Shown piece by piece: positions 1 through 64,000 of a stretch of 64,000 nt of DNA (positions are counted from its first letter, which is position 1; every line of letters begins with the position of its first letter). The DNA is taken from the NCBI GenBank assembly GCA_963762565.1, contig CAVXLD010000003.1:832001-896000 (forward strand), written 5' to 3'. A program made the position numbers and the translations under genes. Below the pieces are notes generated by a model. The model saw only the letters and a list, made by a program, of their open reading frames with translations, was not told the DNA's origin and made no database searches. The DNA is from an uncultured Verrucomicrobiae bacterium (GTDB taxonomy: Bacteria; Verrucomicrobiota; Verrucomicrobiia; Chthoniobacterales; JAFAMB01).

Positions 1-668
1 ATGTCGGAGTGCGCTTGTGCGAAACGACGATCGGCCAGGAAGAATTCTCGATTCGCGGCGACTCCTTCTGCATCCTGCAAAATACGCGCACCGGACCTGT
101 CAACGGCCGCCGTCATATACGGATCCCAGATGACCCAGGCATCGACACTGCCTCCTTCGAGCGCCGCCCAGGCGTCCGCCGGCGTTAGATACGCCGGGGT
201 TATCTCGTCCATCTTAAGCCCATACTTCTCCAGCAGTTTTACCAGAAAGAAATGGACATTGGATCCTTTGTTAAGCGCGATGCGTTTCCCCTTCAGGTCC
301 GACACATTCTGAATCGGGGAGTCCTTCTTGACCAACACACCTTCTCCTTTCGGAAATGGGGGTTGATTGCCGAAATAAACCAGGTTCACACCCGCTGCTT
401 GGGCGAAAATCGGTGGTGCTTCACCAGTATTTCCAAAGTCGATACCGTCAGCATTCAAAGCTTCAAGGAGTTGCGGGCCGGCCGGGAAAAGGATCCAGGT
501 TACGGCGATCCCGCGCGCAGCTAACGATTTCTCAAAGCTGCCCTCAGCCTTGAGAACATTCAGCGTGCCATACTTCTGATACCCAATACGAACCGCAGCC
601 AATTTTTGGTCTTCGGCGTGTGTGAGTGAAACTAACGCTAGAAATGCTCCACAAAGGACAGCGCTCAC
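1..668 (-). CDS. ssuA: Aliphatic sulfonate ABC transporter substrate-binding protein (3' end runs off the window)
   Basis: Manual minus-strand translation, not in the ORF track: signal-like VSAVLCGAFLALVSLTHA, then VRIGYQKYGTL...FPAGPQLLEAL...DLKGKRIALNKGSNVH...VDAWVIWDPY. GTG start at 668 is uncertain. Confidence 0.85.
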   Translation of the reverse strand, partial: MSAVLCGAFLALVSLTHAEDQKLAAVRIGYQKYGTLNVLKAEGSFEKSLAARGIAVTWILFPAGPQLLEALNADGIDFGNTGEAPPIFAQAAGVNLVYFGNQPPFPKGEGVLVKKDSPIQNVSDLKGKRIALNKGSNVHFFLVKLLEKYGLKMDEITPAYLTPADAWAALEGGSVDAWVIWDPYMTAAVDRSGARILQDAEGVAANREFFLADRRFAQAHSD

Positions 669-677
669 CCAGCGCTT

Positions 678-830
678 CGTTCTCGTTCTCGTCCTCGTCG
701 TCGTCCTCGAATCCGGCCGCGCGGAGTGATGGAGTGTTGGAGTGCTGGAGTATTGCGCTATGTCCGAATTGCACTCGGCGGGTGGGGGGGTGAGGGGGCT
801 GAAGGCGATGTCCAAACTCTTCAGGGCGCG
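678..830. repeat. Cluster of short tandem and REP repeats (CTCGTT/CTCGTC hexamers, GGAGTGTT-type octamers, CTGAAGG..CTTCAGG hairpin)
   Basis: Visible tandem units; the same families recur at 39711-39750 and 44180-44318. Confidence 0.75.
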
Positions 831-991
831 ATCATCTTGCAGATTTAACTCCATATCTAGGACGCTACCGTTTCAGTTGTTTCATCCCTTGTCGCGAATA
901 GGCGCAATTGGAACTCTATCAATTAAGTAGACATTGCAACCGGAAAAAAACGACTCGCGCACCGTCCGGTTGTCATCTATCCGTACACGTG

Positions 992-1579
992 ATGTGTTTC
1001 GGGTTTGGGTTGCAGTCGTTTCTTTTCTGCGTCTACGCCATCCTCTTTGCATTCGCGCCGTTCTTGACTCGGCCGGCTCAGGCCGACGACATCACGGCGA
1101 CGGACGGCAAAGTGTATCACCACGTTGAGGTTCTCACTCGGAACGCTTCGGCCATGTTGATTCGAAGCGATGAAGGCGAAACCGCGCTTTCGTACAATGA
1201 CTTGAAACCAGCTGACCGGGATAAATACTCCAAGACCCTCGCGAAATCGATCGAACTACCGGCGCTGACGGTTATCGGCGAAAAACCGACATTCCTCCAA
1301 GATTCGACCAGTTCGAAGGAGTTCAACGCGGCTCAGAAAGAGTTTAATAAAGCCATCGCGGAAAAGAAACAAGCTGCCCAGGATAAGAAACTGCATCCGG
1401 AATACAAACCGATCCAGATGTTCAATGGCGGCCTCAACCTCAGTCTGGGAGGATCGAATAATCTGGTTGAAGGCGGCCTCCAGCCCAGTTATCTCGGCCT
1501 GCAATACCAGCAGCTCTCGCCCAACATCGTCGAAAAAGACCTGAAAATTTTCGACGATGCGATCAACGGGAAACAATAG
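992..1579 (+). CDS. Secreted hypothetical protein
   Basis: Hydrophobic signal peptide ending AQA-D, then DDITATDGKVYHHVEV; plausible protein composition. Confidence 0.7.
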   Translation: MCFGFGLQSFLFCVYAILFAFAPFLTRPAQADDITATDGKVYHHVEVLTRNASAMLIRSDEGETALSYNDLKPADRDKYSKTLAKSIELPALTVIGEKPTFLQDSTSSKEFNAAQKEFNKAIAEKKQAAQDKKLHPEYKPIQMFNGGLNLSLGGSNNLVEGGLQPSYLGLQYQQLSPNIVEKDLKIFDDAINGKQ

Positions 1580-1752
1580 CGCGACCTCGCCGTAGGCTCG
1601 CTCGCGAATGACAGATGACAGATGGCAAATGACAAATTTGCCATCCCTTGGATAAACCGGCGCGTCCCACAGCAGGTGGACTTTCCCCAGCGTTTCGATC
1701 TGTCATTTGTCATTTGTCATTTGTCATCGAACGAGCTTCAGGCGAGTTCGCG
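1580..1752. repeat. Nested inverted-repeat cassette (outer CGCGA.CTCGCC..GCTCG shell, inner ATGACAA/TTGTCAT heptamer arrays)
   Basis: 1607-1637 is the inverted counterpart of 1698-1727; 1580-1606 pairs imperfectly with 1728-1752. Confidence 0.8.
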
Positions 1753-1754
1753 TA

Positions 1755-2249
1755 ATGAGTTGGATGAACGCGGTCGAGTTCTCGTTCTACCTGGTCGAGA
1801 CCTTTGCCCTGCCTTTCGCAATCCTGGTTTACGTTTTCGAGCGCCGCAAAGAACGGATCGCCGACCAGGAAGAGCTCTATCAACGTCTCTCGGACGAATA
1901 CACGAACTTTCTCAAACTGGTGCTCGATAATGCGGATCTGCAGCTCTTGAGCAAACAGGCGCCGCTTCGTGAGCTCAGCGAAGAACAGAAAGAACGCCGG
2001 CTGGCGCTTTTCGGAATCCTGGTCTCGATCTTCGAACGAGCCTATATCCTGGTTTACGAAGAACACATGGATAAACAGACCAAGCGGCTATGGTCCTCGT
2101 GGGAGGATTACATGCGGGAATGGTGCCAGCGTACGGACTTCAGAAAAGCTTTACCGGAGCTCTTAGAAGGAGAAGACCCAGATTTTCGAAAGCACATCGA
2201 ACAGGTTGCGCGAAGCTCGCCTGAGGCTCGCTCCGCGAATAGCCAATAG
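1755..2249 (+). CDS. Hypothetical protein with N-terminal TM helix
   Basis: ATG at 1755; protein-like sequence (EELYQRLSDEY...IFERAYILVY...WSSWEDYMREW); stop codon lies inside the following repeat. Confidence 0.75.
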   Translation: MSWMNAVEFSFYLVETFALPFAILVYVFERRKERIADQEELYQRLSDEYTNFLKLVLDNADLQLLSKQAPLRELSEEQKERRLALFGILVSIFERAYILVYEEHMDKQTKRLWSSWEDYMREWCQRTDFRKALPELLEGEDPDFRKHIEQVARSSPEARSANSQ

Positions 2250-2429
2250 CCAATAGCCAATAGCCAATGACGACGGTAGGATGAGGTTACTGGAATGGGC
2301 ATCAAGGTTCGCGTTCGCCACATTGCCGATTCACCGAACCGCTAAAACGGCTCATTGGCTCCCATCCTTTGGCTATTGGCTATCGGCTATCGGCTATTCG
2401 CGGAGCGCGGCTTGAACTCCTCAAACTCC
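2209..2429. repeat. Inverted GCCAATA/GGCTATC heptamer cassette
   Basis: cgctccgcg(aatagcc)n at 2229-2268 is the inverted counterpart of 2369-2407, with a ~100-nt spacer. Confidence 0.85.
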
Positions 2430-2447
2430 GCGAACTATACTATCGTT

Positions 2448-2759
2448 CTGAAAACGCTCGGATTTATCAGCTTTTTCTTGATCATGAATGGTTCGCCCCT
2501 CTTTGCAGGACCAGTGCAATTTACTGGTGGGAATGGCAGCTCTTTGGAATCCGCTGTTGTTATCAGCGGCGCCAAACACGAAAGCGACGGCATCAGCGCC
2601 GAACATCGGTATCTATCCGAACACTTCGCTTCTTGGTTTCTAAAACGCCAGGTACTCGTGAACCAGAAAGGCCGGGTCTACGATCGGATGGAAATCACCG
2701 ATCAGAACGGGAAACAGCGCTCGGTTTTCTTCGACATCACCGATTTTTTCGGCAAATAG
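2448..2759 (+). CDS. Small secreted hypothetical protein
   Basis: GGNGSSLESAVVI...GISAEHRYL...YDRMEI...VFFDITDFFG resembles a widespread small hypothetical family; start uncertain (CTG 2448 or ATG 2484). Confidence 0.7.
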   Translation: MKTLGFISFFLIMNGSPLFAGPVQFTGGNGSSLESAVVISGAKHESDGISAEHRYLSEHFASWFLKRQVLVNQKGRVYDRMEITDQNGKQRSVFFDITDFFGK

Positions 2760-2781
2760 TTGCTTTTTGCATTCGTCTCTA

Positions 2782-3864
2782 ATGTCTCGAGCAGTTCATC
2801 ATCGCGAAGTTACCATGACAGATGTCGCGGCCCGGTGCGGCGTCTCGTATCAAACCGTCTCCCGGGTGGTCAACGAGATGCCCGAGGTCGCTGAAGCTAC
2901 TCGTACCCGGGTTCTCCGCGTCATCGAACAACTCGGTTACCGGCCCAATATGACCGCGCGTCATCTCGTCAGCCGGCGTTCAACGGTGCTTGGTCACGTC
3001 GGTTTCGCGATTGGACTCTATGGACCCTCCCAGATGATGGTCAACGTCGAGGAATCAGCTAAGCAGGCCGGTTACAGGGTCATGTTTACTGGGGTACTGG
3101 ACCCCAATATTAGCGAGATTTCCCGGGCAGTGAATGAGCTCTGCTCGCATCGGGTCGCCGGCATCTTGATCTATCTGCCGCTGGAGATGGACCTGAGTGT
3201 CTTGCGCAGTCTTTGTCAGAACATCCCGATAGTGGCCATGGATTCAGACCTTAATTTCAAGACCCTTGCCGTGATGGTGCAACAGAAGAGCGGTTCCAGG
3301 ATCGCGACGGAGCATCTCATCAATCTTGGGCACCGGCGAATTGCGTGTATCCGGGCTTCGCAGGCTTGGAGACCAGGTCGCTTACGTTATCAGGGATGGC
3401 TTTCCGCTTTGAAAGAAGCAAACCTGATTCCCGGACCTTGTGTGGAAGGGGACTGGTCACCGCTAAGCGGATTTCAGGCAGCCCAGACTCTGATAAAGGA
3501 TCACTGGGGCGAATTCACGGCTTTGGTCGTGGCAAACGATCAAATGGCGTTGGGAGCAATTTGCGCCTTTCACGAAGCCGGTATCTCGGTCCCGAACGAT
3601 ATCTCGGTTGTCGGGTTCGACGATATCCCCGAATCCGGTTATTTCTTGCCGCCGCTCACCACGATCCGCCAAGATTTCCCCAGGGTCGGTAAGCTTGGTG
3701 TTCAATGTTTGCTTGAAGAAATCCGCTCCGCCGCGCGCAGCACTCGGACCTACACGATCGTCCCGACCCTAATACAACGTGCCAGCACCGCCCGTCCGAA
3801 AAAGAAGTCCCAACGACCGGCCAGAAGTAAGAACGGAAGCGAAAACCACGCTCAGGCGAAATAG
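2782..3864 (+). CDS. LacI family transcriptional regulator
   Basis: HTH TMTDVAARCGVSYQTVSRVVN; C-terminal NDQMALG, SVVGFDD and PPLTTI motifs. Confidence 0.95.
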   Translation: MSRAVHHREVTMTDVAARCGVSYQTVSRVVNEMPEVAEATRTRVLRVIEQLGYRPNMTARHLVSRRSTVLGHVGFAIGLYGPSQMMVNVEESAKQAGYRVMFTGVLDPNISEISRAVNELCSHRVAGILIYLPLEMDLSVLRSLCQNIPIVAMDSDLNFKTLAVMVQQKSGSRIATEHLINLGHRRIACIRASQAWRPGRLRYQGWLSALKEANLIPGPCVEGDWSPLSGFQAAQTLIKDHWGEFTALVVANDQMALGAICAFHEAGISVPNDISVVGFDDIPESGYFLPPLTTIRQDFPRVGKLGVQCLLEEIRSAARSTRTYTIVPTLIQRASTARPKKKSQRPARSKNGSENHAQAK

Positions 3865-3875
3865 CAGGGTTGCCA

Positions 3876-3907
3876 CCCGTGGAGCGCTGCCTCGCTTGCG
3901 AGGCCGT
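3876..3907. repeat. REP-like element (GTGGAGCGCTGCCTCGCTTGCGAGGCCG family), single copy
   Basis: Same sequence at 30583, 34830, 55331, 55493, 56967 and 57312. Confidence 0.85.
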
Positions 3908-4407
3908 GGTGAGCAGGGAGACGTTGGTTCCGATGCTCTTGCTCGCTCTGCGCTTTATCTTAGGCAAGGTGCGGTCGGATCAACGATCGGAAGACGTCGT
4001 TTCGCATGATTACGTTAATTAGCCCGCCCAAGTGTAGAGAGGCGAATCAATACCGCGCCTGAAAAATCCAAGCAAAAGAATAGCGAGGCACTCACCATTT
4101 TAATCCGAATACCGCACGGGTAAGTTCGTGGCTTAATCGCGAAGTTAGCAAAATCCTCCAGCTGGAGTTAGCAGATCAGCCTCCGCCTGAAAGAGGTGTC
4201 AGGTACTCTCGAGTGTTAACCGTACCGCTCCGGGGATAGGCGCTGTCGCGTTTCGAGGCCACGTGCTTAGGCGCAAATGAATATAGGATGGATGCGCTGG
4301 TCGCAGTCCTGTTTAAGCGATCTGTGACTGTTCCAAAACCACTTCTTTCGCTTTCTTATCGTCTCTCCAGCCTAGGAACGTGGTCTGGCGTAGCTGGTCG
4401 TCAGCGG

Positions 4408-4890
4408 TTAATTCAGCGTAGCCGTAGTGGCGGAGTTCGCCATTGGTGTAAGCACCGAGCACGACAGCACCCAGATGCTTCCGGCTTCCTTTGGGCGCAT
4501 CGGGTTACCCGTAAGGTCATCTCCGTTATACCAAAGGACGTCAAAGACGTAGGAGAGAGTCGGCGCCGTGGGTTGCTTTTGGAACCTTTGCAAAAGCTGA
4601 AAACGCGGGATCCCATTTTTATCAACGGCGACAATTTCACCATCGAGAATGGTCGAGCGCAGCTTTAGCTTAGAGACCGCGGTCGCCACGGCCGGGAATT
4701 TCGCTTCCAATGCCAGGCCGTTTCGCGACCAGAGGTGCGGCTTGCCGGCCGCATCGAAAACGGTGATCGCCCGGTAACCATCGAGCTTGATTTCGAAGAT
4801 CCAATCTGGCGAGTCAAAGGGAGTTTTTGCGCTCTCCGCCGATCTTACACTCAGAGGTGACCCTTGGATCTCGTTTTTCCGTTCCCTCAA
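4408..4890 (-). pseudogene. ligD: Fragment of LigD-type ATP-dependent DNA ligase (adenylation domain)
   Basis: WIFEIKLDGYRA, LWSRNG, ILDGEIV and YVFDVLW motifs; homology is lost after DLTG near 4500. Confidence 0.85.
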
Positions 4891-4899
4891 AGCGAAGTT

Positions 4900-5697
4900 T
4901 CATAACCGCGAAAGCAATTCGGTCTTCTTGGATTTGAACTCGTCGTCGGAGAGAATACCCTTCTGATGCAGGTCGGCGATGCGTTCAAGCGCCTTCAGGA
5001 TGTCGTCGTGAGATTGAAGTGAGCTGCCAGAGCCCTGGCGCGAGATCGCGACCGGAGCGGCTGCAGCCTCTGCAGTCTCCTGGGATGGGGCGGTGGGTTC
5101 AGCGACGGCCTCACCCCCGCCAGGACTTTCCAGTGACAGAGTGTCAACGCCGAACGTTCCGTATTGACTGCTGAACGTTAGAGAGCCTGAGTAGCCTCCC
5201 TGCTGTTGCTGCACGCCCGTAATCTGGTGGTTCAGGGTGTTGTACAGTCTGATCTTCCCGTTGTGCAAAATAGCGAGCCGCTGCCTTTGCGGAAAGTAGG
5301 CGTAGCGTGCGTCGTTTTGCCCGCCGCTGGAGCTTGGGTTGCCCAACTCAGCGGGCCACCAGGCATTGCCTGGAGCGATCAAGCCGCCGACCTCGCTCTG
5401 CTTAGGCAGTGGAACAAAGAGTTGTTGAGAACTGAGAAGCGATGAAAGCTCCGAGCACAACCCACTCACGGTCGCTTTCAGGCCATGGTTAAACATGTCG
5501 CCGACCATAGTCATTCCACCGCTCATCCACTGACCGTTGCCGCCCAATTCAGGGTGGTAAAACTGCGCCAATGTCCCGCCTCCCGCCGCCACTGCAAAGA
5601 GGAGAGTTCGCACGGCGTCGACGCTGACGCCATAGCGTTGCGCCAAGCCTTGTATCGCTTGGTGCCCATCTGGTGTAAGAACCCGGGTTGAAGCCAT
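4900..5697 (-). CDS. SHOCT domain-containing protein
   Basis: C-terminal LERIADLHQKGILSDDEFKSKKTELL; N-terminal AQFYHPELGGNGQWM. Confidence 0.85.
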   Translation of the reverse strand: MASTRVLTPDGHQAIQGLAQRYGVSVDAVRTLLFAVAAGGGTLAQFYHPELGGNGQWMSGGMTMVGDMFNHGLKATVSGLCSELSSLLSSQQLFVPLPKQSEVGGLIAPGNAWWPAELGNPSSSGGQNDARYAYFPQRQRLAILHNGKIRLYNTLNHQITGVQQQQGGYSGSLTFSSQYGTFGVDTLSLESPGGGEAVAEPTAPSQETAEAAAAPVAISRQGSGSSLQSHDDILKALERIADLHQKGILSDDEFKSKKTELLSRL

Positions 5698-5929
5698 ATT
5701 TGATACTTTTACCGAACGCTCGGGAAGCCCGGAGACTTCTCGAAATGGACTACGTCAATGCGTCGCCGGTCATCGTGTGAATTGCTTGTGAAGATTGCGA
5801 TGCGTTTGGTCGATTGAATGTGAACCGGCAGAATTTCCGCCCGGGAATAGCAAGCGTCAATGATGGAATAGCGAGCACCGTCTCAAATGCGCTCTAATCG
5901 GATCCTAGAGCGTTTTTCTTGACGTCAGA

Positions 5930-6036
5930 CTATTCCTCGATCAGAGCGCTCTCAAAGATCGATCTCGAACCAAATCCTGGGTGATCGGGGCGCCAGAGGC
6001 ACCAGCGGTTTCATCCTCGTCTTCGACCTGGGTAGG
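5930..6036. repeat. ~100-bp direct repeat, copy 1
   Basis: Aligns to 6820-6915 plus 6993-7003. Confidence 0.85.
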
Positions 6037-6255
6037 AAGGAACGCCGGGCCCGTGACCTCGTCGCTATCCTCTTCCTTAAGAAGCTAGCAGACACGGTTA
6101 ATGAACTATAATTCCATGGACGGCTCACCTTCAGCCTCGTAGTGTCAAAATAGCAAAAATACTTTCTGATTAATAGTGAGAGCGCATCGAAAAGCAATCT
6201 CAGGCCGGTGCAACTAGCTCTATCTTACTGGAAACTGAATTTAACGAAGAAAAAT

Positions 6256-6813
6256 ATGAACTCTGATCTTCTTCTCGGTTCGGTGAGAAAGGCAAGTGGT
6301 TGGTCAACGGTTTGGGGGGTACTCATGGTGATTTGTGGCCTCCTAGCCATTACTCTTCCGTTGGCCACATCTACTGGCATTGTAATTTTACTCGCCTGGC
6401 TGATTCTGTTCGCAGCCGTAGCCCATTTGATATTTGCTTTTCATTCGCACAGCATTGGCGGGTTTCTGTGGAAGGTCCTGCTCGCGGTCCTGTACGGATT
6501 CGCGGGTTTCTTTTTGCTAGCGAACCCAATAGCCGGCGTCGCTTATCTCACCCTTCTCCTCGGCGCCTTCCTCCTGGTCGAAGGCATTATCGAAATTGTC
6601 CTTTACTTTCACATCCGCAAAATCGCTCATGCCGGCTGGGTGCTCTTCGACGGTATCCTAACTCTTCTGCTAGGCTTCTTCATATGGGCCCACTGGCCGT
6701 CAAGCTCGGCCTGGGTAATCGGGACGTTGGTTGGCATCAGCCTGATCTTCAGCGGTATTTCCAGATTCATGCTTTCGTTAGCGATCCGTCGCCACATGGC
6801 GACTAACAGCTAA
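6256..6813 (+). CDS. HdeD/DUF308 family membrane protein
   Basis: Six hydrophobic segments; WPSSSAWVIGTLVGISLIFSG. Confidence 0.9.
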   Translation: MNSDLLLGSVRKASGWSTVWGVLMVICGLLAITLPLATSTGIVILLAWLILFAAVAHLIFAFHSHSIGGFLWKVLLAVLYGFAGFFLLANPIAGVAYLTLLLGAFLLVEGIIEIVLYFHIRKIAHAGWVLFDGILTLLLGFFIWAHWPSSSAWVIGTLVGISLIFSGISRFMLSLAIRRHMATNS

Positions 6814-6819
6814 TAAGTT

Positions 6820-7003
6820 CTATTCCTCGATCAGAGCACCCTCAAAGATCGATCTCGAATCAAACCCTGAGTGATCGGGCCGCCAAAGACACCATCGGTC
6901 TTCATCCTGTTCTTCAATTGCTAGGTGAATCAGTAGGTGAGTTCTGCGTTCCTCCCGCCTCCGGCAAGCCTTCGGCGCGGCAGGCTGTCTTCGACCTGGT
7001 AGG
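6820..7003. repeat. Direct repeat copy 2 carrying a 77-bp insertion
   Basis: Extra sequence 6916-6992 relative to copy 1, flanked by TCTTC. Confidence 0.75.
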
Positions 7004-7040
7004 GAGTTGCAATCTTTCATCAACAACATTACCTCCTTTG

Positions 7041-7664
7041 GTGGGGCTCTTTACCATGTTCCTTGGAGTTACTTTTCTGGCCGCTTTGACGCCCGGTTTA
7101 GCGGTTATGCTGGTAACCTCGTACTCGTTAGACCGCGGGCTCGGTCGGGCTTGGCAGGCAACCTTGGGGATCGAAGTTGGGAACGCGGTTTTCGTGCTCG
7201 CCTCAGCCACCGGTCTTACCGCTCTGCTAATGGCGTGTGCTCCGCTGTTTACAGTGGTGCGGTGGTGCGGTGTGGTTTATCTCATCTTCCTCGGGGCTAT
7301 GCTGCTGATTTCGGCGTTCCGATCGACAGCTGTCGCGGCGAAAATGCCCCAGACAAAAAGTCTCCATCCAATAGCGCAAGGGCTTACGACACAGCTAGGT
7401 AACCCGAAAGCATTACTCTACTGGACTGCATTGTTTCCGCAATTCATCGACCGGACCCATCCGCCGTTTGCGCAATTTCTGGTCTTCGGAATCGTCACAA
7501 TCTGCGTCGAAACTGTCGTTCTGACCGGTTACGCATTCGCGGCCGCTTCACTCCGTCGCGCGGTGTCTCGGCAGCTTTTTATGCAACGGCTGCTCAAGGG
7601 CGTTACGGGATGTTTCTTTATTCTGACCGGCCTGCTGCTCGGCCGGAGAACAGCAAACGCGTAA
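7041..7664 (+). CDS. LysE/RhtB family amino acid exporter
   Basis: ALTPG, VRWCGVVYLIFLG and LGNPKALLYW motifs; start approximate. Confidence 0.9.
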   Translation: MGLFTMFLGVTFLAALTPGLAVMLVTSYSLDRGLGRAWQATLGIEVGNAVFVLASATGLTALLMACAPLFTVVRWCGVVYLIFLGAMLLISAFRSTAVAAKMPQTKSLHPIAQGLTTQLGNPKALLYWTALFPQFIDRTHPPFAQFLVFGIVTICVETVVLTGYAFAAASLRRAVSRQLFMQRLLKGVTGCFFILTGLLLGRRTANA

Positions 7665-7825
7665 CGTCGTCGGGAGACAAATCCTCGTGCCTCTCGCCTC
7701 TCACTATGAGGCACCATAGACGTGATAGGCCGAACATGAACCCGCTGCGATAGACGGACTGAACTGCAAGCTCACACTCATCCGGGCTGCTTTCTTTACA
7801 AGCTTTGAATGGAATCGCTCACCAT

Positions 7826-8467
7826 TCAAGCACCTCGGTTACTTGCCAGGATATATGCGCGGCGAGTCTGAGCTTCGATTTCGGGATAAGGATCTCGTTC
7901 GACAATTTTTTCCACCTCGAATCCGGCGGATCGCAGGGCGTCAGTTACGTCCTCGGTGCGAAAGAAATGAAAATCGATCGATACGGCCTGCCCCCATAAT
8001 TCTACGAAATGGACGACCTTGTCTCCAACATGGAACGCTAGCAACAAAATGCCGTCTGGTTGAAGAACTCGTCTCATCTCGGAAAAGATAAGCAGGTGCT
8101 CACCAGAAGGAACGTGAATGATAGAATAGAACGCGACGATACCCGCCCAAGTCGCATCGGGAGTGTCCAGCGCAAACATGTTGCCCTGCTCAAACTCTAT
8201 GCCCGGATTCAACCGGCGGGCTTGGTCGACCATGCCGGGCGCTAAATCGATACCGCAAACCTGAACTCCTTGTTCCCAGAGATAACGAGCGACATGTCCT
8301 GGGCCGCAACCCAGATCGCACACGGCACCCTTTACTCGTGCCGCAAATTCATTCAGCTGTTGCTGATCGAGCGGCTTATGCTGCAATTCCTCGTAAATTC
8401 GACGAACGTACTCGCCGGCCAAACGATCATAGCTGTCCCGTGTGTTCTTCGTTATTTCGTTGTGCAT
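7826..8467 (-). CDS. Class I SAM-dependent methyltransferase
   Basis: VCDLGCGPG motif I; GIDLA; RVLQPDG. Confidence 0.9.
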   Translation of the reverse strand: MHNEITKNTRDSYDRLAGEYVRRIYEELQHKPLDQQQLNEFAARVKGAVCDLGCGPGHVARYLWEQGVQVCGIDLAPGMVDQARRLNPGIEFEQGNMFALDTPDATWAGIVAFYSIIHVPSGEHLLIFSEMRRVLQPDGILLLAFHVGDKVVHFVELWGQAVSIDFHFFRTEDVTDALRSAGFEVEKIVERDPYPEIEAQTRRAYILASNRGA

Positions 8468-8716
8468 AGGAGTTGATCCGATGTCGGGGATAGGGTCGTG
8501 GTTTGAGAAATTTGAATCGCCAGGATAAAATCATATAAACATATCTTGATATTACAATATGTATATTGGCTAATGACGGCGATATCCTTCCAGATGGGGT
8601 GCGCACACGAAACGGAAATTTAAGTACGGTAAGGAGCTCTCTCCCTCGTGGACTGGAGGGCGAATGCACTCACCAGGAACATGGTCGAACTACCGGGACG
8701 TCTGGCCGGGATTTTT

Positions 8717-10148
8717 TCATGCCGCAATTGGAGCAAGTTGATAGCCCATCTGGCGAGCGGAGGCCTTGAGGCGTTTTAGTTGGCGCTGCTCATTGAGTTT
8801 TTCTTCGTAAGCAAAAACGCTGTGATCAAAGGGCCATTGTCGGGAGATCAGGGTCCAAATGATTCTGGCCAGTTGATGAGCCATGGCCACGATGGCCTTG
8901 GGAGCTCCAAGTCTGGTGCGTAAACGTCGGTATTTTTGGCCTAAGTAGCTTTTGTCATGGTGTAAAGAGGAAGCTGCCATGCGCAAGGCATATCGGACTC
9001 GGTTCTGACTGCGGCGAGTACGGCGACGCAATACTTTGCCAGCGCTGGTTTCATTGTCCGGGCACAGACAGAGCCAGGAGGCAAAATGGTGCTCGGTTTT
9101 GAAGGCACTCAAAATCGTTGCCTAACTCTGTCATGAGGGTCAATCCGGTCAGAACGCTAACGCCAGGTATGGCCGTGAGATCCACGCTAAAGAAGCGCTC
9201 CAGCTCCTCTTTCCAGGGGCCCTGAGGTTGATTCTTGCTAGTTTTCTTGCGCACCTTGGGTGGCTTTTGGACTGGCATTTTACTATCCGGCTCGGTGCCG
9301 AGTAATTCGGGCCTTAAGCGCATCGTTTTAGCCGCTTGGATCAACCGAGTGGCTGCTTCCAACTTACGGGCGTAAGCTAAAAGCTCCTGATCACATTGGT
9401 GGATCTGGTGCTGGAGCTGGTGGTAGCTCTCCCAAGCCTTTTGTAGTACGAAGAGATGCTCTTTTCGCCAGTCGCCTTCCAAGGCTTTGGCGATGGTCGA
9501 TTCGGGTGCCTTGATGCGTTTATCGCGCAATTTGGCTAATTGTACTGGATCTCTTTGGCCCTTTAAAATGGCTTCAATGATGGCTTGGCCAGTCAGTCCG
9601 GTTAGGTCGTCAATGACGTAATGAAGCTTGATATTCATTTGATCCAGAGCTGCCTGCATATGCTGGATGTACTGCCCTGCCCTAGTGATGAGCTCTTGGC
9701 GATAGCGCCAAATCGAGCGAGCGGCGCAAACGGCTTGAGCCGGACGAAACGAGCCTCGGAGCAAACCGACGCTGAGCAGATACTGTAACCATTGGCAATC
9801 CCGCACATCGCTTTTGCGACTCGGAACGTTTTTGACATGCCGTGCATTGACCAGGCAGACCTTGATCTTGGCATCCTCCAATAACTGATAAAGGGGGATC
9901 CAGTATACTCCTGTGGCTTCCATGGCCACGGTACGCACTCCGCATTGAACCAACCACTGTACCAGCTCGAGCAAGTCTTTGGTGAAGGCTTCAAACTTGC
10001 GCACTGAGTTTTGCGCTCGCTGCGGGGGAACCGCCACCCAGATCTCGGTAGGTGACAGATCAATGCCGCCGGCATCCGGATTAGGTTCGTGAATAGCTTT
10101 ACTGCCTTCGGACTTGGTTTTTGGCTTTGCTCCTTTATTCTTTTTCAT
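8717..10148 (-). pseudogene. IS110 recombinase (DEDD RuvC + Tnp20 domains), ~476 aa, with a single-base frameshift
   Basis: GIDLS, AMEATGVYW and KSDVRD motifs; C-terminal FASWLCLCPDNETSAG in another frame; extra base in the A4 run at 9111-9114. Confidence 0.93.
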
Positions 10149-10158
10149 TGTTGGAATG

Positions 10159-10348
10159 CCAACGAAGGAGGCTTGGCTCAGACGGCGAAAGATTGAGACA
10201 CTCTCACCAACGGGGTCTTGGGGAACACTTCGGTGCTCCCCCGCCACCAATGAATTGATCGCAGCGTCTGATTCCATGCTCGTGATCGGGCTTAGCTACT
10301 ACTAAGCTCCACTGTGGCTTCGGATTACTTGCCAAGCCTCCTCGTTGG
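10159..10348 (-). ncRNA. Putative IS110 bridge RNA
   Basis: 18-bp closing stem 10159-10177/10331-10348; internal hairpins 10220-10241 and 10290-10307; guide-like matches to both element junctions. Transcribed strand is not certain. Confidence 0.65.
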
Positions 10349-10600
10349 TGCGCTTGCCTTACCAGGCCAAAAGCGCGGCTGCACCACAAATCGAATGTTC
10401 CTTCTGGAGAATTGCACCCGCGCAGCGGGTTGAAGGTGCTCGTGAGGAACGCTCAACCTCCGTCACCAAGCAGTTGGTCTTCCAGTACCGGTTTTGCCGT
10501 AAAACGAGCTGTAATCGAGTTCTGGAGCGTTTTCTTTTAGTCGAATGATCCGTGGAAGGTCTAAGCGTACGATTTTTTCCGTTTCGTGTGCGGACCCCTT

Positions 10601-10662
10601 TTACTGACTACTGATCACTGTCTTACTGAATACCGCTTACTGCTCACTGCTTACTGCTTACT
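10601..10662. repeat. Degenerate TTACTGC heptamer array
   Basis: ttactga ctactga tcactgt cttactg... tandem units downstream of ppc. Confidence 0.75.
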
Positions 10663-10709
10663 CCCGTGGCCCCATCGATCGGCTAGTACGTCCCCATTTT
10701 ACGCCACGC

Positions 10710-13433
10710 CTACCCCGTGGTCCTTAGCCCGCTAGCGATCGCATTTATCGAGACCATGACCTCCGCGAATAGGCGATCCCCGTCTGCATTCGCGCCCGCA
10801 GCTATCGCTTGCCGCCAGGTTCGAAGCAGGCCGACCTGTTGCACATGAAGAGCCCGAAGACCATCCGCACGGATCTGAAGAGTCTTAGTAAAGCGGGGCC
10901 GGCGATCGGCCGAAGCGCCGCCTAGCACCTCAGAAAGCAGGTTATAGGTCAAATCAAATTCTTCTTTAATTAAAGTATAAACATGTTTAATGCCCTCATC
11001 ATCAGGACATAACGATGCATACATTTCCATGAGAGATGCTGATGCACTGCAAATATTGGTCTCCGCATTTGTCAGCACAAACCGTAAAAAAGACGAGCTT
11101 CTCCCTAGCTCCAACAGCAGTTTCCGCTTGCTCACACCCTGTTCAAGCGCTTGTAACGCTGTCCCGATTCCAAACCAACCAGGGAGGTAGTACCGCGATT
11201 GCGTCCAGCTGAAGACCCAAGGAATAGCGCGCAGATCGGCTAGCGTGTGTTGCCCCGTTCGCCGGCTTGGGCGTGAGCCAATGCTGCTCAGTTCCAACGC
11301 GTCAATCGGGGTCGCACTCCGGAAAAAGTCGATAAACTTCGGATGATTCAGCAGGTCGCGATAGGCGTTCCGGCTCACCTCCGAGAGTTCGGAGGCGATC
11401 TCGCCGGTTCGATCCAAAGGCTCCGCTTGGTTCTTTTGTCGCAGGGTTATCCCGCTGACACCAGCCAGCAGAATCTCGAGGTTGTAGGCTGCTGTGATCC
11501 GGTTCGCGTATTTCTGCGCAATGGTCTCGCCTTGTTCGGTTAAACGGACGTCGCCTCTGATGGTTTTGTGCGGGAGCGCTTCCAGGAACCGGTGGGTGGG
11601 GCCTGCACCTCGGCTGATCGTGCCGCCGCGCCCGTGGAAATAGCGGACTTGAATCCCGCAATGATCTGCCACTTTGGTGATCTCTTTCTGAGCACAGTGC
11701 AGCGCCCATTGGCTGGTGAAAATCCCGGAGTCTTTATTGCTGTCGCTATAGCCCAGCATGATCTGCTGCACCGGATATTCGCTGCCCCGAATCTCAGCTT
11801 GCAGGTCCACACTTCGCCGGACGAACGGATGCTGCAGATATTCTGTCACGATGGCAGGAGCGGCCTCCAGATCTTCAATCGTTTCGAACAGCGGAACGAC
11901 ATGGATCTCGGACGCCGGCCCGTCGGGGGTTTCGCGCCAGAGACCGACCTCGCGAACGAAAAGATAGACCACAAAAAGATCCGCGACCCCTCGGGTCATG
12001 CTGACGATCAGTGAACCAATGCCGCGTAGCCCAAACCGGTCCCGATACTCTTTGAGTACGCGATAACAACTCAGGACGGCGTCTGCCTCCGGTCCAATAG
12101 ACACGTCGGGCGCCAGGAAAGGTCGACGCGAATTCAACTCGGCCAGGAGCAGGGGAAGCCGTTCCTGTTGTGTGTGTTCGGCATACGGTTTCGGCAGGAC
12201 GATGCCGGCCGCCGCTAACAGCTGCGCAATCGCTTGATCATGAAACTGGCTGTTTTGCCGGATATCCAAAACCGCGCCATGAAACCCGAAAACGTCCACA
12301 ATCCGGATGACCGGCCAAACCTCGGTGCGGGCGATACGGGTCGCGCCGACCGCATCTAAGGCTGTGCTCAGCAAAAACAGGTCATTTCTAAGCTCGTTGG
12401 TGGAGCGATAACCTTGATCCTGAAGCGTTTGCTGAACTTTTTTCTGAATTAAAAATGCGAACTGGCGCCACGGTTCTTCGCGATACAGCACGCGCTCAAT
12501 CCCGATCGAAGTTTCTTTTGTAAGCCGTTCGATGCCTTCAACTAGAGTAGGGGGAGCTACTTGATCGTTGCCGGACAGAGTCAATTGTTCCACCACCCGG
12601 TTCATCGCGCTGATCAAGGTCGCTAGCGCCGCCTCGCGCAGTTCGAAAAATGTCTCCCGGGTAACTTGGGCTGTCACCAGCGGATGCCCGTCGCGGTCAC
12701 CGCCAACCCAGGTACCGAACCGGATCCGGGGAAAATGGTCCGGCGAATTTAACGCCTCCAGACTAAACCCCGCTTCTGACCAGGATTGCCGCAGGCGAAG
12801 ATCCACGTCCCGAAGGACGATGGGGAAAACATCCCGCAAATAATGCAACACATTCCGGCGTTCCTCGGCCACGATTGGCTTCGTCCGATGAACCTCTCCG
12901 GTACGCCAAAGACGTTCCAGGGTGACCTTGATTTCATCCCGAATCGCCACCTGTTCGTGCGGGGTGTACATCTGGTTTTCCCGCTGAACCAGAAGATAAT
13001 AGAGGGCCCGGTGCTGATCCAAGACCGCGAGCCGTTTGGCCTCGGTCGGGTGAGCAGTCAGCACCGGTTCAACCCGGGTCGATGCCAACTGAGCGGCAAT
13101 GGCGGATTCGCTGATCCCGGCTTCCTTTAAGCGCTCTAATTGATCCGCCCAAAGGCCCGGCTCGCTGGCTAAACCTAAATCCGACTCGCGCGACCGCCGT
13201 ACCTGCGCGGCTACATTCTCCTCAACCATATTCAGAAGCTGAAACGCGATGGAATAGGTTTGAGAAAGCCGCGGGTTCGGTTCCGACGAAACCTTAACCT
13301 GGCTGATCCATGGCAACGACTGCGCCAGCTCGATTTCGCCGAGTTCCTCGAGCACCTCGCGAAAGCAGTGCATCAAGAAGGAGAGGTCGTCGTAAATTTT
13401 CTCGAACCCTTTTGAAAGATAATCCGGTTTCAT
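10710..13433 (-). CDS. ppc: Phosphoenolpyruvate carboxylase
   Basis: VLTAHPT, WVGGDRDG, QIMLGYSDSNKD, FHGRGG, LRAIPWVFSW and C-terminal GLRTTG motifs. Confidence 0.97.
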   Translation of the reverse strand: MKPDYLSKGFEKIYDDLSFLMHCFREVLEELGEIELAQSLPWISQVKVSSEPNPRLSQTYSIAFQLLNMVEENVAAQVRRSRESDLGLASEPGLWADQLERLKEAGISESAIAAQLASTRVEPVLTAHPTEAKRLAVLDQHRALYYLLVQRENQMYTPHEQVAIRDEIKVTLERLWRTGEVHRTKPIVAEERRNVLHYLRDVFPIVLRDVDLRLRQSWSEAGFSLEALNSPDHFPRIRFGTWVGGDRDGHPLVTAQVTRETFFELREAALATLISAMNRVVEQLTLSGNDQVAPPTLVEGIERLTKETSIGIERVLYREEPWRQFAFLIQKKVQQTLQDQGYRSTNELRNDLFLLSTALDAVGATRIARTEVWPVIRIVDVFGFHGAVLDIRQNSQFHDQAIAQLLAAAGIVLPKPYAEHTQQERLPLLLAELNSRRPFLAPDVSIGPEADAVLSCYRVLKEYRDRFGLRGIGSLIVSMTRGVADLFVVYLFVREVGLWRETPDGPASEIHVVPLFETIEDLEAAPAIVTEYLQHPFVRRSVDLQAEIRGSEYPVQQIMLGYSDSNKDSGIFTSQWALHCAQKEITKVADHCGIQVRYFHGRGGTISRGAGPTHRFLEALPHKTIRGDVRLTEQGETIAQKYANRITAAYNLEILLAGVSGITLRQKNQAEPLDRTGEIASELSEVSRNAYRDLLNHPKFIDFFRSATPIDALELSSIGSRPSRRTGQHTLADLRAIPWVFSWTQSRYYLPGWFGIGTALQALEQGVSKRKLLLELGRSSSFLRFVLTNAETNICSASASLMEMYASLCPDDEGIKHVYTLIKEEFDLTYNLLSEVLGGASADRRPRFTKTLQIRADGLRALHVQQVGLLRTWRQAIAAGANADGDRLFAEVMVSINAIASGLRTTG

Positions 13434-14090
13434 TAGCGCCCGGAACCCATATCTCGTTGAGCACGGGAGGCTGTCAATAAGTTCAGCGCGGAAGAGTGGC
13501 TCATGACGGGAAATTCCAAGAGTTCACAAGTTATTCACAACCCTGGAAGGCATTGGATTTGTTGCCTATATCTATAACATCATACAATATATGTCATATA
13601 AAATAGAAAGGTGCGTGGCCGTTACCGTGGGTTTCCATGGCCTCAAACCCCTCCAGCTCCCACGATCGCTCCAATCGTCCTCGTCCTCGAGAAGGCGCGA
13701 TCCCCGATCCCGGAGCTACGACCCATCGCCCGTGACCACTGGTGATTGATTGGCGCAAAATTGTGTACTGCCGCCGAAATGCCCTGCTGTCAGTATACTC
13801 GGAGAGCTTAAAAACCCCGCTCTAAGCCGATTTTGGAGATTCCGGCTCCAATAAACTCGCTGCTACTGCTCCGACAGTCACGCGGCCTGCTTTTTGACAC
13901 ATGATTGTGTACTCCTCCGGCCCGGCAAGCTCTCGTCGCTCGTAGAAAAAGGGTCTCACGCCACCGGGGTTCGAAAAAGAACGCGGGTTTACTCACCAAC
14001 GGATAGGCGGAGGCGATTCCCCTTCCCTTCAAGTAATTCTCAGCTCCCACACAGATTTAGCGGATCAGCATTTGACGCCCAGGCGGTAAC

Positions 14091-14180
14091 TCAACCTACG
14101 GGCGGCTCGCGGCGCTGAAGATGAGATACGATCCGGCGAAGCTCTTCCGGGTCAAGCAGAACATCAGGCCCGGCGCGTGA
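14091..14180 (+). pseudogene. C-terminal BBE-domain remnant of an FAD-binding oxidoreductase
   Basis: Manual translation STYGRLAALKMRYDPAKLFRVKQNIRPGA*. Confidence 0.75.
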
Positions 14181-14414
14181 CGCGGCGGGGATTCGTCGAG
14201 ATGCCCGGCATCGGGGCGGAGAAGATCGCCACGATCCCTCTGTGATGGTGTGCGATGTCTTCACCCAGTCTTGCAGTGGCCAAAATTCGTTCTACCGTAT
14301 CGGCGGTCCGTCTGCGGAGTTGGAACAAGCCAGTATTGGAGACCAGTTAGCGGGGCACAGATCGGGTTTATGCAACCGAGATGGAGGGGTTGAAGTACTT
14401 CGTTGGAGCGATCT

Positions 14415-16022
14415 GTGACAGACATATTTATCAGTTATTCAAAGAAGGGCCATTCTCAGGCCGAGCAGCTTGCCCACGAGCTGCAGGCCAAGGGCTTTAG
14501 CGTTTGGTATGACACGAGTCTGGTGCCGGGCGATAGCTTCCGGGACGTGATCATGTCCGAGCTTGCACAGGCCAAGGCGGCAATCGTCATTTGGGATCAG
14601 AGCTCGGTAAAGTCCGATTGGGTCTGCTCCGAGGCCAGCCGAGCTCGCGCGCGTCGAATTCTAATCCCCGTCCGCGCCGAGGATGTGAGCTCAAACGATA
14701 TTCCTCCACCGTTTGACTGCCTGCACACCGAGTTAGTGTCCAATGGCACGGCAATCGAGGTAGCCTTGGCCAAGCTTGGCGTCCTGCCGATGCCAAGGAA
14801 CCTTCAACTTCCAGCCGACTTTGCTGACACCAGAGCAGTTGCTGTTTTACCGTTCGATAATCTGAGCAGCGATCCTGGAGAGGGCTACTTCGTCGATGGA
14901 CTTACCGAGGACATAATAACCGCGCTCGCATATTGGCGCTGGTTCCCGGTAGTGGCACGTAATTCAACCTTTGCCTACAAAGGCAAGCCCAAGAACGCCA
15001 AGGAGATAGGGCGCGAGCTGGGAGCGGCCTATTTGGTCGAAGGCAGCGCACGGCGTTCCGAAGATCAGTTCCGCATCACGGTCCAGCTGATCGAGACGGC
15101 TACAGGTCACCACCTGTTTGCTGAGCGCTACAATCGTGCAATGGCTGACGTCTTTCTCGTGCAGGAGGAGATCACTGAACGAATCGTGGCCAGCATCGAG
15201 CCGGAGATCCATCGCGCGGAGACGCGCCGCGTAGCGCGCAAGCATCCCTCTGATCTTGGCGCCTGGGATCATGCTCTCAAGGCTTTGTCCCTGCAGGAGC
15301 GAATGACTCCGGCCTGCCATGAAGAGGCCCGCGAGCAGCTGAAACTTGCGCTGGATCTCGACCCATCCTCCGCACGCGCATGGTCGCTGTTGTCGCTGTG
15401 CCATTATCATGAAGGCATCCTGGGCTGGGTCACTCCTCGCGGCGATGCGTTACGGGCTTCGCTCGAGGCAGCGGAACAGGCGGTCGCGTGCGACGACCGC
15501 GAGTGGCTGGCGCAAGGGTTGTGGGGCATGGGGCGGATGTGGATGGAGCGCGATTTCTCGTCCGCTCTCGATGGGACGGAGCGCGCCGTCACGCTCAATC
15601 CGAGCGCCCCCCTTGCGAGACACTTGCTCGCCTGCATCCTCGAATTCTCTGGTCGCCCAGCGGAGGCACTGCCTCATCTCGAAGCGATTCTTCGCCTCGA
15701 CCCGCGTTATCGTTTCCGTTCGCTGGCCCTTGCCGATCAGAGTTTGTGCCATCTGCTGCTAGGCAACTATGACGAGGCCATCTCGCTCGCCGACAAGGCG
15801 GTGCGCGCACAACCTGCCAACGTCCGAGCGCGCCAACGCCTGGTCGCCGCACTGAACCTGCAGGGACAGACCGACAACGCCCGGGCGGCCGCCGTCGAGC
15901 TGTCACGGCTGCAGGCTACCCTCGATGTCGCCTATATCGACGACACCTATCCGTTCTTACTGCCGCATGAACGCGACCTGTTCCTTGACGCGCTGCGGGC
16001 GTCAGGCCTGCTCCAGACGTGA
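14415..16022 (+). CDS. TIR domain + TolB-like domain + TPR protein
   Basis: DIFISYS...VWYD...SDWVCSE (TIR); AVAVLPFDNLSSDP..YFVDGLTEDII (TolB-like); helical TPR-like C-terminus. Confidence 0.9.
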   Translation: MTDIFISYSKKGHSQAEQLAHELQAKGFSVWYDTSLVPGDSFRDVIMSELAQAKAAIVIWDQSSVKSDWVCSEASRARARRILIPVRAEDVSSNDIPPPFDCLHTELVSNGTAIEVALAKLGVLPMPRNLQLPADFADTRAVAVLPFDNLSSDPGEGYFVDGLTEDIITALAYWRWFPVVARNSTFAYKGKPKNAKEIGRELGAAYLVEGSARRSEDQFRITVQLIETATGHHLFAERYNRAMADVFLVQEEITERIVASIEPEIHRAETRRVARKHPSDLGAWDHALKALSLQERMTPACHEEAREQLKLALDLDPSSARAWSLLSLCHYHEGILGWVTPRGDALRASLEAAEQAVACDDREWLAQGLWGMGRMWMERDFSSALDGTERAVTLNPSAPLARHLLACILEFSGRPAEALPHLEAILRLDPRYRFRSLALADQSLCHLLLGNYDEAISLADKAVRAQPANVRARQRLVAALNLQGQTDNARAAAVELSRLQATLDVAYIDDTYPFLLPHERDLFLDALRASGLLQT

Positions 16023-16105
16023 GACGCCTACTTCGATCGCTCGACAATTGTGTAGTCTTGAGCACATTTAGCGAGCCGGCTATTGCGGACACATGAGAGG
16101 AACCC

Positions 16106-17152
16106 ATGGCCAAATTCGATAGCATCTTAGGCACCGTCGGAAACACGCCTGTCGTCCGGATCAACAGGCTGAAACCTCTCGGGATCAACCTGTTCGTCAA
16201 GATTGAGGCGTTCAATCCGCTGGGGTCCGTCAAGGACCGTCTTGCGCTCGGCGTGATTGAGGCCGCAGAACGCTCAGGCGAGCTCAAGCCCGGACAGACG
16301 GTTATCGAGGCCACAAGCGGCAATACCGGCATCGGCCTTGCCATGGTGTGCGCGCAGAAGGGCTATCCGCTGGTGGTGACGATGGCGGAGCAGTTTAGCG
16401 TCGAACGGCGCAGGCTGATGCGCTTTCTCGGCGCCAAGGTCGTGCTGACACCGCAGGCAGGGCGCGGTATGGCGATGGTGACCAAGGCGATCGAGCTTGC
16501 CCGCACCCACGGTTGGTTCCTAACCCGTCAGTTCGAAAACGAGGCCAATGCCGACATGCATTCTCGGACCACAGCGCGAGAAATCGTCGAGGATTTCAGG
16601 GGCGAGAGACTTGACTACTGGGTGACTGGATACGGCACCGGCGGAACGCTTAAGGGAGTATCGCGAGTACTCGCCAAGGAGATGCCGCAGACGAAGATCG
16701 TCGTCTGCGAGCCTGAAGACGCGCAATTACTGAGCAGCGGCATCGATCAGGCGCGCAATCCCGACGGTTCACCGGCTGCCGCCCATCCGGCATTCAAGCC
16801 GCACCCGATGCAGGGTTGGACACCGGATTTCATCCCCAAGCTGACCGCCGATGCCGTGAAGCTGAACATCATCCACCGGATCATCGCCGTGCCGGGTGCC
16901 GAGGCGATCCGTTGCTCGGCGGAGCTCGCCAGCAAGGAGGGCATCTTCGTGGGAATCACCGCCGGAGCCACCTTCGCAGGAGCCTTGCGCGTGTGTGCCG
17001 ACGCCCCGAAGGGCTCAACCGTATTGTGCATGTTACCCGACACTGGTGAACGCTATCTGAGCACGCCTTTGTTTGCCAATGTGCCGGCGGACATGACACC
17101 GGAGGAGCTGGAGATTTCTAGATCGACACCGAGCGCACAATTTCCGTCGTGA
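16106..17152 (+). CDS. cysK: Cysteine synthase A family PLP enzyme
   Basis: NPLGSVKDR, EATSGNTG, GTGGT and PDTGERYLST motifs. Confidence 0.93.
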   Translation: MAKFDSILGTVGNTPVVRINRLKPLGINLFVKIEAFNPLGSVKDRLALGVIEAAERSGELKPGQTVIEATSGNTGIGLAMVCAQKGYPLVVTMAEQFSVERRRLMRFLGAKVVLTPQAGRGMAMVTKAIELARTHGWFLTRQFENEANADMHSRTTAREIVEDFRGERLDYWVTGYGTGGTLKGVSRVLAKEMPQTKIVVCEPEDAQLLSSGIDQARNPDGSPAAAHPAFKPHPMQGWTPDFIPKLTADAVKLNIIHRIIAVPGAEAIRCSAELASKEGIFVGITAGATFAGALRVCADAPKGSTVLCMLPDTGERYLSTPLFANVPADMTPEELEISRSTPSAQFPS

Positions 17153-17612
17153 CCGAGAGCGTAGTGTTAGCTTTGCGATGCGCTAGATTGTGATTTCGCG
17201 ACGATTCCGGCCGTTGAATCTCGTCTTTTAGAATTGCTGCGTTGTTTTGGTCCCGGCACTGAATTCAAATTGAGGCGCCGCAACGAACAACCTGTTGTGA
17301 TTTGGGGAAGCGCTGGAGCCAAGCAAGGAAATGATCCTGCTGCAGGTTAATTGAGTTCCATCGGCAAATCGATCTTGGGAAAAGCTTAGCAATGGGAACA
17401 GGTCAGCGGCGCTTTAAATGATAGAAGGCGAGTACCGCCCTTGGTGACCGAAAAGCCAGTCCAATAAAATGAAGGTGGAGACGGACGCTCTATAGGTACA
17501 CAGAAGATTGAGGCGGAAAGTTTCAGGGCGGCCTGAGTCTTTTGATGGGCTCGATTTTTCATGCGGCATCAGAAACCAAACGGGGTAAGATTCTCGCACT
17601 AAGGAGCATACG

Positions 17613-20465
17613 GTGGCGACAACCCCGGCCAAACGAGCCTGCTCGGTGTGCGGTACGCTGTTGGCGGACGATAGCCCGTACTGCCCCGTTTGCGCCTTGC
17701 GCGGTGCTGTCGAAACCCAAAGCGACTCGGTCTCGGATACCTCTTCGGAGCTCTGTTTTGAGCACTACCAGGTTCTCAAAAAAGAAGATGGAACGTCGAT
17801 CGAACTCGGACGCGGTGGCATGGGAGTCACCTACAAAGCCATTGATACCCATCTCCGGTGCCCGGTGGCTCTCAAGATCATTAGTGCACAATTCATCGGG
17901 AATGAATCTGCCCGGAGCCGTTTCCTGCGGGAAGCCCGAGCAGCAGCCAGCGTCCACCATCCGAATGTAGCCACGGTGCATCATCTGGGAGAAAGCGGCG
18001 GGAATTACTTTTATGCGATGGAGTTTGTGGATGGGGAAACGTTAGAAGCCCTCATCCGTCGCGGCGGCCGGTTGGAGACCGAACTGGCTCTCGAAATCGT
18101 GACGCAGGTCGCTGCAGGGCTAACTGCGATCCACAAACAGCATCTCGTTCATCGCGACATTAAGCCCAGCAATATCATGCTCAGCTGGGAGGAGGGTCGA
18201 TTGGAAAACGTCAAGATAATCGACCTGGGCTTAGCGAAAGGAGTCACGGAGGACACGCTTTCGATCGCGGGAAGTTTTATTGGAACTCCCTCCTATGCTA
18301 GTCCGGAACAATTTGCCGGACTTGGGACGGACATCCGTTCTGATCTGTATTCATTGGGGGTAACGCTTTGGGAAATGCTTTCCGGTAAGCCTCCGTTCCA
18401 AGGGTCAGCCGCGGAATTGATGGACCAACATCAGCGTGGCACGCCGCCCTTAGTCAAACTGCGGAATATCCCGGAGCCCATTATGGCGTTGATCGACGTC
18501 CTGCTTGCGAAGGACCCTAGCCAGCGTTTTCAAAATCCTGCTCAATTGCAGAAGGCGATAACGAAGGTTCGAGGAGCGATCGGTTCCGGGTCACGATTGA
18601 CGGCGGACGAGCTGCGATCGGTCAGCGCTGAAGTGACCGCGAACACGTCAAAAAGGAAGCCGAGAAGGCAGGCTGTTCGCTGGGTGCTGGGTGTCGGCTT
18701 ATGCCTTGTCGGAGGACTCATCGCCCGGTTTTTCTTTTTCGGCCACGCAGGGTTCTTGTCTAACCAGCGAGTGACCGAAGCGGTACCCACCGAAAAAAGT
18801 GTCGCCGTGCTGCCCTTTGAAAACATCAGCCCAAACAAAGATGATGCTTACTTCGCGGACGGAGTGCAGGATGAGATTCTCAATAATCTGGCTAAAATTG
18901 CTCAACTCAAAGTCACTAGCCGGACCTCGGTGATGCAGTATCGCTCGGACACCAAACGCGATCTGCGCCAGATCGCCACCACTCTAGGAGTGGCAAACGT
19001 GCTGGAGGGCACCGTCCGTCGTGATGGAAATCACGTGCGTGTTAGTACCGAGTTAGTCGATGCCCGAAATGACAACACGATTTGGGCTGATAGTTATGAT
19101 CGGGATCTGACCGACATCTTTGCCATCCAGAGCGAGGTAGCCCAGACCATCGCGAGCAAGTTGAGTGCGACGCTTTCCGCGGCAGAAAAGAAAACGATCG
19201 AAGCGAAACCGACCGACAATCTAGACGCCTACGACTTTTATCTCCGAGGGAAAGAGCGACTTCTTAGTGCCGAACTTTCTGCACTTTCCGTGGACCTAGA
19301 GTTTCTGAGGGACGCTGCTAGTTTTTTCGAAAAAGCGTTGCGCCTCGACCCAAAGTTTACGCTTGCGTACTGCGCTAGCGAGCATGCGTACGACCTAATC
19401 TATTTCAACTTCGATCCCAGCCCCGAGTGGCTGGCCAAGGCGGATCAAGCAGCGAACACTGCTTTGCGATTACAGCCCGATCTTCCCGAGGTTCATTTGG
19501 CCAGCGCACGCCATCTTTACTATGGCTACCGGGACTATGAAGGCGCCCGGGCGCAGCTGGCGTTAGCCAGGCGCGGTCTACCCGATTATTCCGAGGCGAA
19601 GTACTACCAAGCCCTTATTGATAGGCGGCAGGGTAAGTTGCAGGAAGCGATAGAAAACCTCAATGAAGCGATTACGCGTGACCCCGGCAATCCAGACTAT
19701 ATATATGACTTGGCCGTTTCACTCTACGTGGCACGCCAGTTTCGAGCTGCCGGACAAGCCTATGATCGGGTGATCGAGCTGCGACCCGATCAGCCAATGC
19801 TTAAGCTCGAAAAAGAAGTATATACAGGCTTCCTAAAAAATGGAGATACCAGTGCAGTTTGGTCAGCGATCAGTGCCCTCCCGTCGTCTGTTGCCGGCAC
19901 TAGCGATGCTCTCTCTTCGCGACTCGAGTTGGCTTTGACGGATCGTGATTTGGATCAAGCAGCCCAACTTATCGAAAAGATGAAGGGCGGCCAGGTCGCC
20001 AACTTTGCCTACGCACCTCGACTGGTGCCAGTTGAATGTTACTCCGTTCTCATATCACGGCTTCGGGAAGAACGCCCGAGCTCAACTGCAGCGTTCGCCT
20101 CGACACGAGAGCAATTGAATCTACAGGTCCTGAAGTCACCGCGGGATGCCCTTCTGCTGAGCCAGTTAGCGGTATTAGACGCTTTACTGAATAACAAGCA
20201 AACCGCCATTTCCGAAGCCAAGCGCGCTGCCGAAATACTGCCAGTCTCCAAAGATACACTGTATGGTCCGGGTATTTTGATGAACTTAGGTGTTGTCTAC
20301 GCGTGGACCAACGACTTGGATCTAGCGTTTAACACCTTGGGTCCGCTGACTAAAATGCCGAACGGCATTTATTATGGCCAACTAAAGCGCCATGCATATT
20401 GGGATCCACTGCGGAAGGATCCGCGCTTTGAGAAATTGTTAGCGCAGCTAGCGCCACGGGATTGA
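17613..20465 (+). CDS. Ser/Thr protein kinase with TolB-like and TPR domains
   Basis: N-terminal CxxC..CxxC; LGRGGMG, VALK, HRDIKPSN and DLGLAK motifs; SVAVLPFEN; TPR repeats. Confidence 0.95.
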   Translation: MATTPAKRACSVCGTLLADDSPYCPVCALRGAVETQSDSVSDTSSELCFEHYQVLKKEDGTSIELGRGGMGVTYKAIDTHLRCPVALKIISAQFIGNESARSRFLREARAAASVHHPNVATVHHLGESGGNYFYAMEFVDGETLEALIRRGGRLETELALEIVTQVAAGLTAIHKQHLVHRDIKPSNIMLSWEEGRLENVKIIDLGLAKGVTEDTLSIAGSFIGTPSYASPEQFAGLGTDIRSDLYSLGVTLWEMLSGKPPFQGSAAELMDQHQRGTPPLVKLRNIPEPIMALIDVLLAKDPSQRFQNPAQLQKAITKVRGAIGSGSRLTADELRSVSAEVTANTSKRKPRRQAVRWVLGVGLCLVGGLIARFFFFGHAGFLSNQRVTEAVPTEKSVAVLPFENISPNKDDAYFADGVQDEILNNLAKIAQLKVTSRTSVMQYRSDTKRDLRQIATTLGVANVLEGTVRRDGNHVRVSTELVDARNDNTIWADSYDRDLTDIFAIQSEVAQTIASKLSATLSAAEKKTIEAKPTDNLDAYDFYLRGKERLLSAELSALSVDLEFLRDAASFFEKALRLDPKFTLAYCASEHAYDLIYFNFDPSPEWLAKADQAANTALRLQPDLPEVHLASARHLYYGYRDYEGARAQLALARRGLPDYSEAKYYQALIDRRQGKLQEAIENLNEAITRDPGNPDYIYDLAVSLYVARQFRAAGQAYDRVIELRPDQPMLKLEKEVYTGFLKNGDTSAVWSAISALPSSVAGTSDALSSRLELALTDRDLDQAAQLIEKMKGGQVANFAYAPRLVPVECYSVLISRLREERPSSTAAFASTREQLNLQVLKSPRDALLLSQLAVLDALLNNKQTAISEAKRAAEILPVSKDTLYGPGILMNLGVVYAWTNDLDLAFNTLGPLTKMPNGIYYGQLKRHAYWDPLRKDPRFEKLLAQLAPRD

Positions 20466-20510
20466 TCGCGACGCTCAAGACTCACATAGTGAACCAGCCG
20501 ACGAGAAATA

Positions 20511-20705
20511 ATGAATAAGAAACAAAAGTGGGTGAGAGCAGACAAGCTACAGCCGGAGGATCGGGTTCAGGACGCCAAGGGCAAAATAGTCACTATTAAA
20601 GATGTAAGTCAGGGAATTTTCCCGGGGTCGATCCTGATTACACTGCAAGACGCTGATCCGGATTTTCTTTACCTAGAATCTGATACGAAAGTTTTCGTGG
20701 AATAG
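20511..20705 (+). CDS. Small hypothetical protein (64 aa)
   Basis: ATG start, protein-like composition, WVRADKLQPEDRV motif. Confidence 0.55.
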   Translation: MNKKQKWVRADKLQPEDRVQDAKGKIVTIKDVSQGIFPGSILITLQDADPDFLYLESDTKVFVE

Positions 20706-20880
20706 CAGCGCCGGATCACGCAGCCCTTCGAGGCCAACGACGAGTCGTTGCGACACTACTCTCTAACTCATCCTGCTAACGCGGACCCACCTTTAAACGC
20801 CGGCGAAACATCGGGCGGCCTCTTGCCCGATATTGCTTGGGAACGGACAGCCTCTTATTATACTGGAGGAAGCTTACACC

Positions 20881-21135
20881 GTGACGCACGAAACTCTCAA
20901 TCAAATCAAGCTCGCGCAGCATAAGCCGATCGCGAAGAAGCTTCGTGAAAATCCCGAGACGATTCTTGCCTTAGCCCGGCGCAACCTGCAGCGGTATATC
21001 GGAGACCGGCCGGCGCCGGCGACCTCCCTTTGGCGGGAGTGGCGGACTCTCCTCGAAGAAAACTCCATCGATCGCATCGTCGCCGTCATGACGGCCAAGA
21101 CCCAGAAGGTGCACTGCAGCGGGGTCGAGTCTTAA
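20881..21135 (+). pseudogene. Truncated small helical (antitoxin-like) protein
   Basis: HKPIAKKLRENPETILALARRNL...WREWRTLL; the frame runs into the IR at 21122. Confidence 0.55.
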
Positions 21136-21368
21136 TAAGCAACAGACCTTCCAGATGTTTGTTAGTGGCACGGCTGGCTTTGATAGCCAGACAACCCGGT
21201 TAATAGCCATACTCACAGGCAACCATTCTTCCCTTCCGGCCGTCTGAAGCTTGGTCAGCAGACATCCCTTCTTGTCGCGCGTCGCATGCGGGGGCTTGAC
21301 CAACAAAGCACCGATTTAAAACGAAGACCAAACGCCGGTAAATTCTGTTGCTTGTTGAGACTCGACCC
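21122..21368. mobile_element. 247-bp MITE-like element with 25-bp terminal IRs
   Basis: GGGTCGAGTCTTAATAAGCAACAGA matches the reverse complement of 21344-21368 at 23/25; no target duplication seen. Confidence 0.75.
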
Positions 21369-21617
21369 TAAGGCTAAACTTCCCTTGCAGAGAAGGATTT
21401 CCCCGAAGCATCGGGTTATACTCACCAGACGGCTATTCGGAGGGCCGTTCCCCTGCCCCTTCAAGCGTGTCACGCCTCGGAACCTACTCAGGCAGCTTCC
21501 CACTTGAAGCACCCGTTTGAACTTCGTAACTGAGCCTGCCCATCCGCTGACATCTCAAAGATGCGGCGCCGCTTCGCTACGTTGATGACAAGCTGCCTCT
21601 CGGTTAATATAGCCAGC

Positions 21618-22619
21618 ATGGATGCCATCTATTGGCTGCTCGATTCGGATCCGGCAATAAGCTGGCAGGCGATGCGAGATCTCACTGACGCCTCCCCGGC
21701 GACGGTTGCGGCAGAACGTGCTCGCGTCCCACGCGAAGGGCTCGGCGCCGAAATTCTCGCCCACCAGGGACCGGACGGATCGTGGCGCCGGGCTGATGCG
21801 CCCATCTGGTCGACGACTCTCTTTACGTTGCTCCTTTTGCGCGCGACCGGCATCGACCGCGCCGAACCTGCCGTCGAGTCGGCGGTGACCCGGCTCGAGA
21901 GAGGCATTCGGTGGAACGACGAAGGCGACTGCTGGGAGTTGCGTTCGCCGGAGACAGGAGGAAATACGTTCTTTGAGGGTGAAGTGGAGCCGTGCATCAA
22001 CGGCGGCGCCCTCGGGCTCGGCGCCTACCTCGGATGCCCCACAGAAAGCCTCGCGCGCCGTCTCGTCGGCGAGCAGCTTGAGGACGGCGGCTGGAACTGC
22101 GAGGCGCCGAAGAGTGCGCGCTCGTCGTTCCACACCACGATCTGCGTGCTGGAGGGGCTGATCGAGTACGAGCGTGCGGTCGGGTTTGTGCCTGAGATCG
22201 CATCAGCCCGGCAACGCGGCGAGGAGTACCTGCTTGAGCGTGGCCTCTTCCGTCGGCGCTCCACCGGCGAGATCGCCAATTCCGCGTTCCTAGAGTTGGC
22301 GTTCCCCTCCGGCTACCGTTACGACATTCTCCGTGCGCTCGACTATTTCAGGCGGGCAGATGTTCAGCCCGACGCGCGTATGAGCGATGCCGTGGATATC
22401 ATCGAAAGCAGGCGGCAGAACGACGGTCGATGGCTCCTCGACTGCGCGTATGACGAGGCGCTAGCCTTGCCCTTTGGCGAATCCGTAGAGGAGCCGAGCC
22501 GGTGGAACACGCTTCGGGCGCTCCGTGTGCTCCGCTGGTACAAGCGAGGAAGGCTCGAGCCGACGAGCGCCCAGAGGCCAAGCCTTTCAACGACGATGGA
22601 GACAGGCCTTAACGCCTGA
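21618..22619 (+). CDS. Prenyltransferase/squalene-cyclase-repeat-like protein
   Basis: WLLDSDPAI.WQ, QGPDGSW, QLEDGGWNCE, SSFHTT and PSRWNTLRALRVL motifs. Confidence 0.8.
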   Translation: MDAIYWLLDSDPAISWQAMRDLTDASPATVAAERARVPREGLGAEILAHQGPDGSWRRADAPIWSTTLFTLLLLRATGIDRAEPAVESAVTRLERGIRWNDEGDCWELRSPETGGNTFFEGEVEPCINGGALGLGAYLGCPTESLARRLVGEQLEDGGWNCEAPKSARSSFHTTICVLEGLIEYERAVGFVPEIASARQRGEEYLLERGLFRRRSTGEIANSAFLELAFPSGYRYDILRALDYFRRADVQPDARMSDAVDIIESRRQNDGRWLLDCAYDEALALPFGESVEEPSRWNTLRALRVLRWYKRGRLEPTSAQRPSLSTTMETGLNA

Positions 22620-22669
22620 TTAAGGCGTCAGCGCACGAAACGGAAAATAAAGCTTGTTTATTGCAATCC

Positions 22670-23293
22670 TCATATTCTCGGCTTGGCCAGGGGTGGGCAC
22701 ACTTCCCCTTCGTTTACACTGAAGCAGTCGTTCCAGTTTTTCCGAAAGGTGTTCAGGATTGATGGATACACGATCCAATGGCGAAAAGGGGCGATGGCAG
22801 CCATGTAGTAAGGCGTGAACCGATTTAGGCTAAGGACGAACACTCCTAGGTACAACCGGTAGAACTTCTCATCTTCTATTAGGGCGACCGATAAGGCTGC
22901 ATGCACAAGCTTGTTTCTTAGCTCAGAGAGATGCTCATTGGGGAGACTGTATACCACGCGAAAGTCCCCCTCCGGCGTGCCGGGTTGAATAACTGATTGG
23001 TCGCAAACATCCGGCGGGACTTGCGAAACGAACGTCGGAGTCGAAGCTAAGTCCGATCGTCGGTCCCAACCGAGGGTCTTCCCGATCCTTCGGCGCAGCC
23101 GGAGTAGGGTTCGAACCGAGGGAGACAATCCCATGCCAGGCAGGGGCGACAGCTTCAGGAACTGACGGAGAGTAATCCCGGGACGCCAGTGGGCCAGATC
23201 GATAGCCCAGGCATCATGCAATGGGACTCCCGCAAGAACCGTATGAACGCGCAGAGGAAGTCTCTTAAATTCTTGTCTCGAAACCGTGGGCAT
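22670..23293 (-). CDS. DUF2867-like protein
   Basis: LAGVPLHDAWAIDL...LRRRIGKTLGWD...YMAAIAPFRHWIVYP. Confidence 0.75.
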   Translation of the reverse strand: MPTVSRQEFKRLPLRVHTVLAGVPLHDAWAIDLAHWRPGITLRQFLKLSPLPGMGLSPSVRTLLRLRRRIGKTLGWDRRSDLASTPTFVSQVPPDVCDQSVIQPGTPEGDFRVVYSLPNEHLSELRNKLVHAALSVALIEDEKFYRLYLGVFVLSLNRFTPYYMAAIAPFRHWIVYPSILNTFRKNWNDCFSVNEGEVCPPLAKPRI

Positions 23294-23372
23294 CAGGTCA
23301 CCTTTGTTTGCAGGGACTCGCCGGGCGAGGACGCCGCTGCCCGGCATTGAAACTTAACCGACCTAGCCGTCT

Positions 23373-23394
23373 ATTTATGAGTATACTCATAAAT
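23373..23394. promoter_or_regulatory. Perfect 22-bp palindrome, likely TetR operator
   Basis: ATTTATGAGTA|TACTCATAAAT between divergent genes. Confidence 0.75.
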
Positions 23395-23409
23395 GATGGC
23401 CCTCAGTAA

Positions 23410-23917
23410 AGCAGCAGATTGCAGACGAAGCGGACGTCGCCGTCGGTACTCTTTTCCTCTACATCTCAGACAAGAGCGAGTTGCTGCTAAGGCTATTCCA
23501 CAACGCCATTGATCGGGAACTCGAACCCGCTGTACGACGCATGAAATCGAACAGGAAGTTTCTCCCAGCCGTCCGGCGATTTCTTGAAGACTTGATCGCT
23601 CCATACGAAAAAGATCGAGAGCTCGCCAAGGTATTCTGCCGCGAATTCTTGTTTCATAGAGGAGAGGTTCGGGCCGAACTGGATAAGCAGGCGTCTGAGA
23701 TTTTGCGTGCCCTCGCCGAGGTCATTACCGTTGCCCAAAAGAGGGGGGATATAGATAAACGTGTTGATCCTTCTGTGGGTGCGTGCAATTCTACGCCATC
23801 TTCAATTCGACGCTGGCATTCCACCTCGCAGATTGTCTTCCGGGCAAATCTCCGAGTCTCACTTTGAATGCTCTGCTTCAATCAGCATGGCTCGGCCTGG
23901 CTCCGCGCAGTGAGTAG
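23410..23917 (+). pseudogene. TetR family regulator, 5'-truncated and frameshifted
   Basis: QIADEADVAVGTLFLYISDKSELL HTH with no start codon or helix 1; C-terminus continues in another frame after ~23785. Confidence 0.8.
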
Positions 23918-23943
23918 AGACCATCGAGTCGAGGCCAGCTTCG

Positions 23944-26379
23944 CTACTCTTCCCTGAGCAGCCGCGCTGGATCGACATGCAAGGCGCGGCGGACTGGGCT
24001 GGCGACCGACAGAATGCCGGTGATAAGCAGCGTTGCCATAACCGCCAAAAGGACGAATGGGTCCTGAGCTGAGGCTTGGTAGACAACAGCAGAAAGAATC
24101 TGGCTGCCCGCCACACCCAGCAGAGTACCGACGACCGATCCGCAAGCGAGCAATATCAACATACGGCCAAGTGCCGCCCACAGGATCTGCTTGCCCTGTG
24201 CGCCCAGGGCGACCCGAATGCTGAGCTCGCGTAGCCTTTTACCGACGGTGTACGAAGCGACACTGAAGGTGCCAGTAACCGATAACAATAGACCGAACCC
24301 GCCGAACACACTGAGAGCAACTGTCGCCATTTGCGAGGGGAACAGCGAAAGTCCCAGCTGGCTCGTCCACGAGCCGGAGTCAAGTATCGGCACCGCCGGG
24401 TCCATATCCCGAATCGCTTTGCGAATACTGGCGGCTATTTCGTTGTTCGGATCACCGGGCTGGGTCCGGATAATCAGTACGGTATTCGTAGCTGGCTCTT
24501 GTGAGATAGGAAAGAATACGGCCGGTGACGCGTCTTCGCTGAGTGTTAAATACTTTCCGTCTCCTACTAACCCGACGATTTGATAGGATGTGCCGGAAGA
24601 GCGTTTGAAATAGCGCCCGATCACCACTTCTGAGTGGAACACTGCGCGGGCAAACTCGCGATTTACCACTGCCACTCGGGGCGTTTGTGGGGTATCGAGA
24701 TAGCTGACATCGCGTCCGGCCAGCAAGGTTGTTCCGGAGGCGCTGAAATAGCCGGGAGAGGAGCTATACGTGAAAGCGTTGGCGATCCGGTTGGAGTCCT
24801 TGAAATCGGTTGTCGTCTGCGAGTAGATATCGACCGTGTTTATTCGGTTGAGCGACAACGGCGTCGAATTCGCGTAACCGGCTAATTGCACTCCCGGTAG
24901 ACGCGATACCCGGTCCAGCAATTCACGCTGGAAACGGGCCGCTGAATCGCCATGGTAACCGGCCCAACCCAAATCAAACTCAGTCCTCAGGGTATTAGCC
25001 GGGTTGAACCCGACATCCATTTTCATGGCCCGGGACAAACCGCGCAGCGAGACGAACGCAGCCGTTACCGTGACGCAACAAAGCGCAATTTGGGCCGCTA
25101 ATAACAGGTCTCGCAGCGCCCAAAAGCGCCCGGTGGAAGGGCGGCTGTCGGCACTCTTAATCGCATCGTTAGGATCGGTCTTGAAAATCTGTGGCAACGG
25201 CATGAGCCCAAACAGAACCGCGGCGACCATCGAAATCAGCAATGCCTCTAGGATCAAGGACGGCTGGGGTACAACCAGAAAAATGAAAGGCAAAGGAGTG
25301 GGCGGATGCCAATTTGCTAAACCGGTCAACGCCAGCCACGCCAGCGCCCAAGCGCAGACCCCGGCGAAGATTGAGATTAACAAGGCCTCCACCAAAACTT
25401 GCCGGAAAATGCGCCACCGGTTAGACCCGATGGCGATACGAATCGCGATCTCGCGGGTGCGGTCTAATGTTCGCAGCGCAAATAAACTGCCGAGATTAGC
25501 GCAAGCGGCCAGCAACACGATTCCGGCTAAAACCATTACACCGGTTAAAAACCCATTTAGCGGTCCACCCAAGAACTCACCCTGGAATCCAGGACGAACC
25601 AGTCTTAATACCAAACCATCTTCCTCAACCGGATACTGGCGTTTCATCCGATCAACGATCGTCTTCAGTTCGGCCTCCGCCTGGGGCAAACCGACACCAT
25701 CTTTCAGACGCACGATGGACATCATGCTCCCGACGCGACGGTCCTCAAGAATGTTGGTTCCCTCGGTTGAATCTTTGTTAGCGAGGGGCATGAAAATCTC
25801 CGGCTGAAAATATTTCTCCGTGCCATAGAAACCTTCAGGCGTAACTCCAACCACTGTGTATGGCCGCTTGTTGATACGGACCTTCTTACCGACAATGTGC
25901 GGGTCAGCCCCAAAATAGCTTTTCCATGCCGGCCAGGTAAGGACGACCGCGTCGGAAGCACCGGGGTGAGCGTCATCAGCGGGTTGCAACAAACGGCCCA
26001 GGAACGGAGTGATGCCGGCGACGTCGAAGTATTGTCCATTCACCTCATAGGTCCAAACCGCCCGGGAGATCCCGTCTGCTTCCAAGCCGACATTATAGAT
26101 AGAAACCGCGCCAACCCCGGAAAACACGGTATTACTATCCCGGACATCCCGTATTTCCGGATAACTGAAAACCGGATACGCGTTGCTCTCGCGGGCCAAT
26201 TGCATCACCCGATCCGGGCCCGGCACATTCAACGGCCGCAGGATCAGCCCCTGAAGTACGCCGAAAACGATCACATTAGCGGCGATCCCCAGCGACAGGA
26301 TCACAACTGCAGTTAAGGCAAAACCAGGAGAATGGCGCAATTGTCGGAGGGCGAACCGTATATCTTGGAGAAGGTTCAT
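23944..26379 (-). CDS. ADOP/MacB-FtsX-type duplicated ABC permease
   Basis: LLQDIRFALRQLRHSPGF, LLAACANL, REIAIRIAIG, RELSIRVALGA and DPARLLREE motifs. Confidence 0.92.
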   Translation of the reverse strand: MNLLQDIRFALRQLRHSPGFALTAVVILSLGIAANVIVFGVLQGLILRPLNVPGPDRVMQLARESNAYPVFSYPEIRDVRDSNTVFSGVGAVSIYNVGLEADGISRAVWTYEVNGQYFDVAGITPFLGRLLQPADDAHPGASDAVVLTWPAWKSYFGADPHIVGKKVRINKRPYTVVGVTPEGFYGTEKYFQPEIFMPLANKDSTEGTNILEDRRVGSMMSIVRLKDGVGLPQAEAELKTIVDRMKRQYPVEEDGLVLRLVRPGFQGEFLGGPLNGFLTGVMVLAGIVLLAACANLGSLFALRTLDRTREIAIRIAIGSNRWRIFRQVLVEALLISIFAGVCAWALAWLALTGLANWHPPTPLPFIFLVVPQPSLILEALLISMVAAVLFGLMPLPQIFKTDPNDAIKSADSRPSTGRFWALRDLLLAAQIALCCVTVTAAFVSLRGLSRAMKMDVGFNPANTLRTEFDLGWAGYHGDSAARFQRELLDRVSRLPGVQLAGYANSTPLSLNRINTVDIYSQTTTDFKDSNRIANAFTYSSSPGYFSASGTTLLAGRDVSYLDTPQTPRVAVVNREFARAVFHSEVVIGRYFKRSSGTSYQIVGLVGDGKYLTLSEDASPAVFFPISQEPATNTVLIIRTQPGDPNNEIAASIRKAIRDMDPAVPILDSGSWTSQLGLSLFPSQMATVALSVFGGFGLLLSVTGTFSVASYTVGKRLRELSIRVALGAQGKQILWAALGRMLILLACGSVVGTLLGVAGSQILSAVVYQASAQDPFVLLAVMATLLITGILSVASPVRRALHVDPARLLREE

Positions 26380-26396
26380 AGAGCTCGCGGTCCGCA

Positions 26397-26413
26397 TTGC
26401 ACGAATTATGCCA
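26397..26413 (-). promoter_or_regulatory. Sigma54 -24/-12 promoter
   Basis: Minus strand TGGCATAATTCGTGCAA (GG-N10-GC), 17 nt upstream of the permease ATG. Confidence 0.65.
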
Positions 26414-26521
26414 AACGCGGTTCCACCCTATCTCGCGGCCGTTTCCCTAGACAGAAACAGAGAACTATTTCAGGTGACTGTCCCAAATTGATAACCGCCT
26501 TTCCCATTCTGAGACGGCTGG

Positions 26522-26581
26522 AGAAGGTGAGAAGTGAGAAGTGAGAAGCCTGCCCTGAGCAAGCCTAAGCGCGTCGAAGGG
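26522..26581. repeat. GTGAGAA heptamer array plus CCTGCCCTGAGC..GTCGAAGGG REP
   Basis: Visible tandem units. Confidence 0.65.
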
Positions 26582-26596
26582 GTGATCGGAAAGATT

Positions 26597-26992
26597 TCAG
26601 GATCGGTGGGCGAACGCTGCAGAGGGACTGCCGCTAGAGTCGGCTTTATCACCGAGGTCCATGGCTTCAATAAGACCGTTGTTCAGAGTAAAGACATGCA
26701 GGACCTCGCTGTCCGAAAGAACATCGCCTTGAAGACTCTTGACGAGTTGCTGCACTCTGACGCGGGTCTTGCCTCCGTTTTCATCGCTCATTGCAAGCGG
26801 TTCGACATGGGGATCGAACTCACGCCATTGTCGAGTCCAATAGGCGCGGACCTCTTCCTTCCCGACAACTCTGCCGCCCTCCGAAGCCTTGGGCCAACTC
26901 ACGTCTTGCGTCATCAGTGCTAGTGCACCGTCGATGTCCCGCTTGTTGAATGCGGAGTAAGCCTGCGCAATAACGGTCCTAGTATCTGCCAT
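26597..26992 (-). CDS. SnoaL/NTF2-like protein
   Basis: AYSAFNKRDIDGALALMTQDVSWP...GKEEVRAYW. Confidence 0.85.
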   Translation of the reverse strand: MADTRTVIAQAYSAFNKRDIDGALALMTQDVSWPKASEGGRVVGKEEVRAYWTRQWREFDPHVEPLAMSDENGGKTRVRVQQLVKSLQGDVLSDSEVLHVFTLNNGLIEAMDLGDKADSSGSPSAAFAHRS

Positions 26993-27061
26993 TCATCATC
27001 CTACAACGCCCTCCCCACTTCGTCGCTTCGTTTGATATCTCAGGCGGTTGACGCGGTTTCT

Positions 27062-27146
27062 ACCGCCCTTTCAGGGCGGTCCGCCTTTTGGAATCGATAA
27101 CCTGGGGTTAAAACCCCAGGCTGAGTCCTGTCATCCCTTCGGGATA
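27062..27146. repeat. REP unit (CCGCCCTTTCAGGGCGG / CCTGGGGTTAAAACCCCAGG / TCCCTTCGGGA)
   Basis: Matches the reverse complement of 60098-60180. Confidence 0.85.
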
Positions 27147-27331
27147 AGTCCGACAAGTTCCACTCTCCTATTATTTCCATTTCGTCGCATCACAGAAGGT
27201 AATTCACCCATCCCCCATCTTCGAAAACTGCCGATCGTGCATTTTTCACAGTATATCCTTGAACGCCGCGACATCTCTTAATACTAAGGGCGCCAGCCGT
27301 CCGTGGCGTCGCCCAAAACCGACGGCAACAA

Positions 27332-28787
27332 ATGACATTCGATCCGTGGCCACGGACGCGGCAAACGATCAAATTTTGTGAGGGAGACCTAAGAGACCAT
27401 CTACGGGCGCAGGAGCTCGAGAACGCGGTTCGTTCACCGCAGGCTCATCCTCCCGGTCCAAAGGGATTCTCGGTCCTGGCTTGTTGTTTATCGCGCCAAC
27501 GCAACCCGCTACAAGAGCTCGGGGTTATGGCGCGAAAATATGGCGATATCGTCCATATGCAACTCGGGCGCCGGCATGACTATTTGATCAATCACCCGGA
27601 TCACATAAAGGCGATCCTTTGTGCACCGCAGACCGAGATGGCGCGGTCCACTCCGCCGGGATTGAAACGGTTGGTCGGAACGAGGCCTCCTGACCAGCCA
27701 AGGTAACTACCATCGGTGCCATAAACGGATGCTGGCGCCTGCGTTTCACAAAGAGATCGTGCGCCAATGGGGTTTAACCATCGTGGCTGAATGTAGGCGG
27801 CTGTGCGCCGGCTGGCGTGATGGCCAGGAGCTTGACATTGAATACGAGATGATGCGGTTAACTCTCGCGATTGTCCTAAAGGCGTTCCTCAGCGTCGATC
27901 TCGCGGAACGCACCGATGAAATCGCAAGAGCCGCTAACACGCTAATAGAGATGATCCATTGCCGTACCCTGCCGGTAATTGACGATTTGCTTGATAAGAT
28001 AGCGTTAGGCAGGATTCGGCGGTTCAACGACGCCCGCCAGCATTTTGACGCCATTGTTTACCGGATGATCCGCGAACGCCGAGACGCCGCTTCTCCGGCA
28101 AAGGATCTACTCTCTACGCTCCTGCAAATTCGGGACGAGGAAACTGGCTCGCCAGCGCTGACGGACGAAGAGATCCGCGACGAAATCGTTACCATGCTCA
28201 TCGCTGGACATGAAACGACTGCGCACGCACTGACCTGGACTTGGTATCTTCTGTCTCAGCATCCCGAGGCCGAAGAGAAAATGCATGCTGAACTGGACGC
28301 CGTTTTGCGGGCACAGTTGCCGGCAGTTAACGATCTAGATTTGCTACCCTACAACCGAATGGTCCTGAGTGAAGCGATACGTTTGTATCCCCCGGTCTGG
28401 ATCGTTGCCCGACGCAATCCTACCGTTTGGTGGGTCGGGAACTACCGGTTTCCTCCAGGGTCTTTCATTTTTATCAGTCAATACCTCATGCAACACGATC
28501 CGCGATTTTTCCCGGATCCCGAGTGTTTTGACCCTGATCGTTGGAAACCTGAGGCGGCTGCGCAGCGCCCAAAATATTCCTACTTCCCATTCGGTGGCGG
28601 GCCACGCCAATGTATCGGCGAAGGCTTTGCCTGGATCGTTGGACTTTTAGTGATAGCGACTGTCGGACAAAGGTGGCGCTTTACGCTTGCGCCCGATCAG
28701 CGGATCGCCCTTGAGCCGTTAATCACGCTCCGTCCCAAGTACGGCATGCGTATGATTGCGAAGCAACGTGCCCAGTTTTCCTACTGA
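27332..28787 (+). pseudogene. Cytochrome P450 with a single frameshift near 27680
   Basis: PPGPKG, AGHETTA, EAIR and FGGGPRQCIG motifs; removing one A restores G-R-G-L-L-T-S-Q-G. Confidence 0.9.
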
Positions 28788-28842
28788 TAGAACGGGCGGC
28801 CGGAACGAAATTGCAACGCGACCTTGCGAAGTAGTCGTCGAA

Positions 28843-29445
28843 CTATCCGGTCTTCAAAGGCCCGGCGACCTTGTAATTACTGAGGATGATGCCGGACGGG
28901 AATGCTTTCGTGCTGACGAGCTCGAATGACCGTGGCGGGGTTCCCTCCGCAAAGAGGCGCTTCCCCGTGCCCAACAGGACGGGATAGACGACCAACAGGA
29001 CTTCATCCGCAAGCCCATGTTCGAGGAGCGTCGATGTCAGCGTGATGCTACCCGAGAGGATAAGGTCCGGGCCGTCCTGCGACTTGATACGGCGAATGCC
29101 CTCGATCATGTCCGGTCCAAGGCCCTCGAACGGGCCCCATTCAAGACTTTCCGGACGGTGGGTAGCCACATATTTTTTTGCCGCATTGAGGCCGTCCGCG
29201 AACGGACTGCTCGGCGCCTTTGGCCAGAAGCCCGACCACATATCGTAGGTGCGACGGCCAAGCACCAGATCGAAGCTCCCGCCATACTCGGCGAAGAGTG
29301 CGTCTCGGCCCGCGGGTGTCCGATAGGGAGCGCTCCAGTCACCGTAGGGGAAATCGCCGTCTTCGCCGGAGACCTGGATCACGCCGTCCAGTGACATGTG
29401 TTCGATGATTTTGAGCTTTCTCACTGGATTGCGTTGCGTAGTCAT
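28843..29445 (-). CDS. Dihydrofolate reductase family (RibD C-terminal) protein
   Basis: MSLDGVIQ, LGRRTYD and PVLLGTGKRLF motifs. Confidence 0.92.
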   Translation of the reverse strand: MTTQRNPVRKLKIIEHMSLDGVIQVSGEDGDFPYGDWSAPYRTPAGRDALFAEYGGSFDLVLGRRTYDMWSGFWPKAPSSPFADGLNAAKKYVATHRPESLEWGPFEGLGPDMIEGIRRIKSQDGPDLILSGSITLTSTLLEHGLADEVLLVVYPVLLGTGKRLFAEGTPPRSFELVSTKAFPSGIILSNYKVAGPLKTG

Positions 29446-29481
29446 AGTTGGTGTTAGTTTTTTTAGCTGGATTCAAATACT

Positions 29482-29509
29482 CGACGAACGAGCGGGCCAT
29501 GCTCGGACA
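29482..29509 (-). promoter_or_regulatory. ECF sigma-type promoter TGTCC-N14-CGTTCGTCG
   Basis: Identical motif and spacing at 40616-40643. Confidence 0.6.
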
Positions 29510-29656
29510 TGAATTCCGAATTTTTCTTGTTCGATTCTCCTAACCAGTTTCACTGGACCGGGTGCGGAAGACGGTTGTATACGCGACTCCGTTTTGCCGC
29601 CCCCTCGGAAAAAACAACTTTGCATGGCTCAGTATGATGACTAACACAGAGGCATC

Positions 29657-30394
29657 ATGCGTCTTCTTCTCACTTCCGCTGGTATCAGTAACCCGAGCAT
29701 CCACGACGCGCTAGTCGAGTTACTGGGCAAGCCGATTGCCGAGTCCAACGCCCTCTTCATTCCCACCGCGATATACCCCTTCCCCGGCAGTGCTCATCAG
29801 GCATGGCAGGCGATCTGCGGAAAAAAAGCCCAAATCCCATTGTGCGAACTGGGTTGGAAATCGTTGGGAGTGCTTGAGCTCACCGCGCTGCCCAGTGTCG
29901 ATAAAAAAGCTTGGGTCCCATCGGTCGAGGAGGCTGACGCCCTGTTGTTTTGGGGGGGCGATGTCTTGTATCTGTGCCACTGGATGCGGCAGTCTGGACT
30001 AGCAGACCTGTTGCCGTCGCTGCGGGGGGACTCGGTCTATGTGGGAGTCAGCGCCGGGAGTATGGCGGCGTCCGCCACCTTCGGAGAGACCTACCGTAAC
30101 CCGCCCAGCGCCAGCGGTAGCGTGCTCACCTCGGAAGACATCGTGTTCGCAACAGCCCAAGGAGAAATCAAAAGAATCTTCGTCACGGCTCAGGGAACAG
30201 GACTGGTTGACTTTGCGTTGATTACGCACCTGGATCACGAAGATCACCCAGCCGCTTCCGCAGCTAACGCGGAAAAATGGGCTGCGAGGCTACCAGTCCC
30301 GGTGTACGCGATTGACGATCAGACCGCCATCAAAGTGGCCGACGGCACTGTCGAGGTCGTCTCCGAGGGGCATTGGAAGCTGTTTACCCCCTAA
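29657..30394 (+). CDS. Peptidase S51 (dipeptidase E-like) protein
   Basis: LLLTSAG, GGD, GVSAG nucleophile and YAIDDQTAI motifs. Confidence 0.88.
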   Translation: MRLLLTSAGISNPSIHDALVELLGKPIAESNALFIPTAIYPFPGSAHQAWQAICGKKAQIPLCELGWKSLGVLELTALPSVDKKAWVPSVEEADALLFWGGDVLYLCHWMRQSGLADLLPSLRGDSVYVGVSAGSMAASATFGETYRNPPSASGSVLTSEDIVFATAQGEIKRIFVTAQGTGLVDFALITHLDHEDHPAASAANAEKWAARLPVPVYAIDDQTAIKVADGTVEVVSEGHWKLFTP

Positions 30395-30582
30395 TACCGA
30401 GAGGCTTGGTTGGGATGGAAGTCGTTGTTGGCGTGCTCGCTGCTTCGGTTTTAGCGCAATTCCTGGGAAATCTGCTCTACGTTATCGTCCGAAGCTTGAG
30501 CCAACCTCGATTTCGGCTGCGCAGCGATATCCATCGGCCCGCGAAACTCATGCCCACGGTCTGTGTTGCCTACCGCTCGAGG

Positions 30583-30720
30583 TCGGCCTCGCAAGCGAGG
30601 CGCGCTCCAAACCAGGCGTTGGCGAAGTCGGAAGGACGACGACGAGGACAGCCTGCCCGACGAAGCTTTTGCTCCATCGGTTCGCAACTCTGTTAGTGAG
30701 CGAAGTCGGGAGAGCGAAGC
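30583..30720. repeat. Composite REP cluster including a 63-bp GCCTGCCCGACGAAGC...GCGAAGTCGG module
   Basis: The module recurs at 45675-45735. Confidence 0.75.
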
Positions 30721-30770
30721 GCCTTGTGAGGAACATCGCGAATGCCGATCAATCGTGTTGGATGGAAGGG

Positions 30771-31194
30771 TTACTGGGTAGAAGCCTTTGCCGCCCGTTC
30801 GATCAAACCCGCCACCTCATTTGGCTTGGAAGGTAGACCGCGTGGCTGGCGGGAACCTCGATCGTTTCGCTGCCGGCCCGCTTGGCCATGCTGCGCTCGA
30901 GATCGGGATTAATGTTGCGGTCGCGAGTCGCCACCAGCGCCCAGCTCTTCTTCTGGTGCCAGGCGGCCGCTGTCACCTGCGCGTCAGCGGCTCCTGCACC
31001 ACGCTGACCGTATAGCCGTCTTTAACCAGAATGTCCGCGACCTGCCGCCATCCGGAACCGTCGGCGAAGGCCCCGTGCACGATGACGACGTTCTTGACCG
31101 ACTCGGCCCGGGCCGGGGCGACGGCAGCTGACAGAAGTGCCACTGCTGCGGTGGCAGCGACAACGGATTTATTTAGCATAGAATTCTTCTTCAT
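30771..31194 (-). pseudogene. Alpha/beta hydrolase with a large internal deletion
   Basis: N-terminal VHGAFADGSGW...VQEPLT is joined out of frame to C-terminal AAWHQKKSWALVATRDRNINPDLER...ASHAVY; no GxSxG. Confidence 0.85.
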
Positions 31195-31203
31195 TATTAA
31201 TGA

Positions 31204-31225
31204 TATTCAACCGGAAGGTTGAATA
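31204..31225. promoter_or_regulatory. ArsR-type operator palindrome
   Basis: TATTCAACC-GGAA-GGTTGAATA, with a second degenerate copy at ~31246-31265. Confidence 0.7.
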
Positions 31226-31292
31226 AATCGTTCGACTCGAAAAATTGTCAACCTTTTGGTAGAATATTTTAGAATCAAGCGGACAGATTGTT

Positions 31293-31691
31293 ATGATTAA
31301 GATGGAAGGCGGGAAGGAAGCGGCTTCGCGCACCGCGCGTCTCGACGCGGCATTCGCCGCGTTAGCCGATCCGACGCGGCGGGCGATTGTGGAACGGCTC
31401 TCACGCAGCGAGGCGCGCGTGACCGAGCTCGCCGAACCCTTCCCTATGTCCTTGAACGCCGTGTCGAAACATATCCGCGTGCTGGAAGCGAGCGGCGTGG
31501 TCGAGCGGCACCGGCAAGGGCGCGACCACATTCTCTCCATCAATACCCGTTCGCTGGACGAGGTCCTTGGCTGGATCGAGCGGATGCGCCGCTATTGGGA
31601 GGAGCGGCTAGAAGCGATGGAGCGCGTGCTGCGCGAGCTCAACAAGGACCACAAGTTGGGGCCAAAGGATCGCACGCATGGTTCACGATGA
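31293..31691 (+). CDS. ArsR family transcriptional regulator
   Basis: FAALADPTRRAI...AVSKHIRVLE. Confidence 0.92.
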   Translation: MIKMEGGKEAASRTARLDAAFAALADPTRRAIVERLSRSEARVTELAEPFPMSLNAVSKHIRVLEASGVVERHRQGRDHILSINTRSLDEVLGWIERMRRYWEERLEAMERVLRELNKDHKLGPKDRTHGSR

Positions 31692-31906
31692 CACGACGGG
31701 CCCGATCCTGCAGATACGCCGGCGCCTAAGGGCCGAGGCGGAGCAGATCTTCGAGCTGTGGACCAAACCCGATTTGATGGTTCGGTGGATGAGCCCCTAT
31801 CCGGGCGCGGTCGATTGCCAGGTGAGCCGTGACCTCCGCCCTGGCGGAGCCTTCAGCCTGGTCATGTCATCGAAGGAATCAATCCGCGAAGTATCCGGCA
31901 CCTATC
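31678..31906 (+). pseudogene. SRPBCC/AHSA1 protein, 3'-truncated
   Basis: IFELWTKPDLMVRW...DLRPGG...VSGTY, then homology is lost. Confidence 0.8.
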
Positions 31907-31989
31907 GCCGATACCCTCGGACTGCTCTCATGAGAACAGAGCGGCGCATCATGGCGGGTCGCTCTGCACATTGGGTACGACTTACTACG

Positions 31990-32442
31990 CTATTTCAGCG
32001 TGATTTCGCGCATCAGCTTGCCACCGTAGATTTCCCGAATCTGGGCCCGGTCGATCATGACTTGTTGGTCCTTTTTGTCCGCGTCGGCTCCCAAGAGCTT
32101 CTGCTCAATCGCATCTACTTTCTCACGGAGTCCGTCGAAGGCGGCCATATTCTTGAATTCTATGAGGATAATGAGATCAAAATCCTCTGGATTAGCCGCT
32201 TCTCCCAGCAGAATCTTGTAAGATAGAACGATGCCTGCGGCTTTCTCCTCCGCTATGAGAGGCTTCGAATTCGCTGCCAAGCCCTTCAGATATTGATCCG
32301 TCATGCCAGGCTTGGTCTTGATGAAAGCGACACTATAAACGGAACCTTCCGTGTAAGGAGCTTCTCCCCTTGCCATGTAAATTCCTGTACAGCTAAGCAA
32401 GAGGACGAGGGTAACAGTTAGTTTTCGAAGAGGTTTTAACAT
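31990..32442 (-). CDS. Secreted hypothetical protein
   Basis: Signal peptide; PYTEGSVYSVAFIKTKPG...REITLK. Confidence 0.75.
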   Translation of the reverse strand: MLKPLRKLTVTLVLLLSCTGIYMARGEAPYTEGSVYSVAFIKTKPGMTDQYLKGLAANSKPLIAEEKAAGIVLSYKILLGEAANPEDFDLIILIEFKNMAAFDGLREKVDAIEQKLLGADADKKDQQVMIDRAQIREIYGGKLMREITLK

Positions 32443-32692
32443 TAGACGTTCTTTCGCTTTAATGGGTTTTAACCATTGGTTCTGAACGTTTTACGAAGAA
32501 AACCAGCGCCGGTCGATACGTAATTTTACGCATTATGCTCCCCTTTCCTCAGTGAGTCGGTTCATTCCCGAAGGCGAATACGGCTCTAAAGTTCCTCTGC
32601 TATTGCTCGGGTGGTTCGGGAGAACCGGAAAACAGCCGCAGGCCGTCGCCTGGAGCGCGTGGTTAGGCCGATGGGCGTTCGGGAGGGGACCC

Positions 32693-33079
32693 TTATTGGC
32701 CGGCTGGTGGTTCCCAAAGCTCCACCTTGTTTCCTTCGGGATCGATCACCCAACCGAATTTGCCGAATTCGGACTCTTCGACCTTCTCGTCAACCTGCAC
32801 GCCTTCCGCGCGCAACGCCGCAAGCAGGGCAGGCAAATCGTCCACGCGGTAGTTGATCATGAACGGCGCCGAACTGGGAGCAAAGTGCTCCGTATCTGCT
32901 GCGAAGAGGCTCCAGGCGGTTGTTCCCTCACCATCCGGGTTATCTGGCCCTTTCCACTCGAACGCGGCGCCACCCCATTCTTGTACATCAATCCCGAGAT
33001 GCTCCTTGTACCACGCGCCGAGCGCCTTTGGGTCTATGGACTTAAAGAAGATTCCGCCGATACCGGTGACACGTTTCAT
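32693..33079 (-). CDS. VOC/glyoxalase family protein
   Basis: MKRVTGIGGIFFK...DPEGNKVELWEP. Confidence 0.92.
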   Translation of the reverse strand: MKRVTGIGGIFFKSIDPKALGAWYKEHLGIDVQEWGGAAFEWKGPDNPDGEGTTAWSLFAADTEHFAPSSAPFMINYRVDDLPALLAALRAEGVQVDEKVEESEFGKFGWVIDPEGNKVELWEPPAGQ

Positions 33080-33344
33080 GGCTGTTTTTGTGCTGACGAG
33101 GTTGAATAATGAAGTTCTGTGTGGCCTGGCGAGCTCAAGCTCAGCCACTCCTGCCGAAAGCGAGCTGGGCCACGAGTTTAGTGTCGGAAGTCATCTGAAA
33201 GCAAGAAAACGAACAGGGTCACCTTTGTGGCCTTTGTGATCTTTCCGTACTGTGCAAATCCTCTTTTTTCATTTGGTCGCAAAACCGCGACAGGACGCGC
33301 AAAAGCCCGCGAGAGGATCCTTTGGATCATGTTAGATTAGCTTC

Positions 33345-34208
33345 ATGACAACAAAGGTGAGTACACCAGCAAAGACATTTAAGATTGGTGGGGACTTGGA
33401 AGTGAATCGTCTCGGCTTCGGGGCAATGCGAATCACCGGCAACGGGATCTGGGGTGAACCTCACAACCCAGAAGAAGCGAAACGCGTCCTAAAACGGGCG
33501 TTGGAACTGGGAGTCAATTTTATTGATACAGCCGACAGTTACGGTCCGGAAGTCAGCGAACGTCTGATCGGCGAAGCCCTTGCCCCTTTTCCGAAGGGTT
33601 TAGTCATAGCGACTAAAGCAGGTTTAACTCGTCAGGGTCCAGACCAATGGCTACCGGTCGGAAGGCCGGAATACCTTCAACAACAGGTTGAGCTGAGTCT
33701 TCGTCGTCTGAAGACAGACGTCATTGAGCTTTGGCAGCTTCACCGGATTGATCCCAAAGTCCCGGTGGAAGAATCGTTAGGCGTCATCGCCAAACTTCAG
33801 AAAGCAGGTAAAATCCGCCACGTTGGCCTGAGCGAAGTGAAGCCGGCCGAAATCGATCAAGCTCGCAAAGTGCTCGAAATCGTCAGCGTACAAAACCGGT
33901 ACAATGTTGGCGATCGGGAGCATGAAGATGTGCTGGAGTATTGCGAAAAGCATAACCTGGGATTCATACCCTGGTTTCCTGTGGCCGCCGGGAAACTTGC
34001 TCAGCCCAGTGGAACACTCGACACCATCGCAAAACGCCACGGCACGACCGTGGCTCAGTTGTCCATTGCCTGGCTCCTTTATCGCAGTCCCGTAATGCTT
34101 CCCATCCCTGGTACATCCTCCGTTGCTCATCTCGAAGAGAACATGAAATCCGCAGAGATCGTGCTTTCCGACGAGGAGTTGAAAGAAATCGAAGAAGCGG
34201 CTCGCTAA
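33345..34208 (+). CDS. Aldo/keto reductase
   Basis: LGFGAMR, IDTADSYG, IATKAG and PIPGT motifs. Confidence 0.95.
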   Translation: MTTKVSTPAKTFKIGGDLEVNRLGFGAMRITGNGIWGEPHNPEEAKRVLKRALELGVNFIDTADSYGPEVSERLIGEALAPFPKGLVIATKAGLTRQGPDQWLPVGRPEYLQQQVELSLRRLKTDVIELWQLHRIDPKVPVEESLGVIAKLQKAGKIRHVGLSEVKPAEIDQARKVLEIVSVQNRYNVGDREHEDVLEYCEKHNLGFIPWFPVAAGKLAQPSGTLDTIAKRHGTTVAQLSIAWLLYRSPVMLPIPGTSSVAHLEENMKSAEIVLSDEELKEIEEAAR

Positions 34209-34322
34209 AACAACCGGATCCTCAGACTTGAACAGAGATCCGAGCCAGCGTCTGACAAGGCCCAAATTACAGACCTGTTCGCAGCGCGCGGGGACGCGCG
34301 CCCTCCCCACGTCCAATCCCCA

Positions 34323-34685
34323 CTAGCCCCTAACCCCTGCCCTACTGCCTCGATTCGATATCTGCTTTGCCTGTCCGTAGATCGACCGGAACAGAAACGT
34401 GCGTTTGCGGTAGGCGTCAGCCCCTTTGCGCTCGAGAGGTGGCGTCACATCGAAAACGACAAGACTCTCGTCCGGTACACAGAGCTGCATGATCGTATTC
34501 ACGTCCTTCGCTCTAAACGCCGTAATAAACCGATCTTCTAACGCCTTAAGATCGGCGACGTCCTGCGCGCTGGTATGGATGCGTTTCATTTCGATGGGTT
34601 TGGTATCGGCGCGGGTCAGAGACGGATTGATTCCGACCAAGCCGATGGCGAGCAGAATTGGAGCAAGAACCTTCCGTGGGTTCAT
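34323..34685 (-). pseudogene. Secreted SnoaL/DUF4440-like protein, 3'-truncated
   Basis: Signal peptide, FRAKDVNTIM...VFDVTPP...GADAYRK, then unrelated sequence running into repeats. Confidence 0.7.
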
Positions 34686-34799
34686 ACTGAGTCTAATAAT
34701 CAACCTTCGCCTCTTAATGCGAATGGTGGTTCCCAAAGGTACCCATTCACGAGCGACTGCGGAGCGTGCCACCCTTGCGAGCCTTGGGTGCAGTCGGAA

Positions 34800-34862
34800 C
34801 CCGTGGAGCGCTTCGCGGGCTCCGACCGCATCGGCCTCGCAAGCGAGGCAGCGCTCCACGGG
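34800..34862. repeat. REP hairpin (GTGGAGCGCT family)
   Basis: cccgtggagcgct...agcgctccacggg. Confidence 0.8.
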
Positions 34863-35043
34863 CGGCGACCCCTTCGCAGATTCGCCTCTACGCTCGACTC
34901 AACAAGTAATCTGCGTAAATTCTCGCGCTAAAGGATTAAAGCCCAACGCAACGGGAACGTCGAGCTGGCGACCACCGAGCTCCGCCTTGCTTACAAGCTT
35001 GCTCAGGACTCGGGCAGCGAGGAAACTACAAGCGCTTCGAGAA

Positions 35044-35628
35044 ATGAACTGTCCCAACGGTCACCTTAGTACTAGCAACGATTATTGCTCGGTTTGCGGC
35101 GAGAAACTCGACGAACCTATCCCAGGAGTATCGCCCCAATTCGAAACCACGGCTCCAGTGACGCCGGTTGAGTTACCCCCAGACACTCCGCTCGCGACGG
35201 AACCAAATCCTCCAGATCCTTCCTTCGGTGAGTCGACTGGAGCCGCCTGGCGGGTCGAGTGCCGCATTTTCAAAGAAGCCGGTCCGGAAGCCAGTACCCC
35301 TGGCGCTCCTTACGAAAGTTCGACCGAGATAACCCTAAAAACCCAAGTGACCCAAATCGGTCGCTCCAGCCAGAAACGGAATCTTCATCCCGAGATCGCC
35401 TGCGATTGGGATGATGCGGTTTCCCATCGCCACGCCAAGATCGAACTGGATGCCGACGGTAACGCCTTTCTCATGGATGTCGGTTCTAGCAACGGCACAA
35501 TGCTAAACGGTCAACTCATCTCAGCTAATGCCCCAGTTCAACTCAAAGATGGCGACCGCATTTCCATCGGAGGCAGGACGGCGCTGATTGTGCGTGCGCC
35601 AGAAAAAGAAAATCCGCAGATTACATAG
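35044..35628 (+). CDS. Zinc-ribbon + FHA domain protein
   Basis: CPNGH...YCSVCG; IGR...VSHRHA...GSSNGT FHA motifs. Confidence 0.9.
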   Translation: MNCPNGHLSTSNDYCSVCGEKLDEPIPGVSPQFETTAPVTPVELPPDTPLATEPNPPDPSFGESTGAAWRVECRIFKEAGPEASTPGAPYESSTEITLKTQVTQIGRSSQKRNLHPEIACDWDDAVSHRHAKIELDADGNAFLMDVGSSNGTMLNGQLISANAPVQLKDGDRISIGGRTALIVRAPEKENPQIT

Positions 35629-35633
35629 ATTAC

Positions 35634-36005
35634 GTGATCCGCCGGGTACGAGCCGCGGCCGCTCAACATGAGCTCTCTTTGACGGAGTACGCTGTGCTAG
35701 CACGGCTAGCCAAAGATGGGCCTGCCACCACGGCGGAGCTGGCCCGCGCAGAAAGTGTGCGACCGCAATCCATGGGCGCCACCATCGTGGCATTGGAAGA
35801 ATTGGCTTTGGTACAACGGAGACCACACCCGACCGACGGCCGCCAGGTAAACATTGAACTGACGGCTAAGGGTGTTGCCGTGCGCAACAGCAGGAAAGTT
35901 GCGAAACAAACCTGGCTCGCTCAAGCCATCGCTCAGCTCGAAGTAGAAGACCAGGAGACCCTATTTAAAGCCGGAGAAATTATCAAACGCCTGGCGCACT
36001 CCTGA
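35634..36005 (+). pseudogene. MarR family regulator, probably 5'-truncated
   Basis: ELARAESVRPQSM...HPTDGR; begins immediately after a repeat. Confidence 0.75.
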
Positions 36006-36042
36006 ACCAGACAATGACACAGATCCACAGTTCAAAATCACT

Positions 36043-36320
36043 ATGAATTGGTTTAACTACATTGCCGCTTTCTTTGCCGGAATCTTTTTCACCAACTTTG
36101 TTCCCCATTTTGTGCGCGGCATATCGGGTGATCGCTTCCCGACCCCATTTGCGAATCCACCGGGAAAAGGCCTGTCATCTCCGATACGAAATGTGGTCTG
36201 GGCGCTGTCTAATTTACTCGTTGGCTATATTCTCTGTCGGCTAGGAAGAGTCGGATACGGCGGCGACTCAGCCCTCATTGCATTCTTTGCGGGTATCGCC
36301 TTGATCAGCAGTCGGTATAG
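36043..36320 (+). pseudogene. Small membrane protein, 3' end fused to a foreign fragment
   Basis: FFAGIFFTNFVPHFVRGISGDRFPTPFANPPGKGLSSP..NVVW. Confidence 0.65.
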
Positions 36321-36322
36321 TA

Positions 36323-36583
36323 ATGGCGTTCCAGTTTGGACCGCAGATCCTTTTGATGCCGGTTACCGGGTTTGCGGCCGACCATCTGAACCGGCAACGC
36401 CTGTTGCTTGCGACTCAAGCTGCCATGCGTGCTTTGGCCCTCGGACTTGGTCTCCTGACGGTCACCGGCATGGTCCAATTGTGGGAGGTGTACGTTTTCG
36501 CCTTACTACACGGATGCGTTGCCGCGTTCGATGCACCGGCTCGCCAGACCTTTATAACGGCGTCGGTATCTATTACCTGGTAA
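36323..36583 (+). pseudogene. Internal fragment of an MFS transporter
   Basis: QFGPQILL..GFAADHLNRQRLL...AFDAPARQTF. Confidence 0.8.
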
Positions 36584-36670
36584 GGTATCAGTCCGGTAGC
36601 AGCAAAAACGAACTGTCTTGGCACTCTGGGCAGACAAATATTCAATGAAGCAGTCAGAACCACTCACCTG

Positions 36671-36700
36671 TTGACTCAGATTATCAGTCTGATAATCTGA
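36671..36700 (+). promoter_or_regulatory. TA operon promoter/operator
   Basis: TTGACT -35 overlapping the perfect palindrome TCAGATTATCAG-T-CTGATAATCTGA. Confidence 0.75.
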
Positions 36701-36708
36701 TTAGAAAC

Positions 36709-36954
36709 ATGGAAACGACGCTCACCACATTTCAGCGGGAATTTGCCAAAGCCCGCAAAGCGGCCGATCGAGGAGAGACAGTGTCGATCAAGGCGGATGA
36801 TAATTCCGAATACATCTTCTTTAAACGCGCCAAGACTCCTGCACACCCATTCGAAGATCTGGAGAATCTCTTTGGTTTAGTATCCCTAAATTCAAAATTA
36901 AGATCGCCACGTGAGAAAATCCGTCGACGCCTCCGCAAGAACGTTGCTGTTTGA
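36709..36954 (+). CDS. Phd-like antitoxin
   Basis: TTFQREFAKARKAADRGETVSI; lies upstream of and overlaps the PIN gene. Confidence 0.75.
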   Translation: METTLTTFQREFAKARKAADRGETVSIKADDNSEYIFFKRAKTPAHPFEDLENLFGLVSLNSKLRSPREKIRRRLRKNVAV

Positions 36955-37339
36955 TGCGGGGCCGCTTGTCGCAGCTATCGATCGCTCTGACGAACATCAC
37001 GGCTGGGCAAAGCGCATTCTCCCGAAATTGACAGGTAGGGCAATTACTTGCGAGCCTTGTGTCACTGAGGCTTTGCACCTCTTAGAAAATGCTCCGCGCG
37101 CCATTGCAGCACTACGCGGATTTCTAGAGCGGATAGAAATCGTCCCGGTCTTGCCCACGGAATTCACAGACGTCTTCGACCAACTCGAGACTTTCGCGCC
37201 AGCCATGGATCTTGCCGACGGATGTTTGGTGAATCTCCAGCGACGTATTCCCACTTCGATCGTCGTGACAACAGATCATCGCGATTTCGCGACTTACCGG
37301 GTGCCATTCCTGTCTCCGATGGGACTATTCACGGATTAA
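36911..37339 (+). CDS. vapC: PIN-domain (VapC-like) toxin
   Basis: LFDAGPL, VTEA, MDLADG and TTDHRDF acidic motifs. Confidence 0.88.
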   Translation: MRKSVDASARTLLFDAGPLVAAIDRSDEHHGWAKRILPKLTGRAITCEPCVTEALHLLENAPRAIAALRGFLERIEIVPVLPTEFTDVFDQLETFAPAMDLADGCLVNLQRRIPTSIVVTTDHRDFATYRVPFLSPMGLFTD

Positions 37340-37348
37340 CGAGCGCGC

Positions 37349-38132
37349 TCATTTAAAAGTCGAAGGCAAAACCGCCTGCGTGGTATTTAGCATAAACCGC
37401 GCTCCCCCGCCGTCTTCCGTGTATGTGGTGCTATTAGGAGGGTAGGTATAGAAGCCAGTCGCGCCGGTGACAAAGCTGCCGGACGTCACCGTTACAAATC
37501 CATACGGATCAGCCGTAATGGCAGACACATTGAGCGGCGGAGAGAAGCCCGGCGTCTGAGTGATTGCAAACCCCTTTTTCGCCACCAAAACTGCGTAAGC
37601 CGTCCTGTTCGTACCGACAAAAAGGTAGTCGCTGTTAGCCGCCATGAAAGTCAGCGCGTTGATTCCACCCTTCAACGGCAAAGTGATCGTGTCCTTCAGT
37701 AGGACGGTGACGTTATCGTTGGTCGAAGAGATCACATCGGTCTTCTTATAGACATAAAGATCAACGCCAGCTGAATTGTTACCACTAGCAACATCCACTA
37801 CATAAAATTGCGCGAGTGACAGTGCTGGTCGTATCGTCGTAGGGTGGACTTCCTTCCAGTAAGGCCCCCACTTTGCCAAAGGGTCCCATGGTGCCGTCGC
37901 CATAACAGCCATCGCTTTCCGTGGTCGACCCGCAAACCAACCAATAAACCGAGGTGTTATTAGAACCCAAGGTATAGGTCGTAAACAGTGTACTGTCGAT
38001 GGGACTACCTTGCGTAGATGTCGCAAAGCACGCTAATGCTAGCCCGGGAAGAAAATAACGCCGCCATTGCGAAAGCGACGAGCGATTTTTTTCTACCGAG
38101 GCAATTAGTTTGAGTGGGATTGGCCGATACAT
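37349..38132 (-). pseudogene. Secreted beta-rich hypothetical protein with a single frameshift
   Basis: Two overlapping ORFs join as ...TVTRAI-YVVDVA... if one base of the A4 run at 37804-37807 is removed. Confidence 0.7.
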
Positions 38133-38444
38133 TTCGCCTCTTTTTCTGACTTATGACCGACGCGAGACTTTCGAGAATTGTGGTTCTAGTCAATTCAAAA
38201 TTTGTTGAAGCCACTTAATATCCTACAAAAGAAGAACTTACAGATTAACTTAGGTCTAACGGCTGTCATCGAGAACGATTTTTTGAAATCGCCTATCAGC
38301 AGTACTGCGCCACCCCCACTGAAAAGCGACGCAAAAAGACTGAAGAGGCGATTGCAAACTGTGACCGTGCGATAAGTCTGGATCCGAGGGACGGCAACGG
38401 CCGACAGCAAACCGCTAACTGCGAACTGCTAACTGTTAACCCGA

Positions 38445-39503
38445 CTACCCTCCCGTGATCTTAACGATTGCCACGGTCCAGTTGTACATTTGGTTGATGT
38501 AAGCGAATTTTCCGTTAGGCGAGATAGCGATAGTCCCAGGCGTCTGGCCAAGCGTGATTGGGCTCCCCACGATCGTATCGGTCGCGGTACTGATCATCAC
38601 GACGGTTTGAGCGTTCTGATTCGGAACATAGAGATAGAGACCATCCGGAGTCATCGCGCTGCCGAACCAGTAATTGCCGTATTCGCTCGTGGTGATCGCT
38701 ATCGTCGTTGTCACCGTGTTGGTCGCAGTGTCGATCACTGATACCGATCCGCTAAACCCGGAAACATACGCTTTTGTACCATCGGGAGTGATGGCGATGT
38801 GGGTCGGATATTCCGCCACCGGGACCGGATTCCCTACGATTAGTTGTGTAGCGACATTGATCTCGTCGACCGTGTTATCGTAATAGTTCACCACGTAGGC
38901 GTTCTTTCCGTCCGCCGTAAACTTGATACAGACTGGACCGTCGCCTGTTTGGATTGGATACGGTGATACCGTGTTTTTCAGGAGATTGATGACGCTGCAG
39001 TCGCCTTCGAATTGGTTGCCCACCCATGCTTGCGTACCAGTAGGATTAATTCCTACACAGTTGGCGTATACCCCCATCCCGGCGATGACTTGTTTCAGGC
39101 TGGGAGTAGTGGATTGGGCGCCGGTAATCACAGAGACTGTTCCGGGCACTCCCCAAATTCCGCCGTTATACCCGTCCACCGGGTTAGCCACCAGAACCTC
39201 CCCTCCTTTCGGTGTGATCGCGAGGAATTGCGCGTTGCCACCGAGCGCGATCGTATTGCTTTCTACCGTTTGGGTGCTTATATCGATCCGGTAGAGCGCG
39301 TCGTAGTTGTTAGAGACGACGTAGACGTATTTATTGTCCGGGGTTACAACCACACCGCTGGGTAGCGGCACCTCTACCGTTTTAAGAATGGTATTGGTAG
39401 GTTGTGCGTGCACAGAATTTGTTACGGCTGCCAGGCATCCGGCGGCCGCCAGGGGCAAAACCCAGCGCAGCAGACTGCGCTGTCGACCATCTTGAGTCTT
39501 CAT
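38445..39503 (-). CDS. YVTN/YncE family beta-propeller protein
   Basis: Signal peptide; repeated (I/V)TPDG..AYV...VSVID units. Confidence 0.9.
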   Translation of the reverse strand: MKTQDGRQRSLLRWVLPLAAAGCLAAVTNSVHAQPTNTILKTVEVPLPSGVVVTPDNKYVYVVSNNYDALYRIDISTQTVESNTIALGGNAQFLAITPKGGEVLVANPVDGYNGGIWGVPGTVSVITGAQSTTPSLKQVIAGMGVYANCVGINPTGTQAWVGNQFEGDCSVINLLKNTVSPYPIQTGDGPVCIKFTADGKNAYVVNYYDNTVDEINVATQLIVGNPVPVAEYPTHIAITPDGTKAYVSGFSGSVSVIDTATNTVTTTIAITTSEYGNYWFGSAMTPDGLYLYVPNQNAQTVVMISTATDTIVGSPITLGQTPGTIAISPNGKFAYINQMYNWTVAIVKITGG

Positions 39504-39710
39504 GGAAAGAATAATGGGACCACCACGGAATGATTAGATTCTTTGGCTATCTCTCAGAGATGTAGAAAACCGCCGGGTGTACTTGAATAAGTTCAACTTA
39601 GCGGTGGCGTTCCGGCCCGGCGTTGTGATTCCTGTCCGACAAATCGAACTCCGCACCACCTCTTGCAGCTCAGCCCAACGATCTTGAACGGACAGAGAGG
39701 AAACGAAACC

Positions 39711-39803
39711 AACACTCCGCTACTCCATCACTCCGCTACTCCATTACTCCACCGCTCATCCCTACTCGAACTCCTGCAACTCCTTGAACTTCTTGAGCTC
39801 CTT
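39711..39803. repeat. ACTCC octamer and GAACTCCT-type arrays
   Basis: Visible tandem units; same families at 723 and 55531. Confidence 0.8.
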
Positions 39804-39807
39804 CCCG

Positions 39808-40131
39808 TCACATCCCGTAAAGTTTCGTCAGAATCGCTTGTAGCTGGACTACGCGAGGTGCGGATAACTTTTGGATGAACGCCCCGAACCTCGCAAGGCT
39901 GACAGCCCTAATCTGATCCGCCATTACTTCAGCTGGTTTGTCGGCACAGACCACCTGCAGGCGGTGAGCCCAGTGAGGGTGCAACTTGCTGGTTAACGGG
40001 CAGACCACGGCCATCGCGGTCTGGTGCATGGCATCCGGACTTACGACGACACAGGGTCGCGTCTTCTGCTGTTCTCGTCCCAAGGTTGGGTCTAATGAAA
40101 CCCAGTAAATTCCATACCGGATAATCCTCAC
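39808..40131 (-). CDS. mazF: PemK/MazF family toxin
   Basis: IYWVSLDPTLGREQQKTRPCVVVS, PLTS and DQIRAV motifs. Confidence 0.92.
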   Translation of the reverse strand: MRIIRYGIYWVSLDPTLGREQQKTRPCVVVSPDAMHQTAMAVVCPLTSKLHPHWAHRLQVVCADKPAEVMADQIRAVSLARFGAFIQKLSAPRVVQLQAILTKLYGM

Positions 40132-40180
40132 GAGAATCCGCCTCCGCAAAGCCTACGGCGCAGCGCGTTCATCGGCCAGA

Positions 40181-40486
40181 TCACGGCCTCGCTGTTTTCC
40201 TCGAACGCCGCGAGACTCCCGCCGACAGGTCGTCATCTTCAAGCCCGTCTGCCAAAGTACCTTGGAGTGATTCGGCTTCGGCTATCGCGTCCGGGTCACT
40301 AGCCATCTCCCGAAAGCTTTCCTCCAGGCTCAGTTTCTCGGACCTGATCGGGCGCAACAAGAGTCCTTCGGCGGTTTCTACCAATTGAACTTCATCCTTG
40401 ATTCCGTAGCGCTTAATGATGCTGCTGGGGATGCGGATACCCCTGGAATTGCCAATCGCTACCATCTTGAGAATCTCGGACGCCAT
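40181..40486 (-). CDS. mazE: AbrB/MazE family antitoxin
   Basis: IGNSRGIRIP motif. Confidence 0.9.
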   Translation of the reverse strand: MASEILKMVAIGNSRGIRIPSSIIKRYGIKDEVQLVETAEGLLLRPIRSEKLSLEESFREMASDPDAIAEAESLQGTLADGLEDDDLSAGVSRRSRKTARP

Positions 40487-40615
40487 GTAGGTACCGTAAT
40501 TACGCTGGGTGGAATTGCAAGCCTCTCGATTATCACCACTCCCTCAATCCATCAAGAAAGCCGAACCGCAGGGCGACCTAAGGGCAAGAGGGCACAGTCT
40601 GCTCGTGTAATCCAT

Positions 40616-40643
40616 TGTCCAGAACCGCCCCTCCCGTTCGTCG
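40616..40643 (+). promoter_or_regulatory. ECF sigma-type promoter TGTCC-N14-CGTTCGTCG
   Basis: 21 nt before the DUF899 ATG; twin of 29482-29509. Confidence 0.6.
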
Positions 40644-40664
40644 TGTTTGTAAATCAATTAAGCC

Positions 40665-41348
40665 ATGAAAACCACTGCTCTCCCACCAATCGTGTCCGCA
40701 GAAGAATGGGCTGTTGCCCGGGAAAGACTGCTCGTTAAAGAAAAAGCCGCGACCCGAGCCCACGACGCGCTGGCGGCCGAACGCCGGCGTTTACCGATGG
40801 TCCTGATCGATAAACAATATTTTTTCGAAGGTCCGAACGGGAGAACGAGCCTGGTTGATCTTTTTGACGGGAAACAGCAACTCCTCCTGTATCATTTCAT
40901 GTTTGCTCCCGGGGTCCATGGGTGGCCTGATGCCGGTTGCCCCGGTTGTTCAATGTTTGTCGATCAGGTCGGACACCAAGCGCATTTTCACGCCAGAAAT
41001 GTCAATTTTGTTCTGGTGTCGCACGCACCGCTCCCTCAGCTCCAAGCTTATCAGAAGCGAATGGGGTGGACCCTCCCTTGGTTCTCCTCTTACGGCAGCG
41101 ATTTTAATCGCGATTTCGCTGTCACCACCCCTGAAGGCGAAGGATTCGGCCTCAGTATCTTCCTCAGAGATGAGGAGAACGTCTATCGCACTTATTTTAT
41201 TGACGGGCGTGGCGTTGATGCGCTGGGGAGTGTTTGGAGTTTCCTCGATCTAACCCCCTACGGCCGGCAAGAAACCTGGGAAAATTCCCCAGCCGGCTGG
41301 CCGCAAACTCCGCCCTACACCTGGTGGCGCCGGCACGATGAATACTAA
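40665..41348 (+). CDS. DUF899 thioredoxin-like protein
   Basis: LAAERRRLPMV, YHFMF, GCPGCS and LDLTPYGRQE motifs. Confidence 0.92.
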   Translation: MKTTALPPIVSAEEWAVARERLLVKEKAATRAHDALAAERRRLPMVLIDKQYFFEGPNGRTSLVDLFDGKQQLLLYHFMFAPGVHGWPDAGCPGCSMFVDQVGHQAHFHARNVNFVLVSHAPLPQLQAYQKRMGWTLPWFSSYGSDFNRDFAVTTPEGEGFGLSIFLRDEENVYRTYFIDGRGVDALGSVWSFLDLTPYGRQETWENSPAGWPQTPPYTWWRRHDEY

Positions 41349-41481
41349 CCGCGAATGGACGCGAATTGATTCGAAGAAAGACCTCAACCGCAGCCCCGGA
41401 GAATTTCGGGGCTGCGGTTGAGGTCTTTCTTCGAGTCTTTCGTGTCCATTCGCGGTTTTAGTTTCGCGTCCATTCGCGGTT
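41347..41481. repeat. Nested palindrome with a perfect 28-bp stem
   Basis: Stem 41371-41398/41407-41434 inside AACCGCGAATGGAC inverted shells. Confidence 0.9.
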
Positions 41482-41846
41482 CAGATCCAGACATCGTTCT
41501 GCGCGGTGCGATCGCCGCCGGTGTCGCCGGTGTTAAGGACGCCGCGTGGCTCGATTAGCATGAGCCTTACCTCTTTTGCTGCGTAGGGCTTATGCTCGAC
41601 TCCTTTCGGAACCACGAACAGTTCTCCGGCCCCGATCTGCACTGCGCCGTCCCGGAAATCGATCCGTAAATCGCCCTCCAGCACCAGGAATGTCTCGTCA
41701 GTTTCTTTATGTGAATGCCAGATGAACTCCCCTTCCAGCTTCACAACTTTGAACTGATAGTCGTTCATCTCGGCGATGACTCTGGGCGCCCATTGCTCCG
41801 TCAAAAGCCCAAGTTTTTGCCGAAGATTGATCGATTGATATTTCAT
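41481..41846 (-). CDS. Cupin domain protein
   Basis: FIWHSHKETDETF and VPKGVEHKP motifs. Confidence 0.92.
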   Translation of the reverse strand: MKYQSINLRQKLGLLTEQWAPRVIAEMNDYQFKVVKLEGEFIWHSHKETDETFLVLEGDLRIDFRDGAVQIGAGELFVVPKGVEHKPYAAKEVRLMLIEPRGVLNTGDTGGDRTAQNDVWI

Positions 41847-42009
41847 CGGTTAAAGAAATTGCACCACAAAGTACGAGGCCGGCCAGCGAATGCATCCGCT
41901 TTCGCCAATCCAAAAGCAAACCACCCAACACGCCGAACAGCTTCCTCGGCCAAGCTGCGAATGAGACGTCGAAGCAACACAGATCGAGAGGAACAAAAAC
42001 GTAATCTGA

Positions 42010-42290
42010 ACCGCAGATTAACGGAGAAAGACATTAATTATCCGCAGATTTCGCGTTGGGCTTCGGTCGCGCACCGGACCAAGAGTAGCACCCGGACCTG
42101 GAAACGATTTTTCTCTCCTGGTCAGCCTCAACCTGAAAACGAAATCTGCGTAATCTGCGTAATCTGCGGATAAATAAAATCTGTGTTCATCTGCGGTTGA
42201 GGGTCCCTATCCGCGGGTAACAGTCTTTCTTCGTGTCCATTCGTAGCCCGTCGCGCCGTAGGCTCGGCGAAGGCGGATCCACTCGTGGCC
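42010..42290. repeat. CCGCAGAT/ATCTGCGTA nonamer cassette plus GCCGTAGGCTCGGCGAAGGCGG REP
   Basis: Inverted arrays at 42010-42050 and 42144-42199. Confidence 0.8.
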
Positions 42291-42353
42291 AGGATTGATT
42301 GATCCGTATTCCATCGGATAGGATCGCCCGCCTTAAACACAGATCGATCCTTT

Positions 42354-43031
42354 ATGATCCGCGGATTCAAAATCTTCGTTCTTATCTTATTACTCTGCGT
42401 ATTAAGCCTGCTGCCGGGAGAGGCGAGCGCAGAGGAAAATGGTCGACAGCACACCGCTGTCCTTCTCCTATCACCCGCCCCGCAGTTAAAATGGGAGACT
42501 TGGAACGAGATGTTACGAGAAACCGGTAAACCGGGCTCAGAGATCGACTGCCGGGTAGGGATGACCGTGAGCCAAGGCCAGGTCCAATCTGCGGCCATGG
42601 TTCAAAGCACTGGGTTCAAATCTGCCGACGGCGAAATCTGCGAGTGGGTACAAAAAACCTGGCATTTCAAACCGGAAGCAAAAGGAACCTTTACGCTGCC
42701 GATAATGTTGCATCTGCCAAAGGCTATACCCGGACCCGATCCGGTCAAATCGGTCGCTTTCTACACTTCGTACCCGCCATTTGCGCCGCAGGTTAGGCAG
42801 CAACTGCAAAAGGAAGCAGACCGTCAAAAACACGAGGTCACTCTGAAAATAGTGGTTACGGTCCAAGTGGATCGCGGCCAAATTCTAGCCTGCACGGCGA
42901 GTACGAAGACCGGCACCTATCTCGACTATGACGTGCCCTTCTGGGTCAAGGAGAAATGGGTATTCAAGAAAGACGCCTCCGGCACCTGGCAAATACCGCT
43001 TACCTTCAAAGTCGAACCCACGGGATCATAA
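42354..43031 (+). CDS. Secreted protein with two TonB-C-like half repeats
   Basis: Signal peptide; internal duplication (V..GQV...STG...WVQKTWHFK / V..GQI...WVKEKWVFK). Confidence 0.65.
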   Translation: MIRGFKIFVLILLLCVLSLLPGEASAEENGRQHTAVLLLSPAPQLKWETWNEMLRETGKPGSEIDCRVGMTVSQGQVQSAAMVQSTGFKSADGEICEWVQKTWHFKPEAKGTFTLPIMLHLPKAIPGPDPVKSVAFYTSYPPFAPQVRQQLQKEADRQKHEVTLKIVVTVQVDRGQILACTASTKTGTYLDYDVPFWVKEKWVFKKDASGTWQIPLTFKVEPTGS

Positions 43032-43033
43032 TT

Positions 43034-43327
43034 TAGGAGCTAGGAGCTAGTAGCTAGGAGAAAGCGTATGGACGTGTGGGCGTATCGGCGTGTCGGCGTT
43101 CAAGGGAATTAAGTCGCATCATATTGGTCGCATCGGTCCCATAAGTCCCATCCATTCGCAGCGAGTATACGCCGCATCCTACTTTGCCGCGTGGATATAC
43201 CGATACGTATTCGCGCCGATACGCCCATACGCCGACACGCCGATACGTTCGCCCCTGGTCAGCCTCAACCTTAAACCGAAATCTGCGTAATCTGCTAATC
43301 TGCGGATAATTAAAGTCTGCGCTCATC
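43034..43327. repeat. Multi-family repeat cluster (GCTAGGA, inverted GGCGTATC/ACGCCGAT pair, GTCCCATA, nonamer half)
   Basis: Visible tandem and inverted units. Confidence 0.8.
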
Positions 43328-43421
43328 GTCCTCCATCCGCCGCTGAGGTCTGCTTCACGATCCCGAATCTGCGGTTCGGCTTTGTGTTCTCTCAGTCTAT
43401 GTGGTGTAATATCTGTTTGAC

Positions 43422-44111
43422 GTGACTGAAAGCTCAGAGCAGACGGCGGCGCAAGTGCTCGTGATTGATGTTGGCGGGCACAACATAAAGGTTCTTGCTA
43501 CGGGGAAAACTGAATCCCGGAAGCTGGCGTCCGGTCCCAAATTCACGGCCGCACAGATGGTGCACGGAGTGAAGGAGATCACCCGGGACTGGAAGTACGA
43601 CGTGGTCACGATCGGGTTCCCCGCACCGGTGCGTCAGAATCAACCGGTGGAAGAGCCGTTCAATCTCGGGCGTGGCTGGGTTGGATTTGATTACAAAGGT
43701 GCATTCGGACACCCGGTCAAAATGATCAATGACGCCGCCATGCAGGCCTTAGGCTGCTATCAAGGCGGCAAGATGTTGTTCCTTGGACTCGGCACTGGGC
43801 TCGGGTCGAGCATGGTCGTAGAAGGAATTGTGGTGCCAACCGAGCTTTGCCGGCTCCCTTATAAGAGAATGACATTTGAAGACTACGTCGGCACCCGTGG
43901 CTTGGAACGCCTGGGTAAAAAGAAATGGCGCCGTTGTGTAGAAGATGTGGTCGCCCGATTGGTCGCGGCACTCGAACCGGAAGATGTCGCCCTGGGAGGA
44001 GGCAACGTGAAATACCTGAAGGACGTTCCTCCCGGCTGCAGGATCATTGATAACGATAACGCCTTTGCCGGCGGCTTCCGCCTCTGGGATACGCCTGGCA
44101 GGTTCGGGTGA
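43422..44111 (+). CDS. ROK family protein (polyphosphate glucokinase-like)
   Basis: IDVGG, GFPAPV, INDAAMQA, LGLGTGLG and LGGGN motifs. Confidence 0.88.
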   Translation: MTESSEQTAAQVLVIDVGGHNIKVLATGKTESRKLASGPKFTAAQMVHGVKEITRDWKYDVVTIGFPAPVRQNQPVEEPFNLGRGWVGFDYKGAFGHPVKMINDAAMQALGCYQGGKMLFLGLGTGLGSSMVVEGIVVPTELCRLPYKRMTFEDYVGTRGLERLGKKKWRRCVEDVVARLVAALEPEDVALGGGNVKYLKDVPPGCRIIDNDNAFAGGFRLWDTPGRFG

Positions 44112-44179
44112 GCAGTCCGCACTCAGCAGTGGGTCAGTGATCAATAATCAGGTAGAGGAGCCAGGAGGGTCATTATCAT

Positions 44180-44318
44180 TCTCGTCGTCGTCGTCCTCGA
44201 GAACGCGGCTTTCTTCGAGGGTCGGCGAATTACTTCGGCGAATTACTTGCGTTAATCACTGTAGGTGGTTTGCGTGCTACAGGCCCTCTCGAGGACGAGG
44301 ACGAGAACGAGAACGATA
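44180..44318. repeat. Inverted CTCGTC/GAGGAC hexamer cassette
   Basis: tcgtcgtcgtcctcgaga ... tctcgaggacgaggacga. Confidence 0.8.
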
Positions 44319-44398
44319 TAGGAACGCGCCAGTGCCCAGCGACCGCTTGATGGGTGTGCCGTCTTCTGGAATCGGGATCGTTCTGCTACAATCCCCTC

Positions 44399-45223
44399 AT
44401 GTCCGAATCCGAATGGCATGAAGCCAACCGTGCTAATTGGGACGAGAGAGTCGATCTCCATCTCGATGCGGAGTCATATGATTTGGCTGCGCTGCGGCAT
44501 GGCAGCGGGAAACTGACCTCGTTGGAAGAAGCGGAGATCGGCCCGGTGGACGGGCTTCATATTCTCCATCTGCAATGCCATTTCGGCCGGGATACCCTTA
44601 CTTTGGCACAGCGCGGAGCAACGGTCGTCGGACTCGATTTTTCTCCGAGAGCGATCGCCGTGGCTCGAAATCTGGCTGCGGAGTTGTCACTGGCAGATCG
44701 AGCCCGTTTCATTGAGGCGGACCTTTATGATGCTCCCAAGGTTCTCGACCAGAGATTCGATTTAGTCTTTGTGAACTGGGGCGCAATCTGCTGGTTGCCG
44801 GATATTCGGCGCTGGGCAGAGATCGTGGCTCATTTTATCAAACCGGGTGGCTCCCTGTACCAGGTGGAAGGTCATCCCATCACCGGCGTGTTCGATAATC
44901 AGAAAGGGACGCAGAATGCCTTGCCCGACTATTTTATCCCCTATTTTGTCAGCAAAGCTCTAAGATTTGATGATCGCGAAGACTATGCGTCGACGAAGCT
45001 TTTACAGAATGCAACCCGGTATGAATGGGCTCATCCGCTTGGCGAAATCATTACCGGGTTAATTGAGGCTGGATTGACTATTAAATGGCTCCACGAGCAT
45101 GATTGCCTGCCTTACAAGCGATTCGATGTGCTCGTTAAAGGCGCGAACCGTATGTATCACTGGCCAGGGGAGCAGTGGTTGCCTCTCAGTTTTTCTCTCC
45201 GTGCTGAAAGACCAGCGTGTTAG
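44399..45223 (+). CDS. Class I SAM-dependent methyltransferase
   Basis: ILHLQCHFGRDT and GLDFS motifs. Confidence 0.9.
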   Translation: MSESEWHEANRANWDERVDLHLDAESYDLAALRHGSGKLTSLEEAEIGPVDGLHILHLQCHFGRDTLTLAQRGATVVGLDFSPRAIAVARNLAAELSLADRARFIEADLYDAPKVLDQRFDLVFVNWGAICWLPDIRRWAEIVAHFIKPGGSLYQVEGHPITGVFDNQKGTQNALPDYFIPYFVSKALRFDDREDYASTKLLQNATRYEWAHPLGEIITGLIEAGLTIKWLHEHDCLPYKRFDVLVKGANRMYHWPGEQWLPLSFSLRAERPAC

Positions 45224-45312
45224 CGGCCTCGCCGTGTTGGTCACTCGCCGCACTTACCACGTCGCAAAAACTGTCGTTCTCGTCCTCGTCGTCCCGTCGG
45301 GAGCGGTGGAAC

Positions 45313-45645
45313 GTTGTTGAAGCATGTGATTACCCAACGTCTGGAGGGGAGCCGCTTTGGCGCGTGTCTGACGACCTTACGATATTTGTTACACCGTCTG
45401 ATTCGACCAAGAAATGCGAGCAGCAGGCGGCTCCCGGGAATAACCCAGCGTGATGCATTAACCTTGTGGCTTCGGTTGATTACAGACCTCGGCCGGGCAG
45501 AACTGCAAACCCCTGGGTTGTTCTCGGGAGCCGCTTGTTTTCACACGTTCCGATTAGGCTAAGGTTGAGGCGAATATCGCGACGCCGTCAGATACGCGCC
45601 AAAGCGGCTCCCCTCCAGACGTTGGGTAATCATACGCTCAACAAC
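45313..45645. repeat. Nested cassette with ~47-bp IR (CTGGAGGGGAGCCGCTTTG family)
   Basis: 45327-45373 pairs with 45586-45632; inner GCGGCTCCCG/CGGGAGCCGC pair. Confidence 0.88.
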
Positions 45646-45906
45646 TTTCCGCCCCTTCGACGGGGCGACGCGCATAGCCTGCCCGACGAAGCTTTACCTC
45701 GTCGGTTGGCAGTTCTATCAGTGAGCGAAGTCGGCAGGACGATTAAGACCAACTCTGGTGCCGCGATTGGAGGATTCCGGGGCACGTGACGTTGCGTGTC
45801 GAGCATTCCGGGCGCCGCCTCCTTGATCAACCCATAGATCTGCTAAACTATCCCGCAGGCGCGGGACGGCTACCCTCCAAAGAACCCACAAACCGCGCCC
45901 AATGCT

Positions 45907-46797
45907 ATGAAACGCAAAAAAGCGTCAGATTTCCCTCAAGAACTCCTAAACATCTTTGATCGTTACGTGCACGGCGAGATGAGCCGGCGTGACTTTCTTG
46001 AGGCTGCTAAAAAGTATGCCATCGGAGGATTAACCGCGACGGCGATTTGGGAAGCTCTTCGGCCGAACTACGCCTTCGCCGACCAAGTCGCTAAGGACGA
46101 TAAGCGTCTCGTAACGGAATACGAAACGGTTCCCTCGCCTAAGGGCAACACCGATATTCGCGGTTATTACGTTCGGCCCGCGGCGCCGGGAAAGAAATTG
46201 CCCGGGGTATTGGTCATCCATGAAAATCGCGGGCTGAATCCGTACATCGAAGATGTGGCTCGCCGTCTAGGGACGGAGAACTTTATCGCTTTTGCGCCCG
46301 ATGGCCTCACCTCGGTTGGCGGATATCCTGGCGACGAAGAGAAAGCAACCGCTCTCTTCAAAACCGTAGATCCAACCAAGATGTTTGAAGATTTCGTAGC
46401 CGCGGCCGCCTGGTTGAAAGCCCGACCCGAGTGTAGCGGAAAGATCGGCGCTGTCGGGTTCTGTTTCGGCGGCGGTACGGTTAATAGTCTGGCGGTGAGA
46501 TTACCCGACCTTGGAGCAGCAGTCGCCTTTTATGGACGCCAACCGAGCGCGGAAGATACCGCCAAGATCAAAGCCCCTCTCCTCCTTCACTATGCGTCCC
46601 TGGATACGCGCATCACCGATGGATGGCCAGCATACGAGGCTGCGCTGAAAGCCAATCACGTGACCTATACCGCCTACACTTACGACGGTGTAAACCATGG
46701 GTTCCATAATGATACCACTCCGCGTTACGACGAAACAGCGGCGAAGCTAGCCTGGCAACGGACCGTCGACTTTCTAAACCGCTATCTGCGGGGTTAG
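45907..46797 (+). CDS. Dienelactone hydrolase family (YghX-like) protein
   Basis: SRRDFL, HENRGLNP, GFCFGG and HGFHND motifs. Confidence 0.93.
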   Translation: MKRKKASDFPQELLNIFDRYVHGEMSRRDFLEAAKKYAIGGLTATAIWEALRPNYAFADQVAKDDKRLVTEYETVPSPKGNTDIRGYYVRPAAPGKKLPGVLVIHENRGLNPYIEDVARRLGTENFIAFAPDGLTSVGGYPGDEEKATALFKTVDPTKMFEDFVAAAAWLKARPECSGKIGAVGFCFGGGTVNSLAVRLPDLGAAVAFYGRQPSAEDTAKIKAPLLLHYASLDTRITDGWPAYEAALKANHVTYTAYTYDGVNHGFHNDTTPRYDETAAKLAWQRTVDFLNRYLRG

Positions 46798-46909
46798 CTG
46801 AAGGAGTTCAGGAGGCCGCTACCGATGCTATCCGGTTGCTTCGAGATTCTCGCAAAAAAGGAGTTTTGTCCTTGCAACTTGGTCGTTCGCGCCACCCTGA
46901 AATCCTGAA

Positions 46910-47161
46910 CTAACAACACGGATTCGTGTGATACAGAATGTCAAAGGGATCGGCAAGCGTCCGCGTTCTGGCCACGAACTGTTCAACTCCCGGAGTGATC
47001 AAGTGCTGTCGTAACCGGGTACCTAAATAATAGACCTGATCCTGTTTCTGACGGCGGATTAGAACTCGTCTCAAGGGACTCGAAACGCACAAACGACTCG
47101 GCGCCCAGCCCGCAAGTCGGGCCGCCGGCAAGATTTTCTTTGAACTCGTTGCAATTATCAT
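46910..47161 (-). CDS. Candidate small basic protein (83 aa, C-terminal NPCC)
   Basis: ATG start; fills an otherwise empty non-repeat interval. Confidence 0.4.
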   Translation of the reverse strand: MIIATSSKKILPAARLAGWAPSRLCVSSPLRRVLIRRQKQDQVYYLGTRLRQHLITPGVEQFVARTRTLADPFDILYHTNPCC

Positions 47162-47344
47162 AACCAACCCGATTCGATCACCCATTGCGCAATAGTCCGT
47201 GTTTGGCGGAGTTTAGAAGCGTATTCGGTTTGCCTCGCGGCTGGCTATCCGTTTTCCGCAAGATTTCGGAAAAGTTTTTCGCCGCGCGGCTTTCGCTGAT
47301 AGGCGCGTCGTCACGACCATCCGCCCCCGCCCCCAAAAATCAAT

Positions 47345-47620
47345 GGCCGCAAAAAAACGCAAAAAAAGACGAACCGCAGATTAACGCAGATGTACGCAGA
47401 TTGGTTTGTGGGCTTCGATCAAGTCTCTGAACGATTGAAAACCATATTCGTCGCTAACTTTGTCTCTTGCTCTTTCGTGGAATTCTTCCCTCGAAAATCA
47501 TCTGCGTAAATCTGCGTCCATTTCACCCCGGAGAATTTCGGGGCTGCGGTTCGTCTTTTTTTTTGTGCCTTTTTGCGGCTATCGGCTATCGGCTATCGGC
47601 TATCGGTTATGCGCGAAGCG
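47345..47620. repeat. Triple-nested cassette (GCCGCAAAAA shell, nonamer shell, CCCCGGAGAATTTCGGGG mini-hairpin) plus GGCTATC array
   Basis: Visible inverted pairs. Confidence 0.85.
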
Positions 47621-48454
47621 CTAGGCGTACACCGCCTCGATCGTGCCCTTGACCCTTACCGCATCGCCCAACGAAATCCTCCCCGTTCGCCGGACCGTGA
47701 GGTTCTGACCGAAATAAACTCCTTCGCCAAACCGCCGGTAACTCGACAACGTTCGAATCGGCTCCGGACCGGTTCGTTCACCAGTAAGCTGATCGATTGT
47801 CGGGACCGAACAACGGGCGCTCGCTTTCGTACCGCACAACAGCGCCGAGCCAACCTCAAACTCGCCCCATTGATCTTCGGCGAACGGTTCTTGCCCGGAC
47901 ACCACAATGTTTGGCCGAAAACGATCAATCGGCACGGGTTGGCTTAGCCGGGCATTCAGGTCCGCTATCGTGGCTTCGCCGATCAATAAGACTGGGTATC
48001 CATCAGCGAACCCAACAATGTCCCCTGATCGAGCGAACCTCGGATTCACCGGGCGCCCCGTCGTCTCGGGCATAAAAACGAGATTACATTCAAAGTTAAG
48101 GATCTGTGATAACCAAGGCCCCGGGTCCGCCAGTAACGCTGCTTCCACTTGATCATTCCAGACGGTCACCTGGATTTTCGGTGCGGTCTCGGGAGGCTTA
48201 ACCGGAACGGTAATCCGGGTGTTCCCATGAATCAGCAAAAGCTCCGCGCCTGTAATTGCCGCTTTGATGGTTGCCATCTTTGGCAATTGCCGCTGAGATA
48301 GAAACAGTTGGTCTTCCCCCACCAACATCCAGCGACGGTCCCAGGCGAGCCCACGTTCTTGAACTTCTGCCGTCTCGAGCAACTGACCACCAAGACCTTT
48401 AACGGGGTAGACCGCCAATCGAATGACTCTCCCGGCAAATTCGCTATCCGACAT
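47621..48454 (-). CDS. MOSC domain protein
   Basis: YPVKG, DRRWM, FADGYP, RFRPNIV and RC motifs. Confidence 0.93.
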   Translation of the reverse strand: MSDSEFAGRVIRLAVYPVKGLGGQLLETAEVQERGLAWDRRWMLVGEDQLFLSQRQLPKMATIKAAITGAELLLIHGNTRITVPVKPPETAPKIQVTVWNDQVEAALLADPGPWLSQILNFECNLVFMPETTGRPVNPRFARSGDIVGFADGYPVLLIGEATIADLNARLSQPVPIDRFRPNIVVSGQEPFAEDQWGEFEVGSALLCGTKASARCSVPTIDQLTGERTGPEPIRTLSSYRRFGEGVYFGQNLTVRRTGRISLGDAVRVKGTIEAVYA

Positions 48455-48488
48455 CGCCCATTGTTAGGCTGAGACCCCTCAAGATTCA

Positions 48489-48777
48489 AACCGCGAATGG
48501 ATCCGCCTTCGCCGAGCCTACGGCGCGACAGGCTAAAATGAACACGAATAAAAGACTCCAACCGCAGATGGACGCAGATAGACGCAGATTTCGGTCTGGA
48601 GCGGGATCTTGTCGCGGGGTACTAGGACCCGCGGCGCTTGGAAACGATGTGTTTATTCTTCCGCGGTGTGCCACACCTTAAAACGAAATCTGCGTAATCT
48701 GCGCAATCTGCGGATCGTTCCTCTTGATTCCGTTCTCTCGCGACGCCACTCAAAATCTGCATCTATCTGCGGTTGAG
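48489..48777. repeat. Nested nonamer cassette with REP insertion
   Basis: Arrays at 48560-48590, 48687-48714 and 48755-48775. Confidence 0.8.
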
Positions 48778-48825
48778 TGGCCTCTATTCTCGGTCGCCTG
48801 GGTGCCGAGAAGCGCCTAGCAAAGG

Positions 48826-49290
48826 TTATAGCGGCTTACGGAAGTGCACGCAGCGATCCACTACTTGATAGCCTAACGCCCGATGAGCAGTTTGAGAAAT
48901 TTCGTTGTCGATCTGGGTATCCGAACCCATCTCTTTGCAGCCCTGGTTAGATGCCCAATCTTCAGCCGCGGCCAACAGCCTCCGCCCAATTCCCTTTCGC
49001 CGGCAGTCCGGAACAACGTACCAACCTTCAATGAAGCCAACTGGACGAGACGTGTCACACCCGTCGGCGTGTGAGCGAAGACCGACCTGAACGAATCCCG
49101 CGACTCGCCCATCAATCGTTTCAGCCACGAGGTTAGTGGCTGGCATACCAGTGTTTCCGCTCATTATTCCGGTAACTTCGCAACAACGTTCCGCGGCAGA
49201 GGCGTCCGGCCAGAGCGCGTAATATAAGGATGCCAACACTTCGAGATCTGAGTCCCGAGCCGCTCGAATACTGACAGGTGACAAACACAT
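48826..49290 (-). CDS. GNAT acetyltransferase, AAC(6')-I-like
   Basis: ALWPD, LRSHADGC, VGFIEGWYV, EMGSD and HRALGY motifs. Confidence 0.85.
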   Translation of the reverse strand: MCLSPVSIRAARDSDLEVLASLYYALWPDASAAERCCEVTGIMSGNTGMPATNLVAETIDGRVAGFVQVGLRSHADGCDTSRPVGFIEGWYVVPDCRRKGIGRRLLAAAEDWASNQGCKEMGSDTQIDNEISQTAHRALGYQVVDRCVHFRKPL

Positions 49291-49447
49291 TTTTCCTGGC
49301 CCAGCGATTAGTGATGCCCCGCGACAATATCCGGCTCGAGACCGAAATCTGCGTAATCTGCGGATATTTTTTCTTCATTCCGTTCTCTAGTGACGCCACC
49401 CCAAATCTGTGGTTCGGTGGGCCCGAGCTGACATCTGCGGTTTAGTC

Positions 49448-49669
49448 ATGGACAATCAGGCTTACGACTTAGTGGTGATTGGTGGCGGTCCTGCGGGAGC
49501 GGCTGCCGCGTGGCGTGCAACCCTGTTTGGGAAACACGTTGCTTTGGTTGAAAAAAAGGAAAACTTGGGTGGCGCCGGCATCAATACTGGCACGATCCCA
49601 AGCAAAACCCTGCGAGAAACCGCCCTTGCCTTAACCGGTTGGCGGTCCCGGGAGCTGTTCGGTGATTAG
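49448..49669 (+). pseudogene. sthA: N-terminal fragment of soluble transhydrogenase-like flavoprotein
   Basis: YDLVVIGGGPAG...GGAGINTGTIPSKTLRE, stops after 73 aa. Confidence 0.8.
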
Positions 49670-49720
49670 TGGAAGCGGCGCGGCACCTTGTCCCTGAGGG
49701 TACGGTGTCATCCCTGCCTT

Positions 49721-50761
49721 CTAGTTCGGCCGGATATCAACGACGTATACACGACCCTCGAAACTCTCATTACCGGTCAGAGAAGTAGCCATTATATAAG
49801 CGCGGCGCCCATCCGGCGCTGCCGCGACCGCTTGGGGAGCCTGAACGTTGATCTGATTACCGGCAATTTCATTGGAAACAGTGTTAACCATCAAGACATC
49901 GTCTGCACCGGTAAACGGCTCATAAAGAAACTTACCATCGAGGGTAATGCCAGGTTGGCCCTGGTAACCCCCGCTGTAGGGCATGGCAATCCTTCCAATC
50001 ATTTGATTGGTGTTAGTATCAACCACCCAGATCGACCGCCGGGTGTTAATAAAGAGTTTGTTTCCCTTTGGGCTCATGGTTAGGAAGCCAGGGATCGCAC
50101 GGCGTGCTTTCAGCGGTAGTTGGATGGTTGTGGTTACCTGTTCGTTGGCTAAGTTGATTACAAAAATATCATGCTCTGAGATTAAGTAACCAAAGTTACC
50201 GTTAGGCGTTATCACGATCTCATCACCGCCGGCTTTGATTGCGTTCGGTATTAATTGATTGTTGGCCGTATCAATAATGGAGACGGAATTTTGGAAGGGA
50301 GTACAGACGTAGATCTTCTTTCCATCCGGGCTCGCTGTCAGCCCCATCGGGAGTGAGACCGACAGAGTCGTCGTGACCGTGCCCGAGACGGTCGACACGA
50401 CATAAACGGTGGAATCGTTCGCCGCATAAAGAGCTTTTCCATCGGATGTTATTGTCAAAGCATGCGGCTCACTGCCGATCGTTATCCTGGATTTCACCGT
50501 ATTCGTCGCGGTGTTTATCACCGTGACCATACCGTTGGTGTTTGTGAAATCAGTTACGTAGACCGATTCGCCATCGGGACTTACTACCATACCGGTTGGA
50601 TAAACGTTGGATCCCAAAGGAATGGTCGCGACGATACGGTTTACCGGAACTCCGGCTTCTGCGGCCAGAGACCGGCTGGTTAGTTCTTGAGCGAATCCAG
50701 GGTCCAGAGTCGACCAAACAACCAGGCCGGCAAAAAGGACAACTCTACAGCGGAGGATCAT
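49721..50761 (-). CDS. YVTN/YncE family beta-propeller protein
   Basis: Signal peptide; repeated SPDG..YV...V.VI.T units; ATG overlaps the coxG stop codon. Confidence 0.88.
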   Translation of the reverse strand: MILRCRVVLFAGLVVWSTLDPGFAQELTSRSLAAEAGVPVNRIVATIPLGSNVYPTGMVVSPDGESVYVTDFTNTNGMVTVINTATNTVKSRITIGSEPHALTITSDGKALYAANDSTVYVVSTVSGTVTTTLSVSLPMGLTASPDGKKIYVCTPFQNSVSIIDTANNQLIPNAIKAGGDEIVITPNGNFGYLISEHDIFVINLANEQVTTTIQLPLKARRAIPGFLTMSPKGNKLFINTRRSIWVVDTNTNQMIGRIAMPYSGGYQGQPGITLDGKFLYEPFTGADDVLMVNTVSNEIAGNQINVQAPQAVAAAPDGRRAYIMATSLTGNESFEGRVYVVDIRPN

Positions 50762-51201
50762 TTTGATTCTTCCATCTGGTAGCCGATCTTCCGCAAAAAA
50801 TCTTGCAGCATCTTTTTGCCCGCGGCTTCCACCAGCCGTGACCCCACGGCAGCGATCAAGCCGCCGACTTGGCCATCGGCGTCGCATTGGAGTTCGCTTC
50901 CTTCGCCCTTTGGGGTGATTTGAATTTTCGCGGTTCCTTTCACCCACCCCGGGGCGCCGTTACCTTCCGCTTGAAGCGTGAATGATTCCGGCGGTCTTTT
51001 CTCGGAGATACGGACTTTGCCGGTGTAATTTCCTTTTATACCGGCAACACCGATTCTCAGTTTAGCATCGTAGCTATCTTCTCCGGTCTTCTCCATTTGC
51101 TCGCATCCCTCGATGCATTTCTGGAGAACAGCGGGATCGACGAGCGCTGTGAATAGTTTCTCGGGTGGGGCCTTATATTCGTATGTCGCCTGAATCTTCA
51201 T
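50758..51201 (-). CDS. coxG: CoxG (SRPBCC) accessory protein
   Basis: DPAVLQKCIEGC and VGGLIAAVGSRL motifs. Confidence 0.9.
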   Translation of the reverse strand: MKIQATYEYKAPPEKLFTALVDPAVLQKCIEGCEQMEKTGEDSYDAKLRIGVAGIKGNYTGKVRISEKRPPESFTLQAEGNGAPGWVKGTAKIQITPKGEGSELQCDADGQVGGLIAAVGSRLVEAAGKKMLQDFLRKIGYQMEESK

Positions 51202-51221
51202 CCCATTCCGAAGCCGAAAAG

Positions 51222-51488
51222 ATCCACAGATTACTCCGATTACACAGATTTCGTTTAGGATCGAGAAACAAAAGCTTTTAACCGCAGATGGACACAGATT
51301 GACGCAGATTAGGTTTAAGTGTCTGATCGCCCCTGTGAGCGGAGGCGCACGAAAGAGAGCGGCTGTTCAACAAACAGGTGAAGTCGAAACTCGAAGCGTA
51401 ATCTGCGTAATCTGCGGATATTTTATCTTCACCTGCGTCCATTTGCGGTTGTTCGACTTGCCTTAACTCTGTGTCTCTGTGGTGAAAT
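51222..51488. repeat. Nonamer inverted cassette within the cox operon
   Basis: ccgcagatggacacagat ... atctgcgtaatctgcgga. Confidence 0.8.
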
Positions 51489-51523
51489 TCTCTGCGGATC
51501 GTAAATTTCGGTTTTGATTTTAG

Positions 51524-52369
51524 TTATCCCCGGCTCACGGCAGCCCACAGCGCTCGTTTGGCTTGTACGCGCGCAAGATGCGCCCGGAAATCTGCCGATG
51601 CGTGAATGTCCGAGAGCGGATCGATCCCGTCTGCCGCTTTCTCAGCCGCGGCTGCAATCGAGTCGGCAGTTGGCTCCTGCCCCCGAAGCAACGACTCGGT
51701 CCCTTTTGCCCGATAAGCCTTGGCCGCAACTCCAGTGACTGCCACTGCAACCTCCTTCTTGTTCCTGTCCAAAATGGCGGCTACCCCGGCAATGGCAAAC
51801 CCGCTCGCCTTCTGGGCAAACTTCACGTATGCGGCCGTGCTGGCTGTAGCCGGCACATGGATGAATTTTAGAATCTCATTCGGTCCGACCGCCGAGGTCA
51901 AAATATCCACGAAGAAATCCTTCGCCGCGACCGTCCGGGTCCCGTTGGGGCCTGCGATCTCGAACTCCGCGTCGAGCGCCAGCATCGCGGCGGGCCAATC
52001 ACCCGCCGGATCCGCATGAACACAACTCCCACCGATGGTCCCTTTGTTGCGGACCTGCACATCGCCGATCTTCCCGGCTACTTCGGGGAGTAACGGACAG
52101 GATCCCTTGAGCAAGTCGGATGACTCGATTTCGTAATGGGTCGTTAATGCGCCGATCGCAATCGTCCCATTTTGTCGGCTGACCGAACGCAGGTCAGCGA
52201 TCCGGCCAATATCGATGAGGACCTTCGGTTGTGACAACCGGAGCTTCATCGCCGGAATCAAGCTATGGCCTCCTGCGAGTATTTTCGCGTCATCGCCATG
52301 TTTAGCCAGCAGATCGAGCGCTTCGTCCAGGCTGGAAGCCCTCACATAATCAAATGCGGCCGGGATCAT
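51524..52369 (-). CDS. coxM: CO/xanthine dehydrogenase FAD subunit
   Basis: LAGGHSLIP and QVRNKGTIGG motifs. Confidence 0.93.
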   Translation of the reverse strand: MIPAAFDYVRASSLDEALDLLAKHGDDAKILAGGHSLIPAMKLRLSQPKVLIDIGRIADLRSVSRQNGTIAIGALTTHYEIESSDLLKGSCPLLPEVAGKIGDVQVRNKGTIGGSCVHADPAGDWPAAMLALDAEFEIAGPNGTRTVAAKDFFVDILTSAVGPNEILKFIHVPATASTAAYVKFAQKASGFAIAGVAAILDRNKKEVAVAVTGVAAKAYRAKGTESLLRGQEPTADSIAAAAEKAADGIDPLSDIHASADFRAHLARVQAKRALWAAVSRG

Positions 52370-54732
52370 AAGGCACCCCCTTTCTCTTGGATTGCCCGCC
52401 ACACCCGTTCAGGTGTGAATGGCAAATCCAGGTGAAGAATCCCTAGTGGCGAAAGCGCATCGATCACCCCGTTCCCAATACAAGGTGTCGCACCGATCGT
52501 TCCGGCTTCGCCCACCCCTTTCACGCCAAGCAGATTTGAAGGTGACGGTGTCTCCGTGCTGCCCAGCGCGTACTCCGGTATATCCAAAGCGCGCGGTATC
52601 GCGTAATCCATGAATTCACCGGTTAATAATTGGCCGTTCTCGTCGTACACCGTTCGTTCCATCAGCACTGCGCCGAGGGATTGAGCGATGCCGCCTTGTA
52701 CCTGGCCCTCAATGAGCAGCGGGTTCACCTGTTTACCGCAATCATCGACCGCAGTGTATTTCAGGATCTTGACCTGACCGGTCTCGCGATCCACTTCCAC
52801 CGCACAGATATGGGTCCCGAACGGGAACGTACAGTTAGGCGGTTCGAAGAAACTGGATGCCTCAAGTCCCGGCTCAAACCCAGGAGGCAGATTCTTCGCG
52901 ACGTAGGCCTCGCTGGCCAGCTGACCCCAACCGATATTCTTCGCTTCGCTGCCGCGCACGAAGAACTTACCGTCGGCGAACTCGATGTCAGCCGGCGCCG
53001 CCTCCAAAAGCGCAGCCGCTAATGTCTTGGTTTTCTCGATAATCTTATCGATCGACATCGCGATCGCCGTCCCGCCGAGCGCGGTCGCCCGGCTGCCATA
53101 AGTGTCCCGGCCGAAATGCGCGGTAGCAGTGTCTCCACGCAGAACGACGACATCCTCAATCGGAATCCCTAGTCGATCGGCTGCGATTTGAGCGAAACTC
53201 GTCTCTTGGCCTTGTCCATGCGGCGTTGCCCCGGTAATCACCGTTACTTTTCCGGAGATCTCGATCCTCACACAGCCCCATTCCCAGCCTCCTGCGGCCA
53301 TGATCTTCGAAGGACCGAGGGCGCAGATCTCAACGTATGTCGAGATACCGATCCCGAACAGCCGACCCTCCGCGCGGGCATTTTCACGCTCTTTCAACAA
53401 TCGCGGCCATTGGGCTAGTCCCTTCGCCTTCTCCAGCGCCGCCTGATAGTTGCCGCTATCGTACTGTAGTCCGGTAATGGTCGTGAACGGGAACTCTTCC
53501 GGACCGGGCATGTTCTTTAGCCGGATCTCTATCGGATCTAGACCGAGCTCGTCGGCCACATAGTCCATGACTCGCTCGATGATATAGGTTGCCTCTGGCC
53601 GGCCGGCGCCACGATAAGCATCGGCTGACATCTTATTGGTGTGAACCCCGGTGATGTCGACCTTGACCGCTTTGAGCTTGTAACAACCGCCAATCATCAA
53701 GCCGGTAAGCGTGGGGATCGCCGGAGTGAGCAACTGCAGATAAGAACCGATATCGGCGATGATCTTCGATCGGATCGCTAAAACCGAACCGTCGTTCTTA
53801 ACCGCAACCTCGTGATCTCCGATCTGGTCCCGTCCGTGGATCGTAACCGCAGCGTTTTCCCGCCGGCCCTCGATCCATTTGATCGGCCGCTGTAGGCGCA
53901 TCGCCAGATGGCTGACCACGGCTTCTTCTGAGTAAAGATTGAGCTTGGACCCGAATCCGCCGCCAACCTCGGGGGCGACCACGCGCAGCTTATTCTCCGG
54001 AATACCGATCATTCCGGGTAACAGTGTCCGGATCAGATGCGGGATCTGGGTTGATGTCCACAAGGTGAGCGTTTGCTCACCCGAATGCCAGGAGGCCGCG
54101 CAGCCGCGCGGCTCAAGCGCCATCGGCGTCAGGCGCTGATGAAGAATCCGGAGCTTAAGGACCCGATCCGCCTCTTTGAAAGCAGCGTCGAGGTCGCCAC
54201 CCGCCAGACCCCAGGTAAAGGCCACGTTAGTCCCGAGGTCGGGATGGGTCAGCGGCGCATCTGTTTCTAACGCCTTCTCCGGATCAACCACCGCCGGCAA
54301 CGGCTCGTAATCGACTTCGACCAGTTCCAGAGCATCTCGCGCAATCGTTCGCGTCTTGGCCACAATCACGGCAACCGGATGGCCCACAAAATAAACTCGG
54401 GAGCTGGCTAACACCGTATGCACCGGCGATTTCCCACCGGGTAATGGGGTGGCACACGGAATCGTTCCTGCTTTCTCGTTTATATCGGCTCCGGTAAACA
54501 CGCCGATAACGCCGGGGAGATTCTTAGCAGCCTCGGTATTTATGGACTTGATGTTCGCATTGGCGTGCGGGCTCCGGACGAACTCGGCATGGACTACTCC
54601 TGCAAGCTGTAAATCATCAACATAGGTCGCCTCGCCTTTGAGCAGCCGCGGGTCTTCTACCCGCTTCATTGCCCGCCCAAAATATTTCGGGGAAGACTTT
54701 GTTAGAGGGGGTTTCTCGGTGGTAGTGGACAT
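52366..54732 (-). CDS. coxL: Molybdopterin large subunit, form II CoxL-like
   Basis: AYRGAGRPE active-site loop; GGGFGSK, HGQGQET and KGVGEAG motifs. Confidence 0.93.
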   Translation of the reverse strand: MSTTTEKPPLTKSSPKYFGRAMKRVEDPRLLKGEATYVDDLQLAGVVHAEFVRSPHANANIKSINTEAAKNLPGVIGVFTGADINEKAGTIPCATPLPGGKSPVHTVLASSRVYFVGHPVAVIVAKTRTIARDALELVEVDYEPLPAVVDPEKALETDAPLTHPDLGTNVAFTWGLAGGDLDAAFKEADRVLKLRILHQRLTPMALEPRGCAASWHSGEQTLTLWTSTQIPHLIRTLLPGMIGIPENKLRVVAPEVGGGFGSKLNLYSEEAVVSHLAMRLQRPIKWIEGRRENAAVTIHGRDQIGDHEVAVKNDGSVLAIRSKIIADIGSYLQLLTPAIPTLTGLMIGGCYKLKAVKVDITGVHTNKMSADAYRGAGRPEATYIIERVMDYVADELGLDPIEIRLKNMPGPEEFPFTTITGLQYDSGNYQAALEKAKGLAQWPRLLKERENARAEGRLFGIGISTYVEICALGPSKIMAAGGWEWGCVRIEISGKVTVITGATPHGQGQETSFAQIAADRLGIPIEDVVVLRGDTATAHFGRDTYGSRATALGGTAIAMSIDKIIEKTKTLAAALLEAAPADIEFADGKFFVRGSEAKNIGWGQLASEAYVAKNLPPGFEPGLEASSFFEPPNCTFPFGTHICAVEVDRETGQVKILKYTAVDDCGKQVNPLLIEGQVQGGIAQSLGAVLMERTVYDENGQLLTGEFMDYAIPRALDIPEYALGSTETPSPSNLLGVKGVGEAGTIGATPCIGNGVIDALSPLGILHLDLPFTPERVWRAIQEKGGAL

Positions 54733-54734
54733 CT

Positions 54735-55205
54735 TTAGACTCGTCCTTTCTTTGCCGCATATTCAACGGCTTCGATAATATGGGTGTAACCTGTGCATCG
54801 GCAGAGGTTGCCATCGAGCGCATGCCGGATCTCGTCGCGCGACGGCGAATCGTTGCGTTCGAGGAGTTGCACTGCGGTCATCATCATACCCGGTGTGCAA
54901 TACCCGCACTGCAGGCCGTGGCACTCCCAGAATCCTTCCTGGACAGGGTGCATGTCGCCATTGCTAGCGAGACCCTCGACCGTGGTCACTTCTGCGCCGT
55001 CCGCCTGGACGGCAAACATGGTACAGGATTTAACGGCTTGCCCGTCAACGAGGACGGTGCACGCGCCGCAAACGCTGGTCTCGCATCCCACGTGCGTACC
55101 GGTCAGGCCACACGTTTCCCTTAAAAATTGAGCCAGCAACAAACGAGGCTCTACCTCGGCTTCGTGCAGGACTCCGTTGACGCGAATCTTAACGGACATG
55201 TTCAT
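54735..55205 (-). CDS. coxS: 2Fe-2S small subunit
   Basis: GCETSVCGAC, QCGYCTPG and NLCRC motifs. Confidence 0.95.
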   Translation of the reverse strand: MNMSVKIRVNGVLHEAEVEPRLLLAQFLRETCGLTGTHVGCETSVCGACTVLVDGQAVKSCTMFAVQADGAEVTTVEGLASNGDMHPVQEGFWECHGLQCGYCTPGMMMTAVQLLERNDSPSRDEIRHALDGNLCRCTGYTHIIEAVEYAAKKGRV

Positions 55206-55295
55206 GGGTGCTCTCCTTCGGAATCGGAAAGGCGTTTCCCCAAAGCCCTTTTTTTAAGTAAATCGTTCTGGAAGAACCAAGCAAGACAAATTCGT

Positions 55296-55563
55296 AGGAG
55301 TTCAGGAGTTGCAGGAGTTCGAGGCGGAGGCCGTGGAGCGCTGCCTCGCTTGCGAGGCCGTCGGGACCAAGGGAGAACTCTTATGGCGCGACCGCATCAT
55401 TGTCTGCGCTCTAGATCGGTCTGTCTGCCTTTTCACCCCCGCAGCAGTCCCGCCGGACAATGCGTCAGGCCTCGCCCTCACCTTCGGTCACAACGGCCTC
55501 GCAAGCGAGGCAACGCTCCACGCGTTCGCGCCTCCTTGAACTCCTGCAACTCCTTGAACTCCT
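55296..55563. repeat. Double-nested inverted cassette
   Basis: Outer AGGAGTT/AACTCCT arrays; inner REP pair 55331-55361 and 55493-55524. Confidence 0.9.
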
Positions 55564-55735
55564 TCATTGCCATTTGCATGCCACCCCGCTACTCTCGGCC
55601 CCTTTCATGTTCGAGGTCTCCAAGGGAAACAACGGAAACAAAATGGTGGAACAAAACTACCCGAGTATTTCTCCCGCCAGTTCACATCCCACGTAATCGA
55701 TTGATTCGCGACGAATTCCATCCCCATCGCCGAAC

Positions 55736-57004
55736 ATGCTCATCCCAACTGCCCCTCGTACAGGAACCCAGTCGTGGGCCCATGAACGTACCCGTAAATC
55801 GGTCCTTTCGTTTCCTGCCGGCTTTATTCCGATAGCCACCATTTTCGCGTTTATGTGTTTCCGCGGGGTGCTTGACGCCCCGGACGCGTCTGCGGAAAAG
55901 CAGGTTCGCTTTTCTTCCTTGGATGAACTCTCACGCTCGATCCATTCCGAAGGAGCCAACGCGCAATTCGAAGGCTGCTTTATCAACGTTTCCGGTGAAT
56001 TGCCCTGTAACCATGGCGGATCGCTAGCTGAGCTCCCGGACGGATCGCTAGTTTGCACCTGGTACGCGGCATCCAGCGAAGCTGCGCCTGACGCGCGGAT
56101 CTGCTGTTCCCAACTAGTAAAGGGCAGCCATCGTTGGACTGAACCCGAAGTGATCGTCCGGCCGCAAACGCCAATACAGGGTCATTGGTTCGCCAACAAA
56201 TCTGTCGGGGACACCGTCCTTTTCCTGGATCGCGAGCAATGCCTGTGGCTTTTCTTTGCCGGCGTTACGATCGGGGGCTGGTCAGGAGCACACGTCGATT
56301 TTGTCGTATCGCACGATTCCGGCCGGCATTGGTCCCCGGTACAAACGCTGATTGACGGCTTTGGCCAGTCACCCCGGAGCAAGTTGGTGAAGCTAGCCGA
56401 TGGTCAGGTCATGATCCCGCTCTCCTCCTGGTTATTCCATTGGGAAGGCTACACCGTTTGTTTGAACCTAGCCGACGGTCAGGTCATCAAGAAAGGTGTC
56501 GCTGCAAAAATCCCCGGCCCGGAAAATAGCCAACCTAGCCTGGTCACGCTGAATAATCGCGATGTCGTCGCTTATCTCCGAAACCCGCGCGGCGGCCATG
56601 TTCTATTTTCAAAATGGGATCCTTCACTGAACCAGTGGTCGCCGGCAAAGCCCATCAATTTGCCGAGCCCGGACTCAGCGGTTGACGCTATCGCTTGCGA
56701 AGACGGCGTGTTAGCCGTCTACACCTCCGACGCAAATCACCGATTCGGCATGAGCGTCGCCTGGTCGGCAGATGGTGAGCATTTTTCTCCCCTCACCAGT
56801 TTCGGCGACCGTAGAGATGTCAGTGTCTCTTATCCCACCCTGATCCGATCCAGCGACGGCGACTATCATCTGGTCTACACCTATGGCGGACGTTCGATGA
56901 TCAAGTACCTTCATTTGCCGCAGAAATGGATCCACGACGAGGTAGCGAAAGTGCGCGCGGCTGGCAGCCCGTGGAGCGCTGCCTCGCTTGCGAGGCCGTG
57001 GTGA
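55736..57004 (+). CDS. BNR/Asp-box sialidase-like beta-propeller
   Basis: SHDSGRHWS and SADGEHFS Asp boxes; SYPTLI; start uncertain. Confidence 0.85.
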   Translation: MLIPTAPRTGTQSWAHERTRKSVLSFPAGFIPIATIFAFMCFRGVLDAPDASAEKQVRFSSLDELSRSIHSEGANAQFEGCFINVSGELPCNHGGSLAELPDGSLVCTWYAASSEAAPDARICCSQLVKGSHRWTEPEVIVRPQTPIQGHWFANKSVGDTVLFLDREQCLWLFFAGVTIGGWSGAHVDFVVSHDSGRHWSPVQTLIDGFGQSPRSKLVKLADGQVMIPLSSWLFHWEGYTVCLNLADGQVIKKGVAAKIPGPENSQPSLVTLNNRDVVAYLRNPRGGHVLFSKWDPSLNQWSPAKPINLPSPDSAVDAIACEDGVLAVYTSDANHRFGMSVAWSADGEHFSPLTSFGDRRDVSVSYPTLIRSSDGDYHLVYTYGGRSMIKYLHLPQKWIHDEVAKVRAAGSPWSAASLARPW

Positions 57005-57343
57005 TTTGGTGGGGCGAGGCTCCCGAACGGCCCGGGGCTGCCCTCAACGAGGGCGATCGATTTCTGCCGCTGGAAGCCCGCGCCGACAGACGTGCCGAGC
57101 CGCCGACCCCTGATGTGCCACCGACAAAACGCGAGGCCGTAGGATAGATCGAGTAGCGCATCTTGGCATAGCACGTGGCAACGAAATTAGCCCTGGGCCT
57201 TTCGCGGCTCGGCACGTCTCTCGGCGTTGCCCACGATTCATTACGACCAGTCAGAACCGTGGCGAAAGATAACCGGTCGTTCGGGAGCCTCGCCCCACCT
57301 AAGACCCCTTTCGGCCTCGCAAGCGAGGCAACGCTCCACGGGC
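56967..57343. repeat. Double-nested inverted cassette
   Basis: Outer 56967-56998/57312-57343; inner GGTGGGGCGAGGCTCCCGAACG pair at 57008 and 57273-57299. Confidence 0.9.
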
Positions 57344-57510
57344 GTCCCTCTGTCACGGAACGTTCTCCCATCCGGTCTTCGGTCCGGAAACCATTCACTC
57401 CTTGAACTCCTGCAACTCCCCGACTCCGCGAAGCCTACGTCGCGGCTGGCCTTGAACTCCGTCCTTTGCTATTCGCTATTTTCGAAGCGCTGACCGCTTC
57501 GCACCGCCCC

Positions 57511-58446
57511 ATGAACCACACCCACTCGAACCATAGCGAGAAGCCACAGGCCGCCACCCCGGATGATGCGATCCGCTTAGCCACTTTCGACCAATACCGT
57601 GGCCTACTTTTCTCCATCGCTTATCGCATGCTTGGAACGATCGCAGATGCCGAGGACATGCTGCAGGAGACCTTTATGCGCTGGCATCAATCCGCGGATC
57701 AGAATATTCGCTCACCGCGAGCATTCCTAGTGACCATCATCAGCCGCCTCTGCCTGAACCATCTTCAATCTGCCCGGGTTCAACGCGAGGAATACGTGGG
57801 CGAATGGCTACCCGAACCACTCGTAACGGATCCAAACAGCGATCCGCTCAGGACGCTGAAAATCGACGAATCACTTTCGATGGCGTTCCTAGTGTTACTA
57901 GAACGACTGACCCCAATTGAACGTGCGGTATTCCTTCTCCACGAGGTATTTAACTATAAACATCCGGAAATTGCGGAAATTCTGGATCAAAGCGAAGCCA
58001 ACTGCCGGCAAGTGTTGCGCCGGGCTCGCCAACATGTGGGAGCGGTTGGTCGCCGATTCAAAGCCAACATTCAAGAGAGCACCGATCTGCTTGACCGATT
58101 TCTGCAGGCGACGCGCACCGGTGACATGGAGGGTCTAGTCGCATTATTAGCTCGTGACGTTGTCCTCCACTCCGATGGCGGAGGCAAAGCAATTGCTCTT
58201 CCGAAACAAATCAAGGGCGCTGAAAAAGTCGCTCGCGGGATCCTGCGAAGCATGGAGAAGACCGCACCCAAAGACCTAGTCGGCCACGCTGCCCATATCA
58301 ACGGCAAACGCGCCATAATCGGTTACGTGCAAGGAAAACCGTTCTCGGTTGTTTCCGTAAACATCAGCAAGGGCCGAATCAAAGACGTTTTCGTGGTTAC
58401 TAATCCGGACAAGCTGGCACGTATTCCGGATATGCGGGAGGGCTGA
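57511..58446 (+). CDS. ECF41 (SigJ-like) sigma factor with SnoaL extension
   Basis: AYRMLG..DAEDMLQE, YVGEWLPEP, DGGGK and NPDKL motifs. Confidence 0.93.
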   Translation: MNHTHSNHSEKPQAATPDDAIRLATFDQYRGLLFSIAYRMLGTIADAEDMLQETFMRWHQSADQNIRSPRAFLVTIISRLCLNHLQSARVQREEYVGEWLPEPLVTDPNSDPLRTLKIDESLSMAFLVLLERLTPIERAVFLLHEVFNYKHPEIAEILDQSEANCRQVLRRARQHVGAVGRRFKANIQESTDLLDRFLQATRTGDMEGLVALLARDVVLHSDGGGKAIALPKQIKGAEKVARGILRSMEKTAPKDLVGHAAHINGKRAIIGYVQGKPFSVVSVNISKGRIKDVFVVTNPDKLARIPDMREG

Positions 58447-58475
58447 TCCTAGGCAAGCGTGGACTAGCACCCAGG

Positions 58476-58736
58476 GCCTGGAGGGGAGCCGCTTTGTAGG
58501 TTAGCAGCTCTGTAAGTCGGCAGCCACCGAAAGCCTGCGGGGTAGACAGGCACCCGCGCACGGTCCAGCGCTAGCCAGTTGTGTGGTTGGCTTCCAAAAC
58601 GGCGGATTCTGCCACAACGTCCTTTTTGTATGTCTAACGCTGGGTAATTCCCGGGAGCCGCCTGTCTAACCCCGAAGGCTTTCGGTGGCTGCCGCCGGGT
58701 AGAACTGCCACCTTACAAAGCGGCTCCCCTCCAGGC
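58476..58736. repeat. Nested cassette (CTGGAGGGGAGCCGCTTTG shell, CGGCAGCCACCGAAAGCC inner pair)
   Basis: Inverted pairs; same family as 45313-45645. Confidence 0.88.
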
Positions 58737-58808
58737 GTTGGGCGGGCGACGACGCGTGTTCCTTGAGGAGCACGAGCACGATTATTTGATCGACGACGAT
58801 CAAATCGA

Positions 58809-58835
58809 TGTCACAAACGGTTCCCCTGCCCGGTC
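58809..58835 (+). promoter_or_regulatory. ECF41-type promoter
   Basis: TGTCACA-N16-GGTC, 10 nt before the ATG at 58846. Confidence 0.65.
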
Positions 58836-58845
58836 TACTCTCTCG

Positions 58846-59472
58846 ATGAAACTACTGATACTTGGCGCGACCGGCGCTACTGGGCTTCACGTCATTACCC
58901 AGGCAGTCGAACGCGGTCACACCGTCACAGCTTTTGTTCGGAACCCGGATCCACTCAAGAAGTTCGAAAACCGCATCGCCGTGGTTCGTGGAAATCTACT
59001 GGAGAGCGCCGAACTCGAACAAGTGCTGACCGGCCAGGAGGCAGTCCTATCCGCGTTCGGTCCCCGTCTGCCGATCGCCAAAGCAGACGCCGACTTACTC
59101 CAACGTTTTGCCGCCGCATTGACCAACGGAATGCAAAAGGCCGGTGTCCGGCGGGTTGTAATCGAATCAACCGCTTTCCTTTTCAAAGATGCGATGATCC
59201 CGCCCGCCCATTTTTTCGGTCGCCTGTTTTTCCCGGGAGTCGTGCGCGATGCCGGCGAAATGGAAAACATCGTGGCGAAGAGCGGACTCGATTGGACCTT
59301 GGTTCGTCCACCGCAATTGACCAATAAAGCGTCCACCGGCAAGTACCGGACAAAAATCGGTCACCTGCCATCGTTCGGTTTCAACATCTCGCGCGCCGAC
59401 GTCGCCGATTTCATGATCAAAGCCGGCGAAAACCACGCCTCAATCCAAAAAATCATCGGACTAGCGAATTGA
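58846..59472 (+). CDS. NAD(P)H-binding oxidoreductase (flavin reductase-like)
   Basis: ILGATGATG, DWTLVRP and ISRADVA motifs. Confidence 0.92.
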   Translation: MKLLILGATGATGLHVITQAVERGHTVTAFVRNPDPLKKFENRIAVVRGNLLESAELEQVLTGQEAVLSAFGPRLPIAKADADLLQRFAAALTNGMQKAGVRRVVIESTAFLFKDAMIPPAHFFGRLFFPGVVRDAGEMENIVAKSGLDWTLVRPPQLTNKASTGKYRTKIGHLPSFGFNISRADVADFMIKAGENHASIQKIIGLAN

Positions 59473-59653
59473 GTTCACAGTTCACGGTTATCAGTTTGCG
59501 GTTTGCCGTTAGCGCTCGGCCGCTGGTAAGCCTAGCGTTTAGGGACCAGCGCTCAGTCCGGCTGAGTCCCATAGGTCATATAGGTCCTATAAGTCTCATC
59601 TGCGCGACCCCTAACAACCGTCTCGATCACGAAACCATCCACCCCTCAACGCT

Positions 59654-59986
59654 ATGTCAGTCAGAAACGCCAAAAAACGAATCACCGAAGCGGTGAGCTC
59701 TTGGGGAGGAATTACCCTGGCTCCCTACCGGTTTGGAGGAACTGCATTTATGCTAGGGAAACGAGAACTCGGGCACATTCATGGTGACCGCCTGATCGAT
59801 ATCCCATTCCCAAAACCGGTCCGAGACGAGCTTGTGAGTACTGGTCAAGCCGAGCCGCATCATATCTTGCCGGACAGCGGCTGGATTAGTTTCTTTCTCC
59901 GGACCGAGGTCGATATCGACCAAGCGATCAAGTTAATGCGCAGGTCGTTTGAGGCTGCGGTCGCGCGGGGGAAAAAGGAAGCGTGA
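59654..59986 (+). CDS. DUF5519/luciferase-like small protein
   Basis: RELGHIH and HHILPDSGW motifs. Confidence 0.85.
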   Translation: MSVRNAKKRITEAVSSWGGITLAPYRFGGTAFMLGKRELGHIHGDRLIDIPFPKPVRDELVSTGQAEPHHILPDSGWISFFLRTEVDIDQAIKLMRRSFEAAVARGKKEA

Positions 59987-60320
59987 TTGGTGATTGGTGA
60001 TTGGTAGAATTCGTCCCGAAGGGACTGAACGAGCGTAGCCTGGCAATTTGTTGCCAGGAACCCGTCCTATAGCGGACCCGTCGCGTAATGGGGCTTCGGT
60101 CCCGAAGGGACAATAGGACTCAGCCTGGGGTTTTAACCCCAGGAAAACGTCCACACATGAGGCCGCCCTGAAGGGGCGGAAGACGATTGTGATCGACGAG
60201 CCGGATTGACCGACGTCTGCAAATGTGGGCAGCGAATTTACCGTCTCTTCGGGGCGGGCATTTTTCAACTCGGTACCTCGGATTAAAACCCCGGGCTTAG
60301 TGCTGTTGACCCTTCGGGAC
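59983..60320. repeat. GTGATTG heptamers plus GTCCCGAAGGGAC-type REP cassette
   Basis: Units at 60013, 60098-60180 and an inverted unit at 60260-60320. Confidence 0.85.
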
Positions 60321-60401
60321 AAGTGCCCACCGTCCCTTACGTGCCGCGGACCGCGGACCGCTCCATCTCGAATCCGCGCCTCTTCAAGCCCACCCTCCCC
60401 G

Positions 60402-60437
60402 CAAAGAAGATGGGGACTGGCTTTACCAGTCCCCATC
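60402..60437 (-). terminator. Intrinsic terminator downstream of the aldolase
   Basis: 12-bp stem GATGGGGACTGG/CCAGTCCCCATC followed by TTCTTT on the minus strand. Confidence 0.65.
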
Positions 60438-60468
60438 GTTTCGGTACCCCCAAAAAAGGTCGCGTTCC

Positions 60469-61374
60469 TTAGACTGATAATGAGACCGCGGACTGCGCAG
60501 GCAAATCTGCGGTGGTTTCCTCGAATTCACGCAACAACGGCTTTGCCCGATCCGATGCGCCCATGATCGAAAGCTTCGCCCGAGCGACTTCAGTCACTTT
60601 CGCCTCGGCATGCCGCATCGTCACTAGATGCGGGGGTTCATGCCCACTCTCCAAGAGTGCGCCTTCTTTCAACCCGTTCATCCAGGCTCGGACAATGTCC
60701 GCTCCAATGTTAATCTTTACGACGTTCATCGAGGTCGCCTTACGAACGTCGTCCGGATGAATACCGCTGCCTCCGTGTAATACCAATGGCGCCGGAGTAA
60801 CCTCAGCAATCTCTTCCAGCAGCGGCAGATCTAGCCGGCTGCTTTGTCCATGCACGGATCCCACCGAGACCGCCAGCGTATCGATCCCGCTCTCCGCCAC
60901 CATTCGCTTGGCTTCTTCCGGCGACGCTTTCTCGATTCTGCCGCCCTGACCCTCGCCACCAAATTGGCCAATCTCCGCTTCCACGGCCGCTCCCATCGGG
61001 TGAGCGATTTCGGCGATAGTCGCGGCCCCTTCGATATTCTCTTCTAAAGGCAAATGGCCGCCGTCATACATCACCGAGTAATAGCCGCGCCGTAGTGTCC
61101 GCAGAATCATTTCGTCCGCATCCGGATGATCTTGGTGAACCAATACCGGAACCCGGGCTTGCTCGGCTAAGAGCCTCAACAACTGAGGCAGCACGTCGAA
61201 GCCGCCATAATAAAGATCGCCAAAGTAGGTCTGCAGAATCACCGGCGCATCTTCAGCCTCGGCAGCCGCGATCACAGCCCGAGCGATTTCCAGGTTGCAC
61301 ACGTTGAATGATGGGACAGCGAATCGGTTACGAAATGCGTAATCGAAGAACAAACGCGGTTTAGTGACGTACAT
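60469..61374 (-). CDS. Class II fructose/tagatose-bisphosphate aldolase family protein
   Basis: HQDH, SVMYDG, VEAEIG, GSVHG, PLVLHGGSG and KINIG motifs. Confidence 0.92.
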   Translation of the reverse strand: MYVTKPRLFFDYAFRNRFAVPSFNVCNLEIARAVIAAAEAEDAPVILQTYFGDLYYGGFDVLPQLLRLLAEQARVPVLVHQDHPDADEMILRTLRRGYYSVMYDGGHLPLEENIEGAATIAEIAHPMGAAVEAEIGQFGGEGQGGRIEKASPEEAKRMVAESGIDTLAVSVGSVHGQSSRLDLPLLEEIAEVTPAPLVLHGGSGIHPDDVRKATSMNVVKINIGADIVRAWMNGLKEGALLESGHEPPHLVTMRHAEAKVTEVARAKLSIMGASDRAKPLLREFEETTADLPAQSAVSLSV

Positions 61375-61404
61375 GGTTTTGAGATTCTGAATTAGACCTA
61401 ATCA

Positions 61405-61484
61405 AGCAGGAAACACGCAAATACCCCTAGCATTAGTGCGTGATTAACGCAAATAGTTCTGGCTATTCCTGCGTTTTACACGCA
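61405..61484. promoter_or_regulatory. Three TGCG-N7-CGCA-like operator sites
   Basis: Sites at 61405, 61437 and 61470. Confidence 0.55.
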
Positions 61485-61760
61485 TGATTGTTCACGTTTA
61501 CCGGGTTGAGTGTCGCTAAATAGACCTGGCCCGCGAAGCTTCACCTAGCCCTTGAGCAGGCGGCACAGCAGACATGAAGGCCGAACCACAGAACCTGTCG
61601 CGCCGCAGGCTTTGCGGAGGCGGATGTATGCAGATAGAGATCTCCGATCGAGATTTTGCTACGCCATATCTGCGTGAATCTGCGGCCGTTTTGCGGTTGG
61701 ACTTTTTCTCTTTCCTTTGTGTCCTTCGTGTCTTTGTGGTGAAATTTGTCCTCCATCCTG

Positions 61761-62573
61761 ATGAGTAAAGACCAGAACGCGACGCTTACCCGGCGCCACC
61801 AGGAGCTTCAATTGGTCGAGGCCAGAGGCCAGGTCAGTGTCGAAGAGTTAGCCCGACATTTTGATGTCTCGGACGACACCATCCGGCGCGATCTTCAGGA
61901 GCTTGAGCGGCGCAAATTACTGTTGCGTACACATGGCGGCGCCGTATCTGCCGCATTGTTGGTTCATCGGGAAACACCGTTCCTCACCCGAGCCAACGCT
62001 AATGCAGATGCCAAAGCCCAGATTGGCCGGGCAGCAGCCCGGCTCATCTCCGATGGCGAGACCCTGATCATCAATGGCGGCTCAACCACCTTTGCCTTTG
62101 CCGCCGGGCTTAGCCTTCGCCGGAACCTCACGATCGTCACGAATAACGTGACCATGCTTTCCGTTTTACCCGCTGAAGCTGTGGAAAGCGTTTACATTCT
62201 AGGCGGCGTATTTAACCGGAATCTAGGGTCGACGATAGGAGCGGTTGGATTTGCATCGGGTAACATCAGCGTTGACACGACGGTTCTTGGGGTCACGGGA
62301 TTGACCGCTGCGGGAGGGCTTTCTACGACTCTTTTGGAAGAAGCCCCCATGATGGCCAGCATGATCGCGTTCGCCCGCCGCACCATAGTCGTCGCGGACT
62401 CTTCCAAATTCGGTTTCAACGCTTTTGCCCAGGTGGCCCCCTTGAATGCAGTCGATATCTTGGTCACCGATGCCGAACCCCCGGCCGACCTCCGCCAAGC
62501 CCTAACTCAGGCAAACGTCGAAATCATCTTGGCAGATCAACCGCGAATGGACGCCAATGACCGCGAAAACTGA
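61761..62573 (+). CDS. DeoR/GlpR family regulator
   Basis: VSDDTIRRDL, RTHGGA and ADSSKFG motifs. Confidence 0.95.
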   Translation: MSKDQNATLTRRHQELQLVEARGQVSVEELARHFDVSDDTIRRDLQELERRKLLLRTHGGAVSAALLVHRETPFLTRANANADAKAQIGRAAARLISDGETLIINGGSTTFAFAAGLSLRRNLTIVTNNVTMLSVLPAEAVESVYILGGVFNRNLGSTIGAVGFASGNISVDTTVLGVTGLTAAGGLSTTLLEEAPMMASMIAFARRTIVVADSSKFGFNAFAQVAPLNAVDILVTDAEPPADLRQALTQANVEIILADQPRMDANDREN

Positions 62574-62900
62574 ACCGCAGATGAAAGGAGATGGAAATAT
62601 CCGCAGAGCGGACACTAAAGACAGTTAAATATCCGCAGATTACACAGATTACACAGATTACACAGATTACGTTTTGGGGCTCCGATGGTGCTGGGGCTCA
62701 TGCGAAGATCGGCACCCAACGGTGACTTCTGTCAAAAAAAATGCTTTTCTGCTTTATAGCCTTTTGCTTTTCGAGGACAGGGAAAAGCCGAGCCCCTAGT
62801 AGCGACTTATTTAACTGCGGCGCATGCCCGACTGCCGAACGTAATCTGCGTAATCTGTGTAATCTGCGGATATTAACTTCTCTCTGTAATCTGCGGATAA
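62573..62900. repeat. Nonamer inverted cassette (CACAGATTA / TAATCTGCG)
   Basis: Arrays at 62630-62670 and 62841-62898. Confidence 0.85.
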
Positions 62901-62961
62901 ACCGTTCTTCCTCGCGCTACGGATCGTCTAATGGTCAGGTCTTTGTGAACTCTGTATCTTT

Positions 62962-63891
62962 GTGGTGAAAGCCTTTGATATTCTAGGGATTGGTTGTGTG
63001 TCGGTGGATGATCTCTTGTATGTGCCGGGGTCGTATCCGGCAGCCGATACTAAGACGCGAGTCTTAAGCTGGGATCGCCAATGTGGCGGGCTCACGGGAA
63101 CAGCTTTGGTGGCCGCTGCCCGGTTGGGTGCGCGTTGCGCTTTTGCCGGGTTATTGGGCTTCGATGACCTCTCCCGGATCGTGGAAGAAAATTTTCTGCG
63201 AGAAGGTGTCGATATTTCTCACGCGCCACGAGCCAAAGACGCACCGGTGCCGCATGCCGTGATCGTCGTTGCGACGGAACCTCGTACTCGAAATATCTTT
63301 TATCGAATCGAGGGCCGTATCGGGGCCGATGAGCATCTGCCAGACGAGCCGGTGATCCGGTCTGCGCGCATTCTTTTTCTTGATCAATACGGGATGACCG
63401 GATGTATCCGGGCAGCCACGATTGCCCGGGCCGCTGGGATTCCCATCGTCGCTGATTTCGAAGACTCTGGTCACCCACAATTTCCCGAGCTGCTTCGGTT
63501 AATCGATCACATTGTTCTTCCCCAGGATTTCGCAGAAAAAATCACCGGCGAAACAGTTCCCGAAGCCGCTGCCAAAGCGGTGTGGCACCGGGATTGTCAG
63601 GCGGTGGTTGTCACCTGTGGCACTGCCGGAAGCTGGTTCCTTGGGCGAGACGGTGTTGTACGGCATCAACCTGCTTTTAAAGTACAAGCGGTCGACACCA
63701 CCGGCTGCGGCGATGTTTTCCACGGCGCCTACGCGGCAGCTCTGGTCCAAGGCGCACCGCTGAACGAGTGCGTCCGTTTTGCCACCGCCGCCGCCGGCCT
63801 GAAAGCAACTCAACCCGGCGGCCAACGTGGTATCCCAACCCGGCAGCAAGTTGACGAATTCCTGCGGTCGCCACTCAGTTATAAGTTATAG
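62962..63891 (+). CDS. PfkB family carbohydrate kinase
   Basis: GG..GTALVAAARLG and VDTTGCGDVFHGAY motifs. Confidence 0.93.
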   Translation: MVKAFDILGIGCVSVDDLLYVPGSYPAADTKTRVLSWDRQCGGLTGTALVAAARLGARCAFAGLLGFDDLSRIVEENFLREGVDISHAPRAKDAPVPHAVIVVATEPRTRNIFYRIEGRIGADEHLPDEPVIRSARILFLDQYGMTGCIRAATIARAAGIPIVADFEDSGHPQFPELLRLIDHIVLPQDFAEKITGETVPEAAAKAVWHRDCQAVVVTCGTAGSWFLGRDGVVRHQPAFKVQAVDTTGCGDVFHGAYAAALVQGAPLNECVRFATAAAGLKATQPGGQRGIPTRQQVDEFLRSPLSYKL

Positions 63892-64000
63892 GTTGTACGT
63901 TTTAGGTTATAGGTTCTCGCAAGGAACGCAGAGAAAACGAACCCCAGATGGACGCAGATTATTCTCTAGCGGGGAATACCGCGAAGGCATAAAATACGGA

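Follow-up and report, generated by a model that had tools for sequence, protein, structure and literature searches.

Bridge RNAs and seekRNAs have been established since 2024 (PMC11208160, PMC11208158, PMC11187229), and bridge recombinases are under development as programmable DNA-insertion tools; mechanistic knowledge of them comes almost wholly from IS621 and a few IS1111 members. IS621 begins with CT-TGTAT..., and its donor reads ...ACAGTAT-CT-TGTAT...; in its target loop, the 5' strand (AUCGGGC-CU) reads in the same sense as the left target and the core, and the right junction is matched by the 3' strand (UGCGU-AG-AU) as its reverse complement (PMC11208160, supplement). The right junction read in this way consists of the last two bases of the element, CT and the right target (PMC11208160). 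In the IS1111-type elements ISEc11, ISPa11 and ISKpn4, the complement of the top strand lies 5' in the RNA and the match to the bottom strand lies 3', and the IS110-type element ISEc21 has the reverse order (PMC11187229). A preprint (10.64898/2026.10.21.760802) reports 86 covariance models that cover 32,190 bridge RNAs, among them many with folds other than that of IS621 that still covary with target and donor, and puts the total of programmable nucleotides at 12 to 40.

The locus reported here lies in a 64-kb stretch of DNA, the window, whose positions are used throughout. It holds an element laid out on the minus strand as follows.

8669-10440, minus strand: entire element of the IS110 family, about 1.77 kb with the core at either end counted in, delimited by nucleotide homology to a relative, L001
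10439-10440, minus strand: core dinucleotide of the upstream (left-end) junction, AG on the gene strand and CT on the plus strand
10149-10438, minus strand: left non-coding end, 290 nt after the core, carrying the putative bridge RNA
10417-10429, minus strand: G+C-rich hairpin close to the start of the left end, with a hairpin at the same place in all aligned families
8717-10148, minus strand: gene of the DEDD/serine recombinase, disrupted within the T run 9111-9114 by a frameshift of one base
8671-8716, minus strand: short right end, 46 nt
8669-8670, minus strand: core dinucleotide of the downstream (right-end) junction

On the same strand it is flanked by genes for PEP carboxylase (ppc, 10710-13433) and a methyltransferase (7826-8467), and no second copy or fragment of the IS110 element was found within the 64-kb window. 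For annotation of the window the outcome is an ordinary one: a single inactive IS110 copy between ppc and the methyltransferase gene.

A reading made earlier from the letters of the DNA (the sequence-only reading) had assigned the gene to IS110, and profile matches agree. PF01548 (DEDD_Tnp_IS110) matched at E 7.9e-20 in the ORF 10148->9051 and PF02371 at E 6.2e-9 in the ORF 9112->8717, while NF033542, the NCBIfam model 'IS110 family RNA-guided transposase' with a cut-off of 140 bits, scored 178.7 bits on the window's first ORF and 260.8 bits on an intact homologue, P0003. Residues 2-355 of this homologue correspond to 10142->9081, and residues 345-475 to 9112->8720 in another frame; intact homologues read straight across the frameshift site of the window copy. 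Because its recombinase gene is frameshifted, the window copy is probably immobile by itself. The catalytic-residue motifs GID, MEATG, SDVRDC and ETSA are present, as judged by eye against an IS621 alignment and the invariant columns, and among solved structures the sole match was the IS621 transposase, at E 3.3e-6. The long non-coding end lies beside a gene whose product combines a DEDD RuvC-like domain with a Tnp (serine) domain.

We searched for relatives by protein and found thousands, the closest at 89% identity. A scan restricted to one genome per species gave 602 relatives, and 80 of these loci were kept. Only L001, from a Chthoniobacterales MAG and 75% identical in amino acids, could be aligned as DNA among the 80; the remaining loci are 44-62% identical in protein yet have the same architecture. 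Members of the clade occur in MAGs of soil Acidobacteriota and Verrucomicrobiota, and plasmids of Nostoc, Burkholderia-group bacteria and Citrobacter carry them too. A motif search of the Durrant tree table (PMC11208160) yielded seven relatives, six in DCQWLQ rows and one more in a CQWLQ row; the six rows covered give no ISfinder name. Loci and consensus structure were obtained with regular-expression anchors and MAFFT/RNAalifold. The target-loop motif described below was absent in 13 of 81 sources, which were left out, and 6 of the 68 motif-bearing sources were dropped because their upstream DNA was too short or held no donor motif, so that 62 loci remain. A stricter 'good' set (n = 46) comprises those with at most one mismatch at both junctions. 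For RNA alignment we used 33 of 38 distinct RNA cores, omitting the near-duplicates L011, L037, L039, L069 and L072.

The ends proposed by the sequence-only reading coincide with the start and stop of homology to L001, which on the gene strand begins at AG|CACC (10440) and stops at ...GAG(TG) near 8669. The CT that it had seen at both junctions also proved general: AG on the gene strand is found at both junctions in the window copy and in relatives, and in the window copy in both guides as well. The sequences it had proposed for the target (GAATGCA-CT-CGTGA) and the donor (GAAGGTG-CT-CACCA) follow from these element boundaries. The expected empty site is ...GAATGCA-CT-CGTGAGGAAC... and the expected circle junction ...GAAGGTG-CT-CACCAGGAAC..., both as predicted from the sequence. 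That reading did not mention that CT and the gene are on opposite strands, the reverse of IS621. The left end of the window copy is 81% identical to that of L001 over 288 nt, with the differences clustered in the guides and in one hairpin.

Every string and stem arm named in the sequence-only reading was found where it had been placed, including an 18-bp stem said to enclose two modules with internal hairpins. The arms of that stem pair in the minimum-free-energy (MFE) fold; inside the closing helix lie two stem-loops, both of which have an inner hairpin as well as an internal loop. Listed in the order of the RNA, the parts of the fold are these.

10331-10348, minus strand: closing 18-bp helix, 5' arm, paired in the MFE fold
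10273-10324, minus strand: putative target-binding stem-loop, with basal stem UCCG/UGGA, internal loop and inner hairpin, from the consensus of 33 sequences
10178-10271, minus strand: putative donor-binding stem-loop, helices 3-5
10159-10177, minus strand: closing helix, 3' arm, paired in the MFE fold

Folding, which had been suggested as a check, gave the left end (292 nt) an MFE of -91.6 kcal/mol against a shuffle mean of -65.1 (z -5.73), and none of 200 shuffles was as stable. The RNAalifold consensus of the 33 sequences has 30 pairs in five helices. Helices 1 and 2, in the target stem-loop, are 98.8% and 97.6% paired, and helices 3-5, in the donor stem-loop, are 90-96% paired with compensatory change in 14 of 20 pairs; over the whole consensus compensatory change occurred in 17 of 30 pairs. 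Consensus cells were 95.5% paired, compared with 30-43% after partners were slid by 1-3 columns, and the covariation score was 0.43, compared with 0.05-0.10 for the slid alignments; the observed values were reached by none of 500 shuffles. Between the window and L001 the RNA core is 89% identical, and one inner hairpin has been wholly replaced with its pairing kept. A secondary structure with two internal loops is thus conserved. Both guides lie on the 3' strands of the internal loops, and the target loop comes first.

An Rfam scan of 8000-11000 at E up to 10 found no match in the RNA region; Rfam 15 may lack a bridge-RNA family. The same scan returned four snoRNA-like chance matches, all outside the RNA region. 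A consensus scan of 10149-10445 found no sigma-70-like promoter, although the promoters of this host may differ from the consensus, and a consensus scan of the left end for terminators found nothing. In IS621 the promoter arises only in the circle.

The sequence-only reading held that two loop segments match the junctions of the element, one reading the target and the other the donor. The segments and the sites that they match are as follows.

10277-10285, minus strand: candidate target guide, 3' strand of loop 1, UCACG-AG-CA (five flank bases, core, two handshake bases)
10441-10445, minus strand: host half-site TCACG, the five bases adjoining the core, predicted to be read by the target guide (equal to RNA 10285->10281)
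10203-10209, minus strand: candidate donor guide, 3' strand of loop 2, UGGUG-AG (last five bases of the element, and core)
8671-8675, minus strand: donor half-site (T)GGTG within the right end

The sequence TGCTCGTGA occurs at 10277-10285 and again at 10437-10445. Where the window has UCACG in the RNA and TCACG in the flank, L001 has CUGAA and CTGAA, so that five of five bases changed together. The target-loop motif, CCCG-N(1-3)-N5-AG-NN-UGG, was found in 68 of 81 sources, 108-188 nt ahead of the start codon. We compared the N5-AG-NN 9-mer of each locus with the DNA 100-200 nt upstream: its own 9-mer recurred there with at most one mismatch in 54 of 62 loci (35 exact, 19 with one mismatch), and foreign 9-mers did so in 22 of 1851 comparisons (1 exact, 21 with one mismatch). 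There were 39 distinct target 9-mers. The upstream copy was always followed by the conserved hairpin that marks the start of the left end. Copies of the same element within one genome were 97% identical in the left flank at -5 to -1, over 18 pairs. The loop is accordingly complementary to the insertion site and covaries with it. The two extra matched bases had been likened to handshake pairing, and the family bears this out: in 28 of 34 distinct elements NN is the dinucleotide that opens the left end, against a mean of 7.7 and a maximum of 16 in 2000 shuffling trials.

For the donor, CTCACCA occurs at 10203-10209 and at 8669-8675. Here the window has GGU in the RNA and GGT in the right end, L001 has CAG in both, and three of three bases changed together. 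The donor loop follows the motif C-N-CG-N(1-2)-U-N4-AG and the right end the motif GTTCCT-N4-AG. In 48 of 62 loci the right end carried the own donor 7-mer without mismatch, and foreign 7-mers were exact in 4 of 354 comparisons; the second loop is thus complementary to the element's own end and covaries with it. Covariation of guides and junctions among homologues, another check that had been proposed, was found in this way for both loops, and the roles assigned to them stand. A handshake at the donor loop, which the geometry of IS621 would also call for, was looked for as well; the two bases past the donor guide agreed with the downstream flank no more often than by chance (4 of 46 loci).

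The 5' strands of the loops gave a different picture. The segments concerned are three.

10312-10320, minus strand: 5' strand of the target loop, AAGCCACAG, a weak candidate guide for the downstream flank
10250-10258, minus strand: 5' strand of the donor loop, UCAAUUCAU, not complementary to the core-adjacent donor
10409-10414, minus strand: left-end segment CAATTC, in the same sense as the donor-loop 5' strand

A third junction match had been noted, between minus-strand CGAAGCCAC at 10314-10322 and CGAATGCAC at 8661-8669 (7 of 9 bases). This segment is contained in the target-loop 5' strand AAGCCACAG plus the stem bases CG (10321-10322) just before it. Its register is the one that IS621 would predict, in which five of seven bases and one core base of the window strand match the downstream flank, but as a guide it is weak across the family: 6 of 46 insertions, the window and L001 among them, had at least five of seven bases in agreement with the downstream flank read as its reverse complement (0.8 expected), and the mean was about 2.6 of 7. 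The right (downstream) flanks of same-element copies were unrelated in three genomes. Because of these weak matches and unconserved right flanks, we regard the third segment as rightly placed with weak family support. When the target-loop 5' strand was aligned locally, in either orientation, to the two element ends and to each flank, no signal emerged; only the fixed IS621 register gave the weak one above. Its 9-mer occurs again within the gene, at 9911-9919, without mismatch in the window alone; L001 differs there at two bases and the remaining 31 sequences have one to three mismatches at unrelated places, so we treated this repeat as chance.

The sequence-only reading could not find a fourth guide, for the left donor, and neither could we: across the family no register of the donor-loop 5' strand exceeded 37% identity with the core-adjacent donor. 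On these alignments a fourth, core-adjacent donor guide appears to be absent family-wide and not just overlooked. The donor-loop 5' strand instead covaries with a left-end segment just past the terminal hairpin. Both are CAATTC in the window, TAATTC in L001 and CGAGAC in L075, and in L016 the loop strand is TCATGTCAG and the left-end segment TCATGGCAG. The local score of this comparison was 5.03 for own pairs and 4.15 for foreign pairs, and it was at least 6 in 30% of own pairs and 8% of foreign pairs.

Three further segments concern the element ends and the host flank.

10397-10403, minus strand: left subterminal inverted repeat AAGGAAC
8675-8680, minus strand: right subterminal repeat GTTCCT
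10445-10450, minus strand: GTTCCT in the host flank, mimicking the element's own right end

In the loci compared, the two ends carry a subterminal inverted repeat of 6-7 bp that covaries between them. The right-end hexamer has six variants (GTTCCT, GTTCAT, GTTTCT, GGTCCT, GTTATT and GCTTAT), and in 45 of 46 loci the left end holds, 30-40 nt past the core, an exact reverse complement of the hexamer of that locus, against 1 of 230 for foreign hexamers. The left repeat lies about 33 nt from its end of the element, and the right repeat about 6 nt from the other end. The host flank resembles the right end too: positions -10 to -6 matched the own right end at a family mean of 2.48 of 5, against 1.0-1.1 in two controls, and at 5 of 5 in the window, where the flank reads GTTCCT-CACG-AG and the right end GTTCCT-GGTG-AG. 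On a Nostoc plasmid (L082), related elements lie head to tail, and each target guide matches the right end of the preceding element.

Could the two junction matches be accidents beside a 5' untranslated region that is structured in an ordinary way? Of 2000 shuffles of 10149-10425 that preserved dinucleotides, 70 contained the upstream-junction 9-mer, 967 the downstream 7-mer and 34 both, so the window on its own is only suggestive, and the caution in the sequence-only reading that matches of 7-9 nt are short was well placed. The comparative evidence, from L001 and the family loci, nevertheless puts the two matches far beyond chance: the L001 guides changed together with the junctions, and the 62-locus comparison separates own from foreign 9-mers (54 of 62 against 22 of 1851). 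These two results refute a chance origin, to which we give a very small probability. Still less credible is that 10149-10277 is an N-terminal coding extension of the recombinase. An open frame does run from an ATG at 10277, for a product of 408 aa; gene callers list proteins of 516-521 aa with a 'MESDAAINSLVA...' extension for 11 of 16 homologues, and one more homologue, of 507 aa, is extended from a different start. These extensions, however, read the same DNA in different frames (RRLSQASFVG and SPSEPSLLRW), and for this reason we take the region to be non-coding; its substitutions preserve base pairs rather than codons, and the majority of homologues begin at the methionine of MK(K/H)xK.

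The other alternative acts at the level of DNA, with the internal copies of end and flank serving as repeats that the recombinase binds or that pair DNA to DNA, and the fold as a leader that controls translation. The matches of the target guide, the donor guide and the donor-loop 5' strand all have the sense of the gene strand, and because of this the three could equally be named direct DNA repeats; the 3' arm of the closing helix stops 10 nt ahead of the start codon, as would fit a leader; and the RNA and its binding are proposed at this locus by analogy. On the other hand, one repeat partner lies outside the element, varies between elements and tracks the internal segment, which is the behaviour of a guide and not of a protein-binding repeat. 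The guides also fall exactly in the internal loops of a fold preserved by compensatory changes, and the gene belongs to the family in which experiments have demonstrated RNA guidance (PMC11208160, PMC11208158, PMC11187229). We consider the DNA-level explanation improbable, though less so than the two above.

We conclude that the region is very probably the bridge RNA of an IS110-family element, with guides that match its target and donor junctions. The gene family, the ends, the covariation of the fold, the covariation of guides with junctions and the target-loop handshake were all obtained here. Bridge RNA as a kind is already known; the layout found here is little described. By analogy with work on IS621 and seekRNAs, the RNA would be produced, bind the recombinase and guide strand exchange. 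The left end would encode a bridge RNA of about 190 nt (10348->10159). The 3' strand of loop 1 would pair with the antisense strand of the five host bases by the left end and of the AG core, and after exchange also with the first two bases of the element, as a handshake; the 3' strand of loop 2 would pair likewise with the last five bases of the right end and the core. On this RNA, a recombinase with DEDD and serine domains would unite the circle junction ...GTTCCTGGTG-AG-CACCTTC... with the target ...GTTCCTCACG-AG-TGCATTC..., and the strands would be exchanged at the core.

More tentatively, the clade of long (about 475-aa) recombinases may follow a bridge-RNA logic unlike both described types, a proposal that we think possible but hold with low confidence. 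The core-adjacent guide may then be only the 3' strand of each loop, with about seven RNA-read bases per site, and specificity may be supplemented by the donor-like GTTCC motif 6-10 bases from the target core. What the donor-loop 5' strand reads may be a segment of the left end that lies about 25 nt in, past the hairpin; one loop could in that case hold both ends of the integrated element, for instance for excision. The covarying subterminal repeat may link both ends. The right ends of relatives would be natural insertion sites for such elements, as in the tandem array on the Nostoc plasmid, and the clade could also account for tandem, tail-to-head IS110 arrays.

Compared with IS621 (PMC11208160, PMC11208158), the clade shares an RNA in a long left end upstream of a DEDD/serine recombinase gene. 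It also shares two stem-loops with internal loops, target loop first and donor loop second; 3' strands that in each loop, like the RTG and RDG of IS621, consist of five bases and the core (...AG); two handshake bases of the target loop that match the donor side; and a CT/AG core at both ends without target duplication. The differences begin with polarity. The 3' strand of the target loop has the same sense as the left junction in the clade, whereas in IS621 it is the reverse complement of the right junction; CT therefore lies on the strand opposite to the gene and the RNA, and the geometry of IS621, with CT on the gene strand and a 3' strand complementary to the right-hand flank, was not observed. 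The 8-9-nt 5'-strand guides of IS621 (LTG and LDG) have no clear counterpart in the clade, while a long-range helix encloses both stem-loops and a covarying 6-7-bp subterminal repeat is present, again unlike IS621. The clade protein has about 475 aa and that of IS621 326-328 aa, and the two are related only at E 3.3e-6. Because the core polarity is inverted and the protein distant, carrying over mechanistic detail from IS621 is less safe.

In other respects the clade resembles IS1111 (PMC11187229): the bottom-strand match comes 3' in the RNA, opposite to the order in ISEc21 and IS621, and there are subterminal inverted repeats. The IS1111 repeats are 11-13 bp with terminal extensions of 7 bp and 3 bp (PMC11187229), against 6-7 bp here, and the RNA lies upstream of the gene here and downstream in IS1111, with ISMtsp17 as an exception that has an upstream region (PMC11187229). 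In the parts available to us of the literature on IS621, seekRNAs and their survey, we found no description of the combination of upstream RNA, IS1111-type polarity, short displaced repeats and one-strand guides. Nor do the available parts of the preprint (10.64898/2026.10.21.760802) describe this clade, its inverted polarity or its one-sided guides, though the clade may already be among the models of that preprint or in the supplements of PMC11208160. The roughly 16 clearly guided bases found here would lie at the low end of the preprint's 12 to 40. The clade seems to have kept the two-loop RNA while reversing the polarity of the sites relative to the genes and using one short guide per site; the covarying end repeats and a possible distal donor contact set it further apart. 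If confirmed, it would show how much of the IS621 geometry is dispensable.

The recombinase gene of the IS110-family element (8717-10148, minus strand) is divided by a one-base frameshift in a T run at 9111-9114. Its catalytic motifs are all retained, spread over two frames. Either a genuine inactivating mutation or a homopolymer sequencing error could account for the frameshift. Within the same gene lies an exact second copy (9911-9919, minus strand) of the 9-mer that forms the 5' strand of the target loop of the bridge RNA, AAGCCACAG. This gene copy falls on codons for MEATG, and the closest relative, from a Chthoniobacterales metagenome-assembled genome (L001), has two mismatches at the corresponding place. 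No comparable loop-to-gene 9-mer relation was found in the other 31 relatives compared.

Self-BLAST of the window revealed a 17-base inverted match in the host DNA flanking the element, between 8600-8618 and 10576-10592 (E 0.029). Judged from this match, a larger host palindrome may enclose the element; its two arms would be separated by ∼190 nt in the empty site.

Two further short matches occur elsewhere in the window. One, GTTCCTCACAAG at 30723-30734 (minus strand), agrees with the occupied target GTTCCTCACGAG in 11 of 12 bases, a degree of match roughly expected ∼0.3 times per window; by its sequence it may represent a near-cognate site with no element in it, or it may be there by chance. 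The other lies at 43456-43464, where the 9-mer TGCTCGTGA occurs for a third time, lacking the GGAAC that comes next at the real junction; chance alone would give ∼0.5 copies of such a 9-mer in 64 kb, counting both strands.

Related elements also occur in arrays, where the flank of one element can be the end of another. On the Nostoc sp. C052 plasmid NZ_CP040275.1 (L082:1-3708) they are arranged tail-to-head. The flank preceding one element there is a right end, GTTTCT-TAGG-AG, that matches the target guide of that same element; the next left end starts immediately past this element's own right end and bears a guide, UUGAA-AG, by which that right end is matched. At L069:2690-5932, two copies of one element form a direct tandem in which the second copy begins at the point where the first stops, an arrangement identical to that of a donor junction.

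A relative with 38% identity on the Citrobacter freundii plasmid NZ_OW967265.1 (L081:800-2700) has the same layout as the window element, with end repeats AGAAAC and GTTTCT. Each of its guides has ...AA in place of ...AG, and its core, on this sequence evidence, may therefore be AA/TT. It seems to lie inside another IS-related reading frame, adjacent to an IS66 transposase gene.

The sequence T(T/C)AGG-AG is present in many target and donor half-sites, at several loci (L007, L034, L035 and L039) and at the right ends of most elements. By sequence, these half-sites look like a ribosome-binding site. After insertion, AGGAG from the right end directly precedes the downstream host DNA. At L014, L025, L049, L058, L061, L063, L065 and L072-L074, the left flanks are one conserved host repeat in different Acidobacteriaceae genomes, occupied as ...TTTGTCA-TCCCG-AG|CG(N)AGCG...; this repeat looks similar to the REP-type sequences that other IS110 members are known to target.
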